From NCBI GenBank assembly GCA_964492845.1, contig CAZBMZ010000001.1:273643-337642 (forward strand): a DNA stretch of 64,000 nucleotides. The letters run 5' to 3'. Below, in pieces: positions 1 to 64,000 of the stretch (its first letter is position 1; the number at the start of each line of letters is the position of its first letter). Source of the stretch: an uncultured Clostridia bacterium (GTDB lineage Bacteria; Acidobacteriota; Blastocatellia; Chloracidobacteriales; JADJPF01). The position numbers were made by a program, and so were the translations under genes. The notes below the pieces were generated by a model. It was not told the DNA's origin. It searched no databases and saw nothing but the letters and a program-made list of their open reading frames with translations.

Positions 1-1538
1 GTTATGTTTTAAGCAAAGCATTAGAACAAAACTTAAAACCTATTGTAGTAGTCAACAAAATTGATCGCCAAGATGCACGAGTTCAAGAAGTAGTTAATGA
101 AATTTATGATTTATTTATTGAACTAGATGCTAGCGATGATCAAATAGATTTTCCAATCATTTATGCTATTGCTCGGGATGGTATAGCAAAAAGAGCTTTA
201 GATGATGATAGTCAAACCTTACAACCTCTTTTTGAAGAAATTATACGCACTATTCCAGCACCGTCAGCTTGCGAATTAGATAATTTACAAATTTTAGTAA
301 CAAATATTGATTATGATGAATATGTTGGACGCCTTGCTATTGGGCGAATTTATGGTGGGACAATTAGCGTTAATGACATAGTTTCTTTATGTAAGCTGGA
401 AGGACAGATACAAAAAACCAAAATTACCCAACTTTATACCTTTGAAGGCTTAAAACGATTGTCAATACAAACAGCTAAGGCTGGCGATATTATTGCTTTA
501 GCTGGACTTGAAGGAATAGAAATAGGTGAAACTATTTCTAGTGAATTAAGTCCTGTAGCACTACCTAAAATTCAAATTGATGAACCTACAATTTCAATGA
601 TTTTTAGTGTTAATAATTCTCCTTTTTCCGGTCGAGATGGAAAATATGTAACTTCTCGTAAACTACGTGAAAGACTGCAAAAAGAGTTACTTGGTAATGT
701 TTCTATTAGGGTAGAAGATGCTGACTCTCAAGCAGGAGTTAATCAAACTACTTCAGATAGCGGGGTTGGTAGTTTTAAGGTTAGTGGACGTGGAGAATTA
801 CAATTAAGTATTTTACTAGAGCAAATGCGCCGAGAAAGCTATGAAGTCCAAGTGTCTAAACCAACAGTTATTACTAGAAGAATAGATGGACAACTGCATG
901 AGCCTATAGAATTAGCTGTAATTGACATTCCAGAGCAATTTATTGGTGTGGTAACAGAGGCTTTTGGACAACGAAAAGGGCAAATGATAAAAATGGTTAA
1001 TCATGGCACGGGAAGAGTTCGACTAGAATTTGAAATTCCTTCTCGTGGTTTAATTGGTTTTCGAGGTCAATTTTTAACAGACACTCGTGGCACAGGTATT
1101 ATGAATACTTTGTTTTTGCGTTGGTCACCTTGGACAGGAGATATTAAATCCCGGCTAACAGGATCACTTGTTGCAGACCGTGAAGGTATGACAACTGCCT
1201 ATGCACTCTATAATTTACAAGAACGTGGTCAACTTCTTGTTGGCGCAGGTGTTCCAGTTTATGAAGGTATGATTATAGGTGAAAATGCTAAAGCTGTAGA
1301 CTTAGACGTTAATGCAATTAAAGATAAAAAATTAACTAATATGCGTGCTTCTACAGCAGATGAAGCCATTCGCTTAGTACCTGTTAAACAGCTTACTTTA
1401 GAAGATGCTTTAGCTCATATCAAAGATGATGAACTTGTAGAAATTACACCTACTTCAATTAGATTACGTAAAAGAATTTTAGCTTCTAATATGAGAAAAG
1501 TTAAATCAAATCTTGTTGATCAAAATCAAGACGAGTAA
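1..1538 (+). CDS. typA: Translational GTPase TypA/BipA, 5'-truncated by window edge
   Basis: Frame open from nt 3 ([23 protein letters not shown]4 NKxD); [34 protein letters not shown] motifs. Confidence 0.96.
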
Positions 1539-1936
1539 TGATTTTTACAGTTGGACATGGACGACAAACTATAGAAACTTTCTTGGCATTGCTTAAAACA
1601 AACAATATTCAAATATTGGCAGATGTCAGAGCAGTGCCAAGATCACGTTGGCCGCAATTTAACCAAAAAGCTTTAATTGCTGCTTTAGGAGCAGAAAAAA
1701 TACTTTATATTCATTTTCCTGAACTAGGTTGGAAAATCCAAGCACCAAAAGAAGATTTTGAACGCGGATTACAAGAAATTGTTAAATTAAGCGAAAATCA
1801 AAATATATGTTTAATGTGTGCTGAAAGTTTACCTACGAAATGTCACCGTAAACTAGTTCTTACCCCTCCTTTACTTGCTCAAGGGTTATCAATAGTAGAT
1901 ATTTACCCAAATGGAGAGCTAAAAATTGCTAGTTAG
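1538..1936 (+). CDS. DUF488 family protein
   Basis: IFTVGHG..., DVRAVPRSRWPQFN, CLMCAE..P.KCHR motifs; start overlaps typA stop. Confidence 0.85.
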   Translation: MIFTVGHGRQTIETFLALLKTNNIQILADVRAVPRSRWPQFNQKALIAALGAEKILYIHFPELGWKIQAPKEDFERGLQEIVKLSENQNICLMCAESLPTKCHRKLVLTPPLLAQGLSIVDIYPNGELKIAS

Positions 1937-1943
1937 AGTTTAG

Positions 1944-3464
1944 CTAAAATTTTGAGGCAGTTTTTTCTAAACGAAAGATAATATTACGGATATTGTCAAC
2001 CGCATACTTTAATTCTGTTAAAAAAACCATATCAATAGGCTTTTTAGTTTCTAGATCTGACGCAATTATTTGCATCAAAATAGGAGTTTCTTTAATTAAA
2101 TGTAGAAGTTGTTCATAGAGTCCTTCTATTACAGCAGGATCTTCTATTCTAATTGCGTTAAAAGTAGGGTTTTCTTCGGTAAACTCATCATCAGCATTTC
2201 TAATGTTTTTTACTACTGTAAGTTCATTACTAGTTAAAGAAAGATAAGTGTTTACTGTACGATTTTGATTAAAGTAGGTTGTTTGGTTTGAAGTTTGTTC
2301 GGTTAAGTTATTTTCTGGATTTGCTACTAAGGGTTTAGTATTACGTCTTCTTTCGGGAGCAAAGGATTTTTCTAAAAACCTTTCTTTGGATTTGTCCCTT
2401 GGATCTATTTGATCAAAACGAGAGTTACCAGAAGTAAGATTAGTAAGTAAAAGTGCTGCCTCTAAGTCTTCATCACTAGCATTAAGAAAAACTGATTGAA
2501 ATTCTTTTTCTGATACCATTTTGACTACACTTTGGAGTTCTTGAGCAAATGCCATCACAGAGGGAGGACGGTTTTCTGCTTTTTTCTCCATAGCTTTCAT
2601 TACAACAGCATTAACAATATGAGGCACATTAGGGTTTATTTCATAAGTAGGTCTAGCTTTTTCACGTGCTTGTTTTACTGCCACAATAGAAAGTGAACGA
2701 TCATCAAAAGGGAGTTGCCCAGTTAACATTTCATAGACCATTATTCCTAAAGCATAAACATCTGATCTAGCATCAACATCACGACCATAACATTGTTCTG
2801 GTGACATATAATGAGGTGTACCTATTAGGATACCTTCTTGGGTAAGTCGCATTGCGCGTTTTTGTTGATCTTCAGTAACGCTTGTCATACGAGCAATGCC
2901 AAAATCTAAGACTTTTACTACTTCCTCATTTCCTTTGCTACGGTCAAGAAAAATATTTTCTGGTTTTAAGTCTCGGTGAACAATGCCAACTTTATGAGCA
3001 ACATTTACTGCTTCACAGATTGGTTGCATTAAGGCATTAGCTTCTTGAATAGTAAAAATAGGTTTTTGTTCTAGTCGATCTCTTAAAGTTATTCCTACTA
3101 AGTATTCCATTACTACATAAACTAAATTGTCTGGAGTCGTGCCAAAGTCCATAACAGCAATAGCATTAGGATGGCGTATTTGCATAGAAGCATAGGCTTC
3201 ACGGCGGAAACGTTCTATTGCAACAGGATCATCAGTAAATTTATTATGTAAAATCTTTATAGCGCAAGTCATATCTAATTTAACATGACGTGATTGATAA
3301 ACAGTGCCTGTTCCACCTTCTCCAACTTCAGTTTCGATTAGGTATTTATTATCAATAATACGACCTAAAACAGCTTCTTTGGGATCGCTTATTAATTTAC
3401 GCCCATGAATTGGACAGAAGACAGTTTTTTTATCATAGGATTTATTGCACTGTGTACAAAACAT
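1944..3464 (-). CDS. Ser/Thr protein kinase with N-terminal Zn-ribbon and C-terminal helical region
   Basis: CxxC..CPxH; GEGGTG, AIK, HRDLKPEN, DFG, GTPHYMSPE. Confidence 0.92.
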   Translation of the reverse strand: MFCTQCNKSYDKKTVFCPIHGRKLISDPKEAVLGRIIDNKYLIETEVGEGGTGTVYQSRHVKLDMTCAIKILHNKFTDDPVAIERFRREAYASMQIRHPNAIAVMDFGTTPDNLVYVVMEYLVGITLRDRLEQKPIFTIQEANALMQPICEAVNVAHKVGIVHRDLKPENIFLDRSKGNEEVVKVLDFGIARMTSVTEDQQKRAMRLTQEGILIGTPHYMSPEQCYGRDVDARSDVYALGIMVYEMLTGQLPFDDRSLSIVAVKQAREKARPTYEINPNVPHIVNAVVMKAMEKKAENRPPSVMAFAQELQSVVKMVSEKEFQSVFLNASDEDLEAALLLTNLTSGNSRFDQIDPRDKSKERFLEKSFAPERRRNTKPLVANPENNLTEQTSNQTTYFNQNRTVNTYLSLTSNELTVVKNIRNADDEFTEENPTFNAIRIEDPAVIEGLYEQLLHLIKETPILMQIIASDLETKKPIDMVFLTELKYAVDNIRNIIFRLEKTASKF

Positions 3465-3642
3465 CTATTTGCCTCAGACATTAGTTTGTTTGGGCTATTA
3501 TCAATCTATTAAGTTTAGCTTGCAAGCCTTTTACAGATTAACTAATTTCCACCAAAAAGAGAAAACAAATTTTCTTTTAATTTCGGTATTAAATCAGACA
3601 AAAATTTTCTCGTCTGCTACTATTAATTTTGAGGAAAACGCT

Positions 3643-4122
3643 ATGAAATTACTAGGAAAACTCTTTTTGCTTTTTACTATAATTACAGCAGTTGAAACAT
3701 ATTTGCTAGTCTTACTAACACAGTACACAAATATTTGGGCAACCATTGCAATGATCATAGTACCTGGAATGCTAGGGGCATACTTAGCTAAAAGGGAAGG
3801 TCGTCAAGCAATTAGTAGGATAAAAGCAGCACTACGGCTTGAACAAGAACCAACTACAGCCGTTTTAGATGGGGCATTATTGTTAGTAGCAGCAGCGTTT
3901 TTGATCACACCTGGAGTATTAAGTGATCTAACAGGTTTATTATTAATGATTCCTGCTGTGCGTCGTCCAGTTCGGGAATATATCAAAAACCGTGTTAAAA
4001 AAATGGTTGAAAGTCAAATTAGTGGCGGGGCGATGAAAGTTTTTTCGCTACCTTTTGGAATGAATGCAAGTAATTTTTCACGTCGTGATGAGAATGTAAT
4101 TGATATTAAAGTTGAAAAGTAG
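3643..4122 (+). CDS. fxsA: FxsA family membrane protein
   Basis: DGALLLVAAAFLITPGVLSDLTGLLLMIP motif; start moved to ATG 3643 after GAGG. Confidence 0.88.
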   Translation: MKLLGKLFLLFTIITAVETYLLVLLTQYTNIWATIAMIIVPGMLGAYLAKREGRQAISRIKAALRLEQEPTTAVLDGALLLVAAAFLITPGVLSDLTGLLLMIPAVRRPVREYIKNRVKKMVESQISGGAMKVFSLPFGMNASNFSRRDENVIDIKVEK

Positions 4123-4152
4123 TCTAAAAATAAAATCTTTGAGGTATAAATA

Positions 4153-4353
4153 ATGACACGAATTAATGGTGTTGATGATCAGAATAAAAATGAGCTAGCA
4201 GAAAGAATTTTAACAGATGTTTTTCAATCATTAGCTGAATATTCCTTTGTTCATACTCCAGAGCAACTACAACAACTAGTTTCTGACCCAGAAACAGACC
4301 CTATTTTTTTACAAGAAGTTAAAGATGATATTTTGGAGATTTTAGGTAAATGA
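4153..4353 (+). CDS. Small acidic hypothetical protein
   Basis: 66-aa ORF with GAGG SD; stop overlaps next ATG (ATGA). Confidence 0.55.
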   Translation: MTRINGVDDQNKNELAERILTDVFQSLAEYSFVHTPEQLQQLVSDPETDPIFLQEVKDDILEILGK

Positions 4354-6323
4354 GAAAATTTATTTTATCTTTATGAGTGATATTTTTTTTAAGTGGTAAT
4401 TTACTTGCACAAGAAAATCTTTCTGAAACAGCTAAACAAGGTAGAAAACAAATAGGCAATTTAGTTTTAGAAAGCATTCCAGAAATTTCTCAACCTGTAT
4501 TTGAACGTACAGCACAGTATCAAAATGTTAGATCCGCTGCTTTTATAGGCTGGCACCCTGTAACTAAAGGCATTTTAGTTTCTACAAGATTTGGGGATTC
4601 CTCCCAACTACATTATATTGCTAGCCCAAATTCTTACCGTAAACAATTAACTTTTTTTCGTGAACCAATAGCCAATGCTTCTTATGGCCCAAGCAAAGAG
4701 CGTAAAGGCTTTGTTTTTGCTATGGACAGAGGCGGAGGAGAATTTTTTCAATTTTACTGGTTTGATGAAGAAAGCGGGCGACATACTTTATTAACAGATG
4801 GAAAATCTCGTAATGAGTCTTTTGTTTGGTCAAATAAAGGCGATAGGGCTGCATTTGTTAGCACTAAACGCAATAACCGAGATTTTGATATTTATTTGAT
4901 GGAAGGAAAAGACTTAAAAACTTTTAAGTTAATAAAAGAAGTTGTTGGACAATGGAATGTTCAAGATTGGTCAGCAGATGACAGAAAATTATTAATTAAC
5001 AATTATATTTCTGCTAATGAAAGCTATTTATTTGTCTTAGATGTTGATACAGGTGAGTTAAAAGAAATTAACCCAACCCAAAAAACTAAAAAGATTTCTT
5101 ACCAAGATGCCCAATTTTCTGCTGATGGTAAAGGTGTTTACTACGCTTCAGATGAAGGAAGCGAATTTTTACAACTTACTTACTATGATTTAGCTACAAA
5201 TAAAAAACAGCTTCTTTTGCCAAATTTAAATTGGAATATTGAAAATATTGCTGTGTCGGATAATGGACAATGGCTTGCATATGCTGTCAATGAAGGTGGG
5301 ATTAGCAAACTTTACCTAGCAAATACAGCAAATCTTTCTAATCCACAAAACATAGCGTTAGAAAAAGGTGTAATTGGACGGCTAGATTTTGATCCAACTA
5401 GTACACAACTAGGATTTAGTTTTAGTTCGGCTCAAACACCAGGCGATGTCTTTTCTTATGACTTAAGTAGTAAAACTGTTATTCGCTGGACAACTAGCGA
5501 AGTAGGAGGATTAAATCCAGAGAGTTTTGCTAGCCCTGAATTAATTGAATATCCAACCTTTGATAATGTAGATGGAAAAACTAGGTTAATTCCAGCCTTT
5601 TATTACAAACCAAAAACAAATAAAAAATCTTTACCAGTAATTATTAGTATTCATGGAGGCCCTGAAGGTCAATCACGTCCATCATTTAATGCAACTATTA
5701 ATTATTGGGTAAATGAACTAGGTGCAGCCGTTTTAGTTCCAAATGTTCGTGGTTCAAGTGGTTATGGAAAGACTTATTTAGAGCTAGATAACGGTTTTAA
5801 GCGGGAGGATTCTGTAAAAGATATTGGTAAATTGTTGGATTGGATTGCTACACGTTCAGAACTTGACCCTAGCCGTGTTGCTGTAATTGGTGGTTCTTAT
5901 GGTGGTTATATGTCTTTGGCTTGTATGACACATTTTAATGCTCGCTTAAAATGTGCTGTTGATATTGTAGGAATAAGCAATTTTGTTACTTTCCTAGAAA
6001 GCACTCAAGAATATCGTCGAGACTTACGCCGTCCAGAATATGGAGATGAACGCGATCCTAAAATGAAAGAATTTTTGCTAAATATTTCTCCTACAAGCAA
6101 TGCTAGTAAAATTACTAAACCGCTTTTTGTTGTGCAAGGAAAAAATGATCCTCGTGTACCGCTAAGCGAAGCAGAGCAAATGGTAAAAACAGTAAAAAAT
6201 AATGGTGGTATAGTCTGGTATTTGCTAGCAAATGATGAAGGACATGGATTTCGTAAAAAAGTTAACCAAGAGTTCTATTTAAGTGCATTAAGTGTATTTT
6301 TTGAAGAACATTTACTAAAATAG
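4350..6323 (+). CDS. S9 family (prolyl oligopeptidase/acylaminoacyl) peptidase; in-frame TGA at 4374-4376 in the signal peptide
   Basis: Beta-propeller; HGGP, GGSYGG (nucleophile Ser), NDPRV, EGHGF; long ORF resumes at GTG 4377. Confidence 0.9.
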
Positions 6324-6346
6324 AGAAATTTTCAATTAAAAATAAT

Positions 6347-6385
6347 AAGGCCACTATCAAATTATTGCTTTTGATAGTGGCTTTT
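6347..6385. terminator. Intrinsic terminator between convergent genes
   Basis: GCCACTATCAAA/TTTGATAGTGGC stem followed by T-run. Confidence 0.7.
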
Positions 6386-6443
6386 GTATTTGTGAGAGAT
6401 TTAAGATCACACAATTGAAAACAGCAAAAAAACATGAAAAAAA

Positions 6444-7016
6444 CTAAGGTCGGAAAGTTGCTAATAAAAAGTCTGTTCCGGCTCGGTGGCAATTAGAACA
6501 AAGCCTAAGTCCTTGACCATAAAAAGCACCATTGGCAGAACCGCTAAAAGTTTCAAAGAAAACCCAACCATTTCCATCATTACCACTTTGCTCTTCTACT
6601 TTAATCATCACAGCATAACCGCTTACTTGTGTTGTACTACCTAAGTAAAGCTCTTTAACCATTGAAGCCCCAATATCCCAAGTATTTTTACCTGCTCGTA
6701 AATTTTCTACTAAAATTGGATTGTAGAAAGTGCGAACGTTTCCACCGTGTGGGCCAGTTGAAGGATGAACAGTTGGTTCAGCTAAAAATTGCTCTTTATA
6801 TCGGCCAGCTTTTAACCAAGCTAACATTTTTTTCTTCTTTATAGGTGGAATCATATTTTGACGAGCAGCTTTTGAGTTAAGGAGTTGTTCTAAATTTTCT
6901 AAATTAGCAATAAACTCGTCATTTTGAGCATTAACTGTATTATTTGTAGTAGTAAAACTTATCGATAAGAAAAGAGTTAATAAGCAAGTAATAATAGCAA
7001 TTTTATATTTTTTCAT
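6444..7016 (-). CDS. Exported c-type cytochrome, cytochrome P460-like fold
   Basis: Signal peptide; GASMVKEL, AVMIK, GWVF and a single C-terminal CSNCH. Confidence 0.65.
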   Translation of the reverse strand: MKKYKIAIITCLLTLFLSISFTTTNNTVNAQNDEFIANLENLEQLLNSKAARQNMIPPIKKKKMLAWLKAGRYKEQFLAEPTVHPSTGPHGGNVRTFYNPILVENLRAGKNTWDIGASMVKELYLGSTTQVSGYAVMIKVEEQSGNDGNGWVFFETFSGSANGAFYGQGLRLCSNCHRAGTDFLLATFRP

Positions 7017-7139
7017 CTTTTTATTCCTAAAAATTAAGTGGGTCTATTCTACTAATTCTCTTTGCAAAGTTTAAAGCCAGAGATAACAACTTTTATTCCC
7101 AAAATAAAAACTTTTCCTAAAAATTTCTGGAAAAATTTT

Positions 7140-7179
7140 GATAGAAAAAATTTTTTCCTATCGCTATGTATTAGTGAAA
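7140..7179 (+). promoter_or_regulatory. Shared upstream motif copy 1 (GATAG-N16-TCGC), putative ECF promoter
   Basis: GATAGAAAAAATTTTTTCCTATCGCTATGTATTAGTGAAA; also found at 9085 and 11434. Confidence 0.55.
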
Positions 7180-7217
7180 GTAAAACACAAGTTAATTATA
7201 CGAAAGGCAGTTAGATT

Positions 7218-8969
7218 ATGAAAAACTATCAAGATTTATTAAATAAATTTTATTCACTAACATTTTCACTACAACTAAGAAGCATATTTATAAAAATAGT
7301 AGCATTTGCATTATTTATTGCTACATTTTTAATCAATATGGCTTGGTTTGACTCTACAGAAACAAACTTTTTTTCTCGTGCAGTAGGTACAATTGCTTCA
7401 ACTTTAGCTGTTCCTGCACTTTTTATGATTATTGCTAGCCCACTTACTAACATGACTATTGCTTCTTTATATCTTAAAACTCGACAAGCTAAAAATAGTA
7501 ATTATGGACATACAGGCTCATCTGAAGAAGCAATCCTTTCCGAGCGTATGAAGTTTACTCCTTTTCGTAAAGCCTTGACTGCTGGCGCGTTAGCCCTTTC
7601 TATTTTGGCTGGTAGTCTTTCTTATATTGCTATGGTTCCTCCAACGGCAACAGCAACAATAGTTCGTCCAGCTATTGAAAAAGTAGCAGATTCAGAAAAT
7701 GCTTGGGGAGAATATAACTTAGCTATTCAAGATATGTTGGATTTCCCGCTTGCTGCTAGTAAAGTTCCTGATAAATCTGTACAAGAACTTATGAGTAATT
7801 TAACTATTCAACAAATGAAAGAACCTGGTTTTTCTAATTTAGAAAAAGTGGCTTTAGGTGAAGAAGAATTTAATGAGGCACAACTTGCTTATTTAGATAA
7901 ACATCAAGGTGCGATTAAACATTTAATTGCAGGTGCAAAGCTTTCTAAAGCGCAGTTTCATTCTGAAATACCTACTTTTGTTTCACCTGTTCCAAGCCTT
8001 TTACAGGTCAGAGGTCTAACACTTTTAGCAGCAGCGGAAACACGCCGCTTACTAGATCAAGGAAAAGCTCAAGAAGCAGTAGAGCTAGCCCTAGCTAATT
8101 ATGAAATGGCAACCGATATTGGAGCAGAAAGCAATAGCACTTTAATTTCTGCATTAATTTCTGTTGTATGTCGGGGAGTTTCTGCAAAATCTTTATTTAC
8201 TGTAATTTATTCTGAAAAGACAACAGCAGAAATGGATAAAGAAATTGCTAGATGTGTAGACGAACAAGATCGCCGTACGCCTAATGCTTATCAAACTCTT
8301 GTTTGGGAAACTCAAGCTATGAATATTTCTATGGAAGAAATTCTAGTAAAAAATAATGTTCTTAAATTTGCTAGTGAAGATAGTTATTTATATAGTACAG
8401 GTGCTGAACAATTATTTAAGGTATTTCCAGGACTTCGTATTAGAACCTTTAATAGTCTTTATGCTCTTAATCAAGAACATGTTAGCAAAGTACGAAAAGA
8501 CCTAGAAAACTGGGATTTTGTTTCTTCAAGAGAGGTTTATAAAAATTTATCAAATGTAGACTATAAAGATATTTTAAGGTTATCTCCTAGTGATATGATT
8601 GCTCGTAGTATGTTTTATGTTTCTATGCCAAATATTGCAGCCACAATGAGAAGCCTATATTTTGGTGGCTCATTTGGTGAAACGGTTACAATCTTTGCAG
8701 CCACCTCAGCTTATAAAAAAGAACATGGACAATTTCCTAACACTTTAGATTTAGCTTTGAAAAATACAGGTCTTGCTTCTCAAATTGATGTAGCTACTGG
8801 TAAAGAGATTGGCTATCGCTTAGAAAATAGTACCCCTATAGTATGGTTTGCTGGTGTTGATGGTAAAGATGACAACGGGCAAGTAGCTTATCCAGCGATT
8901 GAACGAGATCAAGCTATTGCAGGTAAAGATTTAGTCTATAGTTATGGCAAATTACCTCTTAGTAAGTAA
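7218..8969 (+). CDS. Membrane protein, kinase-less paralog 1 of the C-terminal half of kinase 11485-15051
   Basis: About 3 TM helices then extracytoplasmic domain (ENAW.EY.LA.QDML; AYKKEHGQFP; WFAGVDGKDDNG) collinear with kinase nt ~13310-15051. Confidence 0.85.
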   Translation: MKNYQDLLNKFYSLTFSLQLRSIFIKIVAFALFIATFLINMAWFDSTETNFFSRAVGTIASTLAVPALFMIIASPLTNMTIASLYLKTRQAKNSNYGHTGSSEEAILSERMKFTPFRKALTAGALALSILAGSLSYIAMVPPTATATIVRPAIEKVADSENAWGEYNLAIQDMLDFPLAASKVPDKSVQELMSNLTIQQMKEPGFSNLEKVALGEEEFNEAQLAYLDKHQGAIKHLIAGAKLSKAQFHSEIPTFVSPVPSLLQVRGLTLLAAAETRRLLDQGKAQEAVELALANYEMATDIGAESNSTLISALISVVCRGVSAKSLFTVIYSEKTTAEMDKEIARCVDEQDRRTPNAYQTLVWETQAMNISMEEILVKNNVLKFASEDSYLYSTGAEQLFKVFPGLRIRTFNSLYALNQEHVSKVRKDLENWDFVSSREVYKNLSNVDYKDILRLSPSDMIARSMFYVSMPNIAATMRSLYFGGSFGETVTIFAATSAYKKEHGQFPNTLDLALKNTGLASQIDVATGKEIGYRLENSTPIVWFAGVDGKDDNGQVAYPAIERDQAIAGKDLVYSYGKLPLSK

Positions 8970-9006
8970 CTTGTCTCTTTAGTCCAAAAACTTAAATTAA
9001 TAGAGG

Positions 9007-9033
9007 GTGTGGAAATGGTTTCCACACTTTTTT
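9007..9033 (+). terminator. Intrinsic terminator
   Basis: GTGTGGAAA-TGG-TTTCCACAC followed by T6. Confidence 0.8.
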
Positions 9034-9084
9034 GTTTTAATTAAAAAATTTCTGGAAAAATTTGGAAAATTTAGAAAAAAATTT

Positions 9085-9123
9085 GATAGAAAAATTTTTT
9101 CCTGTCGCCATGCATTAGTGAAA
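9085..9123 (+). promoter_or_regulatory. Shared upstream motif copy 2 (GATAG-N15-TCGC)
   Basis: GATAGAAAAATTTTTTCCTGTCGCCATGCATTAGTGAAA. Confidence 0.55.
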
Positions 9124-9153
9124 ATAAAATATAAATTAAAGGAGTTTTAGGTT

Positions 9154-10908
9154 ATGAAAAACTATCAAGATTTGGTAAACAAATTTTACTCGCTAACATT
9201 TTCACTACAATTAAGAAGCATATTTATAAAAATAGTAGCATTTGCATTATTTATTGCTACTTTTTTAATCAATGTGGCTTGGTTTGACTCTATAGGAACA
9301 AACTTTTTTTCTCGTGCAGTAAGTACAATAGCTTCCACTTTAATCATTCCTGCACTTTTTATGATTATTGCTAGTCCGCTTACTAGTATGGCAATTGCTT
9401 CTTTATATTTTAAGTCCCGACAAGCTAAAAATAGCAATTTTGGACATACAGGATCATCTGAAGAAGCAACACTTTCTGAGCGTATGAAGTTTACTCCTTT
9501 TCGTAAAGTGTTGACTGCTGGTGCTTTAGCCCTTTCCTTATTAGTTGGTAGCTTTTCATATATTGCTATGGTTCCTCCTTCAACAATAGCCTTCAAACCT
9601 ACACGCTTAACAATTGAAAAAGTAGAAGACTCAGAAAATGCTTGGATTGAATATAATTTAGCTATTCAAGATATGTTAGATTTCTCAATAGTTTCTAGTA
9701 AAACAACTGATAAACCTGTTCAAGAAATTATTAGAGAGTTATCTATTCAACAAATGAAGGATCCAGGTTATATGGGCTTAGACAAAGCAGCTTTAGGAGA
9801 AGAAAAATTTAATGAAAAACAACTTGCTTATTTAAACAAGCACCAAGGCGCAATTAAACACATAATAGCTGGTGCAAAGCTTTCTAAATCCCAGTTTACT
9901 AATGAAATGCCCTCTTTTACTACACGTGTTCCAAATTTATTACAAATGAGAGGATTAGCTAATCTTGCATCTGCTGAGGTACAACGTTTGATTTCTGAAG
10001 GTAAAACACAAGAGGCTGTAGAGCTAGCCTTAGCTAATTATGAAATGGCAACCGATATTGGGGCAGAACCTAACGCTTCTCTAATTGCTGGGTTGATTTC
10101 TGTTGTATGTCGTGGGATTGCTGCAAAATCATTATTTACTGTTATTTACTCTCAAGCTACAGATTCTAAGATGGATATAGAAATTGCTCGTCAAATTTCA
10201 GCCCAAGATCGTCGTATGCCAAACGCTTTTCAAGCTTTATCTATTGATTTACAAGCATCTCAAAACTCTTTTGAAGATATACTACTTAACAATAACCTTA
10301 CTAAATTTAATGACGGTATATCTCCTGTTCCAACTGCTGCTGAAAATTTAGCTAAATATTTTCCTGGTCTAAGAGTAAGAGTTTACAATAGCTTAATAGA
10401 CTTAACCCAAAATTGCTTAAAACAACTACAACCAGGTTTAGAAAACTGGGATTTTCAAGCTTTAGAAGAGTTTAACAAAAACATGGATTCTAAAATATTT
10501 CAAAATGTATATGATCCAGCTACCTACATTGCTGCTAACCTGGTCTATATTTCTCTTCCTAGTGGAGCAGCAACAATGAAAAGCTTTTATAACAGTAGCA
10601 ACATGGGGCAAGCACTTACTGCATTTGCTGCAATTTCAGCTTATAAAAAGAACCATAATCAATTTCCTGCTACTTTAGAAATGGCAATGTCTGAAGCTGG
10701 CCTTTCAACTCCTGTTGATCTTGCTACAGGAAAACAAATAGGCTACCGCTTAGAAAGTACTAATCCTATAGTTTGGTTTGCTGGTGTTGATGGTCAAGAT
10801 AATGGTGGACAAACTCCATATACTGTTGAAGAACGTGTTTCTTCTATCGCTGGTAAAGACTTAATCTTTAAGTATGGCGAAATTCCTTTCCATAAAAAAG
10901 GTCAATAA
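9154..10908 (+). CDS. Membrane protein, kinase-less paralog 2 of the C-terminal half of kinase 11485-15051
   Basis: First ~140 aa nearly identical to 7218-8969; same extracytoplasmic domain; GGAG SD. Confidence 0.85.
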   Translation: MKNYQDLVNKFYSLTFSLQLRSIFIKIVAFALFIATFLINVAWFDSIGTNFFSRAVSTIASTLIIPALFMIIASPLTSMAIASLYFKSRQAKNSNFGHTGSSEEATLSERMKFTPFRKVLTAGALALSLLVGSFSYIAMVPPSTIAFKPTRLTIEKVEDSENAWIEYNLAIQDMLDFSIVSSKTTDKPVQEIIRELSIQQMKDPGYMGLDKAALGEEKFNEKQLAYLNKHQGAIKHIIAGAKLSKSQFTNEMPSFTTRVPNLLQMRGLANLASAEVQRLISEGKTQEAVELALANYEMATDIGAEPNASLIAGLISVVCRGIAAKSLFTVIYSQATDSKMDIEIARQISAQDRRMPNAFQALSIDLQASQNSFEDILLNNNLTKFNDGISPVPTAAENLAKYFPGLRVRVYNSLIDLTQNCLKQLQPGLENWDFQALEEFNKNMDSKIFQNVYDPATYIAANLVYISLPSGAATMKSFYNSSNMGQALTAFAAISAYKKNHNQFPATLEMAMSEAGLSTPVDLATGKQIGYRLESTNPIVWFAGVDGQDNGGQTPYTVEERVSSIAGKDLIFKYGEIPFHKKGQ

Positions 10909-10947
10909 TTGAGGTAATTGTTAAAAAACTCCTTTAATTCTTTTGAA

Positions 10948-11312
10948 CTCTCTTTAGCAAGCGCAGTCTCGGCATCTTTAGAGCCGAGTTAAGCTTGCAA
11001 TCACCTGAAAAGGCGATAAAAAATGGGGAAAATAAGAAAAAAAGATAGACAAAATAAAGTACATATGATAAAAAGCAACCATGGTAATTGTGAAGTTACT
11101 ATCAACACCCGCAGGTACGCGGGAGTGTGCGCGTAGAGGGTTGTAAGACCTATAAACTCAATGAGTTGGAGGCTGCCCGTAATTCTGATAGCCTAACGGC
11201 AAAATACTTACTTATCAGAGACAAGCGCGAACCGCTAAGGTGTTTTACAAAACCTGTCGTGAGACATCGTAACCGACCCGGAAGCTCGGCTGTTTACAGC
11301 CGAGAGGTTCAC
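10948..11312 (+). mobile_element. Non-autonomous IS200/IS605-family element (internally deleted tnpB derivative)
   Basis: Left hairpin CTCGGC-ATCTTTAGA-GCCGAG (10968-10988), right hairpin CTCGGCTGT-TT-ACAGCCGAG (11285-11304), right end TTCAC, upstream TTGAA, tnpB-3'-like CCCGCAGGTACGCGGGAG. Confidence 0.8.
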
Positions 11313-11330
11313 AAAGCCTAGTGATTGTAG
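11105..11330 (+). ncRNA. Putative TnpB omega/reRNA scaffold plus flank-derived guide (boundaries approximate)
   Basis: Lies between the tnpB-3'-like segment and right end TCAC, the position where IS605 reRNAs are encoded. Confidence 0.45.
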
Positions 11331-11343
11331 CTAGGCTTTTTTT
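11313..11343 (+). terminator. Intrinsic terminator of paralog 2, displaced by the IS insertion
   Basis: AAAGCCTAG-N9-CTAGGCTTT plus T-run. Confidence 0.75.
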
Positions 11344-11391
11344 GTTATGTTTTTAAATACTTAAGCTTCTTAAAAAAACAGATTAAAATGA

Positions 11392-11424
11392 AAAAATTCA
11401 GCAAAAATTCAGCAAAAATTCAGC
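11392..11424 (+). repeat. 3 x 11-bp tandem repeat AAAAATTCAGC
   Basis: Direct reading; lies immediately upstream of motif copy 3. Confidence 0.85.
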
Positions 11425-11433
11425 AAAAAATTA

Positions 11434-11460
11434 GATAGAAAATTCTTTTAATTGTCGCCA
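11434..11460 (+). promoter_or_regulatory. Shared upstream motif copy 3 (GATAG-N16-TCGC)
   Basis: GATAGAAAATTCTTTTAATTGTCGCCA, just upstream of AAGGAGG SD and ATG 11485. Confidence 0.5.
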
Positions 11461-11484
11461 CTTATTTATGTAAGGAGGCACTCT

Positions 11485-14400
11485 ATGAACACTATTATTT
11501 CAACCTACAAAGCAAAACAAGATCTAAATGAAAGTACTATGAATATAAACTCAGCGGAAAAAGTCAAAGAAATATTTGGACAAGCTTTAGAAATAGCTAA
11601 AGAAAATAGAAATGAGTTTTTAGCTACAGCTTGTTACCAAAATCAGGATTTATATAAAGAAGTTTTTTCTTTGCTTGTTGCACATGAGGAAGCAGAATCA
11701 TTTTTAGAAAAACCTGCTGCTAACTTTGCTGCTAAATTGGTTAAACATGAAAAAGAGAATTTAGCTAGTAACAGTAAAGAAGCTTTTTTAGAACAACTTA
11801 CAGGACGTGTTATTGATGGAAAGTATTTAATAGAAAAACAACTGGGCCAAGGTGGAATGGGAGCAGTTTATCAAGCTATACATCTTGGTACTAAACGACC
11901 TGTAGCATTAAAAGTAATTGCCCCTCAATTTATGGCACACACTGAGTTTGTAGAACGCTTTAAACGAGAAGCTGAAGCTGCTGGACGGCTTTCTCATCCT
12001 AATGTTGTTAATGTTACTGATTTTGGTATTGCTGCCTTTGGTTCGGCTCAAATTGCTTATTTAGTAATGGAATATCTAAAAGGTTTGACTTTAGGAGCTT
12101 TACTAAAGAAAAAAGGAAAGCTACCTATTAGTTTTACGATTGATATTTTAGAACAAGTTTGTTTAGCTATTGAGGAAGCACATAGCCAAGGCATTATCCA
12201 TCGTGACCTAAAGCCGGACAACATTTGGCTAGAGCCTGATGGTAGAGGTAGTTATCACGTCAAAGTGCTAGATTTTGGCCTTGCTAAACTACATTCCACA
12301 CAACCTACAACAAATCTACCCGCTTCTATAAGTAATCTGCTTCCTACAGTAGACCCAAATAAAATTTCTTTATCCTTTGATTATCAAAAGATTAAAACTA
12401 ACAAACAGCAACCGTCTGATAATGAAAGTGCAACTGTTTTTTATGATGAAAAAGATACTAAAATTATGGAGCCATCACAAACAGCAGGTAATTTAGATCC
12501 TCAGTCCGTTCCAGAATGGTTAACTCGTGTTGGGATGGTTTTAGGAACGCCTCTTTATATGTCTCCAGAACAATGTAGCGGTCAACCATTGGAAAAAAGT
12601 TCAGATATTTATAGTTTGGGTGTAATTGCCTATGAAATGCTAACAGGGGAAGCACCTTTTACAGGTAGTATGCAAGAATTAATTCAAAAACATATAGAAA
12701 TAGCTCCAATACCTTTACAAAAGAAAAGAAAAAATATTCCTTCTGCAATAGCTGATTTAATAATGACAGCTTTAGCTAAAAAGCCACAAGAGCGCGTTAT
12801 TAGTGCTAAAGCTTTTGCTACAGCACTTCGCGCTAACTCTGAAGGGGAAATCCCTTTAATACACCAAGCTTTTGGTATTTACTGGAAAGAATTTTTTCCA
12901 ATAGCAAGAATTTCTATTGTAATAAACTTTATTTTTATCTTGTTTAGTAGTCTACTTACAGCAAGTTTAATTCAACTAAATTTTACTTTTCCACTTGAGG
13001 GTGTTTTTCAATTAATTTGGTGGGTTTTTCCTTTACTTGGTATTTTGTTAACAGGCGAAGTAAGCAAAGGAGCATTTACTTTAGCTGTTAAACAATTTCA
13101 AGAAACAGGTGCTATTTCTTCAACTAAAGTAATTTCAGGTTTAAATAAACCTCTAAGCCAAATACTTATTACTGCACTACAAAATTACTTACTAGCAATT
13201 TCGCAAATTTGGAAATTCGTTTTTCCAGCTTATCGCTCTTTAGTTTATTCTTCATTTTCTAGCCCAAGTTTAGTATTGGAAAATAAACCGCCTTATCAAG
13301 TCAGACAATCTTCTAAAGAATTAGTAACGAAATTCTATTCTCTAGCTTCTAGCTTAAAATTAAGATTTTTAATTACTAAGGTTATTAGTTTTTTACTTTT
13401 CTTAGTTAGTTTTATGGTTTGTTATGTTAGTTTGGGACAATCAGAACAGTATTCTGTAACTATTTCTTTGATAGCAACAATATTATTGCCAGGGCTATTT
13501 ATGATTATAGTTAACCCATTAGTTGATATGGCAACAGCATTGCTTTATTTCAAAGCTAGGGAAGCTAATGGAGAAATTGTCTATCAACAAAAAGGTTTAG
13601 AAGAAATAGAAGTTTCTGAGAAATTAAAATTTTCCCGCCGTCGCAAAGTTTTAATTGCAACATCTTTAGTTTTCTCAATTGTGTTTTCTAGCTTTTCTTA
13701 TGTTCTGATTATTCCTCCATTTGGCAAACCTTTGGCTGCTGAACGTCCAGTTATTGAAAAACTATCAAATGAAGAAAATGCTTGGTTTGAATATGATTTA
13801 GCTCTACAAGATATGTTAGAGTTTCCTATAGGCTTTAATTACAGCAATAACAAACCTTCGCAAGAATTTGTTAGAGAAATGATAAGTCAACAAATAAAAA
13901 ACCCTGGTTTTTCTAATTTAGAAAAAGTGGCTTTGAGAGAAGAAGATTTTAATGAGCAACAACTGTCTTACTTGGATAGCCATAAGGAGGCTATAAAGCA
14001 TTTACTTAAAGGTGCAAAACGTCCTAAAGCTCAGTTTTATAATGAATTACCGGCTACAGCAACATCTTTAACCCCTAGCTTACTACAAATACGTGCTTTA
14101 ACTATTTTAGCTGCTGCAGAAGTTCGCCGTTTACTAGATCAAGGAAAAACACAAGAAGCTGTAGAACTAGCTCTAGCCAATTATAAAATGGTTACAGATA
14201 TTGGAGCCGAAGCTAACACAACTTTAATTTCTAGCTTGATTTCTATTGTATGTCGTGCAATTGCAGCAAAATCATTACTTGCAGTAATTTATTTAGGCAC
14301 TACAACAGCAGAAATGGACAAGGAAATTGCTAGACGTGTAGATGAGCAAGATCGTCGTATGCCTAATGCTTATCAAACTCTTGTTTGGGAAACTCAAGCT

Positions 14401-15051
14401 ATGGATATTTCTATGGAAGAGGTCTTAATAAAACGTAAGTATTCTTCCCTTAATCAAGAGTTCTTCATTTATACTTCTTCTAGCAAAGTTCCATGGGCAA
14501 GAGCTTTTCCAGGCTTATGTATTAGAACTTATAATAGTTTGCGTACAATTAACCAACAGTATTTGCAAAAAGTTAGCAGTGGTTTAGAAAATTGGGATTT
14601 TGCTTCTACACAAGAAGTTTATCAGGAGTTGCTTAATAGAGAGTTAAAGGATATCTTAGGTTTATCTCCTAGCGATACTATTGCTCGTAGTATGTTTTAT
14701 ATTTCTGTACCAAACATGTTATCTACAATGAAAAGTTTATATGTAGGTAATTCATTTGGTAAAGGAGTTACAATTTTTGCTGCTGCTTCAGCTTATAAAA
14801 AAGAACATGGAAAATTTCCTGATACTTTGGATTTAGCCATTAATGGTTTAGGTCTTAATCCTCAAATTGATGTAGCCACTGACAAAAAAGTAGGTTATCG
14901 CTTAGAAGATGATAAGCCTGTTATTTGGTTTGCTGGTGTTGATGGTCAAGATAATAATGGAAAAATAGCTTATCCAGCAAATGAACGAGATAAGCCTACT
15001 TTTGGTAAAGACTTAGTTTATAGATATGGAAAATATCCTCTTATAGATTAA
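11485..15051 (+). CDS. Membrane receptor Ser/Thr kinase (ECF-associated type) with multi-TM region and extracytoplasmic domain
   Basis: N-terminal VKEIFGQAL...FL..AC....L..EV.SLL.AH extension typical of kinases paired with TIGR02999 sigmas; GQGGMG, VALK, HRDLKPDN, DFG, GTPLYMSPE; start moved to ATG after AAGGAGG. Confidence 0.93.
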   Translation: MNTIISTYKAKQDLNESTMNINSAEKVKEIFGQALEIAKENRNEFLATACYQNQDLYKEVFSLLVAHEEAESFLEKPAANFAAKLVKHEKENLASNSKEAFLEQLTGRVIDGKYLIEKQLGQGGMGAVYQAIHLGTKRPVALKVIAPQFMAHTEFVERFKREAEAAGRLSHPNVVNVTDFGIAAFGSAQIAYLVMEYLKGLTLGALLKKKGKLPISFTIDILEQVCLAIEEAHSQGIIHRDLKPDNIWLEPDGRGSYHVKVLDFGLAKLHSTQPTTNLPASISNLLPTVDPNKISLSFDYQKIKTNKQQPSDNESATVFYDEKDTKIMEPSQTAGNLDPQSVPEWLTRVGMVLGTPLYMSPEQCSGQPLEKSSDIYSLGVIAYEMLTGEAPFTGSMQELIQKHIEIAPIPLQKKRKNIPSAIADLIMTALAKKPQERVISAKAFATALRANSEGEIPLIHQAFGIYWKEFFPIARISIVINFIFILFSSLLTASLIQLNFTFPLEGVFQLIWWVFPLLGILLTGEVSKGAFTLAVKQFQETGAISSTKVISGLNKPLSQILITALQNYLLAISQIWKFVFPAYRSLVYSSFSSPSLVLENKPPYQVRQSSKELVTKFYSLASSLKLRFLITKVISFLLFLVSFMVCYVSLGQSEQYSVTISLIATILLPGLFMIIVNPLVDMATALLYFKAREANGEIVYQQKGLEEIEVSEKLKFSRRRKVLIATSLVFSIVFSSFSYVLIIPPFGKPLAAERPVIEKLSNEENAWFEYDLALQDMLEFPIGFNYSNNKPSQEFVREMISQQIKNPGFSNLEKVALREEDFNEQQLSYLDSHKEAIKHLLKGAKRPKAQFYNELPATATSLTPSLLQIRALTILAAAEVRRLLDQGKTQEAVELALANYKMVTDIGAEANTTLISSLISIVCRAIAAKSLLAVIYLGTTTAEMDKEIARRVDEQDRRMPNAYQTLVWETQAMDISMEEVLIKRKYSSLNQEFFIYTSSSKVPWARAFPGLCIRTYNSLRTINQQYLQKVSSGLENWDFASTQEVYQELLNRELKDILGLSPSDTIARSMFYISVPNMLSTMKSLYVGNSFGKGVTIFAAASAYKKEHGKFPDTLDLAINGLGLNPQIDVATDKKVGYRLEDDKPVIWFAGVDGQDNNGKIAYPANERDKPTFGKDLVYRYGKYPLID

Positions 15052-15081
15052 TCATTCTCTCATTCCTAATCCTACTTGTAT

Positions 15082-15110
15082 TAGCCTAGTTAGAAATTTT
15101 AACTAGGCTA
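15082..15110. terminator. Hairpin between convergent kinase and ECF genes
   Basis: TAGCCTAGTTA/TAACTAGGCTA. Confidence 0.65.
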
Positions 15111-15677
15111 TTTTATACTTTTTAACTCTCTATAAAGCCTAGCCTTAGCCATACTCCATTCCCGATTAGCGGTTGCAGGAGAAATTTCTAACACTTCAGC
15201 AGTTTCTTCAATAGAAAGCCCTCCAAAAAAACGTAGCTCTACTATTTGGCTTTGTATTGGATCTACCACAGCAAGTTTAGTTAATGCGTCATCTAAAGCA
15301 ATTAAATCTATATCAGGTGGAGCTTCTGATAAACCTATAACAGTTTCTAAAGGAACTTTTTGGTCACTGCCACCACGTTTAAGACGGGTGCGTCCCCTAG
15401 CATGATCAATTAAAATACGCCGCATTATTTGTGCCGCAGCACCAAAAAAGTGAGAACGATTTTTCCAGTCTACTTGAGATTGATCTATAAGCCTAATATA
15501 AACCTCATGCACAAGTGCTGTAGCCTGTAATGTATGGTTAAGTCGTTCCATTCTCATATAGTAATTAGCCAATTGATGTAATTCGTCATAAACAATAGCC
15601 ATTAATTGTGCTAAGGCTTCTTTGTCTCCACCACTACAATTTAATAACAATTGAGTTACATTACTTGATGAATGCAT
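15108..15677 (-). CDS. ECF sigma factor, TIGR02999/ECF43-like (kinase-activated type)
   Basis: VTQLL..GD.EAL, HTLQATALVHEVY, HFFGAAAQIMRRILIDHAR, KRGG, VELRFFGGLS.EETA. Confidence 0.92.
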   Translation of the reverse strand: MHSSSNVTQLLLNCSGGDKEALAQLMAIVYDELHQLANYYMRMERLNHTLQATALVHEVYIRLIDQSQVDWKNRSHFFGAAAQIMRRILIDHARGRTRLKRGGSDQKVPLETVIGLSEAPPDIDLIALDDALTKLAVVDPIQSQIVELRFFGGLSIEETAEVLEISPATANREWSMAKARLYRELKSIK

Positions 15678-15792
15678 GGTTTAATCCTTTCCTAATTGGC
15701 TAATTTTATATTATTTGCTAATTTTATAGTCACTGCTTTAATCTACCTAAATATTTTTATGATTATTTGTTAGCTGGGAACTAATATAGTTT

Positions 15793-16641
15793 ATGAATTT
15801 TGATGCTTTACTACCAACAGGAACTATTTTGGCTAATCGTTATGAAATTTGCAATCCTTTAGGTGAAGGGGGAATGGGCATAGTCTATTTAGCAAAAGAT
15901 ACAAGGCTTAATGACTTTAGAGCTATTAAACAAATGGCTGCTGAATATTTAAGCATTGAAGAATATACAAAAGCTGTTAGCGATTTTCGTCGAGAAGCAG
16001 AACTACTTTCTAAAATAAAACATCCTTCTATTCCAAGGTTTTATGATTATTTTGTTGCTGATGGTTATTATTATTTAGTAATGGAATATATTACGGGTAT
16101 AACCTTACTGGATTTACTAGAGCAAATTCAAAAACCTATTTCTGAAAAACGTGCTACTAAATGGGGAATCAAACTTTGTGAAGTATTAAGCTATATTCAT
16201 AATTATGAACCACCGATAATTTACCGAGATATGAAACCAGCTAACGTAATGTATAATAAAGAGTTAAACCAACTATACATTATTGATTTTGGTACAGCTA
16301 GATTTGTAGCCGCGCTACAAATGGTAGATGTTACTGCGGTTGGGACGTTGGGTTATGCTCCACCAGAACTTTTTCACGGTATTGTAAGACCTGAAACAGA
16401 TATTTATTCCCTAGGTGCTACACTAATTCATTTATTAGTAGGTAGATGTCCAAACTTTAGCCTTAATTATGGGTTTAACTTTGCTCAAAACCCAAGCCCC
16501 AACCAACTTAACCCAAGTATTTCTCCACAAATGGATGAAATTCTAGTAAAAGCAGTTTCTATGCGTCCTAGCGATCGCTATTCTTCAGCAGAAGAGCTAA
16601 AACAAGCTTTAATTAATCATTTAGCTACTATTTTAAGCTAA
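15793..16641 (+). CDS. Ser/Thr protein kinase, catalytic domain only
   Basis: GEGGMG, AIK, YRDMKPAN, DFG, GTLGYAPPE. Confidence 0.9.
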   Translation: MNFDALLPTGTILANRYEICNPLGEGGMGIVYLAKDTRLNDFRAIKQMAAEYLSIEEYTKAVSDFRREAELLSKIKHPSIPRFYDYFVADGYYYLVMEYITGITLLDLLEQIQKPISEKRATKWGIKLCEVLSYIHNYEPPIIYRDMKPANVMYNKELNQLYIIDFGTARFVAALQMVDVTAVGTLGYAPPELFHGIVRPETDIYSLGATLIHLLVGRCPNFSLNYGFNFAQNPSPNQLNPSISPQMDEILVKAVSMRPSDRYSSAEELKQALINHLATILS

Positions 16642-16642
16642 A

Positions 16643-17635
16643 TTAATTATTTGCTTTTTGAGCAGACTTAAAACTTGAACCACTGACCCCAGGTTGATCA
16701 AACTGCTCCATAAATTCTGGTAATGTAGGTTCTTTCTGCATCTCTATTCCTTTAGTAATTGCCCAACGATGCAACCAAGAAACCCCAACTTTACCAGTAT
16801 ATTTATCAGGTAAATTGTAAGCTTTATCTTTTAATGCTTCTTCTAAGGAAATAAATTGATAATTTCTACCCTTTAACATTTCTATTAATTTATCTAAATG
16901 CTCAGCATTTAATGAATTAGCATGTAAAAGTAGAATTTGAGGCACTTCATACCCAACTACATCTAAGGAAAGTTTCTCATAAAATGCAAACATTTTTTCC
17001 ATATAAGGAATATATTCTGCTACTACACGATCAGCAGTTTTTTGATCATTTTGTGCTTTGGCTTTGCGATAAACACTAGCAAACAACCATTCAGAATTAT
17101 CAATTGTTACAGGAGCAACAACATAGTTTTGATTTAAGAGAAATTTTTCAAAAGCTGTTTTAGTTTCTAAATCTGGGCCAGTATTTAGAAAAGGATGACG
17201 AAAATATTTTACTTTTCTATTTTTAGCCAAAGTATTAGTAATTTTTTCACCTTGTAAAACATTTTCTTGAAAATCTGTTAACGAAGTACGGTAAAAATAG
17301 GGATGTGAATAGGTATGATTACCAAGTTCAAGACCAGCATCTATCCATAACTGCAAAATAGCAGTACGTTCTTTTAATTCATCATTTTGATAAAGCTTAC
17401 TTTCATTAACAAATCCAATAATAGGAATTTTATTTTCACTAATTTGATTTATCAATTTGCGAGTCATTTCTTTTAGTGGTTTAATAGCTTCCTGTTGGCC
17501 TTGTTGAGGTAAATCATCAAAAGTAATAGACACCTGTCTTTTGATAGGTTTTGTTGATGGGACTAAATTTGCTGTAGTAGAATTGACAAAAGTTATTGAT
17601 AGTAAAAACAGAAAAACGATTAATAATCTAAACAT
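16643..17635 (-). CDS. Exported polysaccharide deacetylase (CE4/NodB)
   Basis: TFDD, NHTYSH, FRHP, LLLH motifs; signal peptide. Confidence 0.88.
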   Translation of the reverse strand: MFRLLIVFLFLLSITFVNSTTANLVPSTKPIKRQVSITFDDLPQQGQQEAIKPLKEMTRKLINQISENKIPIIGFVNESKLYQNDELKERTAILQLWIDAGLELGNHTYSHPYFYRTSLTDFQENVLQGEKITNTLAKNRKVKYFRHPFLNTGPDLETKTAFEKFLLNQNYVVAPVTIDNSEWLFASVYRKAKAQNDQKTADRVVAEYIPYMEKMFAFYEKLSLDVVGYEVPQILLLHANSLNAEHLDKLIEMLKGRNYQFISLEEALKDKAYNLPDKYTGKVGVSWLHRWAITKGIEMQKEPTLPEFMEQFDQPGVSGSSFKSAQKANN

Positions 17636-17755
17636 CTAACACAACTTCCTTTTTGTTTATTTTTTAGGAGTGATGCGAACTTAGACTTTTAATCTAATTG
17701 GCTAGTTTAGATATAGGTGGGAAACCACAACTAGACCTGTTGGTAAGTACAAATT

Positions 17756-19051
17756 ATGAAATCTGTATTGGTAATTGCACATGACTTTCCCCCTTTTGGA
17801 GGCGGTGGAGTGCTTAGAGTTCTTAAATTTGCTAAATATTTACCAGAATTTGGTTGGAAACCAATAGTTTTATCTGTTGATCCTACGTATTATCCAGTAG
17901 GATTATTAGATTATTCCTTAATGCCAGAAATACCTGAGCAAGTAAAAATCTACCGTACTAAAACAGCTATCAGCGCGTATAAAGTTAAAGAAACCAATAA
18001 GAAAGAAAATGAAAAATTTAGCTGGCGAAATATTTTAGAAAACCTTATTCCAGAAGAGTTTAGAGTTATTCAAGATCATGGTTTTTTTTGGCTTCCATAT
18101 GCTTTAGCTAAAGCACAATCAATTATTCAAAAAGAAAATATCCAGCTAATTTTTACTACATCGCCTCCTCATAATGTCCATATTTTAGGTAGCATACTAA
18201 AAAAAAGATATGGTTTACCCTGGGTAGCTGATTTTCGAGATGGTTGGACAAGAAATGAAATGTATACAGCAAAATCCCAGTTAAGACAGCAAATTGATAA
18301 AGTATTTGAACGTTTTATTGTAAATATTGCAGATCAAATAATATGTGTTACTCCAGAACTAGCAGAAGATTTTTATCGAGATTATCCTAAGCTTAAGAAA
18401 AAGACTTCTATTATTTATAATGGCTTTGATCCAGCAGATTTTGAAAAATTAAATAAAATAGAAAAAGATAAAAATGTTTTTACACTATCTCATATTGGTT
18501 CTTTAGCTGCTAAACCTAATAGAAGCCCAGAAATAATCTTGCAAGCTGTAAGCTCAATAGCTAGTAACAATAATGAATTTAAGCAAAGACTTAGGCTTGA
18601 ATTTGTTGGGCCTATACTTAATCTACCTTTAGAAGAAATGATTAGAAAATATAACTTAGAATCTATTTGCTCAATTGTTGGGCTAGTGCCACATCTCAAA
18701 GCTTTAGAATATATGCAAAAGGCAGATGCTCTTTTGTTGTTAACCAACCACAAACAAAAATTTGGGGATAATGCGATTTTGGCAGGCAAATTTGGAGAAT
18801 ATTTATTTACAGGTAACGCAATTTTAGCAGTTGTTTCAGAGGGAATAGCTAAAGATATTATTGAGAAACACGAGTTAGGTCACGTAGTTTCACCAGATGA
18901 TTTAGAGAAGACAAAAGAAGTTTTATATAAACTTTTTTGCCAGTGGCAAAATAATTCTTTGCCAAATAATAAAGACAAAAATCTAACAACATTATTTGAC
19001 CGTAAATGCTCAACAGAAAAACTAGCAAGTATTTTTAATAGCTTATTTTAA
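17756..19051 (+). CDS. Glycosyltransferase family 4
   Basis: FPP.GGGGV.R..K..KYL, TSPP, DFRD.W, NGFD, K.GEY. Confidence 0.88.
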   Translation: MKSVLVIAHDFPPFGGGGVLRVLKFAKYLPEFGWKPIVLSVDPTYYPVGLLDYSLMPEIPEQVKIYRTKTAISAYKVKETNKKENEKFSWRNILENLIPEEFRVIQDHGFFWLPYALAKAQSIIQKENIQLIFTTSPPHNVHILGSILKKRYGLPWVADFRDGWTRNEMYTAKSQLRQQIDKVFERFIVNIADQIICVTPELAEDFYRDYPKLKKKTSIIYNGFDPADFEKLNKIEKDKNVFTLSHIGSLAAKPNRSPEIILQAVSSIASNNNEFKQRLRLEFVGPILNLPLEEMIRKYNLESICSIVGLVPHLKALEYMQKADALLLLTNHKQKFGDNAILAGKFGEYLFTGNAILAVVSEGIAKDIIEKHELGHVVSPDDLEKTKEVLYKLFCQWQNNSLPNNKDKNLTTLFDRKCSTEKLASIFNSLF

Positions 19052-19107
19052 AAACAAAAAGGTACTAGAAGTTTTAGTACCTTTGCTGAAAACTCTAAGA
19101 TTGATAT

Positions 19108-19779
19108 TTAGTTGTAATTAGGTGTAGGGCCAAAATTTGAACGCTTATCAAAAGTAACTTTTTTAATTGTAATTTTTTCTGCTGGGCGTTCTGTTCCTGA
19201 TTGAGTTGGAGAATTTGAAATTATCCCTACTACATTCATTCCTTCTATAACTCGACCATAAACCGTATATTGTCCATTCCATTCAGGTTTAGCTGATTCA
19301 CAAATAAAAAATTGACTTGTAGCACTATTAATATCATTTCCTCGACGTGCAGCCGAAAGAATACCTCGCACATGTGGACGGGCGTTAAATTCTGCTGGCA
19401 CTGTAGCCTGGCCTGGTTGACCCATTCCCCAACTTTCTGGCGGGCCACTTTTGCTATTTGGATCTCCACCTTGAATAATTACACCAGGAATAATACGGTG
19501 AAATGCTATTCCATCATAAAACCCCTCTTTAGATAATTTCTTAAAATTTTCTACATGTTTGGGTGCTTCATTAGGAAAAAACTCAAGCACTATTCTGCCT
19601 ACATCCGTTTCTAAAATTGCTACTTCATCATCAACTTTATCTGAAGGTGTAGCATTAGGATTAGGTGAAGTGTTGTTAGTGGGGGTAGTTGTTCTAGTGT
19701 CATTTTCACAAGCAAGCGCAAAGATTGATAAAAAGAGGAAGAGTAAAAATAATAATGTTTTCACTTGTACTTTAAGCAT
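19108..19779 (-). CDS. Cyclophilin-type peptidyl-prolyl isomerase, lipoprotein
   Basis: FALAC lipobox; FHRIIPG.IIQGGDP, SATSQFFI, YTVYGRV. Confidence 0.93.
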   Translation of the reverse strand: MLKVQVKTLLFLLFLFLSIFALACENDTRTTTPTNNTSPNPNATPSDKVDDEVAILETDVGRIVLEFFPNEAPKHVENFKKLSKEGFYDGIAFHRIIPGVIIQGGDPNSKSGPPESWGMGQPGQATVPAEFNARPHVRGILSAARRGNDINSATSQFFICESAKPEWNGQYTVYGRVIEGMNVVGIISNSPTQSGTERPAEKITIKKVTFDKRSNFGPTPNYN

Positions 19780-21265
19780 TAGATTTACACCTTTCTTCCA
19801 AAAGATTTTTAAGAATTTCGTTGAGCATTTGAGGATTGGCTTTTCCTGCTGTAAGTTTCATGACTTGACCAACAAAAAAGCCTATTAAACTTTGTTTACC
19901 TTTGCAGTATTGTTCTAACTGTTTAGGGTTTTCATCTATAACTTTAGCGGCAATATTTTGAATTTCTGTTATGTCTGTTATTTGTATTAGTCCTAGTTCT
20001 TCAACCAAAACTTTAGGTGATTTGCCGCTTTGAAACATTTTTTCAAATACTTCTTTAGCCATCTTGCCGCTAATTGTGTTATTTGTAATTAAATTAATTA
20101 GCTCTCCTAAATCAGTAGGCTTAATAGGACAAGCGGTAATCTCTAAGTTAGCATTTTTCAATTCTCCTAAAAGCTCGTTTAACACCCAATTAGCTGACAT
20201 CTTAGCATTATTAGAGCTTTTAACTACTTCCTCATAATAATCTGCCATTTGCCGAGATTGAGTTAAAATTATTGATTCTTCTAAGCTTAGTTTATATTCT
20301 TGTTGAAAACGCTCTCGGCGTGCTTCTGGTAGTTCTGGCAATTCTTTAGCGATCTCTCTTAAAAATTCATTAGAAACAATAATTGGAGGCAAATCAGGTT
20401 CAGGAAAATAGCGATAATCATGAGCTTCTTCCTTACTACGCATTACGTAAGTTCGACCTTCGCGCTCATTCCAAAGCCTGGTTTCTTGGCTAATTCGGCC
20501 ACCTTCTTTTAATACTTTAATTTGGCGGGCAATTTCATAATCTAGGGCTTTTTGTAAAAATCGGAAAGAATTTAAGTTTTTAATTTCTGTCTTAGTGCCA
20601 AGTTTTTCTTGTCCAACTGGTCGCACTGAGACATTAGCATCACATCTTAAACTTCCTTCTTCCATGTTTCCATCACAAACGCCTACATAAATTAAGGTTT
20701 TTCGTAAATACTGGACATAATCATAAGCTTCCCAGCTACTACGAAAATCAGGTTCGCTTACAATTTCTGCTAGTGGAACACCACTACGATTTAGGTTTAC
20801 ATAAGATTTAGTGTCAGACTCTAACATCCCTTCATGCAAGGATTTACCAGCATCTTCCTCTAAATGTAAGCGAGTAATGTTAAAACGTTTCTTTTTCCAT
20901 TCAACAGGTCTGCCCTGATCATCTCTTGGACTAGTAAGAATTTCTACCCAACCATTTTTAGAAAATGGCTCATCATATTGGGAGATTTGATAACCTTTTG
21001 GTAAATCAGGGTAAAAGTAGTTTTTACGAGCAAAAATAGATTTGTTATTTATTTGTAAGTTTAATGCTGTAGCTGCTTTGGCGGCCATTTCCAAAACTTT
21101 TTTGTTAAAAACCGGTAACGCGCCCGGCATTCCTAAACAAACTGGACAAGTATCAGCATTTGCTTCACCACCAAATTGAGCCGAACAACCACAAAAAATT
21201 TTAGTTTGTGTAAGTAGTTGAGCATGGATTTCTAACCCAATTACAGCTTCATAAACTTTATCCAC
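19772..21265 (-). CDS. gatB: Asp-tRNA(Asn)/Glu-tRNA(Gln) amidotransferase subunit B
   Basis: IGLEIHAQL, RKNYFYPDLPKGYQISQ, HLEEDAGK, SLRCDAN, DYRYFPEPDL. Confidence 0.98.
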   Translation of the reverse strand: MDKVYEAVIGLEIHAQLLTQTKIFCGCSAQFGGEANADTCPVCLGMPGALPVFNKKVLEMAAKAATALNLQINNKSIFARKNYFYPDLPKGYQISQYDEPFSKNGWVEILTSPRDDQGRPVEWKKKRFNITRLHLEEDAGKSLHEGMLESDTKSYVNLNRSGVPLAEIVSEPDFRSSWEAYDYVQYLRKTLIYVGVCDGNMEEGSLRCDANVSVRPVGQEKLGTKTEIKNLNSFRFLQKALDYEIARQIKVLKEGGRISQETRLWNEREGRTYVMRSKEEAHDYRYFPEPDLPPIIVSNEFLREIAKELPELPEARRERFQQEYKLSLEESIILTQSRQMADYYEEVVKSSNNAKMSANWVLNELLGELKNANLEITACPIKPTDLGELINLITNNTISGKMAKEVFEKMFQSGKSPKVLVEELGLIQITDITEIQNIAAKVIDENPKQLEQYCKGKQSLIGFFVGQVMKLTAGKANPQMLNEILKNLLEERCKSNA

Positions 21266-21433
21266 TTTGATACCTCAATTATAGATATAGAATTGAAAAT
21301 AGAAGGGGTTATTGTAACTAAGCCGGCAGAGAAAAAAAATTAATTTAACCGGAACAAGGAATTTCGGAAAAAAAGGTTGCCATAGCAAAGAAAAACGATT
21401 AAAAATCTCTTCGCCGTAAAAAGCTTAAATAAT

Positions 21434-21779
21434 GGGCCGTTAGCTCAGTTGGTAGAGCAGCAGACTCTTGTTCTTTGTAAATTAGGAGCGTTTAATGGAA
21501 ACATTAAACTGAAAAATGTGGCTATATGCTGGGAACCCCTTAGAGCTTTAAGTACGAGTCAATCGTAAAAATCTTAAAGATTGGGCAATCAGCAGGCAAC
21601 TCTTAAAGTAATTATATAAATTTTAAGAAAGCCCTCAGAGACTATACGCCACACACCCAAACAGGTTTTGCTGTGGGTGATGAGATAGTCCAGACTACAA
21701 CGCTTAAATCTAAAGCGGCTAGCGAAAGTTAGAGTGGTATGTAATCTGCGGGTCGCTGGTTCGATCCCAGCACGGCTCA
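21434..21779 (+). tRNA. tRNA-Lys(CTT), intron-containing (exon 1 21434-21468, exon 2 21742-21779); CCA not encoded
   Basis: Joined exons give a cloverleaf: acceptor GGGCCGT/ACGGCTC+A, D-arm GCTC/GAGC, anticodon stem GCAGA/TCTGC with loop CT-CTT-AA, T-arm GCTGG-TTCGATC-CCAGC. Confidence 0.93.
21469..21741 (+). ncRNA. Group I self-splicing intron, 273 nt, no homing endonuclease ORF
   Basis: P4 TGCTG/CAGCA, P3 TGTGGC/GCCACA, P7 GACTA/TAGTC (CAGAGACTATA; GATAGTCC), terminal G, U.G at the 5' splice site. Confidence 0.93.
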
Positions 21780-21798
21780 TCAATAAAATCAATAACTT

Positions 21799-21826
21799 AA
21801 AGCCATCAATCATAGGTGGCTTTTTT
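21799..21826 (+). terminator. tRNA terminator
   Basis: AAAGCCA/TGGCTTT plus T-run. Confidence 0.65.
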
Positions 21827-21949
21827 AGTTTTTATCTCAAAATTTTTAAGGAAAATTAATAGCTTAAAAAGCAAAAAGGGAGATAACTTTATCTCCCTTA
21901 AAAACCCACCATATTTTATTTATTTTGACACAGGTTTGACTATTCTAAA

Positions 21950-22504
21950 TTAATTAATTGGTTTGTCAGAATGTCTAGGGTGTCTAAATTGTTTTCTTTC
22001 ACCGCGCTTATTTTTGAATTGTTCTTTCATTTCTGCCAATTTTGCTTTTTGTTCTGGAGTGAATACAGCATTAATATCATTGTGCATCTTGAATTTTTCA
22101 CCCATCAATTTAGCTTTTAAGCCAGCCATTTCAGTTAATTTTTGTGTAGCAAGTGCTTCATTATAAACATTACCTTCAAAGGCTTGACGTAATTCTTGTT
22201 TTTTGGTTCTTAGTTCTTGTACTAAAGGCTTAACACTATCATGATGGCTTTGTTTAATTTGTTTGATTTGTGCTTTTTGATCGTCAGTTAAACCAAGTTT
22301 TTCTGCCATAAAAGAGCGCATTCTATCGCCACGTCTATGATGTCTGCCTTGAAATTCACCTTCTATATTTTCTATAGACGAAAGATCTGCAAATAAATCG
22401 CCTTCGCTCTTAGTATGTGCTGATACTAATTGAACAAAAGAAAAAGAGCCGACGAGTAATACTACTAAAGCTAAGAATTTGTTGATACCAGAAATTGTCC
22501 TCAT
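21950..22504 (-). CDS. Spy/CpxP family periplasmic chaperone
   Basis: Signal peptide; LTDDQK and FTPEQK (LTxxQ) motifs. Confidence 0.85.
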   Translation of the reverse strand: MRTISGINKFLALVVLLVGSFSFVQLVSAHTKSEGDLFADLSSIENIEGEFQGRHHRRGDRMRSFMAEKLGLTDDQKAQIKQIKQSHHDSVKPLVQELRTKKQELRQAFEGNVYNEALATQKLTEMAGLKAKLMGEKFKMHNDINAVFTPEQKAKLAEMKEQFKNKRGERKQFRHPRHSDKPIN

Positions 22505-22705
22505 GTTAATTTACCTTCCTTATATATAAAATTGCGTTTTAATTAATTTGTCACTGGTAAGAAACTATCGAAATAAAAAAAGTTTGGCAATTTTCAAAAA
22601 ACTTGCTAAAACTTTTAAGTTTCTTAAAAATTAATAATATAACTTAAGGTATCTTATTGATTAAAAATTATTAAAATTTCTAATTAATATTTGATAACAA
22701 AACAG

Positions 22706-22734
22706 TTGACAAACGTTTTGTTCATAGATAGTCT
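22706..22734 (+). promoter_or_regulatory. Sigma70-type promoter
   Basis: TTGACA-17 nt-TAGTCT upstream of 22849. Confidence 0.55.
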
Positions 22735-22848
22735 AGTTTTGGCAAATTGATTTTTGTAAGAAATTTAAGGCATAAAATTATTTTCCAACAACTTCATAAA
22801 CTTTATGTGGTGCAACTTTAACTATTTTAGGTTTTCTGGGAGGCATTA

Positions 22849-23547
22849 ATGAAAAAACGTCTTTATTTAGTTTGTTTTGCTTTAATAGCATTAATTTTTA
22901 CTTTCCAACTTGCTCCTACAGCTAATTCTGCTACTCAAGGTCTGAATAAAACATTAAACATTACTGGAACAGGATTTGACAAACAACGCTACTCTGGCAC
23001 TTTACAAGTTGTTTCTAGGAAGCTTGTTTCACCCTCGGCAGATATAGAGGGTGTAACTTTGACATGGAATGTGGGAGGTACTATTTACAAAGGAATTGGT
23101 ATTTCTACAGACCGCATTCTTACAGCAACTTGGGGTGGTTCTAGTTGTAGTTTGGTTGTTTATGCTGTTGAAGGCAATCAATTAAAAGGTCTTTGGACTG
23201 TAGCAGGACAAAGTAAATTAGGGACGGAACTTGCCAATCTTTCTTCAGGCTCAGGAATATCGGGTAGCTATAGAGTAACAGGTACAAATCTAAATGGCTC
23301 GCCTTATAAAGGCTCTTTAGATATTACTCAACAGGGGCCTGTCTATCAATTCTCTTGGAATACTGGTACAAAATATGAAGGAATTGGAATTAAGACACAA
23401 GACTTAATCTCTGTTGCTTATGGTGCAAATTCAAAAGACATTTGTGGTGTTGTTCAGTATGAAATTACTGATAATGGTCTTAAAGGCGGTAAATGGGGAA
23501 TATATGGACAAAATGCTTTAGGTACAGAACAAGGTACTCTTAGATAA
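22849..23547 (+). CDS. Secreted hypothetical protein with two beta-rich repeats
   Basis: Signal peptide; repeated Y.GTL....W..G..Y.GIGI...C..V.Y...L.G.W...GQ..LGTE. Confidence 0.75.
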   Translation: MKKRLYLVCFALIALIFTFQLAPTANSATQGLNKTLNITGTGFDKQRYSGTLQVVSRKLVSPSADIEGVTLTWNVGGTIYKGIGISTDRILTATWGGSSCSLVVYAVEGNQLKGLWTVAGQSKLGTELANLSSGSGISGSYRVTGTNLNGSPYKGSLDITQQGPVYQFSWNTGTKYEGIGIKTQDLISVAYGANSKDICGVVQYEITDNGLKGGKWGIYGQNALGTEQGTLR

Positions 23548-23760
23548 ATTATTTGTTGAAAAAGTTTATAGAACGATTAAATACTAATTAAAAATACTAG
23601 CTAGAGAGTTTTAGATACTAATAAGATTCTCTAGCTTTTTAGTTTTGCTTTAATTAAATTTTTAGCCAAATTTTTAGAAATTATGATATAACTGCAAGCT
23701 ATTTTACTGCTTTTGCTACAATAGTTTTTCACCTAAAAATTTAAGGAGCTTTCATTATTT

Positions 23761-24975
23761 ATGAGCGCAACACGTCCGCTAACAATTCTTTGTCTAGCTA
23801 GTTATGAAAAGGGCGCAGAGTTTATGCGAGAATGCAAAAAACAAGGTTGTCGTGTCTTTTTAGTTACTTCTCAAAGTATTGCTAATGCTGATTGGCCTAG
23901 AGAAAGTTTAGATGATGTTTTTCTAATCCCTGATCAAGATAAAAAATGGAATCGCAGCGATGTTATTTATGGAATTAGCTATTTAGCACGTAGCCAAAAA
24001 ATTGATCGAATTGTAGCACTTGATGATTTTGATGTAGAAACCGCCGCTGCTCTACGTGAACATTTACGCGTTCCAGGTATGGGCGACACTACTGCACGCT
24101 ATTTTAGAGATAAACTTGCTATGCGAGTACAGGCTAAGGATGCAGGAATTAATGTTCCTGACTTTTGCCATGTGCTTAATTATGATGAACTAAGAGATTT
24201 TATGCAGCGAGTTCCTGCACCTTGGTTGATTAAACCTCGTTTTGAGGCTTCTGCAACAGGAATTAAAAAAATTAATAATGAATCAGAACTTTGGCCCGTC
24301 ATTGATAAACTAGGTGATCAACAATCTTTTTATGTAATGGAAAAATATGTTCCGGGTGACATATTTCATATAGATTCAATAGTTTCTGAGCGTCAAATAG
24401 TTTTTGCTATGGCTAATCAATATGGCTATCCACCAATGGATGTTGCCCATCAAGGGGGAATTTTTACCTCTCGAACTATGGTTCGCGGTTCAGATGATGA
24501 AAAAGCTATGCAAGCTATGAACGCACAAGTATTAAAGGCTATGGGACTTGTTCGCGGTGTATCTCACACAGAATTTATTAAGGGTAGAGAAGATGGTAAG
24601 TTTTATTTTCTAGAAACTTCTGCTCGTGTTGGTGGAGCAAATATTGTTGAATTAAATGAAGCAGCTAGTGGGATTAATCTTTGGGCAGAATGGGCTAAAA
24701 TTGAGATTTTACGAGGAGAAAAACCTTATGAACTGCCGCCGCTAAGAGATGATTATGCTGGGCTAATTGTTTCTCTTGCTCGTCAAGAAAATCCTAATAT
24801 GGATGATTACAAAGAAGAAGAAATTTATTGGCGTATGAAAAAACGTCATCATGTTGGTTTAGTAGTAAGATCTCCTCGTCATGAAAGGATAGAGGAATTG
24901 ATAAATAGTTATGTCCAACGCTTTTATCAAGACTTTTTTGCTACTCAACCATTACCAGAAAAACCAGCAGATTAG
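23761..24975 (+). CDS. ATP-grasp domain protein
   Basis: FRDKLAMR, IKPR, HTEFI, FLETSARVGG. Confidence 0.88.
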   Translation: MSATRPLTILCLASYEKGAEFMRECKKQGCRVFLVTSQSIANADWPRESLDDVFLIPDQDKKWNRSDVIYGISYLARSQKIDRIVALDDFDVETAAALREHLRVPGMGDTTARYFRDKLAMRVQAKDAGINVPDFCHVLNYDELRDFMQRVPAPWLIKPRFEASATGIKKINNESELWPVIDKLGDQQSFYVMEKYVPGDIFHIDSIVSERQIVFAMANQYGYPPMDVAHQGGIFTSRTMVRGSDDEKAMQAMNAQVLKAMGLVRGVSHTEFIKGREDGKFYFLETSARVGGANIVELNEAASGINLWAEWAKIEILRGEKPYELPPLRDDYAGLIVSLARQENPNMDDYKEEEIYWRMKKRHHVGLVVRSPRHERIEELINSYVQRFYQDFFATQPLPEKPAD

Positions 24976-24999
24976 TCTAGGTTTTAGGTTGTAAATACA

Positions 25000-25506
25000 A
25001 TGCTAAAAGCTGATGAAATAATTGAGCTACTAAAACTAGAACCTTTAATTGGAGAAGGTGGTTTTTTTCGTCGCACCTACTTTTCAGAAATTAATCTTTC
25101 TCAATCAGTCTTATCTCCTGAATATAATGGCACTCGGTCAATTGCGAGTGCCATTTATTATTTTCTTACTCCAGATACTTTTTCCGAAATGCACAAACTA
25201 TTAAGTGATGAAATTTTCCATTTCTACTTAGGCGATAATGTAGAAATGCTGCAATTATACGGGGATGGTAGCGGTAAAATAATTACTATTGGCAATAACT
25301 TGGCAGCAGGAATTTATCCACAGGTTTTAGTTCCTGCTGGATGTTGGCAAGGTTTAAGATTAGTTGCTGGCGGAAGTCATGCTTTGCTTGGAACTACTAT
25401 GTCACCAGCATTTGACTACCATGATTATACTAGCGGAAAACGAGGTGTTTTGATAAAACAGTATCCTCAATATAAAGAACTAATTACCAGTCTTACAAAT
25501 GAATAA
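25000..25506 (+). CDS. Cupin_5 (DUF985) protein
   Basis: EGGFFRRT, SAIYYFL, H...SDEIFHFYLG, PQVLVPAG.WQ, PAFDY.D. Confidence 0.9.
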   Translation: MLKADEIIELLKLEPLIGEGGFFRRTYFSEINLSQSVLSPEYNGTRSIASAIYYFLTPDTFSEMHKLLSDEIFHFYLGDNVEMLQLYGDGSGKIITIGNNLAAGIYPQVLVPAGCWQGLRLVAGGSHALLGTTMSPAFDYHDYTSGKRGVLIKQYPQYKELITSLTNE

Positions 25507-25509
25507 TTT

Positions 25510-26373
25510 ATGAAACTAGCAATTTTACTATTAATTTTAATGCTACCAACAATTTTAATGGCTCAAAGCAAAGACCCTGTAAGGTCTAAGCCTAAAGGCG
25601 TTTTGCTAGAAGATTTAACTTGGGTAGAGGCCGCAAAATTGCTTAATGAAAAATCAATAGTTGTTATTCCTATAGGTGCAGCAGCAAAAGAGCATGGCCC
25701 ACACTTAAAGTTAAAAAATGATTTAATAATTGCTGAATACTTAAAAAATCGTGTTTTAGCTGAGGCAAATGTAATTGTTGCACCAACGGTAAACTATAAT
25801 TTTTATCCTGCTTTTCTTGAATATCCTGGGTCAACTTCGCTTAGGTTAGAAACAGCTAGAGATTTAATAGTAGATATTTGTCATAATTTTTCTGCTCATG
25901 GTGTAAGACGCTTTTACGTTATTAATACGGGAGTTTCTACACGTAAGCCATTAAAATTAGCTGCTGATTTGCTTACAGCAGAAGGAATTTTATTTGAGTA
26001 TACAGATATTATTAAAATTGCTGAAGCAGTAGAAAAACAGGTAAAAAAACAGCCAGGTGGAACGCATGCCGACGAGATTGAGACATCCATAATGCTTTAT
26101 ATTGCTCCTGAATCTGTAGATATGAGTAAGGCTGTAAAAGATTATCATCCTGATAAAGGCCCACTTACACGCAATCCTAACAATCCTCAAGGAACTTATT
26201 CAGCTACAGGAATTTGGGGAGATCCAACGCTAGCAACAAAAGAAAAAGGTGAAAAAGTTGTAGAAGCAATTGTTAGCGGAATACTTCGAGATATAGAAGA
26301 GCTTTCTAACAAGCCTTTTCCAAAAATTCATGCTAATGAACAGCCAACAGAAGACAAAAAAGAAGAAAAATAA
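25510..26373 (+). CDS. Creatininase family amidohydrolase, exported
   Basis: KEHGPHL..ND, YPGS, HADEIETS, G.WGDP. Confidence 0.88.
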   Translation: MKLAILLLILMLPTILMAQSKDPVRSKPKGVLLEDLTWVEAAKLLNEKSIVVIPIGAAAKEHGPHLKLKNDLIIAEYLKNRVLAEANVIVAPTVNYNFYPAFLEYPGSTSLRLETARDLIVDICHNFSAHGVRRFYVINTGVSTRKPLKLAADLLTAEGILFEYTDIIKIAEAVEKQVKKQPGGTHADEIETSIMLYIAPESVDMSKAVKDYHPDKGPLTRNPNNPQGTYSATGIWGDPTLATKEKGEKVVEAIVSGILRDIEELSNKPFPKIHANEQPTEDKKEEK

Positions 26374-26685
26374 CTTACTACAATAAACTAATTAGTAGTG
26401 CATAAGAATTAATCCTGTTAGTCAGTCTTAGGCATTACTAACTAGCCTAAAAAATAACTTTAAGCTAACAGATTACTTAAAAACCCTACCAAAATACATT
26501 AAATACCTAATTTACATTAAACACCTATTAGGATAAATTCCTAGACACACCTCAAAATCTAAAACTATTAATCAACAAAATTTTTCATTATTAGCTAAAT
26601 TAACTAAAGCTAAGTTAACTAAAAAAACTTGCCCCAAGAATAATTGCCCCTAGGCAAAAAACTAGTTTGGATAAGGAGAAAATAC

Positions 26686-27057
26686 ATGACAGCAAAACTA
26701 TATATTGGGAATATTGCTTATAATGTTTGTGGGGAAGATCTTTCTAATTTGTTTTCTGAGGCTGGTACAGTGCTAGCAAGCAGAATAGTCTTAGATCGTG
26801 TAACAGGTAAATCACGGGGATTTGGCTTTGTTGAAATGGCTAATGCTAATCAAGCAGAAATCGCTATAAGTCGCTTTAATGGTCATACTCTTTCAGGGCG
26901 AACATTATTAGTTTATTTAGCGCATGACAATAGAGAACTCAGCCGCCGCGCCCGTGAAGAAAAGCAAAAGATTTCTACTGCACAAAAAGCTGGTTTTTAT
27001 AATCAAGAGGAAAAGCTAATACCTGAACGCCGTCTATCTCGTAGCCAAGCAGGTTAA
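26686..27057 (+). CDS. RRM RNA-binding protein
   Basis: RNP2 LYIGNI and RNP1 RGFGFVEM; start moved to ATG after AAGGAG. Confidence 0.9.
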   Translation: MTAKLYIGNIAYNVCGEDLSNLFSEAGTVLASRIVLDRVTGKSRGFGFVEMANANQAEIAISRFNGHTLSGRTLLVYLAHDNRELSRRAREEKQKISTAQKAGFYNQEEKLIPERRLSRSQAG

Positions 27058-27084
27058 AACAAGCTTAGGTAGAAATAGCTATCT

Positions 27085-28758
27085 CTAAGATTTTTTGCGC
27101 ACTAGAACTAAGTGCATAGTAGGCTTGTTTTTTTTACCAAAAAGATGCTCCCAACGAAGTTGTAAAAGAGGTTTACTGTCCAAAACTTCTAAATTTACGC
27201 TGGTATTTTGCTTTAGTGTAGCTAAAAAGTCTTCTCTAGTAACAAAATAGGTCGTCTTATCATCGGCTAATTCTTTTAACATATCTTCTAACTTCCAATT
27301 TTGAAAAATTGCTCGCTCTGTATAAAACATCAAACTAGGTGTATCAACAGAAAATGTTCCTACTTTATCTGTTGAACCGGCTTGAGCCTTTATAATTTGG
27401 GCAAAATGTGGAATTGGCCGATAAAACTCTATTTTAGGCATTATCAAAGTAATACTTAATATTAATAACCAGCTAGAAACTAAAATTACAGGTAGTTGTA
27501 ATTCTAGTTTTTTAAGGCTAGCTATTAAACCTAGAGAAAGTAAAACTAAAGCAGTAATAGCTAGATAAATTAAATTTGTTCTTATTTCAAGCTTTTGGTA
27601 GGCTAGGAAAATTATTACACTACTTGCTAAACAAACTATAGCTAAAAGTAAGGATAAAACTATTTGCAAATTAGTAAGTAACTTATTGTGATTAAATAAG
27701 TTAAATCTAAAATAATAGGCAATTATTATTGCTGCTGCTGGATAAAGAGCAACTAGATAAACTGCACGTTTACCAATAGCTAAGCTAAAGAAAATAAAAA
27801 TAAAAATAAACCAAATAATTGTTAAAAAAGGTAAGAAAGATTTAAGCTTTTCTTGGCTAATATTAAGTTTTTCCTCTTTCCACCACTTAAACCAATAAAT
27901 AGTTGCTGGAATAATAAAGATTGACCAAGGCAAGGTTTCAGAAAAATAAACACCTACATAATAGTAAATTGCTCGTCCGCCCAATTCATCAGTCACATAT
28001 CTTTTTACAGTTTCATTAATTATATTAACTTGGATAAAATCCCAGCCATATTTCCAATACATTAATGTGTACCAAGACGCACCAACAACAGAAGTAATTA
28101 AATAACCTGTAGGGCTAAATAGTAGTTTTATAAGCTCCCAACGTCTTAGAAACAAAATAAATAGTCCTACCATAGTCATTGGCACAACAATAGCAACAAT
28201 TCCTTTATCAAGCATACCTAATCCCATAGCTAGATAAGCTAGAAGTTTATAGAGATTCTGCTTTTTCTTATCTGTTTCAATCAAAGCGCGAGCAAAATAA
28301 AACATAGTCAAACTAATAAACAGAGTAAGAAAAATATCTCCAGCATATTGACGGCAATAAATCATAAACTTTAACATTGTTGCCAAAACTAAAGCTGCAA
28401 CAATGCCTAACTCTTTATCTGCTAAAAGTTTACCTAACAAATAAGTTATCCAAATTATTAAAATTGCTGCAATTGCTATAGGCAAACGCTCGGCAAATTC
28501 TGATACTCCTAGCATCTGATAAGAAAAAGCAATAATCCAAGTTGCTAGTGGAGGTTTCTTAAATCGTGGTTGATAATTATAGGTAGGGATTAAGTAATTA
28601 CCGCTTTCTACAACTTCTCTAGCAGGTTCAGCATAAAAGCCTTCATTGCCGTCCCAAAGCGAGTTACCACCAAGATTAATAAAGAAAGGTAGACAAAAAA
28701 TTGAAATTAGCAGGAATATTTGCCAGCTTTTATTAAATTTACTTAATAATTCAATCAT
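27085..28758 (-). CDS. ArnT/GT83-like membrane glycosyltransferase
   Basis: E..YAE.ARE, KPPL..W, EFAERLP, DKG, LPWS, K...YL..LYPA; many TM helices. Confidence 0.88.
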   Translation of the reverse strand: MIELLSKFNKSWQIFLLISIFCLPFFINLGGNSLWDGNEGFYAEPAREVVESGNYLIPTYNYQPRFKKPPLATWIIAFSYQMLGVSEFAERLPIAIAAILIIWITYLLGKLLADKELGIVAALVLATMLKFMIYCRQYAGDIFLTLFISLTMFYFARALIETDKKKQNLYKLLAYLAMGLGMLDKGIVAIVVPMTMVGLFILFLRRWELIKLLFSPTGYLITSVVGASWYTLMYWKYGWDFIQVNIINETVKRYVTDELGGRAIYYYVGVYFSETLPWSIFIIPATIYWFKWWKEEKLNISQEKLKSFLPFLTIIWFIFIFIFFSLAIGKRAVYLVALYPAAAIIIAYYFRFNLFNHNKLLTNLQIVLSLLLAIVCLASSVIIFLAYQKLEIRTNLIYLAITALVLLSLGLIASLKKLELQLPVILVSSWLLILSITLIMPKIEFYRPIPHFAQIIKAQAGSTDKVGTFSVDTPSLMFYTERAIFQNWKLEDMLKELADDKTTYFVTREDFLATLKQNTSVNLEVLDSKPLLQLRWEHLFGKKNKPTMHLVLVRKKS

Positions 28759-28855
28759 GACTTTGGAAAAACTATAAAGTTTTAGAAAAATAAGTCTATA
28801 TAATTAGAATTTGTTCTGTAACTTATTGGTTCTAAAGAAATATTAGAATCTTAAT

Positions 28856-28900
28856 GCCCTGTAAGGGCATTTTGTAATAGCCCAGTCATGGCAGGGCTGG
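28856..28900 (+). repeat. REP-like palindromic element A
   Basis: GCCCTGTAAGGGC-ATTTTGTAATAGCCC...GGCAGGGCT; homologous to 33510 and 56928. Confidence 0.7.
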
Positions 28901-28911
28901 ACATAAATTTT

Positions 28912-30885
28912 CTACATATTTACTCTTAACGCAATAGGATTGTTGGGATCAAGTTCTAATGTACGGCGAAACATTGCACGAGCCTGTGAGGTATGAGAAA
29001 ACTTTTGATAAAACAGCCCAAGCTCAGCACAATATTCAGCATTTCTTGGAGATAGCTCAATAGCTCTTAAATAGGCCGTTTCAGCTTGTCGAATATAAGC
29101 TGGAAGTTTTACCATACTGCGGGCCAAAGCAACTTGATATTCAGCATTATCTGGATCAGCATCAACAGCTTCTAAAAGCATTTGCCGAGCTTTATCAAAA
29201 TGGCGTTTTTGATAAAACTCTAAAGCTACTTCATATTCTTCACTACCTAGTAGACCGGGAATTACTGGCGGTAAAGGACGGGTAGTAGGTAGAGCTTGTT
29301 CTACGGGTGGTGTTACTTTTCCTTCAACAAAATTACCTGTGCCTTTTGCAATAGTAGAAATTGGTTTTAGAGTTATATCATATGCAGAACGGCGGCTATC
29401 ATCGCTTAAGGTATAATAAGCCTCAGCTAAACGCTCAAAAATTGTTTTTAAGTCTGACCTTAAATTTAAGTGATAGCTGGCTAGTTGGTCGTGTCGGTCT
29501 GGGTGAAACTTTTTAGCTAGTTCACGAAATGCTTCTGTAATTTGTAGTTTGCTACTTTTACGCCCTACATCTAGCACAGCGTAATGATCACAAAACCTAA
29601 ATTTTTGTAATAACATTTCTATTTCATAACAAAATTCTGCTGCTGAACGAGCATCAAAATCACTTTGAAGCGGTATAAAATCAAATAACTCTACAAATTT
29701 TGGCACTTCTACAAGTAGTTTTTCTGCTTTGGCAGCAAATGGAACTAACATTCCTGTTTCAATTAAACCTGATAAAGTACGTAACACAATTTCTTCATCT
29801 AGCTGGCTAACTTCGCAAATTTGCTCTATCGACATTGGACGGTCAATTTTTTCTATTACTTTTATTTCATTTGGATTTAAGGTTAAAGCTTGGAAAAGTG
29901 CAGCTAAATCAGAAGTAGGAATTAATATTTGCTCAAAATCACCTAACCATTTTTCTATTAGTTTTCGGTTTTTTAGGTGTCGAATCCCAGCAAAAATTAC
30001 ATCTGCGGTAGAAAGTGAAAGCATTACTTCATTCTCTAGCTTAGCTCCAGGCTCAAAAACAAAATCACCTTCTGCCCATTCAAAAGTTGAGTAAAGTTGC
30101 TTTAAGATATGTTGGACTAACAAAGGTTTTAATTCTTCTGGTTTAAGTAGCCCTAAACTAGTTATAGCAGCAGCAAATCTATTTTTAGACTTGCTCATTA
30201 AATTAGTTATAGCTTCTAGATCTTGTTGGGAAATTTTCCCTTCTTTTACTAACTTTTCCCCTAGTAATTTATCTGGCTCTTTGCTTCCAACATATACAAT
30301 TGAACCATCTATAAAGTAAAAACTAGTAACTAAACCTTCTCTAGTAATGTGTAATGCACCTGTTAATTGTTGCTGATAGAATGCTCTAAGTAGTCTTGGA
30401 ATTGTTGTATTACTTAGCTGACCTTTATATTCAAGAGTAGCATTGTTAGCATTAGATTTATTAATGGATTTCTGAGTTGTTTTTTCAAAAGCTTGCTGTT
30501 GTTCTAAGCTAACTCTAATTAAATAGGGTAGTTGTTCAAAATAGCCTTCTATTTTTGGTAGACAATAACTTGCTCCAACTTGCATTACTTTTAGTAGTAA
30601 ATTTTCATCTATTTCTTCAGCAATAACAATTACTATTATATTACTAGAAATTGCTTTTATATCACGTACTACTTCTATAGAAGTGGCATTAGGTAGTAGA
30701 AAATCTACTATTACAGCCTTGTAATTATTGGTAGCAATTAACTGTTGGGCAGTAGAAAAATTTTCTACTAAATCCAGTATAAAATCTTCTTTTTCTAATT
30801 TGTTCTTGCACTCATCAGCTACAATTTCATCAGCAGTAAAAATTAATACATTAATGTTATTGGCTTGATTAAGCACTTGAGACAT
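28912..30885 (-). CDS. Atypical receiver + DUF4388 + DnaJ J-domain + TPR protein
   Basis: REC-like N-terminus; TGALHI...FEWAEGDFVF (DUF4388); HY.VL.V...KKFHPDR...AY.TLSD...R.AYD; C-terminal TPRs. Confidence 0.82.
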   Translation of the reverse strand: MSQVLNQANNINVLIFTADEIVADECKNKLEKEDFILDLVENFSTAQQLIATNNYKAVIVDFLLPNATSIEVVRDIKAISSNIIVIVIAEEIDENLLLKVMQVGASYCLPKIEGYFEQLPYLIRVSLEQQQAFEKTTQKSINKSNANNATLEYKGQLSNTTIPRLLRAFYQQQLTGALHITREGLVTSFYFIDGSIVYVGSKEPDKLLGEKLVKEGKISQQDLEAITNLMSKSKNRFAAAITSLGLLKPEELKPLLVQHILKQLYSTFEWAEGDFVFEPGAKLENEVMLSLSTADVIFAGIRHLKNRKLIEKWLGDFEQILIPTSDLAALFQALTLNPNEIKVIEKIDRPMSIEQICEVSQLDEEIVLRTLSGLIETGMLVPFAAKAEKLLVEVPKFVELFDFIPLQSDFDARSAAEFCYEIEMLLQKFRFCDHYAVLDVGRKSSKLQITEAFRELAKKFHPDRHDQLASYHLNLRSDLKTIFERLAEAYYTLSDDSRRSAYDITLKPISTIAKGTGNFVEGKVTPPVEQALPTTRPLPPVIPGLLGSEEYEVALEFYQKRHFDKARQMLLEAVDADPDNAEYQVALARSMVKLPAYIRQAETAYLRAIELSPRNAEYCAELGLFYQKFSHTSQARAMFRRTLELDPNNPIALRVNM

Positions 30886-31052
30886 TTTATTTTCCTTAAG
30901 AAAAACTAATAGGTGAGCTAGAGAAAAGCTATTATAACATTAAGTTAATAGTCTGCAATTAAAGTGTGTTAGGTTAAAGCTAAGTTAATTTTATAGAGAT
31001 AATATTATAAGTAAAAAATACAGGTTAAATTATGTTAGTAATTACTTGTTTA

Positions 31053-33431
31053 CTATTTTAACCCTATTTGTTTTAGTAGTTTAATAAATCTTGGTTCATT
31101 TCGTAAACTGTCTAACCTAGGGTCAACATTAAGCAAAGTCATCCAATAAGATCTATCTTGGAAAGCTTTTTCTAGCCAAGTTAAAGCTAGGTTTTTTTTG
31201 CCTAAACCAACATAAATAATTGCTTGATAACTAGCGGCAATATAGCGTTGTTTGGAGAGTTCGTTAAAGTATTTTAGTATTTTTTCTGCTTCTACTGTAT
31301 TTCCTGATATAGCATAAGTATGGGCTAAATCTCTTAAAGTCAAAAGGCTACCTTTAGAAAGCTCTACACCTGTTTGCAAGGCTTTTATTGCTTCATCATA
31401 GCGGCCTTGTTGCTCATAAACAGCACCTAAAAAATAGTAAGTACGGCCAAAGTTGGGTTCCATTTCTAATGTTAAATGGCATTGCTCTAAAGCTTTATCA
31501 TATTGACGGGCCAAATAATACATCCAAGCAACACCGCCATTAATGATTAAAGAAAGAGGATCTAGTTTTTGAGCTATGCTTATTTCTTTTAGGCTTTCTT
31601 CAGTTCGTCCCATTGACATTAAAAAAATTGCATACCAATGATGCGCTACTGGGTAGTTAGGATTATATTTAATTGCAGTTTTTAATTTTGCTTCTGCTCC
31701 TGCCCAATCATAATCATACTGCTCTAAAAGATATGCAAATGAAGTGTGAGCCTCAGCACTTGTTGGATCAAGTTCTAAAGCTTTTATTATCGCGCTACGC
31801 CCTTTTAGAGTGGCATCTTTAGGTGTTAGAACGCCGTAGCTATAAAGCATATTGTAGCAGTCTGCTAGCCCAGAATAAGCAAGCGAATATTTTGGATCAA
31901 GTTCAATTGCTTGCTCAAAATATTCAATAGCCTTTACAAAGTCCTCTTCTGTTCTTTTATTCCAATAAAAACGCCCTCTTAAGTAAAGTTGATAGGCTTC
32001 CATATTAGAAGTAGAACGTTTTTTTAACCCCTGCTTTTCTTTGCTGCTAAGTTTAAGCTTTAATTTCTTTGAAACTTGTTTAGCTATTTCTTCTTGTAAA
32101 GCAAAAATGTCTGTGTTTTTACGGTGATAGTGTTCTCCCCAAAGTTGGGAATTAGAACTAACATCTACTAATTCAACTTGTATTGTTAAATGCTCATTTC
32201 TTTGTAAAACACGTCCTGTTAGTACAGCCCCAATATTAAGTTCTTTTGCTATGGTTTCTAGCTCAATATCTTTATTTTTATAACGAAAAGCTGTAGTTCG
32301 TGCAATTACTCGTAATTTAGGTAGCCTAGACATTATATTAATAATACTTTCTGTGATTCCATCACATAAGTAGTCTAACTTGGCATCCGCATCAGCATTA
32401 ATTAACGGTAAAATAACAAGCGAATCTATAGTTTTAGGCTTTATCTCAATGTCTTCTAATTGTTTTAAGGCTTTGATTATTTCACTAACAGAACTAAAAC
32501 GTTCTTGACGCTCTTTTTTTAAGCAGCAGTTTATGATTTCTTTTAATTCTCTAGGGATTAAAGAATCTAAATTGTTTAATTCAAGCGGATCTTCTTTTAG
32601 GATTGCTATCATAGTTTTAGTTTGATTGTCCCTATAAAAAGGGGTTTCACCTGTTAGCATTTCATAGCAAATTGAGCCAAAAGAAAAAATATCGCTACGT
32701 GTATCAATAGAATCTCCTCGGATTTGCTCAGGAGACATATAAGGTACAGTGCCTAAGATTATACCTGGCGCAGTTTCTACTTCCCAAGCTGATGAGCTAG
32801 GCAAAGGTTTATTTGTTTCAACAGTTAACAAATCATTTTCAGATATATGAAGCGTAACAATAGAAGTAGCTATTGAGCTTTGAGCGTGTTTTATAACAGG
32901 TTGTTTGGCTAATTCTTCTAAAATATTAGGTGTATCAATAGGACTAGAATTACTTTTTTCTGTTCTAGCTAACCCAAAATCCAGAATTTTTAGACCTCCA
33001 TCTACAGTAAGAAAAATATTTTCTGGCTTTAAGTCACGGTGAATTATACCTTTAGAATGTGCTACAAGTAGACCAGATGCAATTGCAGTAGCGATTTCAA
33101 CTAGCTTTTTCCAGGGAAGACCTGTTTTACCAATATAGTCGCGTAAGGTTGTACCTTTAAGCAGTTCCATTACCGCAAAATGTATTCCTTGATCAACTCC
33201 AACATCATAAATAGTCAAAATATTAGGGTGAGAAAGCGACGCTAAAGCGCGAGCCTCTCGTTCAAATCTATTTAGCGATTCTGCATCTTCTGCAAGTGAT
33301 TCAGGCAAAACTTTAATAGCAACTTCTCTACCAAGTCGGCTATCTTCGGCCCGGTAAACTTCACCCATACCGCCAGCACCAAGCTTTGCAATAATCTTGT
33401 AATGATTTAATTTTGTGCCATTTGTGAGCAA
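31053..33431 (-). CDS. Ser/Thr kinase with TolB-N-like domain and TPR repeats
   Basis: GAGGMGEVY, HRDLKPEN, DFG; SLVILPL..N...DY..DGITESII; EAYQLYLRGRFYWNKRT; TPRs. Confidence 0.93.
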   Translation of the reverse strand: MLTNGTKLNHYKIIAKLGAGGMGEVYRAEDSRLGREVAIKVLPESLAEDAESLNRFEREARALASLSHPNILTIYDVGVDQGIHFAVMELLKGTTLRDYIGKTGLPWKKLVEIATAIASGLLVAHSKGIIHRDLKPENIFLTVDGGLKILDFGLARTEKSNSSPIDTPNILEELAKQPVIKHAQSSIATSIVTLHISENDLLTVETNKPLPSSSAWEVETAPGIILGTVPYMSPEQIRGDSIDTRSDIFSFGSICYEMLTGETPFYRDNQTKTMIAILKEDPLELNNLDSLIPRELKEIINCCLKKERQERFSSVSEIIKALKQLEDIEIKPKTIDSLVILPLINADADAKLDYLCDGITESIINIMSRLPKLRVIARTTAFRYKNKDIELETIAKELNIGAVLTGRVLQRNEHLTIQVELVDVSSNSQLWGEHYHRKNTDIFALQEEIAKQVSKKLKLKLSSKEKQGLKKRSTSNMEAYQLYLRGRFYWNKRTEEDFVKAIEYFEQAIELDPKYSLAYSGLADCYNMLYSYGVLTPKDATLKGRSAIIKALELDPTSAEAHTSFAYLLEQYDYDWAGAEAKLKTAIKYNPNYPVAHHWYAIFLMSMGRTEESLKEISIAQKLDPLSLIINGGVAWMYYLARQYDKALEQCHLTLEMEPNFGRTYYFLGAVYEQQGRYDEAIKALQTGVELSKGSLLTLRDLAHTYAISGNTVEAEKILKYFNELSKQRYIAASYQAIIYVGLGKKNLALTWLEKAFQDRSYWMTLLNVDPRLDSLRNEPRFIKLLKQIGLK

Positions 33432-33509
33432 GGTTAAGCTCTATTCTTTGAGGTAAATAATATTTAGAATAGTGTAAAGTTTTTTGATATTTTTCAAAAA
33501 TTTCTTCTA

Positions 33510-33558
33510 GCCCTGAAAGGGCTTTTGATAATAGCCCTGCTATTTATGGCAGGGCTAT
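33510..33558 (+). repeat. REP-like palindromic element B
   Basis: GCCCTGAAAGGGC-TTTTGATAA-TAGCCCTGC-TATTTATG-GCAGGGCTA. Confidence 0.75.
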
Positions 33559-33572
33559 ATTTTGAGTTTTAA

Positions 33573-34421
33573 CTATTCTACAACTATTTTTTGGAAAAAG
33601 CCTTCTGACACCCAATCTTGAAACCACTTAAAGACTTGATTTTGAAGTGCAGCAACATCTTTTTCATGTGAGTTTTCAATTGCACTTACTATGGCTTCTC
33701 CTAAAGGCTTACCAGCGACAATATCACTTAATAAATTATAAGCATCTCGGTTAAGTGGAAGTCTCCAAAGCTTATAGTTACGACGATAGACAGCAACCCA
33801 AGAATCTACTTTTTTAGGTTTAGGCAATTTTTTAGCTTCATCTTGTACAGCTTGTAAATACTGATTAGCATTGTGTTTAAGTGCTAAAAGTCGAAATGCT
33901 GTTATAGGAATTATTTTAGCTGTCTCCCAAACTTCTGGAGCGATAACAGCAATGTCTTCTTTGGTTAAAACAGGGGTTTCTTCTGCATCAAAAACATAAC
34001 TTAAAGCTAGTTCTAGCGATGCTAAATCATAAAGAAAGCCTCGATCTTTTATCTTTGGAGCAGTTTTAATAAAATTTGGGACGTTATAGCTTAGAAAAGA
34101 TAAGTTATAGCTACGTGATGGATGAACTTGTAAGTATTTATCTACAAATTCGGGATAATCATCTTCTCCTAAAAACTCAGCTAAAGCAGGGTAATCTATC
34201 TTTAAGACATCTACTAGCCTGAGAATATACATTGAGCGATAAAGGGCTAGGCGTTCATATTGATTAAGAGTTTTAGAAGGTTTGATAAATTTTAATGCTT
34301 CATCAAAAGGAATTTCTTCTGCCACGTCTTTTGCTTTCATTGCTTGTTTAGCTGTAGCATCAGGATGATACATTATGGCGGCAGACATCCAACGTTGAAA
34401 ACGACCTAAATCTATTTCCAT
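33573..34421 (-). CDS. DUF2063 (MNIO partner, HvfC/BufC-like) protein
   Basis: ERLALYRSMYILRLVDVLKIDYPAL...YLQVHPSRSYNL...DLASLE; directly downstream of DUF692. Confidence 0.85.
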   Translation of the reverse strand: MEIDLGRFQRWMSAAIMYHPDATAKQAMKAKDVAEEIPFDEALKFIKPSKTLNQYERLALYRSMYILRLVDVLKIDYPALAEFLGEDDYPEFVDKYLQVHPSRSYNLSFLSYNVPNFIKTAPKIKDRGFLYDLASLELALSYVFDAEETPVLTKEDIAVIAPEVWETAKIIPITAFRLLALKHNANQYLQAVQDEAKKLPKPKKVDSWVAVYRRNYKLWRLPLNRDAYNLLSDIVAGKPLGEAIVSAIENSHEKDVAALQNQVFKWFQDWVSEGFFQKIVVE

Positions 34422-34425
34422 TAAG

Positions 34426-35277
34426 TTAAGCTCCTACAGTTAACATTTCTGGTTGATGGCGATATGCTTTTGCTTTTAATGCTTCATTATGAACAACTTC
34501 AAATTCTGGAATTTCATCATCCCATTCCATTAAAGTTGCACGTCCGCCAGTATGTTGACAAGATCGCTCATAAAGCTTCCAAACAGGGTCAATTACATAA
34601 TCGCTATGTGTATCAATAATATGTGTACCTTTATTGGTATGACCTGCTAGGTGATATTGCACTATTCTATCAGCAGGAATTGCATCAACATATTCCATTG
34701 GGTCAAAGCTATGATTAAAGGAGCTAACATAAATGTTATTTACATCTAATAAAATTCCACAATCAGCTTCTTTGGCAAGTGTAGCAAGGAAATCCCACTC
34801 GGTGATGTCAGAATTAGTAAATTCAATGTAAGCAGAAGGATTTTCTAGCATTAAAGGACGTTCTAGGATTTCGCTAACTTTGCGGACTCTATCAATTGTA
34901 TATTTTAAGGACTCTTGGTTATAGACCATAGGCAACAAGTCATGAATATTAGTTCCTGCAACGCCTGTCCAACATAAATGATCAGACACCCAAACAGCGC
35001 GAACACGCTCAGCAAGCTGTTTTAATTTCTTTAAGTAGTCAATATCTAAAGGGTCAGTGCTACCAATTGACATTGAAACACCGTGCATAACAATTGGGTA
35101 TTTTTCGGCAATTTGATCCAAGATATACATGGGCTTGCCTTTAGTTTCCATGTAATTTTCTGAAATAATTTCAAACCAATCTATAGCAGGGTTGTTGTCT
35201 AAAATATGGCTATAATGTACAGTGCGAAGCCCAATACCAAAACCTAAGTCGGGTAAATTCCAGCGATTTTTTGACAT
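34426..35277 (-). CDS. DUF692 multinuclear non-heme iron oxidase (MNIO; MbnB/BufB/HvfB family)
   Basis: GIGLR..H, EIISENY, HGVS.SIG, SDHLCW, LENPS, LDVNNIYV, HLAGH, IDTH, EWD. Confidence 0.95.
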   Translation of the reverse strand: MSKNRWNLPDLGFGIGLRTVHYSHILDNNPAIDWFEIISENYMETKGKPMYILDQIAEKYPIVMHGVSMSIGSTDPLDIDYLKKLKQLAERVRAVWVSDHLCWTGVAGTNIHDLLPMVYNQESLKYTIDRVRKVSEILERPLMLENPSAYIEFTNSDITEWDFLATLAKEADCGILLDVNNIYVSSFNHSFDPMEYVDAIPADRIVQYHLAGHTNKGTHIIDTHSDYVIDPVWKLYERSCQHTGGRATLMEWDDEIPEFEVVHNEALKAKAYRHQPEMLTVGA

Positions 35278-35351
35278 AAAATTAAATTCCGTAAAATGAA
35301 TAGTTGATTAAGAAAAACTACCAGTGTTTAGTAGTTTAGAAAATAGCTTAT

Positions 35352-35597
35352 TTATTGATCTTTATCGCTAGTTTTGTCGCTACTTTTTTCTGTAGGATTT
35401 CCACAACTAGTAGTTCCTTTGCAACTAGCTTTACCTTTGCAATTATTCTTTTCTATGGCAGGAGAATTAGAACTTGCACTTTTTGTAGATTTTTTCTTTT
35501 TGCGACGGCGACGGCCTTTAGCCTCAGCATCTGTTCCAGCAACAATACCAGCAACAGCAGCACCTAGCAAAAGTTTAGCAAAGTCTCGACGATTCAT
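35352..35597 (-). CDS. Putative MNIO RiPP precursor with Tat-type signal
   Basis: NRRDFAK + hydrophobic core + AEA; KGRRRRKKKK; CKGKASCKGTTSC; AAGGAG SD; directly upstream of DUF692. Confidence 0.8.
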   Translation of the reverse strand: MNRRDFAKLLLGAAVAGIVAGTDAEAKGRRRRKKKKSTKSASSNSPAIEKNNCKGKASCKGTTSCGNPTEKSSDKTSDKDQ

Positions 35598-35698
35598 AAA
35601 AAGATCTCCTTAAAACCAATATAATAAAGTAAATAACTCTTAATTAAATTTTAATTTGTTTGCTAAATGACAGGCATTTTAGCACCAAGTAATATTAA

Positions 35699-37528
35699 TT
35701 AGCTACTTTTTTTAGCTCCGTTTAGCTTCTCTACACGCTCGCGGACTTCTTGAGGTGTAAAAGCAGGTAAAGAGCAACGCTGATTAGCACAAGCAAAAGC
35801 TGCTGCTTTGTCTAAACTAGGATATTCTACGTCTGGATTAGGTAAATTACCTTCTTTCTTGTCTAACCATTCAATGCGCTTATAGCTTGAAGGATAATTA
35901 AGCGCGGCTTTATACAAAGCTTGTGCATTTGGGTCGTCTTTTGCTCCAACAATTGTTACATGTGCTGGGTCAAGAGACATTTCTAAATTAGCTAGCAAAA
36001 CTCCACCAGGAGGGCGTTTGGTTGCAACATCTTTAATTGCAAGAAATTGCATTCCACGTTCAGCTAATTTTTTATGTTCTTCTTTTCCTGTGTAGTGATG
36101 GAGCAAATTAGCAAAACGCACCATTAAAATATTTTCATCTCGTTGTGGTTTAGGACGAAAACCCCCAGGAATAATATTTGAGCTAGCAAAACCTGGTATA
36201 GAGTTATCTTTGCTAACAAAGTTTTCAACAATAAATTTAGTTGTTTCTTCAGAACGTTCTAGCCATTTACGGTCACTTGTTGCCATATAAAGCTTTAAAA
36301 AAGCATTAGCCATTGCTACATTATCGCCTAAATAAGGGCCAGCCGAGTCTTTTTCATCATGCTTAAAACCTCCGCCTGGCAAATTGCGGTTAGCTATAAC
36401 CCACTCAGTAGCTTTTATAGCGTCCTGTAAATATTTTTCATCTGCACTAGCACTATAAAGTGTAACTAGGGCATTAATTACCCAACCATTTTCCCTTGCA
36501 TAAATATGTTTATCTATGGCTGGAATGCCTTTGCTACGACGTGCTGCATCATCTAGCTTAAAGTAATCTTCGCTATGTTTACCTTTAACTAAATCTGCGT
36601 CTTGGCTAGTATAAAAAGCACCTTCAGGGCTGGTAAGAAAATCTTTAAGATAGCGATGTATGTCTTTTGCCGTTTTTAAGTATTCTTCATTGCCCCATAG
36701 AGTGTAGGCTAGCGCGTAAACACGCATATTTTCTGCCTGCATAGCCATAATTTTTTCAAAATGAGGTTCTTTCCAAGTTCCTCCAGCCGAATATTGATAA
36801 ACTCCTCCCCAAACCGGATCCACTATTTGAAGTTGAGCTTGTAGAGTTTGTTTAGCCATTTGTTCGGCTTCCTTGTCGCCTTGCCTACTAGCAGCAGTCA
36901 TACAATATTCCACACTGTCCCAATCCATATATTTATGGGAAAAACCCCAGCCACCTTGCTCTTTATCATAACCATTTAAGAAAATTTCCTTAGCTTCTTT
37001 TATTACCTCTGGAGCAAGAAAAGGTGATTCATTAGCAGTTAAAACTTTGTCAGGATCAGCCGATGGGCCTGGAGTTGGATCTTTAATAATTGCGTCTAAT
37101 AATGCAGCCATTGGTTTAGGCGGAATATAGCCGCTACGTTTAGCTATTTCCGTTCCATCTGGAGCAAAAAAGATTGTTGCAGGCCAACCATAATCTTCAT
37201 AACGGTTTGAAAGGTCTGGACGGGAATCTTGATCTACACGAACAGCAATAAAGCCTTTAGAAATAAGATCTATAACTTCAGGTTCACTATAAGTAATTTC
37301 CTCCATCACATGGCACCAATGACACCAAACCGCTTCTAAATCTAAAATTACACATTTATTTTCTTTTTTAGCACGTTCAAAAACTTCATCGCTCCATTTT
37401 TCCCATTTAATACCACCTGCTTTATGTTCTGAATGTTCAGTTGTTTTATTTTCTGTTTTATTTTGGGGATTACAAGAAATTCCTACAAAAGAAAAAACTA
37501 ATATCAAAGCTAAAATCAATTGCCGCAT
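35699..37528 (-). CDS. DUF255/YyaL (SSP411-like) thioredoxin-domain lipoprotein
   Basis: VGISC lipobox; WCHWCHVM, RPDL, GWPAT, PHFEK, FYTSQDAD. Confidence 0.88.
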   Translation of the reverse strand: MRQLILALILVFSFVGISCNPQNKTENKTTEHSEHKAGGIKWEKWSDEVFERAKKENKCVILDLEAVWCHWCHVMEEITYSEPEVIDLISKGFIAVRVDQDSRPDLSNRYEDYGWPATIFFAPDGTEIAKRSGYIPPKPMAALLDAIIKDPTPGPSADPDKVLTANESPFLAPEVIKEAKEIFLNGYDKEQGGWGFSHKYMDWDSVEYCMTAASRQGDKEAEQMAKQTLQAQLQIVDPVWGGVYQYSAGGTWKEPHFEKIMAMQAENMRVYALAYTLWGNEEYLKTAKDIHRYLKDFLTSPEGAFYTSQDADLVKGKHSEDYFKLDDAARRSKGIPAIDKHIYARENGWVINALVTLYSASADEKYLQDAIKATEWVIANRNLPGGGFKHDEKDSAGPYLGDNVAMANAFLKLYMATSDRKWLERSEETTKFIVENFVSKDNSIPGFASSNIIPGGFRPKPQRDENILMVRFANLLHHYTGKEEHKKLAERGMQFLAIKDVATKRPPGGVLLANLEMSLDPAHVTIVGAKDDPNAQALYKAALNYPSSYKRIEWLDKKEGNLPNPDVEYPSLDKAAAFACANQRCSLPAFTPQEVRERVEKLNGAKKSS

Positions 37529-37737
37529 ACTTTCTCCTTAGCGCAATTAGTTATATTAAACTAAGTTAAATAATCTAGTAAAAGGGACAAGATAAACTAT
37601 TTTTCTGATTTTGTAATAAGATTATGCCAATTAATAAGCAATTTAGTAAAATTTTATTCCGTAAAATGTTTCTAATTTATTTTTTTCTTGGCGAACGTGC
37701 CAAATGTGAATCCCAAGAAAAATATTGAGTTTAACAA

Positions 37738-39555
37738 ATGTTAGTAAAAGGTCAGGTCATCAATAATCAATATGAACTTGTAGAAGAGCTTGGAGCAGGG
37801 CTTTCTGCTAAAGTATGGCGAGCTAAATTGCTAACAACAGATGACTATTTTGTACTAAAAATTTTTAATCTTTCTCATCCAAAACGTAAACAAGACTTTG
37901 CTAATGAGTGGGAAGTAATGCAGCAGTTCCACCTAAAACAAGACACTTATGTTCATTTTGGTTTTCAAGCTTTTACTGCTTTTGATGATAGTTTAGGAAT
38001 AATTGTTAGCAATTGGGCTAAGTATGGAACATTAGCTGATTTGCTAGAAAATGTTCGCGCGAGTAAAGAGAGTCTTTCTTTACAAGAAACTCAAGAGTTA
38101 ATGCTAAAAATAATTTCTGGTTTAGAAAGTATTCATCAGAAAAAAAATTTATCTGGACAAGATTTAGTTCATCGAGACTTAAAACCTGCAAATATTTTAC
38201 TTAAAGAGAAAACAGAGCCGTTGATTGCTGATTTTGCTATTTCAAGCTGGGTTGATAGCGAGCGAATTACTGAAAATCCAATTGGTGCAATAGAATATAT
38301 GTCCCCCGAAGCATTAGAAGGCCAAGTAAGCCAGATGATAGACATTTGGGCTTGTGGAGCTATCTTTTATGAACTGCTGACAACACAGCAGCTTTATAGT
38401 CGTGTTAAATGGCCTAGTCCGACGTTGCTTATGCGAGAGATCTGCGACTTAAAAAAGGCTGCTCCTATTGAATTTCCTGAAAATATTCCTTTAGAAATAA
38501 AAAATATTATTTCTAAAGCTTTAAGTAAAAATACTAGGAATCGTTACAATTGTGCTTTAGAAATGAAAAAAGCTTTAGCCTTATCAATAGAAAAAAAAAT
38601 AGACATTTTTAACAATGTGCTTGACTTGTCGGCTAGCCAACAATCTACAGATCTTTTAGAAAAGAAAGTAGATAGACCATTATTTAATAAAATTGCTTTA
38701 GCTGTAATATTAGTTGTAAGTTTATTATCTACAGTTACTTATATTTATCTAAATAATTATCCATCAATTGACATTAAGCCTGCTAATTGGATAGCTGCAC
38801 CGCCACCAAAAGATTTAATAACGCCTTATTTGCCGCCAGGTATGATTTTAATTCCTTCAGGAAGATTTTTAATGGGAACAGACATTTTAACGATTTCTGA
38901 TGTTTATGAAAGACCTGAAAGGGAAGTGTCAATCAATGCTTTTTATCTAGATGTAATGGAAGTTACTAATCAACAATTTCAAGCTTTTCTTAAGGCAAAT
39001 GCTAATAATCCATTGCTAAAACGCTGGGAAACTTGGACATTTAAAAAGGAAGAATCAGATTATCCCATTACTAATGTTACATTTAAGGAAGCCGAAGCTT
39101 ATGCTAAATGGTTAGGAAAACGCTTGCCTACAGAGGCAGAATGGGAATATGCTGCACGAGGCAACAATATTGGGACAGTTAAATATTTATATCCTTGGGG
39201 AGATCAGGCTAAAGAAATTTACCGACATGCTAATTCTCAAGAAACAGGCAAAGATCGCCCTAACAAAATTGGGAGTTATCCAACTGGAAAAAGTCCTTTT
39301 GGTGTCTTAGACTTAGCTGGAAATGTAGCGGAATGGACTACAAGTTGTTATCAAAAAAACAATATAAAACCGTTAGAAAATAATAATTGTCCAGATATAG
39401 AAAAAATTTTTCGTGGTGGTAGCTATCATGATAGTTCAAGTTATATACTGACTACGCGCCGGTTTTGGCTAGGTCAACTAAATAGTAGCCAAAGACAAAA
39501 AGAAATACTTAGGACAATTGGATTTCGTTGCGCACAAGATTTTTTATCTAAATAA
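37738..39555 (+). CDS. Ser/Thr kinase-TM-formylglycine-generating-enzyme (SUMF1)-like domain
   Basis: HRDLKPAN, DFA, YMSPE; TM; EVTN, RLPTEAEWEYAARG, GNVAEW, RGGS, GFRCA. Confidence 0.9.
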   Translation: MLVKGQVINNQYELVEELGAGLSAKVWRAKLLTTDDYFVLKIFNLSHPKRKQDFANEWEVMQQFHLKQDTYVHFGFQAFTAFDDSLGIIVSNWAKYGTLADLLENVRASKESLSLQETQELMLKIISGLESIHQKKNLSGQDLVHRDLKPANILLKEKTEPLIADFAISSWVDSERITENPIGAIEYMSPEALEGQVSQMIDIWACGAIFYELLTTQQLYSRVKWPSPTLLMREICDLKKAAPIEFPENIPLEIKNIISKALSKNTRNRYNCALEMKKALALSIEKKIDIFNNVLDLSASQQSTDLLEKKVDRPLFNKIALAVILVVSLLSTVTYIYLNNYPSIDIKPANWIAAPPPKDLITPYLPPGMILIPSGRFLMGTDILTISDVYERPEREVSINAFYLDVMEVTNQQFQAFLKANANNPLLKRWETWTFKKEESDYPITNVTFKEAEAYAKWLGKRLPTEAEWEYAARGNNIGTVKYLYPWGDQAKEIYRHANSQETGKDRPNKIGSYPTGKSPFGVLDLAGNVAEWTTSCYQKNNIKPLENNNCPDIEKIFRGGSYHDSSSYILTTRRFWLGQLNSSQRQKEILRTIGFRCAQDFLSK

Positions 39556-39571
39556 AAACCTAATAGTCATC

Positions 39572-41266
39572 ATGTATAAATACTTATTTAATTTCTTTTT
39601 ACTTTTTTATTTCCTGATTTGCTTTGCTAGTAGTGTTTTTGCTCAGATCAAAGACTATGGCACATTAGTAATTAAACTTAATAACCCTGCAATAGAAATT
39701 ACTTCTCCTAAAAATCATTCTCGCATAGATCAAAATACTGTTGTTATGTGCTTAAAAGAAGGTAGAAATAATATCTCTTGGCGAGAAACTGACAAAGTAG
39801 AAAGCAAGTCTGTAGTAGTAAAAACAGGTCTAGTTACAACTGTAGAAATAGGTAATGCAGATGCAGAATTAATAGTTATTGCTGATCGCGCAGGTATTTT
39901 AATTGAATTAACAGGCTACCCATCTCAATTGTCAAAATATGCTGGAGAAAAATTAATTTTTAATAACTTGGAATTTGGCCCAACAACTTTAATAGCTAAA
40001 TTACCAGGCAAAAAAGACTTAGTTAAATTAGTTGATATTTCAAATAAAACCAATAGTTCGGTTAATGTTGGTTGGGATGATGCAACGCTAGATGTTCGGT
40101 TTGATCGTGCAAATGTAGATCTTTATATTAACAACCGATTAGAAGCTACTTCTAACAGTGCAGGTCAAATTATTAGTTTAAGTAATATTGCGCCAGGATT
40201 AAAAAAAATCTCTGGTGTAGCTACTGACAAACAAGGAAATAAATATTTACTAGAAGTTGATCCTAAAGAACTTCAAGTTGAAGCAAATAAAACCTATGCA
40301 GTGAACTTAACTAGAAAAGATGCTTTGCTACAAGTTATTGTAGATCGTCCTGCTGTGGAAATTGCTGTTAATGGAGTCACTTTAGTTTCAGAAAAAGCTC
40401 AATCAGAACTTATTTTTCCTTCAATGCTACCAGGAAAAACCAATCTAAAAATAAAATCAGGATCACAAATAATAGATAAAGAAGTAACCTTACTTGCGGA
40501 TCAAGTAGTAAAAGAATCAATAAGTTGGAATGATGCTACTTTGATAATCCAAGTAGATCGCCCAAGTGTAGATATTTTAATTAATAAAAAATTACTAGCT
40601 ACATCACAAATTAGTAATGAAAGAATAGTTCTTAAAAATCTCCCTCCGCAACATGTTCTAATTGAAGGTATTTTTCAAGCTTTAGGAAATAATTTTTACC
40701 CGCTAGAAGCTAATCCAAAAGAATTTGATTTATCAGCAGGTCAAACCGTAGAAGTAATGCTTAGTAAACGAGATGCACAATTAATTGTTACTACTGACCG
40801 ACGAGACGAAGTAGAACTTTTACTTAATAATCAAATAAAGGCATTAAATAGAGTAGATAGCAATGTGTATTATTTTCCTTTTATCTCACCTGGAAAAGTT
40901 TTTCTTTCTGCTAAATTAAAGGAAAAACCATTATTAGGCAGCGATATTTTACTAAAACAAATAGATTTACCTGTTGGTCAAACACCTGTAAAACTTGAGT
41001 GGGAAGATATTTTTCTTTTTGTAGAAGTAGAGTCAAAAATAGTTAACTTAAAGGTTAATGGTCAAGAGGGAACAGAAATATTTTGGGACTATCCTAATAA
41101 AAAGACAAAAAAAGTTTATGTTTTTTCATTAAAACCACACCAATCAGCAGAAATTTCATGGGAATTACTGGGAAAAAAAGCTAAACCTCTTACACTTTTT
41201 ATTAAAGAGCTAAATAACTCTCAAGGTCTAGTCATCACTAACCGACAGGTATCAGAAAATAAATAA
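39572..41266 (+). CDS. Exported protein with about 6 PEGA-like beta-sandwich repeats
   Basis: Signal peptide (..VFAQ); repeats starting DA.L.V..DR..V.I..N. Confidence 0.7.
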   Translation: MYKYLFNFFLLFYFLICFASSVFAQIKDYGTLVIKLNNPAIEITSPKNHSRIDQNTVVMCLKEGRNNISWRETDKVESKSVVVKTGLVTTVEIGNADAELIVIADRAGILIELTGYPSQLSKYAGEKLIFNNLEFGPTTLIAKLPGKKDLVKLVDISNKTNSSVNVGWDDATLDVRFDRANVDLYINNRLEATSNSAGQIISLSNIAPGLKKISGVATDKQGNKYLLEVDPKELQVEANKTYAVNLTRKDALLQVIVDRPAVEIAVNGVTLVSEKAQSELIFPSMLPGKTNLKIKSGSQIIDKEVTLLADQVVKESISWNDATLIIQVDRPSVDILINKKLLATSQISNERIVLKNLPPQHVLIEGIFQALGNNFYPLEANPKEFDLSAGQTVEVMLSKRDAQLIVTTDRRDEVELLLNNQIKALNRVDSNVYYFPFISPGKVFLSAKLKEKPLLGSDILLKQIDLPVGQTPVKLEWEDIFLFVEVESKIVNLKVNGQEGTEIFWDYPNKKTKKVYVFSLKPHQSAEISWELLGKKAKPLTLFIKELNNSQGLVITNRQVSENK

Positions 41267-41297
41267 AGGCTAATAAGTTTCCTCATTAGCCTTTATT
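41262..41297. terminator. Bidirectional terminator
   Basis: AATAAAGGCTAAT/ATTAGCCTTTATT between convergent genes. Confidence 0.7.
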
Positions 41298-41325
41298 TAT
41301 TAAGAATTATTAACTAGTACAAGTA

Positions 41326-41658
41326 TTAGTCCATAGAAGTTAAGCCAGTGCGAATAGCATATTTTACAAGTCCAGCTAAACTGTGAATTTGTAAACGGGT
41401 CATAATGCTAGCACGATGAGCATCAACAGTCTTTACACTGATTTTTAAGATATCAGCAATTTGCTTATTAGTCATACCTTCAACTAATAACTTTAAGGTT
41501 TCTTGTTGACGTGCAGTTAGGATGTTGCGTTTGCTACGACCTCTTAAGGACTCTTTTGGTGTTCCATCACCGTTTTCTTCTTCTTTGGTCTTTTTTCTTT
41601 TTACTAAAGGAGTATGGCCTTTTGCATCGATTTTTTTCTTAGAAGCTGTTGTAGTCAT
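41326..41658 (-). CDS. Stand-alone LuxR/GerE-type HTH regulator
   Basis: LTARQQETLKLLVEGMTNKQIA..L.ISVKTVDAHRASIM; no receiver domain. Confidence 0.88.
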   Translation of the reverse strand: MTTTASKKKIDAKGHTPLVKRKKTKEEENGDGTPKESLRGRSKRNILTARQQETLKLLVEGMTNKQIADILKISVKTVDAHRASIMTRLQIHSLAGLVKYAIRTGLTSMD

Positions 41659-42098
41659 AATTATCTCTCACCCAAAAAATTAGTTTTAAGCAGTTGTTCT
41701 GCTGGCAGGACTAAGTTTTAATTTGTCTTGCTGGTGTAAAGAATATTTGGATCTCAAGGAAAAATAAAGCAGAAGAAAACCTGAAAATCTCTCAGGTAAT
41801 CCTGTAGGTTAATCTAAGGGATTATTAACTAGGTGCTAAGACATTGGATAGATAGCCCACATAGAGAGTCATAGTTAAGATAATTTGAATAAACTTAGCT
41901 AGGAGATTGTTAAAGGTAAGTTATAACTAGAAGGATATTTTAGTAAAAATATATTAGGCTGCTTTTTTAGTAAGCGGGTATTAAGCTTAATAATCTGAAT
42001 ATTTTAAGGATAAATCACCAAAAAGACACACCCACTAGGTGTGTCCTTTTTAGAGTTTGACTGCCCAAGTATAAAATTTAGGTTTGGCTAAAGAAACA

Positions 42099-42350
42099 TT
42101 AACGATCATTTTTACCTGGTTCAATGATCTCTAAATGGTAACGGCGGTTAAGCTTTTTGCTAGCAGCATAAATAATATCGCGCATTGCTCGTGCTGTACG
42201 CCCTTCTTTGCCAATTACATGCCGCAGATCTGATTCTGCAACACGAAGTTCAATAATGCTAGTTTGCGCACCATCGATTTCATTTACTTGTACTTGATCT
42301 GGATTATCCACTAATGCTTTAGCCATTGCAGCTACTAGATGTTTCATCAT
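42099..42350 (-). CDS. khpA: KH-domain RNA-binding protein (KhpA/YlqC family)
   Basis: ALVDNPDQV, ELRVA.SD...VIGKEGRTARAMR. Confidence 0.85.
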   Translation of the reverse strand: MMKHLVAAMAKALVDNPDQVQVNEIDGAQTSIIELRVAESDLRHVIGKEGRTARAMRDIIYAASKKLNRRYHLEIIEPGKNDR

Positions 42351-42568
42351 TTTTCTCCTCCATTAGTCCATTCGCAATTTACAGAAAAATTACTACGAGT
42401 TCTATTCTTAGAGCAAACAGACCCCATCTAATATTTAAGTTTTAAGATAAAATCTGAGTTGTTGTTAAAAAACTAGGTAAAAATTTGGAACTTTGCTAAT
42501 GATAACCGCTTAAAGAACTGAAAACAATAACTAATATAAAATCCTAGCCTAAACTTAAGCTATTTTTA

Positions 42569-43042
42569 CTATCTTGTACCTTTACGCGCAGTTGTTTGAG
42601 TTAATGATTTAAGCTCATTCATAAACTCGGTGACATCCTTAAAATCTTTGTAAACAGACGCAAACCTTACAAAAGCTACTTTGTCTAAAGTTTTTAGCCT
42701 TCTCATAAGCAGTTCGCCTATTTTAGTAGTAGGTCGCTCACGTTCTTTAGATTCTTGGACAAATCTTTCAATTTCATTAGTGATTTCTTCTAGTTTATTT
42801 GGGCTAACAGGTCTTTTTTCACAAGCTTTTAGTAGTCCTGAGAGTACTTTATTACGATCAAACGGTTCACGACGACCATCTTTTTTTATCACCATATAAG
42901 GCAATTGCTCAAGACGTTCATAAGTAGTAAAACGCCGATTGCAATCTGTACATTCACGTCGACGGCGAATTACTTCGCCTTCTTGACTTTCACGAGAATC
43001 TATCACCTTGTCAAATAAAGAGTTACAGTAGGGACACTTCAT
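42569..43042 (-). CDS. nrdR: Transcriptional repressor NrdR
   Basis: MKCPYC...VIDSR...IRRRREC..C..RFTTYE; ATP-cone; DKVAFVRFASVY. Confidence 0.97.
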   Translation of the reverse strand: MKCPYCNSLFDKVIDSRESQEGEVIRRRRECTDCNRRFTTYERLEQLPYMVIKKDGRREPFDRNKVLSGLLKACEKRPVSPNKLEEITNEIERFVQESKERERPTTKIGELLMRRLKTLDKVAFVRFASVYKDFKDVTEFMNELKSLTQTTARKGTR

Positions 43043-43158
43043 CAGATCTCCACAAAAATCATACTAATGGTTGTGTGATAAGATAGCACACAACCACTAG
43101 GGGATGGCAAGAAAAACTTACGCTATATTGTTGTTTAAGTTAAAGATCCAAAAACAAA

Positions 43159-43174
43159 CTTCTACATATAGTGT
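43159..43174. promoter_or_regulatory. Possible NrdR box upstream of nrdR
   Basis: cttCTACATATAGtgt versus consensus acaCwAtATaTwGtgt. Confidence 0.4.
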
Positions 43175-43239
43175 CTAACTATTTGCTATACACAATTAGA
43201 ATTACTTAAAAATATATTTGTGAAAATAAAGAATGTGTT

Positions 43240-43274
43240 ATGCTTAACTACTTGTGAATAAAGTAGTTAAGCAT
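43240..43274 (-). terminator. Hairpin terminator after glpD-like gene
   Basis: ATGCTTAACTACTT/AAGTAGTTAAGCAT. Confidence 0.65.
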
Positions 43275-43278
43275 TATT

Positions 43279-44931
43279 TTATACTGTATATTGGACTGCG
43301 TAAGTTTCTTGATAGCGTTGGAGTTCGGTTTCCTTTGTTGGGACTGACCAGTTTAGTTCTATTGCCATAAGTTCAGCTACTTTTGCTGCTACACTTACGC
43401 CTTGGTCAGAGGTAAGAAACGCAATTCTAGTGCGTCGCACTAGGAAATCATCAAGTCTAGTGGCTTGTTCTTGTCTAACACAATAAATTACTTCAGCTTG
43501 AATAAATGGAAGTTTTTCTACAAGTCGTGTTGCTAAACTAGATTTAGCTGAAACTATATTTAAGACTTCATTTGCATTAACTCCATAATCTTCTACCAGA
43601 TGATTAGCAATAGTCTCATCTAAACCTAATTTTCTAGCTTCGTCTTTAACTTGTTTTTGAACTTTATCTAGCGGTTGGCTGCTAGAAAACCCACTTAGGA
43701 AAATTTTATCTGTAATAGTTGGTTTAACATTTTGAATTAAGTTACGTGTTTTCATACTCTTAAACACAAAATCCATTAATTGGTTAGCCATCAAGCGATA
43801 AGTTGTTAGCTTTCCACCAGCAATTGAAATTAAACCAGAATCACTTTCAAAAATACGATGTTCACGAGAGATATCTTTAGTTGATTTGCCACCTTCATCA
43901 ATAAGCGGGCGAAGACCTGCATAAGTAGCTAAAATATCTTTATTAGTAAGTTTTGCGTTAGGAAAAACTTTATTTGTTGAGTCAACTATATATTTAATGT
44001 CTTCGGCTGAGGCTGTAGGCGATTCAATATCGCCCTTAAAATCTGTGTCTGTAGTCCCAATGATAATCCCTTCATACCAGGGAATAAAAAATAGAGAGCG
44101 TTTATCATTAGCGGCTGATTCAAAAAGTAAAGCTTGTGTGGTAGGGATACGAGAGCGATCTATTGTAATATGTACACCTTTAGCAGGTCTTACTTTGCTA
44201 TTAGCCTGTGGGTCATCGGCCTGACACATTTTGTCCATCCAAACCCCAGTAGCATTTATAACTTGTTTAGCACGAATGATAATTTCTTTGTTAGAAATTA
44301 AGTCTCGCGCTTTAACAGCAGAAATTACATTTTTTTCTTTGACTAAATCAATTGCTTCCAAATAATTACAGCATACAGCATTGTAGCTTGTGGCTGATTT
44401 TGTTACTTCCATAACAAGACGAGCATCATTAGTTTGGCAATCGTGATAAAGATAGGCTAAATGAAGCCCATCGGTTTCTAGTAAAGGAACCATTTCAACA
44501 GCTTTTTTAGCACTTAAGCGTTTATGAAAACGAGAATTTTTAACTTTAGAAACAATGTCATAAAGCCAAAGTCCAAGAAAAACTTGCGCTCCATGTCCCC
44601 AACGATAAATAGGGATTAAAAAAGACATAGGTCTTACTAAATGTGGTGCTAGTTCCTGAAGCAATGCACGTTCTGAACAAGATTCATAGGTTACGCGGAA
44701 ATCTCCTTGAGCTAAATAACGTAGTCCACCATGAATAAGCTTAGAGGAACGGCTAGAAGTGCCAATAGCGTAATCACCCCGTTCAATTAATGCTACTTTT
44801 AGCCCCCTAGATGCTGCATCCTGACAAGCACCAACTCCAGTTATTCCGCCACCAATTATTAAAATATCAAAATCTTCTTTTTGTAATTTATCTATAGCCG
44901 TTGCTCTTGGCTCAAGTGCTATTTTTGTCAT
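43279..44931 (-). CDS. glpD: FAD-dependent glycerol-3-phosphate dehydrogenase/oxidase
   Basis: IIGGGITG, GTSSRSSKLIHGGLRYL, NATGVW, GTTD, AGLRPL, GGKLTTYR. Confidence 0.9.
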   Translation of the reverse strand: MTKIALEPRATAIDKLQKEDFDILIIGGGITGVGACQDAASRGLKVALIERGDYAIGTSSRSSKLIHGGLRYLAQGDFRVTYESCSERALLQELAPHLVRPMSFLIPIYRWGHGAQVFLGLWLYDIVSKVKNSRFHKRLSAKKAVEMVPLLETDGLHLAYLYHDCQTNDARLVMEVTKSATSYNAVCCNYLEAIDLVKEKNVISAVKARDLISNKEIIIRAKQVINATGVWMDKMCQADDPQANSKVRPAKGVHITIDRSRIPTTQALLFESAANDKRSLFFIPWYEGIIIGTTDTDFKGDIESPTASAEDIKYIVDSTNKVFPNAKLTNKDILATYAGLRPLIDEGGKSTKDISREHRIFESDSGLISIAGGKLTTYRLMANQLMDFVFKSMKTRNLIQNVKPTITDKIFLSGFSSSQPLDKVQKQVKDEARKLGLDETIANHLVEDYGVNANEVLNIVSAKSSLATRLVEKLPFIQAEVIYCVRQEQATRLDDFLVRRTRIAFLTSDQGVSVAAKVAELMAIELNWSVPTKETELQRYQETYAVQYTV

Positions 44932-46595
44932 GTGATTATTTTACCTGGATTAAGTATTCCTTGAGGGTCAAAAATTTGTTTTACGCTAGCTAACGCTGCC
45001 ATTGCTAGTTTACCATGTTCACGTTCTGCCCACTTAGCATGATCACGGCCTACACCATGATGATGGGAAATCGTTCCTCCATCAGCTATGATTGAATCTG
45101 AAGCAGTAGATTTTATTACTTGCCATTGCTCTAGCTCTGACCCTTTAGTTTGTTTAGTTAGAAAAGTAAAATAAAGCGATGCTCCATCATGGTAGCTATG
45201 GGAAATATGGCAAAAAACTACAGCCCGAAAACCAAAACTTTCTATACTCAAAGTTAATGCACTTTTTACAGAATTATAAAGATTAGCTAAATTTGCCCAA
45301 GTTGTAGCCGTTTCTAAAGTATCAATCATTATTGAATAATCTAGCAATGTATCTCTTAAGTAAGGTAGCTCAAAGCGTTCTTTATACCAATGTTGGCCGA
45401 CACGAGTTCCTAAGTCTATGCCGTCGTGATGTTTACAAATATCTAATGCTGCTTTAATTTCTTGTTTTACTGATTTATCTGTTGATTCAAAGCCTAAAAT
45501 CATTAAACAAGTAGAAGTGCTATAACCACGATTTTTTAAGTACCATTTCCCAGCTTTGCTAAGCGCATTTTCAAGCATTGACTCAGACTCAGCCCGCATT
45601 TTCATAATTGCGCTAGTTTCTACTTCGTCTGAAAGCCTTATGGTAGAAGGGTTTAAGCCTGCCTGGATAATTGTACGAATTGCTTGCGCACCAGCTAAAA
45701 AGTCCTTAAACAATATTCCACGATAAATTTTAATTGTTGGCATATGGTGAATACGCATTTTAGCTTTAGTAATTACTCCAAATATTCCTTCACTGCCAAT
45801 TAAAAGTTGTTTTATTGATGGCCCTGCCGCTGATGCAGGAGCATCCAGGGTAGTAATTAACTCTTTAGGGCTAGCTAGTGTCACACTAGACACCATATCT
45901 TCTACACGACCATATTTATTTGATTGTTGGCCTGCGGAACGTGCTGCAATCCAGCCACCTAGGGAAGAAAATTCAAATGATTGTGGATAATGTCCTAAAG
46001 TGTAACCACGAGCTTGCAAAGCTTTTTCTAGTGCAGGGCCTAACATTCCAGCTTGAATAGTTGCAAGTAGCGAAATTTCATCAATATTTACCAGTTGATT
46101 AAGCAGGCTTAAATCCAAGCTAATAGCAGCCTTTTGACCACTACTTTTTAAGGCTTCAACTCCACCTACAACGCTAGTGCCACCGCCAAAAGGAATTACG
46201 GCTATTTTTAAGTCGCTAGCTAGCTGCAAAACTTCTAAAATTTGATTTTCTGTCTTAGGGTAAATTACCAAATCTGGCGGATTTTCTATTAAGCCTTTGC
46301 GAATACGTGTTAAATCAGGAAAACTTTTTCCCACTGAATGAGTAATTCTAGCTAGATCATCGCTTCTTACTTGGTCGCTAGATAATAATTTTTCAAATTT
46401 AGCCGCTAGATTTGTGTCTGTAGGGGTGATCTTAATGTCTGATAAATTGATAGGTAAAGAATTTGCGGAAGTTTCACTATCTTTAAGTTCTAATTTTTCA
46501 CGTATATAAGGCCAAAAATTATGACGACGACTAAGATCAAAGGTTTTATTTGCTAGCCCCCAACCATACCATTTTAATTCCTGCTTTTGTGACAT
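44928..46595 (-). CDS. Alkyl-dihydroxyacetonephosphate synthase-like FAD oxidoreductase
   Basis: KWYGWG, PFGGGTSV, GHYPQSFEFSSLGGW, GSEG.FG, YLRD, GGTISHHHGVG. Confidence 0.88.
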   Translation of the reverse strand: MSQKQELKWYGWGLANKTFDLSRRHNFWPYIREKLELKDSETSANSLPINLSDIKITPTDTNLAAKFEKLLSSDQVRSDDLARITHSVGKSFPDLTRIRKGLIENPPDLVIYPKTENQILEVLQLASDLKIAVIPFGGGTSVVGGVEALKSSGQKAAISLDLSLLNQLVNIDEISLLATIQAGMLGPALEKALQARGYTLGHYPQSFEFSSLGGWIAARSAGQQSNKYGRVEDMVSSVTLASPKELITTLDAPASAAGPSIKQLLIGSEGIFGVITKAKMRIHHMPTIKIYRGILFKDFLAGAQAIRTIIQAGLNPSTIRLSDEVETSAIMKMRAESESMLENALSKAGKWYLKNRGYSTSTCLMILGFESTDKSVKQEIKAALDICKHHDGIDLGTRVGQHWYKERFELPYLRDTLLDYSIMIDTLETATTWANLANLYNSVKSALTLSIESFGFRAVVFCHISHSYHDGASLYFTFLTKQTKGSELEQWQVIKSTASDSIIADGGTISHHHGVGRDHAKWAEREHGKLAMAALASVKQIFDPQGILNPGKIIT

Positions 46596-46713
46596 AAACT
46601 TTAGACTCTTAATTAAACTCTTAAAAAAAGGTAAATACTATCTTTTCCTTAGATAACATATTTAATATTTTTAATCAATTGTAGTAGTTTACAGTGTATT
46701 AACTAAAAAAACT

Positions 46714-47751
46714 TTATTCGGTTTCGGTAGGTGATTCTATTGGCGAATCTGGGTCATAGACTTCTATTGCTGTTGCTATCCATAAACCATTTTCCTGTTT
46801 ACTTACAGTAATATTTAACGCTCTAATACTATTACTTAATGAATAAGTAATTTTATCTAAGCTCTTTATTTTGAATTTGTTATTAGTTGTTAAGTTTTCT
46901 ACTGACCAAGCTTTTCCAGAATGTTTTTCTAGCCCTAATATAATTATTGGGTCAAGACTAGGATCAATATAGCTGCGATGTTCTGGAGCAATAGTCTGTT
47001 TACTTAAAGACTGTGCTACTAGATAAAAGACGGTATAGGGATCATTGCCAAGGTATTTACTACCTAATTGATAATTTGTTTCGCACCAGTTAACTTCTTG
47101 AATACTATAGGCTTGTTCACAAGTGACACAACTTTCAAATAAGTTATTTTGAAAAGGCATTTTTAGATCAAATTCTGGCCCCTTATCAATTAACTTAACT
47201 TCTGTGTTTTTACCACCTAATTTTCCTTCTATAAAGGGAAGAGCTTCACGGCTAACATCTGAGAGTGTTTGAGCTTCTAGCTTAAACATAGAAATAATAG
47301 GCTCGCGGTTGTCACCATCAGTTAATTCTGAGCCAAAAAGAACTAAATATTGATCTGTATCTTGTTCAATAATCACTGTTTGATCAGGTAAGGGATCACC
47401 TGTTTTTGAACGATAGCGGGATAAAACGCTAACAGGGACTAAATCAAGTAATTCTTGGCTATTTAATTTATTTAATCGTAAAGTTGGTTGATTATTTGAA
47501 GTTGTAATATTGCTGATGGGTGTAAAAGAGCTAGTGTTAATAACTTTATTGGCACGTCTATTTTCTACAAACCAAAATGTTGCTGCTAGGATAATGCCGC
47601 TAAGTAGGAAAAAAAAACCTCCTAAAGCTAGCCAAACACGACCCGTTTTAGTCTCTTGAGTGGAGTTACGAGAACATTTGATACAAATGGTTTGGTTAGT
47701 TCTTAAAATTTTGCCGCATTTATCACAAGTTGTTTCTATAGAATTGTCCAC
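46714..47751 (-). CDS. Hypothetical membrane-anchored protein with N-terminal Zn-ribbon
   Basis: CDKC...CIKC then one TM helix and a soluble domain. Confidence 0.6.
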   Translation of the reverse strand: MDNSIETTCDKCGKILRTNQTICIKCSRNSTQETKTGRVWLALGGFFFLLSGIILAATFWFVENRRANKVINTSSFTPISNITTSNNQPTLRLNKLNSQELLDLVPVSVLSRYRSKTGDPLPDQTVIIEQDTDQYLVLFGSELTDGDNREPIISMFKLEAQTLSDVSREALPFIEGKLGGKNTEVKLIDKGPEFDLKMPFQNNLFESCVTCEQAYSIQEVNWCETNYQLGSKYLGNDPYTVFYLVAQSLSKQTIAPEHRSYIDPSLDPIIILGLEKHSGKAWSVENLTTNNKFKIKSLDKITYSLSNSIRALNITVSKQENGLWIATAIEVYDPDSPIESPTETE

Positions 47752-47880
47752 AAAAGAACAAATAGCACGGTTTAAAAGATTTTGGAAGCTTTAATTTATT
47801 TGTGATTAAATTTTCTTACGGAAAAATTTTTTATAGATGGGCAACAAAAATTTTTTTTTCACCGATAAACTAAGCAACTA

Positions 47881-47952
47881 TCGCTCCTATTGAGAAGCTT
47901 GTGAAGGATTCATCCCAACCTATGCATATCACAAGTTTCTCAGCAGGAGCGA
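47881..47952. repeat. 24-bp imperfect inverted repeat
   Basis: TCGCTCCTATTGAGAAGCTTGTGA ... TCACAAGTTTCTCAGCAGGAGCGA (21/24 Watson-Crick). Confidence 0.75.
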
Positions 47953-47960
47953 ATCTACTT

Positions 47961-48530
47961 TTAAAACCTAATTTTTCTATACACATCAACTAACAAAAGC
48001 TCGCAATTTATAGAAGGCAAATGCAATTTATCATCTAAAGTGCTAGTTTCTACAAGTAACCAACTATTATCATTTTGTCTAACATAGTGCATTATATGGG
48101 GTTTCTTTTGAGCTATTAGAGTATATTCTTGTAGGGAATCTATGGAGCGATAATGTTCAAATTTTTCTCCACGATCATAGTTTTCTGTAGTTTTAGAAAG
48201 AATTTCAATAATAAGCCTTGGATTAAGTAATGTATCTAATTCCTCATCTTCAAATTGAGGTTCATCACAAACTACAACTATGTCAGGATAAGTATAAAGA
48301 CCTGTTTTTGGTACTTTTATCCGCATGTCACTTGCGTAAAGTTCACAGTTTCTATTCTCAATTTGTTGGTTAAGTGATGTAACTACATTAGTTGAAATAA
48401 GGTTATGTTTGCGGCTTGCTCCTGTCATAGCAAAAATTTCACCATCAAAGTATTCGCTTTTATATTCAGCTTTACGTTCTATAGAGAGATATTCAGCTAC
48501 TTTGAATTTAGGCTTAAGTTTTGATGACAT
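47961..48530 (-). CDS. Uma2 family endonuclease
   Basis: EYFDGEIFAMTGAS..HN, YPDIVVVC, IEILSKTT..YDRGEKF. Confidence 0.92.
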   Translation of the reverse strand: MSSKLKPKFKVAEYLSIERKAEYKSEYFDGEIFAMTGASRKHNLISTNVVTSLNQQIENRNCELYASDMRIKVPKTGLYTYPDIVVVCDEPQFEDEELDTLLNPRLIIEILSKTTENYDRGEKFEHYRSIDSLQEYTLIAQKKPHIMHYVRQNDNSWLLVETSTLDDKLHLPSINCELLLVDVYRKIRF

Positions 48531-48634
48531 GATTTTTTCCTTTGTCTAACAATGTTCTAAATACTAATAAAATGGAATAAGGAATGCACGCATTTTGCAA
48601 GCATTCCTTATTTTTCTCTTTAAATTTACTAATT

Positions 48635-49618
48635 TTAGCTGTTAGACAAAGGTTGTGTTTTAGCTTCTGGGGAAACCGATTCTTCTTCTACAGTGGGATA
48701 GAAAGAAACTATTGAATGGACGGAACGTTCAAAGTGGTTATCTTGGGATTGTGGAATTAGACCTTCTCCATCAAAAGCACAAATTATTACAGTGATGTTA
48801 TCTTCTCCACCTCGTCTTTTAGCTAGTTCAATTAGCTGTTTACAAGCCATTTCAATGCTGCTTGCCTTAAGCGTGAACTTAAGCATTTCCGCTTCGGTAA
48901 CCTTGTTAGATAAACCGTCTGAACAAAGTAGCAAATAATCACCACGTCTAAGATCAATACCAGTAAGCGCGACTTTTATTTCCTGCTGAGTTCCCATAGC
49001 TTGGAGGATTACATTTTTTATAGGTGCATGTTCTGCTTCTTCGCGCGAAAGTTCACCAGCTAGAATAAGAAGTTCTACGAGGGATTGATCTATTGTAACT
49101 TGTAGGATTGATTCGCCCCTGATTAAATAGGCTCGACTATCGCCTACTTCAGCAATATAAGCTTTGCCATCACGTACTAATGCAGCGGTTAGGGTTGCCC
49201 CCATACCAGACTTTGCAGAATTATCTTGGCTTTCTTTCCAAATTAGGTAATTAGCACGTTGGACAGCCTTTATTAACTGTTCCTCAGCCGGACGAGAAGC
49301 AACAGATTTCATTAACTCACTACGTACAGCAGCAACAGCCATTGCTGAGGCTACTTCACCTGCTTGCGCGCCTCCCATGCCATCAGAAATTATTAACAAA
49401 GTGCCACGTTTACTAACTTTTTGGTTATTAATTTCTTCGCCAGAAATTTGCGCACCTGTAGCAAGGTCGGAGAGTAAGAAACTATCTTCATTATTTGATC
49501 GAACTACGCCAACATCCGTGCAACCATAAGCACTAAGCCTAACTTCGTTAGATAGTTTTTTGGTTTTTTTATCAACGCCTGAGCTATTAGAATTAGACGA
49601 CAGTCTTCTAGGACTCAT
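48635..49618 (-). CDS. PP2C-type (Stp1/IreP) Ser/Thr phosphatase
   Basis: TDVG.VR..NED, DGMGG...GEVAS, MGAT, VGDSRAY, CSDGL, GG.DNIT; ATG 49618 assumed as start. Confidence 0.92.
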   Translation of the reverse strand: MSPRRLSSNSNSSGVDKKTKKLSNEVRLSAYGCTDVGVVRSNNEDSFLLSDLATGAQISGEEINNQKVSKRGTLLIISDGMGGAQAGEVASAMAVAAVRSELMKSVASRPAEEQLIKAVQRANYLIWKESQDNSAKSGMGATLTAALVRDGKAYIAEVGDSRAYLIRGESILQVTIDQSLVELLILAGELSREEAEHAPIKNVILQAMGTQQEIKVALTGIDLRRGDYLLLCSDGLSNKVTEAEMLKFTLKASSIEMACKQLIELAKRRGGEDNITVIICAFDGEGLIPQSQDNHFERSVHSIVSFYPTVEEESVSPEAKTQPLSNS

Positions 49619-49852
49619 AAGAATAAAGTTAACCTCCAGTTTCCTGGGCAATGATTTGATTTAATGCGGGTAAATGCCATAAATAAGTTAAATTAATCAA
49701 TATGCAAGATCAATGGATTGTCAACAATTTTGCTTCAATTGTAAATGTTTTATTTTGACATTTCGGAAAATCCTTAACTTGACAATAATGCACGAAGTTT
49801 TGCTTAATAAACAAGCAATTCTTGGTGAAGATTTCCTACTTTAACAAAATAT

Positions 49853-50761
49853 TTATACTTTCCTTAGCGCATCTTGCCCAATACTTAAGCGATAACCTCG
49901 GTCAACTAAATAACCTTTAGTGATTAATTCTGCAATGATAGTTAGGGCTTCTTTATGGTCAATAAAGGCTTCTTTGCTAATTGCGTTATCAACAATAAAA
50001 CCTGCTAGCCCTGCGCGATCTCTGCCTAAACAATGGGCAAGGGATTGAACACTATAACGCCCTGGAAACTGCATAACAATTTTAATTAATGCTTTTGTTG
50101 CCACCTCATTAACTGGAATTGGTGCGCACAAATTACGGACAGGATGCTCAAAAGTTGTAACTACAGGGCGTTCTTCATAATGGCTAAAGCGACTTTGAGC
50201 TTTATATTTTCCTAAATGGGGTTTATCAGCTATTTTTTGATAAAGTAGTAATGTGACTATCACATCATTAGCAGCATAGTTTAGCTGTTCTTTTGACAGC
50301 GGACGACTAGCCCAATTTGAGCGTTGAAAAGTTTTGTCTAAACTAATTCCAAGGTGTCTTTTAGCTAGTGCTTCAAGTGAGCAGCCTTTTTCACCTGATC
50401 GACGCGCGGCTAGCATTGTATCAAAAACATTTTCTACAATAATGTTAGATAATTTTCTAAGCTTATTTACATCAAAGCTAGCATTATGAATAACTTTAAT
50501 AATGTTGCTGTTAATCATTATTTCTTGCAATGGTTTTAAGTTTAAGTTACAAAAACAATCTATTACCCAAACTTCAAAAACAGTTTCTCTTTGTACTCCT
50601 AATTGAATTAAGGAAACTCGTTCAGCAGTTTTATCCCACCAATAAGCCGTTTCAATATCTAAAGCTATAAATGAGCTTTCCATCAAAGATTGATGTAGTG
50701 AAAGCAGCATTTCATTGCTATTAACAAATGTTACATTAGAGAGTAGATTATTTAATTCCAT
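49853..50761 (-). CDS. DEDDy 3'-5' exonuclease (RNase D-like) with C-terminal extension
   Basis: ALDIET, HNASFD, FDT, SNWASRPL, YAAND; ATG 50761 assumed as start. Confidence 0.82.
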   Translation of the reverse strand: MELNNLLSNVTFVNSNEMLLSLHQSLMESSFIALDIETAYWWDKTAERVSLIQLGVQRETVFEVWVIDCFCNLNLKPLQEIMINSNIIKVIHNASFDVNKLRKLSNIIVENVFDTMLAARRSGEKGCSLEALAKRHLGISLDKTFQRSNWASRPLSKEQLNYAANDVIVTLLLYQKIADKPHLGKYKAQSRFSHYEERPVVTTFEHPVRNLCAPIPVNEVATKALIKIVMQFPGRYSVQSLAHCLGRDRAGLAGFIVDNAISKEAFIDHKEALTIIAELITKGYLVDRGYRLSIGQDALRKV

Positions 50762-50845
50762 AGCTATAAGTAAAAATAGTTTTGCAAAAAAAGATGCCGA
50801 GAAAATATTTCTCGGCATCAGAAGTTTTTCTATCCAGAAAGAAAC

Positions 50846-52423
50846 TTATTTATTCTTCTTATTCTTCTTTTGCGTTTTAGCCGCAAAGTCTACAGAATAA
50901 GCAAAGCCTTTAGGATCTTCTATCCAAAGGCGGTATTCATATCTAGTATTAGCTTTTAGGGAAGTATCAATATATATTGCTTTACCATCAGCAGGGACTT
51001 TAGCAATTTGCTTAAATTGAGAGCCTTCTTTTCTATTAATTTCAACCTTAAAGCCTCTTAATTGCTCGTTGTGGACACCAGGGAAGCCCCAAGAAAGCTC
51101 TATTGCATTAGGAGCAATACCTTGACCAGCAGGGAAGCAAACCGGCCCAAGATTTATTGTTCCAACTCCGCCACCTATAAGCCCACCAGCTAGAACACTA
51201 GCAAAAACATTTGTCGATGAAAAAAGATTGTCTGTTGTAAGAGTTGTGGCCCTTGAAGAAAACGCTATAACAGCACCATTAGCATTAATAGCAGGGGAAA
51301 AACTATCTCCATCACTACCAATATTGTTAGTATCAAGATTAGGAATACTAACTAAAGCTGCACTTTGCAAGCCTTGTTGCAAATTAAAAAGGTATATGTC
51401 GCTAAAGTTATTGGTGTCGGTTGCTGCAAACCTTTGACCTGTAGCAACTGCTAAAAGAGTACCATTTGTATTTAAAGCTATGGGTCGAGCATTATTTGCA
51501 GAAATAGTTGAAACTTGAATAGGCATTCTTGTCATATTCGCTTGACCAAGAGGTATTACAAATATAGCACTGCCAGAAACATAAGCTATGGTACTTCCAT
51601 CAGAACTAATAGTAAGAAATTGTGGAGGAGCATTATTACTTAATGGGAGGTTTGGTATTTGGGTAGCTGTATCAGTATTAGTGCTAATATCCCTAACAAA
51701 AACATTACTTCCAGATATAAAGGCAATAACAGAACCATTTTGACTAATAGTAGGTGAAGAGCAATTTGCTAAAGGCCCAGTGCTATCTCTACTTATTAAA
51801 GTATTACCACTATTATTAAAAAGGTATATGCTAGATGGAGGTGGAATAAAAATATCGCTGGTAAGATCGGTAGCATTAGAAATGTAAACAATTGAATTGC
51901 CATCTCCACTTATAACAGGAGAAAAACTGCTTCCATTAGCTGGATTTAGTGAAGAATTAAAAGATCCACTAATTAAAGAAACTGCATTGTTGCCACGAAC
52001 ATTTAAGTAAATATTTGAACCACTAGAACCAGCAGTAGGATCTATTAAATTGATAGATGACTGAAAAACTGCTCTTGAACCATCTCCACTTAAAGAAGTG
52101 GCTAATCCTTCACGCACGCTATCATCAAGATTAGCTCTACTTATAATCAGTCTATCCCCTGCGCTGATGTCACTTGAAACTGCGGGTTGAAGATCAGGAA
52201 ATGTTGCTGTATAAGTGATAAATTGACCATTTCCACTAACAGCAGGGTTTATACCGCCGCTAAATGACGTGGAAGAATTAGGATTAGTATTTCCTCCGCT
52301 AATTAAAACAATTGTATTTCCTTGTTGTTGGCCGTAGCAAACGCCAGCAAAAAGGGTGGAAATTACACAGGATAAAATTGCAGCTTGAAAAATTTGGGAA
52401 AAACGGCGAATTCTGGATAGCAT
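50846..52423 (-). CDS. Exported TolB-like beta-propeller plus fibronectin-III domain
   Basis: Repeats S.SP.IS.DG..I.F.S.A..L; C-terminal IELSW...YIDTSL.ANT.YEY. Confidence 0.75.
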   Translation of the reverse strand: MLSRIRRFSQIFQAAILSCVISTLFAGVCYGQQQGNTIVLISGGNTNPNSSTSFSGGINPAVSGNGQFITYTATFPDLQPAVSSDISAGDRLIISRANLDDSVREGLATSLSGDGSRAVFQSSINLIDPTAGSSGSNIYLNVRGNNAVSLISGSFNSSLNPANGSSFSPVISGDGNSIVYISNATDLTSDIFIPPPSSIYLFNNSGNTLISRDSTGPLANCSSPTISQNGSVIAFISGSNVFVRDISTNTDTATQIPNLPLSNNAPPQFLTISSDGSTIAYVSGSAIFVIPLGQANMTRMPIQVSTISANNARPIALNTNGTLLAVATGQRFAATDTNNFSDIYLFNLQQGLQSAALVSIPNLDTNNIGSDGDSFSPAINANGAVIAFSSRATTLTTDNLFSSTNVFASVLAGGLIGGGVGTINLGPVCFPAGQGIAPNAIELSWGFPGVHNEQLRGFKVEINRKEGSQFKQIAKVPADGKAIYIDTSLKANTRYEYRLWIEDPKGFAYSVDFAAKTQKKNKKNK

Positions 52424-52608
52424 GTTTTCCTCACTATTTTTAATAATTTATTAATATAAAAACTATTTGGATATGTGTTCTAATTAAAATTTGTTAGAAC
52501 AATAAAAACTATTTTTGACCTATTTGCCCAATTATATACAGATTGCTATCTGTAGCCAAACATTATTTTGCTAAGTGCCGCTGCTCTATTAATTAATATT
52601 TATTGGAC

Positions 52609-54786
52609 TTAGCTAAAAACTACTGCAATAAATAACAAAACATTTAGAACAAATGAAAAAATGCCAATATATCGCCCTGCCAAAGCCCAAACACGGTAAT
52701 CATAACCAATATTATGTTGAGCAATTAACTTTAATGCTTTTCCAGAAAGTATAAATGATACTGGCCCGGCAATTACTCCAAAACAAAATAAACTAAGCAC
52801 AGAGAGTGCAAAAGCGATCATTGCATGACTTTTTATTTGCTGAATTACGCTATCTAAAAAAGCCTCTGATCCTATAGGCATTTGATTGGGCATTTGGTAA
52901 GGGTGTTGATAGGGTGGCACTTTCTGCATGTTTTGAGCAGGATTATATGAATTATCAAAAGGCGTTCTATTAGGTGAATTGCTAGGGTCATTTAATGGAT
53001 CAGGATAATAAAGAGGACGCTGATTTTGTTGTGCTTGCTGCAATGGACTAGCATAAGGCGTGTAAGGATTATTAAAGGGCTGATAAGTGTTACTAGGATA
53101 ATTAGGTTGTGAGCTATTAGTTTTATTACTTATTAGATTTGCGGTTAGGTATAAGTCCCCGTTTTTAGATTCGCCTACTATGGGCATTCCCTTACCAACA
53201 ACAGGAATTAACGTCCCATTAGTAGTATTAGCAGGAACTTTAACCATGATATTTTTTCCATATATGGTTAAAAAGGCTATTTCTTGCCCTAGTTGTTCAT
53301 CTGTTATGTTGACCGTGCAGTAAAGATCATTTCCTTGTCTTTGGAAAAAATGATGTTGTCTAATAACAATATTTACATAAAGATCGCCATTAGCCCCACC
53401 ATCAAAACTAACTTCTCCTTGACCTGTTAAGCAAAGACGTTCGCCATCTTTAACCCCTGGTTGAATGTTTATATTAAATGTGTTTTCTATATTGATTTTG
53501 CCTAGTCCCTTGCAAGTTCGACACTTGCTAGAGTCGTCCATCATCATTTTACCTTGGCAACTCTGGCAAAATTGAAGTCTAGGGATTTTAATAGGCAGCA
53601 TTATGCCTCTAGCCGCGTCTTCAAGGCTTATTTGGGCATTAAAATTAAGATCGCTTCCTCGTTTTCCAACTGCAATTTTAGCAGGGGGCAACTCTCCAGA
53701 TATATCAACACGGGTAAGAGGAATATCTTTTTCTGCAATAGGGTTTGTAGACCTAGCTTGATTAGTTGATGTAGCTTGATGCTCAAGGTTACTAGCTGAA
53801 ATTTGATTAGCTACCAAATTTCTAATATTTTCATCCATTGGTGAGGTTGTAGGCTTTTTTAATCCATCTGTCACCCTAGTTGGAGGAATTTCTAAAGAGT
53901 CGCTTGGCATTGATAAAGACTCGTTTACTACTGATTCAAAATCAGGTATTGCTTCAAATGCCGTTAAACAGGCTATTTCTAATTGTTTAGCTAGAGCAAC
54001 AACACTTGGATCAAAACATGATTTTAGCTCTGTAAAAAGTTGAGAGTTTCGCGGACTTTGAAAATCAGCTATTGAAAAAATCAAATTGCTACTCTTATGG
54101 TACTTTTGCCATAAATTTTGATCTACTGCTAAGGCTCGTAAGCTAAGATAAATTACTAAAGATGAAAAATCAGCTAACTTTTCATCAAAACTTTGTAAAT
54201 TTCTTTGTGGATGTTGAAAATCACTATTTCCTAGTTCTAAGCTATTTTGACCTCGCAGGGAAGGGTTAAAAATACTGTCATAATCAACCAGTAAAATTTG
54301 CTCTTGTTCATTAATAATAATGTTATTAGGCTCTAAATCACCGTGTGAAAGCCTATTGCCACGTAAAGTATTAACTAGCCCTCGCCATTGAGCAGCTAAA
54401 ATCATCAAAACCCTAGGGTTATTTAAGTTTTTTGTTATATAGTCGTTAAGCTTTACACCCTGCGCCCAATCCATTTTTACAATAGGAAAACTTCTCCCAT
54501 TTATTTGTATTCCTTGAGCTAAATAACTGAAATTAACCAGGTTGGGGATCCAAATGCTTTTTAGATATTTACTTAAAGTTGTGTATCGATTTTCTTGATC
54601 TGTAGTTTCTTTAAGAAAAAAGCGAATCGCCCAAGATTTATTGTTGTTTTGCATCTGATAAACAAGTGCATTAGTGCCTTGAATTAGACTTGAGCTTACT
54701 TTTGCTTTTTGTAGGTCAGGATCTAAAAAGCAAGAAGGGGTATTTATCGCGTTTTGGTAATCGGCTAATGTCGGCCAATTGGTCAC
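52609..54786 (-). CDS. Kinase-like domain fused to DnaJ Zn-finger/C-terminal domain and DUF4190-like TM tail
   Basis: WPT..DY..AI..P, HGDL..NNI, LVDYD; RGSDL...ISLEDAARG, CQSCQG, CRTCKGLG, GDLYV, GKGMP; C-terminal TM pair; GTG 54786 after GGAG. Confidence 0.8.
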   Translation of the reverse strand: MTNWPTLADYQNAINTPSCFLDPDLQKAKVSSSLIQGTNALVYQMQNNNKSWAIRFFLKETTDQENRYTTLSKYLKSIWIPNLVNFSYLAQGIQINGRSFPIVKMDWAQGVKLNDYITKNLNNPRVLMILAAQWRGLVNTLRGNRLSHGDLEPNNIIINEQEQILLVDYDSIFNPSLRGQNSLELGNSDFQHPQRNLQSFDEKLADFSSLVIYLSLRALAVDQNLWQKYHKSSNLIFSIADFQSPRNSQLFTELKSCFDPSVVALAKQLEIACLTAFEAIPDFESVVNESLSMPSDSLEIPPTRVTDGLKKPTTSPMDENIRNLVANQISASNLEHQATSTNQARSTNPIAEKDIPLTRVDISGELPPAKIAVGKRGSDLNFNAQISLEDAARGIMLPIKIPRLQFCQSCQGKMMMDDSSKCRTCKGLGKINIENTFNINIQPGVKDGERLCLTGQGEVSFDGGANGDLYVNIVIRQHHFFQRQGNDLYCTVNITDEQLGQEIAFLTIYGKNIMVKVPANTTNGTLIPVVGKGMPIVGESKNGDLYLTANLISNKTNSSQPNYPSNTYQPFNNPYTPYASPLQQAQQNQRPLYYPDPLNDPSNSPNRTPFDNSYNPAQNMQKVPPYQHPYQMPNQMPIGSEAFLDSVIQQIKSHAMIAFALSVLSLFCFGVIAGPVSFILSGKALKLIAQHNIGYDYRVWALAGRYIGIFSFVLNVLLFIAVVFS

Positions 54787-54972
54787 TTTAACTTCTCCAT
54801 AACAAAAAGCATAATAAAATAAAGCCAAACGATTTTGATTATACTAAAGCCAATGGCTTTTTGCAGCCTAGTTAAATGATGCAAATGTGGTGCAAATAGA
54901 GGTTTCTCTGTTGGCAAAAAATTTTGTTATACTACCAAAACTTATTACCTTAATTTACCTTAATTTAACCCT

Positions 54973-56052
54973 ATGGAATTTTCAAAATATAATTTTGACC
55001 CACGTTTAGCTTACAACCAAACTATTCCTTCTGACTGGTATTTTTCAGCAGAAATGCTAGCAGCAGAAAAGCTTAATATTTTTTCTAAAACCTGGCAATT
55101 AGTTGGTAGGTTAGAACAAGTTGCAACGCCTGGAAGTTACTTTACAGCCACTGTAGCAGATGAACCTGTTGTTGTAGTTCGAGACAAGGATAGCAAAATC
55201 CGAGCATTTTCTAATGTTTGTCGCCATCGTGCTGGAGAAGTTGCTAAGGCGGCAGGAAAAAGAAATTCTTTTCAATGTGGTTATCATGGCTGGACTTATA
55301 GCCTGGCGGGTAAATTGCTACATTGCCCAGAGTTTGACGGGGTAGAGTGTTTTAATAAAGCGGATTACAGCCTACCAGAATTTCAAGTTGAAATTTGGGG
55401 ACAGCTAATTTTTGTTAACCTAGATAAAAATAGCCCTAGTCTAGCTACTTTTCTTGAAGATTTGCCTAATTTATTTGCTTATCACGATTTAGCAAGCTTA
55501 AAACTTGCTGCCCGCAAAGATTGGTATATGAATTGTAACTGGAAAGTCTATATTGACAACTACTTAGAAGGCTACCATATACCAATTGTCCATCCTGGGT
55601 TAAATAGAGAATTAGACTATGGAAAATACTTAGTCGAGACTAAAAAATATTATTCAATCCAGCATTCTCCTATAAGAGAGTCCGCCGCACGTTTAGCCCA
55701 AGGTCAAGAAAATAACAGCCCAGTGCAATATTTTTGGATTTTCCCTAACTTACTACTTAATGTTTACCCTGATAATTACTCAACAAATTTGATTATTCCT
55801 CTTAGCCCAACAAAAACTTTAACCGTGTTTGAATGGTATTTTCGCAACCCAGAAAGCGAGGCAGTAAAAAAAGAAGTTGAAAGAGTAGTTAAATTTAGCG
55901 ATGAAATTCAAGTTGAAGACATAGATATTTGTGAAACTGTGCAACGTGGTCTAGCCTCTCAAACCTATAAACAAGGTCGTTATTCAGTAAAACGGGAAAA
56001 TGGAGTTCATCATTTTCATTCGCTTCTAGTAGAATACCTAGGGTTAAAGTAA
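54973..56052 (+). CDS. Rieske non-heme iron oxygenase alpha subunit (choline monooxygenase-like)
   Basis: CRH...CGYH; NWK...DNYLEGYH...VH; ED...CE.VQ.GL. Confidence 0.9.
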   Translation: MEFSKYNFDPRLAYNQTIPSDWYFSAEMLAAEKLNIFSKTWQLVGRLEQVATPGSYFTATVADEPVVVVRDKDSKIRAFSNVCRHRAGEVAKAAGKRNSFQCGYHGWTYSLAGKLLHCPEFDGVECFNKADYSLPEFQVEIWGQLIFVNLDKNSPSLATFLEDLPNLFAYHDLASLKLAARKDWYMNCNWKVYIDNYLEGYHIPIVHPGLNRELDYGKYLVETKKYYSIQHSPIRESAARLAQGQENNSPVQYFWIFPNLLLNVYPDNYSTNLIIPLSPTKTLTVFEWYFRNPESEAVKKEVERVVKFSDEIQVEDIDICETVQRGLASQTYKQGRYSVKRENGVHHFHSLLVEYLGLK

Positions 56053-56080
56053 GTTATCTTCTTTAATTAGGGGTGTTTTT

Positions 56081-56866
56081 ATGTTTGAGAAATTATTATC
56101 TGTTTTTTCGATAGGTTCAGCTAGGATTGATACACGTTTAGAAAAAACTAGTTATATGCCTGGGGAGCAAATGCGAGGGCAAACATTTGTTTTTGGCGGT
56201 GAGCGAACAGAAAAAATTGAAGATATTTCTATTAATACAAGCACTCGTATTTTTAAGAGGGTAAATAATGAGAAGCGGTATTGGTATAGTATTTTTGCTA
56301 GTTATAAAATTACTTCTACTTTTTCAATTCAACCTAAAGAAACTAAAGTTTTTCCTTTTGTTATTACATTACCTCTTAATACTCCATTAACTATGTTTGA
56401 CCAACAAGTTTATGTGAATACCAGATTAAATGTTGTAATGGGTGGGGATCCTAAAGATACAGATGCTATTGAAATTAGACCTTTGCCAATAATGGAAGCC
56501 ATTATTTATGGAATGCAATACTTAGGGTTTTATTTGGTAGCAAATATATGTGAATACAGCCCACATTTTAAGCATAGTGGTGAATTTGTTCAAAAAATAA
56601 GATTTAACCCTATAAGCGGAATTTATAAAAATAAGCTTGAAAAAATAGATGTAATTTTTTTACCTAATCCACCATATCATTTAGATGTGGTTTTAGAAGT
56701 AGATAAAGATATAAATGGTTTTCTTCATGATATTTTATTTTTTAGATCAGATAGTATTAGCACATCTTTTCAAATCTCAGGAGCAGATTTACAAAAGCCT
56801 GTAGAGTATTTTGCTGGCCTAATCGCAAATGCCATAAATACGGTAGTAAAAATTAATAGAAATTAA
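56081..56866 (+). CDS. Spo0M family protein
   Basis: MFEKLLS...IGSARIDTRL...PGE...GG, LP.NTP.T, DPKDTD.I...P. Confidence 0.82.
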   Translation: MFEKLLSVFSIGSARIDTRLEKTSYMPGEQMRGQTFVFGGERTEKIEDISINTSTRIFKRVNNEKRYWYSIFASYKITSTFSIQPKETKVFPFVITLPLNTPLTMFDQQVYVNTRLNVVMGGDPKDTDAIEIRPLPIMEAIIYGMQYLGFYLVANICEYSPHFKHSGEFVQKIRFNPISGIYKNKLEKIDVIFLPNPPYHLDVVLEVDKDINGFLHDILFFRSDSISTSFQISGADLQKPVEYFAGLIANAINTVVKINRN

Positions 56867-56927
56867 CTAAATAATTATAGGATATGTCTTGCAAGCTATT
56901 GAAAATGCGGCGATATCCAAATTCTTA

Positions 56928-57004
56928 GCCCTGTTAAGGGCTATTGATAATAGCCTAGTCCTTTAGGGCTAGGCGGCTAGGCGGGCTAGGTGGGCTAGCT
57001 GGCT
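56928..57004 (+). repeat. REP-like element C followed by a GGCTAGG-type tandem run
   Basis: GCCCTGTTAAGGGC-TATTGATAATAGCCTAGTCCTTTAGGGCTAGG then 4-5 degenerate GGCTAGG units. Confidence 0.7.
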
Positions 57005-57724
57005 TTATTTTTCCTTTGCCCAAAGCTTTTCTAACCAAGGAACGGATTTGCTTAAAGCTTCTGCAAAATCGCCTGTTTGAAAATGTGTGATTTTACTAAC
57101 AACGTGTAATTCTACTTTTCCACCTTTAGCTTTTAATTTTTCTACAGCTTTTTCTGTTAGTTCTAAAGCAAAAAGTTCATCGTCTTGGCTATGAATAACA
57201 TAAAAAGGAGTTGTTCCATCAGGTTCATCAATTGGTCTAGCAGAAACAGGTATGGCAGCACTAAATAATTTAGGATGTCGGCTAGCCATAAACCAAGTCC
57301 CAATCCCACCACGACTATAGCCAGTTACTACCATTTGATTTTGATTTATTGGAAAATCAGCAATTGTTTTATCTAAAAGCTCTAAAACAGCCGCTTCGCT
57401 TTTAGGATCTCGCCAATCTTTTCCCGGACAATCTGGAGCAATAATTACAGCAGGCAAATTCTTAAATGCAGGTATAACTAAATTGTCTGCATAATCCTTA
57501 CCATAATAAGGGGTTACTTCTCCGCCATAATGAAGCGCGAGTATCAAAGGCACTTTTTTGTTTTCTTCTAGCTTAGGTAAATATATTGTATATCGAAGCG
57601 TTGAACCATCTTTTGTAACTAATTCTTTTTTATAGGCTCCGGGTTGTAAAGATTGTTTTTCCATAGAATTAATATTGCTACTAAAAAATAAGGTAATTAA
57701 AAATAAAAAATTCACTAACCACAT
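57005..57724 (-). CDS. Alpha/beta hydrolase (predicted peptidase/phospholipase), exported
   Basis: PLILALH, APDCP, TGYSRGG.G, FSAAIPVS, HS.DD, H. Confidence 0.8.
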   Translation of the reverse strand: MWLVNFLFLITLFFSSNINSMEKQSLQPGAYKKELVTKDGSTLRYTIYLPKLEENKKVPLILALHYGGEVTPYYGKDYADNLVIPAFKNLPAVIIAPDCPGKDWRDPKSEAAVLELLDKTIADFPINQNQMVVTGYSRGGIGTWFMASRHPKLFSAAIPVSARPIDEPDGTTPFYVIHSQDDELFALELTEKAVEKLKAKGGKVELHVVSKITHFQTGDFAEALSKSVPWLEKLWAKEK

Positions 57725-57754
57725 TAAATAATCCTTAAAATATTGAAAATATTG

Positions 57755-58180
57755 TTACTTACTTAATTTATTAATAATAGATTCTGCTGTTTGGACATGA
57801 CGACTAGCTGTTTGAATATCAGCATCAATTTCTGCTTTTAAGCTAGCACGTTCTGAATCTGGTGTTTTGGGAAACTTTTCTGTTTTTTTTATAGCTTGTT
57901 GCCAAGCGTCATGGGCTTTTTGTAGATTTTCTTGAGCATTAATTAAATCTTTTGATAAATCTTTTTCATCACGTTCTAAAAATGGGGTAGCTTTTTGTAA
58001 CCTAAAGTCAAATTGCACAATTTGAGAAGCTATGGACTCACTTTTTGCTGACTCAAGCAACTCTTTATGAATTTCTAATGCTTGGCGTGCTTGATCAAGC
58101 GGGTCGCCTTGAGGCTTACAACCTATTAGGCTGATTAAACTAAAAATAGCTAATAAAACTACTAATAATTTTGCTTTCAT
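57755..58180 (-). CDS. Helical lipoprotein, hypothetical
   Basis: LIGC lipobox. Confidence 0.65.
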   Translation of the reverse strand: MKAKLLVVLLAIFSLISLIGCKPQGDPLDQARQALEIHKELLESAKSESIASQIVQFDFRLQKATPFLERDEKDLSKDLINAQENLQKAHDAWQQAIKKTEKFPKTPDSERASLKAEIDADIQTASRHVQTAESIINKLSK

Positions 58181-58195
58181 TGTTTTTATTTCCTA

Positions 58196-58687
58196 TCACT
58201 TAGTAGCACCAGATTGTTTAAGTAAATCAATTATTTCTGTAAACATTCCACCTACAGCATAACGAAGGGCTGTAGCACCGGTTTTTGCTCTAGCGTTAAC
58301 ATTAGCACCTGCTTCAATTAGCATTTTAGTTATTTCCAAATTGCCAGTTGTTGCAGCATAAATTAAGGCTGTTATGCCATTTTTTGCAGCTAGATTTACA
58401 TCGGCTTTAGCCTCTAAAAGTAGTTTAACTATTTCTGGATAATCTTCTCTAACAGCATTTATTAAAGGCGTTGAGCCTTCATCATCTTGTACATTAACGT
58501 TTGCTCCTGCCTTGATTAGTATTTCTATAATTTCAGTTTGACCTTCTAAAACAGCATTAATTAAAGCTGTGTTTCCATAGTGGTCTACAGATTCTAAGTC
58601 AATTCCAGCAGCCAACAACACTTTTACAGCAATAATATCACCTTCTAATGCTGCAAGTGGTAATTCAGGATTAAGATTATTTACCAT
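58196..58687 (-). CDS. Ankyrin repeat protein
   Basis: G.T(A/P)LI.A...G...I...L..AGA.VN repeats. Confidence 0.92.
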   Translation of the reverse strand: MVNNLNPELPLAALEGDIIAVKVLLAAGIDLESVDHYGNTALINAVLEGQTEIIEILIKAGANVNVQDDEGSTPLINAVREDYPEIVKLLLEAKADVNLAAKNGITALIYAATTGNLEITKMLIEAGANVNARAKTGATALRYAVGGMFTEIIDLLKQSGATK

Positions 58688-58692
58688 GTTTT

Positions 58693-60711
58693 TTAGTTAT
58701 GCTCAAAAGTTATATTAAAAATAATAGGTTTATCTAAGTTTTTGTTTGATGATAGCACTTTAGCAATAGATTCAACTTTTTCATTTCCCTGAGAAATATT
58801 TATGGCTACTTTTTCTGCCATTTGTTGAAATTGTTCCCATTCATCAATTTTTCCAACTACTAATAAATATCCAGGCTTACTATTAAGAAAACTAGGTGCT
58901 GCTAGGGGCTGTGCAGAAAAAATAATAGTGTAATTTTCTTGTCCATGCTGATTATTAAATGAAATTACTCTGTTATCTCCACTATCTGTAGCTCCATTAG
59001 GAAAAACTAGCTTTTCACCTTCTTCTATCTTATTGCTAGTTAAACCAGTTGCAGGACTAGGATTATTAGTTAAAAATGTGGTGAGATTATTACCTTCACC
59101 TAAACCTAATATATATAAATAGCCTGATTTTTTAGCTAAAAAATGAAATTTAATATCATCTTGACTAGAAATAGTTTTTACATCAGCCTTTTTTATAGAG
59201 CTATTATCTGTTTTATCCTTTGGTAATATTTCTAGCCAATATTCTAATACTTCTACCTTTTCTTGTTTTATTAAAGGAGTATTAGAAACAATTTCTGGAG
59301 TAGGAATTATTGCAGGTTGAGACATAGTTTTCCAAAACATCCAACCCATTATAGCTATTGCACTTATAACTAAAATGCTAATTATGGGAACAGGTATAGA
59401 TCTACTTGTGTTTTCTTTAACTACAATCTCTTGAGGTTTGTTATTAATTACAGTGTTAATTTTTTCTGTTACAGTAGTATTACTTTTAGAATTTTCTTGC
59501 GTATCTGTAGCCTGTTGTAAAAGAGTATCACTTTTTTCTTTAATTATAGTGTTTTTAATAGTTTGGTTTTTAGTTGTATCTGGATTAGTTGCTTCTGCTG
59601 ATGCTAGTAAAGTTCCTAGGTTTTCTTTAGTTTCCTGACTAACTAAAGTAGCTTCAACTATTTTAGTTGCTGCTACTTCTGAGTTTTCTTTAGTTTTTCC
59701 AGCATCAGAGTTAATTTTAGTGTCTGATTTTTCTCCAACTAGAGTTTGAGCTTGTGAAATATCATCTTCAAGATAAACTTCTGCTTTTAATGCTTTTCTA
59801 AGCTCATCAAAGAGTTCTTGACAGTTAGCCGGACGTTTAGCAGGCTCTTTAAGTATTGCTCTTTCTACCGTCTGGCTAAACTCTTTAGAAACATTGCTTA
59901 CTACATTACATAGTAGCGGAGGCATAGTAACAGAGTGATGATAGACTAAATTTTGAATAGTTTTTCCGCTAAAGGGTTTAGTTCCTGCTACTAATTCATA
60001 AAGTATTATTCCTAGGCTATAAATATCTGCACGCCCATCAATATCATCTCCATTCCATTGTTCTGGGGACATATAATGAGGAGTGCCTAAGATCTGGCCT
60101 GTAGCGGTAAGTGCTGTAGCATCTACACTATTAACTTTAGCAATACCTAAGTCTAAAAGTTTAACTGTAGGGCTACCATCTTTAGCCTTGCCAACCATTA
60201 TATTATCAGGCTTTAAGTCACGGTGGATTATTCCCATTGAATGGGCTACGGATAAGGCTTCTCCAATTGGGGTTAAGATTTCTACTGCTTCTTTAGGCGA
60301 AAATCTACGGCGTTTTTTTAGCTCATCACCTAAAGTTTTACCATCAACATATTCTAGCACCATATAAAACATACCATCAGCAGTAGTGCGTAAGTCGTGG
60401 ACTGAAACAACATTAGGATGACTAAATTGACGAGCAGTTTTTCCTTCTCTTAAAAAGCGTCTTTGATAATCAGCCGTTTTGCTAATTGAACTAGGCATTA
60501 TCTTTATAGCTACTTGATCCCCTAATAGAGCATGACGAGCAAGAAAAACTGCTCCCATACCGCCTTGACCTAGTAGTTTTTCAATAAAGTATTGTCCATC
60601 TAAAGTTGTACCAACTAAAGCAGTTAAGTCCTCTTCTAATATTTCATTATCATCAGGGCAGATGCTTAAAGTTTTTTCATATTGTTTTTTACAAATAGGA
60701 CAAATTTTCAT
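58693..60711 (-). CDS. Ser/Thr kinase-TM-DUF4384-like domain
   Basis: GQGGMG, HRDLKPDN, DLG, GTPHYMSPE; TM; F.F.....GYLYI... Confidence 0.88.
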   Translation of the reverse strand: MKICPICKKQYEKTLSICPDDNEILEEDLTALVGTTLDGQYFIEKLLGQGGMGAVFLARHALLGDQVAIKIMPSSISKTADYQRRFLREGKTARQFSHPNVVSVHDLRTTADGMFYMVLEYVDGKTLGDELKKRRRFSPKEAVEILTPIGEALSVAHSMGIIHRDLKPDNIMVGKAKDGSPTVKLLDLGIAKVNSVDATALTATGQILGTPHYMSPEQWNGDDIDGRADIYSLGIILYELVAGTKPFSGKTIQNLVYHHSVTMPPLLCNVVSNVSKEFSQTVERAILKEPAKRPANCQELFDELRKALKAEVYLEDDISQAQTLVGEKSDTKINSDAGKTKENSEVAATKIVEATLVSQETKENLGTLLASAEATNPDTTKNQTIKNTIIKEKSDTLLQQATDTQENSKSNTTVTEKINTVINNKPQEIVVKENTSRSIPVPIISILVISAIAIMGWMFWKTMSQPAIIPTPEIVSNTPLIKQEKVEVLEYWLEILPKDKTDNSSIKKADVKTISSQDDIKFHFLAKKSGYLYILGLGEGNNLTTFLTNNPSPATGLTSNKIEEGEKLVFPNGATDSGDNRVISFNNQHGQENYTIIFSAQPLAAPSFLNSKPGYLLVVGKIDEWEQFQQMAEKVAINISQGNEKVESIAKVLSSNKNLDKPIIFNITFEHN

Positions 60712-60951
60712 GATGGCTTAAATTAATAGTTTATTTTCATGGTTTTACAATTTTGCTGATTATTGGCTTTTTAAAAATGAGTTTGTATTTTATCACTGCC
60801 AAGCTTTTAACGCACAGTTATAGCCGCTAGATTTGCTCTAGCCAACAAGCCACAAAAAGCACTGGAAAAAGAAATTTACAAAGTATAACCTATGCACACT
60901 AAAGAAAAATGCCTATATCTTAATTTTTATAAACTAAGGACTAATTAATAT

Positions 60952-63258
60952 ATGCTAGAAACATCTCTTAGTGCTTTTTTAGGAATACTTTATATTGTTG
61001 TAGGTGCTGTTACGGTTTGGCTTATCTTTCATGCTTCTAGTCGTCTAAAAGATAAAGGAGCTAGCGCAAAACTTGTTAAAGGTCATCGTATCGGGGGCTA
61101 TGTCTTTATATTTCTTTTTTGTGTAATGACTTATTACATGGTCTTGAAAATTAAAGATGCTCCAGATGAACTAGCACTGCGTCCAATGCTTCATATGCTA
61201 ATAGCTATGCTGTTGATACCATTGATATTTATCAAAGTTTTAGTAGCTCGCTATTATAAAACTTATTACTCTGTACTAATGCCGCTAGGATTAATAATTT
61301 TCACTCTCTCATTTGTTATTGTAACAATGACGGTTGGCCCATATTTACTACGTCGGGCTACCATAAAAGAAGTTGCACTGGAATCAATAAATTTAGGTAA
61401 AAAGACTATAGATTTAGAAGCAGCACAAAGTTTAACACAAAATAAATGTGCTAAATGTCATGGATTAGATCGTGTGGTTGGAGTTCAAAAGGACGCTAGA
61501 GGCTGGCTTGCAACCGTTAATCGGATGCGTGCTTTGCCCGGCTCAGGAATTAATGAACCAGATGTAGCAACAATAGTTTCTTATCTAGTTTCACAAAACC
61601 CACAAATAGATGATAAAGGGCAAATGACTGAACAAGGAACAATGGACGCTGGAAAATCCTTAGTTGATACACGTTGCAATAAATGTCATGACCTTGATCG
61701 TACTTATTCAGCTAAAAAAAGTGCTGAAGAATGGCGGGCAACAGTTGTAAGAATGGTTACTTATTCTCAAGGTAATGGACTATTTAAGCCTGGGGATGAT
61801 GAAGCAATTATTAAATTTCTTGGCACTACACAAACGCCAGAAGCCGTAGCAAGCAGATCTGAAAAAGTTAAAGAGTTTGCTAGCAGCGGACAAAGTTTAC
61901 TTGGTGAGGTAAAACCCCCAACAATTTCTTTACCACCTTCTCCATTTAGCCCAAGAGCTTTAATTATAATGCTTGTGGCAGCTATAGTTTTAGGAATTAT
62001 GATGTTTTATAGACCTGGTAATCTGCCTTTAGGAATAGCTCTTGCGGCAGCTTCTCCTGCTATAGTAACTAGCCCAAGTCCAGAAACTTCACTTGCACCA
62101 ACAAGTAAAAGCCCTGTAAAAGGGCCTCAACCCCTTACACCTGAACCAAAAAAGGCTGCTTTGCTCTTACAACTTGCACGAATTGATCAGCAAACACATG
62201 ATGCTAAAACCCTACGGTTTTTACTGCCTCCAGGAGAAGTTTTTGCTGCACGAGCAGGGCAGTTTCTTACTTTTCAATGGATGATTGACGGTAAAAAAGT
62301 AGTACGTTCTTATACTATTTGTAGCTCACCTACTCAAACCGGATATATAGAAATTACTCCAAAACGGGTAGATGATGGCTATGCCTCAGTTTTTCTTAAT
62401 GAAAAGGCTGCCATCGGGTTAACTGTTGAAGCTAAAGGGCCTTCAGGACAATTTTATTTTGATGAAAATAAACATAGAAGAATTGTTTTAATTGCTGCTG
62501 GTAGTGGTATTACTCCGATGGTTTCTATTTTGCGCTACCTAGATGATCGTTGCTTAAATATTGACTCTACTTTAATTTATGGTGTCAGAACTAGCAAAGA
62601 CGTAATTTTTGAAAAAGAATTAATAAGACTAAAAGAAAGCTTGACTAATTTTAATTACTTAGTCAGCTTAACTACACCTGATGCAAATTGGCAAGGCCCA
62701 ACAGGGCGAATTAATCGTGCTTTGATAGAAAAAAATGTAAAAGATGTTTCAACATCAACTTTCTTTATCTGTGGCCCAAGACAATTTATGGATGAAATTA
62801 GCAAAATCTTACAAAGTATTGGTGCTAGCCCAGATCAAATAAAAATGGAAAGCTTTGGAGGTCGTCCACTTCTTTCACCGTCTGATAAAAATCCACAAGT
62901 TAGCGAAGAGCCAGCTAAAGAAGTAACAAAACCTGTAGAAGTAACAAAACCAGCAATAAAAACAACAACTTCTATTACAAAACCTTTGATTATGTCTGAT
63001 AATAGTGTGGAATTTGCACGTTCTCGCAAGATTTGTATTATTCCCCCTGAAAAAACCTTACTGGAAGTTGCAGAAATTAACAGCGTGACAATACCTTTTA
63101 GTTGTCGCCAAGGTCAATGTGGGACTTGTACAACTAGGTTACTTGAAGGTGAAGTAACTATGGAAGTAGAAGATGGTTTAGATCCAGAACTTAAGGAAGA
63201 AGGCTATATTTTGACTTGTGTTGGTTATGCTAAAGGCAAAGTCAAACTTGATGCTTAA
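60952..63258 (+). CDS. Membrane redox fusion: 4-TM His-containing domain + 2 CxxCH hemes + TM + FNR-like FAD/NAD domain + plant-type 2Fe-2S
   Basis: GHRIGG and LHML TM histidines; CAKCH, CNKCH; RSYTI, AAGSGITP, ICGP, ESF; CRQGQCGTC...LTC. Confidence 0.85.
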   Translation: MLETSLSAFLGILYIVVGAVTVWLIFHASSRLKDKGASAKLVKGHRIGGYVFIFLFCVMTYYMVLKIKDAPDELALRPMLHMLIAMLLIPLIFIKVLVARYYKTYYSVLMPLGLIIFTLSFVIVTMTVGPYLLRRATIKEVALESINLGKKTIDLEAAQSLTQNKCAKCHGLDRVVGVQKDARGWLATVNRMRALPGSGINEPDVATIVSYLVSQNPQIDDKGQMTEQGTMDAGKSLVDTRCNKCHDLDRTYSAKKSAEEWRATVVRMVTYSQGNGLFKPGDDEAIIKFLGTTQTPEAVASRSEKVKEFASSGQSLLGEVKPPTISLPPSPFSPRALIIMLVAAIVLGIMMFYRPGNLPLGIALAAASPAIVTSPSPETSLAPTSKSPVKGPQPLTPEPKKAALLLQLARIDQQTHDAKTLRFLLPPGEVFAARAGQFLTFQWMIDGKKVVRSYTICSSPTQTGYIEITPKRVDDGYASVFLNEKAAIGLTVEAKGPSGQFYFDENKHRRIVLIAAGSGITPMVSILRYLDDRCLNIDSTLIYGVRTSKDVIFEKELIRLKESLTNFNYLVSLTTPDANWQGPTGRINRALIEKNVKDVSTSTFFICGPRQFMDEISKILQSIGASPDQIKMESFGGRPLLSPSDKNPQVSEEPAKEVTKPVEVTKPAIKTTTSITKPLIMSDNSVEFARSRKICIIPPEKTLLEVAEINSVTIPFSCRQGQCGTCTTRLLEGEVTMEVEDGLDPELKEEGYILTCVGYAKGKVKLDA

Positions 63259-63309
63259 GTAAAATCTTTAGTTTAGTACGGCATAACTTAAGTTTTTTGG
63301 TATTCTTAA

Positions 63310-63526
63310 CTCTTAAGCCCCAACGGGGCGACAGATATATGTAGCGTAGGGCGTAAGCCCTACGTATTATAACGAGAAATTCCCGAAAGCCCCAGCGAGG
63401 CGACATAGCCTTTTCTTAACATTAAAAAAACTCTTACGCCCTTTCAGGGCTTGAAAAAACTTAGCTATTATTTCCTAGGATTGAACCCCTAAGCTACAGT
63501 TATGTCGCCCTTTCAGGGCTTAAGAG
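63310..63526. repeat. Composite REP/REPIN-like element made of inverted REP units
   Basis: Termini CTCTTAAGCCC/GGGCTTAAGAG; GCCCCAACGGGGCGAC and GTCGCCCTTTCAGGGC palindromes. Confidence 0.75.
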
Positions 63527-63633
63527 CAAAATACTTGATCTTTTAGTTTACAGTGTATTTAGTGAGATTAGTTTTTAGGAAAAGAGGGATTTATTTATAA
63601 TGGATCAAGTCTTTACTTAACAATTGTTTATCT

Positions 63634-64000
63634 ATGCAAGCTAACCAACAAAAATTTAGCGGTACAAAGCGTTTTGTCATTCAACATCGGCTAGGGGCCG
63701 GTGGGTTTGGTGAAGTGTATCAAGTTTATGATAAAGAACGGGATACAATTGTTGCACTAAAAACTTTACGTAATACTGAACCAGAAGCACTTTATAGGTT
63801 TAAGCAAGAATTTCGTACCATTGCTGATATTGTTCACCCTAATTTAGTTACCTTATATGAACTGTTGTCCGATGGCGAACAGTGGTTTTTTACTATGGAA
63901 CTGGTTAAAGGTGTAGAGTTTATTGATTATATAAATTTAAGTAAAACTGAAAATCAATTAATAAGTTTTAGCCGGTTAAAAAAAGCTTTAACTCAATTAG
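63634..64000 (+). CDS. Ser/Thr protein kinase, 3'-truncated by window edge (absent from ORF track)
   Basis: MQANQQKFSGTKRF...LGAGGFGEVY...VALK...RFKQEFR...HPNLVTLYEL...FFTMELV. Confidence 0.9.
   Translation, partial: MQANQQKFSGTKRFVIQHRLGAGGFGEVYQVYDKERDTIVALKTLRNTEPEALYRFKQEFRTIADIVHPNLVTLYELLSDGEQWFFTMELVKGVEFIDYINLSKTENQLISFSRLKKALTQL

Follow-up and report, generated by a model that had tools for sequence, protein, structure and literature searches.

The locus at 21434-21779 on the plus strand of the 64-kb stretch of bacterial DNA analysed here (the window) raises the question of whether a tRNA-Lys(CUU) gene is interrupted inside its own anticodon by a group I intron and, if so, whether the arrangement is peculiar to this bacterium or belongs to a wider family of elements. 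The reading that we prefer, and consider very probable, is that a group I intron of the bacterial tRNA type, 273 nt long and without an open reading frame (ORF), interrupts the gene between nucleotides 35 and 36 and is a member of a clade inserted at this same site, and that it was gained after the split from the sampled congeners. Within this reading, the act of splicing and the way in which the intron was acquired are what we infer.

The gene and its immediate surroundings are laid out as follows:

21377-21406, plus strand: candidate sigma-70-like promoter (TTGCCA, an 18-nt spacer, AAAAAT; 9 of 12 positions match)
21434-21468, plus strand: exon 1 of tRNA-Lys(CUU), 35 nt, nucleotides 1-35, ending in GACUCU with C34 and U35
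21469-21741, plus strand: group I intron, 273 nt, ORF-less, with omega-G at 21741
21742-21779, plus strand: exon 2 of tRNA-Lys(CUU), 38 nt, nucleotides 36-73, starting UAAUCUGC; CCA is not encoded
21799-21833, plus strand: hairpin resembling an intrinsic terminator, with a T run after it, kept in the nearest congener

An earlier note, made from the letters of the window, had described a tRNA-Lys(CUU) split at 35/36 with a terminal G at 21741 and had predicted that standard tRNA finders would miss it, and both the description and the prediction were borne out. Every coordinate it gave for 21434-21779 proved correct when the sequence was re-read and checked by script, and ARAGORN, applied to the exons joined without 21469-21741, calls a clean tRNA-Lys(ctt). 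With default settings the same program reports no tRNA gene in the 64-kb window; with introns allowed it locates the ends of the gene, misplaces the intron and miscalls the product as Thr(cgt). The boundaries carry a one-base ambiguity, a T standing at 21469 and also at 21742, which is settled because only 21469-21741 has a terminal G and leaves U21468 for G21485. The promoter candidate was discarded as not above chance, two such sites occurring in the region against 1.9 expected.

The history of the site was approached through a BLAST comparison of the 346-nt gene with 60 relatives, which includes the survey of tRNA-Lys in related genomes that the earlier note had suggested. Exon 1 and exon 2 abut, with no intron, in all five same-genus genomes (5/5), and both exons are 100% identical to those of the window in four of the five, the remaining one (G001) having exon 1 at 100% and exon 2 at 95%. 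Among same-family genomes the exons abut in two of three, and the third, which is 83% complete, shows exon 2 only. The congener genes stand at the syntenic locus, the neighbouring gene (19775-21274, minus strand) being 82-96% identical in protein sequence in four congeners; in the DNA alignment with the congeners the intron corresponds to a single clean gap of 273 nt, and the nearest of them has a spacer and terminator near-identical to those of the window. The abutting exons of the congeners, taken with the group I rules, therefore place the insertion between nucleotides 35 and 36, inside the anticodon. No co-conversion tract was seen in the exons when they were compared with those of the congeners. 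Extra exon-2 matches in two congeners (G005:C504 and G002:C349) were considered as a second, split copy of the gene and rejected, as there is no group I match in either stretch; that of G005:C504 is the 3' part of a tRNA gene beside unrelated DNA. On these alignments the lineage of the window appears to have gained its intron after it split from the five sampled congeners, as a recent and local event.

The identification as a group I intron, also made in the earlier note, is upheld by the covariance-model search that it had proposed. Rfam model RF00028 (Intron_gpI) matches 21465-21702 at model positions 1-253 with 76.6 bits (gathering score 50; E 1.1e-17), the matched stretch having 38% G+C. 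A fold model of 14 helices and 74 pairs was drawn up, comprising P1, P2, P3, P4, P5, P5a, P5b, P6, P6a, P7 as a pseudoknot, P8 in two segments, P9 and P9a, and its parts are these:

21465-21470 with internal guide 21483-21488, plus strand: P1; CUCU (21465-68) pairs with GGAG (21485-88), and U21468.G21485 marks the 5' splice site
21481-21484, plus strand: P10 guide AUUA, complementary to UAAU (21742-21745), the first four bases of exon 2
21490-21509, plus strand: P2 hairpin, 8 bp, GAAA loop at 21498-21501; 6 of 8 pairs compensatory; present in the minimum free energy (MFE) fold
21517-21522 with 21648-21653, plus strand: P3, enclosing the P4-P6 domain; 98.2% of cells paired, 1 compensatory pair
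21527-32/21589-94, plus strand: P4, invariant in alignment A3
21537-39/21583-85, plus strand: P5, 2 compensatory pairs
21546-52/21573-79, plus strand: P5a, 4 compensatory pairs
21553-56/21564-67, plus strand: P5b, part of the 14-helix model
21595-97/21631-33, plus strand: P6, part of the 14-helix model
21601-07/21622-28, plus strand: P6a, 6 compensatory pairs
21608-21621, plus strand: loop L6, in relatives the seat of an insert of about 440 nt with a homing-endonuclease ORF (A3 columns 166-623)
21640-44 with 21686-90, plus strand: P7 pseudoknot, the presumed guanosine-binding site; 100% paired
21654-58/21675-79 and 21661-64/21671-74, plus strand: P8, 4 compensatory pairs
21701-05/21713-17, plus strand: P9, 3 compensatory pairs
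21719-23/21728-32, plus strand: P9a, GAAA loop at 21724-27; 4 compensatory pairs

The window copy has standard pairs at 74/74 modelled positions, and the six helices named in the earlier note (P1, P2, P3, P4, P7 and P8) are all present. The model was tested on alignment A3, which holds the window and 27 relatives, 28 sequences in all. Across them it is paired in 96.7% of 2064 cells, with compensatory changes in 31 of the 74 pairs, none of the five measures being attained in 500 shuffles. When the 3' partners are slid by 1-3 columns, pairing falls to 35-44%, a control which favours the model, as this was built on one of the sequences; the compensatory counts are independent of that. P7 is closed by A-U in 14 of the sequences, by G-C in 10 and by U-A in 4, and the base before the 3' exon (A3 column 748) is G in 28/28. 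Folded alone, the intron has an MFE of -75.3 kcal/mol (z = -3.49; 0 of 200 shuffles fold as well), and the MFE fold recovers P2-P6, P8, P9 and P9a. P1 is extended by two further pairs, U21469-A21484 and G21470.U21483. The GAAA loops L2 and L9a, together with the anticodon-loop site, are reminiscent of the Azoarcus type.

How far such introns extend was examined by a pattern scan of one genome per species, the pattern being two core motifs (common to this intron and the second one in its genome, described below), a G and the start of exon 2. The scan returned at least 119 stretches, 80 loci being among the matches listed; as the pattern demanded an exon 2 beginning TAATC, only tRNAs of such kind could be found, and the counts are silent on other tRNAs. 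The fixed exon 2 of each locus was combined by script with all candidate 5' exon ends, and an ARAGORN tRNA with its joint at 35/36 was required. By this means 77 of the 80 listed loci were resolved, all at 35/36, with at least 57 in Lys(CUU), at least 17 in Lys(UUU) and at least 3 in Asn(GUU); the other three (L055, L063 and L094) were dropped for lack of a Lys or Asn call, the match lying at the edge of the locus in L055 and L094. By label, the 57 listed Lys(CUU) hosts include 40 Acidobacteriota (27 Pyrinomonadaceae and one Chloracidobacterium among them), 15 Pseudomonadota and 1 of the Bacillota. Among the matches listed, the Asn(GUU) introns occur in Gemmatimonadota and a Flavobacterium metagenome-assembled genome (MAG), and isolates with Lys(UUU) introns at 35/36 belong to Acetobacter, Gluconacetobacter and Gluconobacter.

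The earlier note had suggested that Lys(CUU) with a 35/36 insertion might be an undescribed combination of host and site, and this is not supported, at least 57 genomes of other species having the same combination, at least 40 of them labelled Acidobacteriota. Since the same tRNA is split at the same site in so many species, the element is widespread and not a new kind; in public data the combination is common, dozens of the genomes carrying an Acidobacteriota label. When the intron was compared by BLAST with 400 further genomes from its phylum, no same-site intron was found, only short core matches (up to 101 nt) in 6 genomes, one of which is a 23S rRNA intron; this does not show absence across the phylum, because the pattern scan found at least 40 in labelled Acidobacteriota.

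Membership of the listed loci was checked against Rfam for 18 of the 80, of which 8 reach the gathering score. Eight of the other 10 were re-scanned with E-values, and five match at 34-45 bits; L081 and L076, both ORF-bearing, and L078 give no match at E <= 0.01. The first two are counted as members because they are collinear with the window in alignment A3, the membership of L078 was decided by the exon-joining script alone, and L057 and L048 lay outside the re-scan. Closest to the window intron, among the matches listed, are ten ORF-less introns of 264-282 nt that are 78-84% identical to it over their full length, L111 being the best at 84%; over the core, identity to the nearest relatives rises to 87%. 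The site is also occupied by a second subfamily of shorter introns (207-243 nt), which has only the core in common with the window intron. Matches to 12 records of a phage collection were set aside as close relatives, since they cover the core only (23-29% of the intron, at 79-94% identity); none of the three that were inspected is in a tRNA gene, their positions being between protein genes or inside them.

The pairing that would define the 5' splice site is strongly conserved across these hosts. The earlier note's pairing of CUCU with GGAG in P1, with a U.G pair at the splice site, recurs throughout, the guide being GGAG in 58/58 Lys(CUU) introns (the window and at least 57 others, among the matches listed). 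In the 17 Lys(UUU) hosts among the matches listed it is GGAG in 12, GAAG in 3, GAGG in 1 and GGGG in 1. For the Asn(GUU) hosts, the script calls GCAG in L075; its call of GCGG in L048 looks spurious, falling at a downstream site, and by eye GCA is likelier, with C32 unpaired; in L083 the scripted search finds no guide, and the same reading of GCA by eye applies. Across Lys(CUU), Lys(UUU) and Asn(GUU) hosts, therefore, the guide base opposite nucleotide 34 changes with nucleotide 34. The earlier note had also taken the pairing of AUUA with UAAU in P10 as support for the 3' splice site. The 4-bp pairing does exist in the window, but it is not a conserved feature: of the 77 listed introns with a guide, 14 have a P10 of 1 bp, 58 one of 2 bp, four one of 4 bp and a single intron one of 6 bp, so that 72/77 have only 1-2 bp, the 4 bp of the window are unusual and P10 as such is weakly conserved.

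If the intron works in the manner of its class, a precursor of about 346 nt would be transcribed and the intron would fold into P1-P9 with the P3/P7 pseudoknot. Free guanosine would attack after U35, held in its U.G pair with the guide GGAG, whereupon the terminal G (21741) would occupy the guanosine site and the exons would be ligated, restoring the anticodon CUU; RNase P, 3' trimming and CCA addition would then complete the tRNA. Among the alternatives, the one that survives best is that correct folding is not enough and that the intron depends on a host protein, either a chaperone or a splicing cofactor, to splice at a useful speed in vivo. Protein assistance is common among group I introns, and this one is A+U-rich (38% G+C in the Rfam match, in a genome of 34.8% G+C), has a P1 with only four exon pairs and belongs to a clade in which P10 is short. 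Its core is, however, complete, with GAAA loops in L2 and L9a, well-supported helices and a stable fold (z = -3.49), and small tRNA introns of bacteria, that of Azoarcus among them, self-splice (PMC13168695), so we consider a need for such a protein unlikely.

Whether the cell depends on this splicing is a matter of the genome around it, an assembly of 6.3 Mb in 64 contigs with 34.8% G+C. A search of it for the SusD family gave nothing, so that it probably does not come from Bacteroidota, and the earlier note's description of the bacterium as a probable acidobacterium agrees with the data. RF00028 matches only one other place in the genome (43.5 bits), a 311-nt intron between nucleotides 33 and 34 of an apparently canonical initiator-type tRNA-Met(CAU), which is the classical fMet intron position; the two introns are 53% identical (138/262 aligned positions). 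Default ARAGORN lists 84 tRNA genes, 38 of them in one 5.4-kb array on contig C52, where a strongly divergent Lys(ctt) is found at C52:12811-12884. Because that copy is divergent and sits in an array, the interrupted gene is to be regarded as the housekeeping copy, and formally not as the sole Lys(CUU) gene; the presence of the second tRNA-Lys(CUU) on C52 means that selection for splicing is not guaranteed. The housekeeping tRNA-Lys(CUU) and the initiator tRNA are both invisible to default finders on account of their group I introns, and genomes of this sort therefore seem to be without essential tRNAs.

Public sequencing runs bear on both the reality of the insertion and its expression. Twenty of them contain part of the stretch, and four were examined through their assembled contigs. 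RNA-library contigs from three runs of three studies cover 21430-21779, 21444-21787 and 21448-21727, thus the intron-containing gene, and stop short of the spacers on either side; they hint weakly at a precursor-sized transcript, RNA libraries being liable to contain DNA. A DNA contig of 2135 nt from a soil metagenome of another study spans all 801 bases from flank through exon, intron and exon to flank, with 13 differences, and an independent contig of this kind means that the intron is not an artefact of assembly. The spliced junction of the gene was not seen in the assembled contigs of the four runs, which cannot show a 73-nt product, and splicing is therefore still something that we infer. 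Joints in run X2 were examined as a possible spliced product and rejected, other letters standing between the two sides, which belong to tRNAs of other organisms; deep cover of 21416-21469 was likewise rejected as a signal of the gene itself, as it comes from exon-1-like sequence of many organisms. In one variant from a metatranscriptome, X16, positions 21531-21533 carry three G>A changes which would weaken P4, with no partner change listed.

A further alternative is that the locus is a dead allele whose intron has lost the ability to splice, the cell obtaining its tRNA-Lys(CUU) from the divergent copy of the C52 array. The existence of that second Lys(ctt) gene (C52:12811-12884) and the fact that splicing was not observed in the contigs of the public runs would both fit, but the window copy keeps all 74 of its modelled pairs standard, its U.G pair, terminal G and invariant core stretches are intact, and its exons are 100% identical to those of functional-looking congener genes (four of 5; 95% for exon 2 of G001). 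The proposed substitute is, moreover, itself strongly divergent. The second group I intron of this genome interrupts the housekeeping initiator tRNA, an argument for the splicing of such introns in this cell, and we regard a dead allele as very unlikely. That foreign DNA was joined into a tRNA gene by assembly or binning has in its favour a draft genome of 64 contigs and an intron found in no sampled relative (same-genus and same-family genomes and 400 of the phylum), but the independent soil-metagenome contig spans the junctions, three RNA-library contigs join exons and intron, and the boundaries obey group I rules to the base, so that its probability is negligible.

Considering the wider clade to which our preferred reading assigns the intron, several of its members differ from the window copy in what they carry. 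Eleven relatives of 708-716 nt, among the matches listed, are the same intron with an insert of about 440 nt in L6 (alignment A3), and the inserts hold ORFs of 157-199 aa. The two ORFs that were scanned match Pfam family PF11645 (E 1.9e-13 and 6.2e-17), which is the family listed for the endonuclease I-Ssp6803I and for PDB 2ost in a table of PMC3424549; comparison of the relatives' ORFs with PDB chains by sequence, with one ORF and also with a profile of 10 ORFs, gave no match. The ORF of the relatives continues through P6', P7, P3', P8 and P7', and its C-terminus therefore shares its coding sequence with the ribozyme core. Among the matches listed, six introns of 324-338 nt have ORF remnants only. 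The window intron has no endonuclease ORF, as the earlier note had observed, its longest stop-free stretch being 50 aa; a frame from 21610 resembles the C-terminus of the relatives' ORF, mostly because it overlaps the conserved core. No PF11645 match was found in the window's own genome, which is 97% complete, and the same search was positive in 3/3 genomes with ORF-bearing relatives.

In a tree built on 259 core columns, the window intron falls inside an Acidobacteriota clade of unresolved internal order, and four Methylococcales introns stand apart from that clade with support of 100/100. Forms with an ORF, with a remnant and with neither are mixed on the tree, its well-supported branches requiring at least 3-4 changes of state, as repeated loss of the ORF would lead one to expect. 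The window copy is an ORF-less derivative of a widespread mobile element. A more ambitious account would make the Lys 35/36 introns a large clade never described in words, with two subfamilies, an L6 endonuclease of the I-Ssp6803I family, repeated decay of the ORF and a sister clade in Methylococcales; taken as a whole this is offered tentatively, and we think it doubtful.

On that more ambitious account, the window would record a very recent invasion of a housekeeping tRNA-Lys(CUU) gene, all five sampled congeners keeping the empty site, and would provide a natural before-and-after pair for asking how an intron with no endonuclease of its own comes to fixation. For the study of intron biology, both filled and empty alleles of one site are available within the genus, and the wider clade presents all stages of the homing cycle (ORF-bearing, remnant and ORF-less) at one tRNA position.

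The most extensive treatment of split bacterial tRNA genes with which these results can be set is that of Williams 2020 (bioRxiv 10.1101/2020.01.27.920355), where the tFind approach was applied to 80,413 bacterial genomes and yielded 5292 split tRNA genes. These fall into 21 types of tRNA and site, namely four classical ones (Leu.3Ug, Arg.5Ug, fMet.2Ug and Ile2.5Ug), all of which a group I intron database marks as subgroup IC3, and 17 new ones. In that nomenclature the window intron is 'Lys.4Ug'. The word 'Lys' is absent from the running text, the types being listed in Table 1 and Fig. 3, which are images only; a Lys 35/36 type is nevertheless likely to be in the table, because isolate genomes of Acetobacter, Gluconacetobacter and Gluconobacter have Lys(UUU) introns at 35/36. 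Our literature search found no paper describing a genuine group I intron in tRNA-Lys in words, and none on the Asn or Asp introns at 35/36 in Patescibacteria to which the earlier note had referred. The 'group I introns' of cyanobacterial tRNAs, Lys(CTT) included, that appear in the consulted portion of PMC5733544 were rejected as a precedent, since at 22 to 49 nt they are too short for a group I ribozyme. The sections of the tRNAscan-SE 2.0 paper at hand (PMC8450103) mention introns of fMet and Ile2 only, and introns of tmRNA are, from the part of it available, the subject of PMC11915505.

Considering finally how the locus compares with known systems, it adds no new category, the catalytic RNA, the position within an anticodon loop and the family of the endonuclease being known already. 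With the 17 new types of Williams 2020 it shares both approach and rules, that is a U at position -1, a terminal G and an insertion at one of 8 anticodon-loop positions. The cyanobacterial tRNA-fMet intron (fMet.2Ug, with I-Ssp6803I) is likewise a group I intron in the anticodon loop of a bacterial tRNA, and the endonuclease of the window intron's relatives belongs to PF11645, the family given for I-Ssp6803I in the table of PMC3424549, whereas the sites (33/34 against 35/36) and the tRNAs are different. The introns of Azoarcus tRNA-Ile(CAU), Agrobacterium tRNA-Arg(CCU) and tRNA-Leu(UAA) (Ile2.5Ug, Arg.5Ug and Leu.3Ug) have in common with it the lack of an ORF, the anticodon loop, the U at -1 and the terminal G; their sites are 36/37 and 34/35, and the window intron, at 35/36, is longer and has P5a/P5b and P6a extensions. 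Its nearest counterparts are unannotated Lys(CUU) 35/36 introns of public genomes, for example those of the Pyrinomonadaceae MAG loci L111, L105 and L081, of Methylovulum (L076) and of Mesorhizobium sp. CAU 1741 (L109), which agree with it in host tRNA, site, guide GGAG and set of helices. It is distinguished by lacking the ORF that the 11 relatives of 708-716 nt have, by a P10 of 4 bp where 1-2 are usual, and by a host genus that otherwise lacks the intron; what is specific to the window is the lineage-specific gain of an ORF-less copy at a site that is empty in all sampled congeners.

In the intron that interrupts tRNA-Lys(CUU), one metatranscriptome contig (run X16) carries three consecutive G-to-A changes at window 21531-21533, with no partner change listed for them in this contig. 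These changes would weaken helix P4, and the variant could represent a strain difference, an error in the contig or a copy that is inactive.

Among the relatives of this intron that encode an endonuclease, the PF11645 ORF (L081 2519-3031, L076 4818-5315 and nine other loci) starts in loop L6 and ends within or past P9, so that the final ~35 codons share their nucleotides with the ribozyme core. Near-identical copies of intron and ORF are found in both Methylococcales and Acidobacteriota, which suggests that the two have moved between phyla.

Parts of the same tRNA gene also occur alone in congeners of the window genome. A 3' part of tRNA-Lys(CUU), beginning within the anticodon loop, lies at about 1935-1975 of L171 (G005:C504), with unrelated DNA and a minus-strand gene on its 5' side, and a likewise isolated 3' copy is present at G002:C349:1634-1671; the intron is absent from both. 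Such a copy looks like the repeat left behind by an integrative element that used the tRNA-Lys(CUU) gene as its attachment site. On another contig of the window genome (C52, 11985-17392), 38 tRNA genes are packed into 5.4 kb and represent almost every amino acid; Met(cat) and Lys are each called three times, and one call is SeC-like. Their sequences are divergent from those of the chromosomal tRNAs, and the array could be mobile, or it could derive from a phage.

The window holds one further RNA motif:

Window 63316-63364, minus strand: Acido-Lenti-1 RNA motif (RF01687), scoring 40.2 bits where the gathering score is 37.

Group I introns were also seen at other sites and in other genomes. One scoring 64.2 bits lies within a 23S rRNA gene (G128:C26; L037 1456-2143) in a 1.9-Mb genome from the same phylum. 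Acinetobacter phage YMC13/03/R2096 (KM672662.1) has two neighbouring, unannotated RF00028 matches (L033 1433-1702 and 1818-2040; 78.8 and 96.6 bits), flanked by an HNH endonuclease gene and a terminase large-subunit gene. In a genome of the same class (G045:C164), a normal exon 2 of tRNA-fMet stands after a 58-bit intron (L043 975-1178); the intron's 5' flank does not resemble a normal exon 1.

The window genome itself has a second group I intron:

L002 1462-1772 (G000:C2:283007-283317), minus strand: group I intron of 311 nt, RF00028 43.5 bits.

This score is under the cut-off of 50 bits. Joining the exons gives tRNA-Met(cat), and from its sequence the host reads as a canonical initiator-type tRNA-Met(CAU), which the intron splits at 33/34, the classical position of fMet introns.
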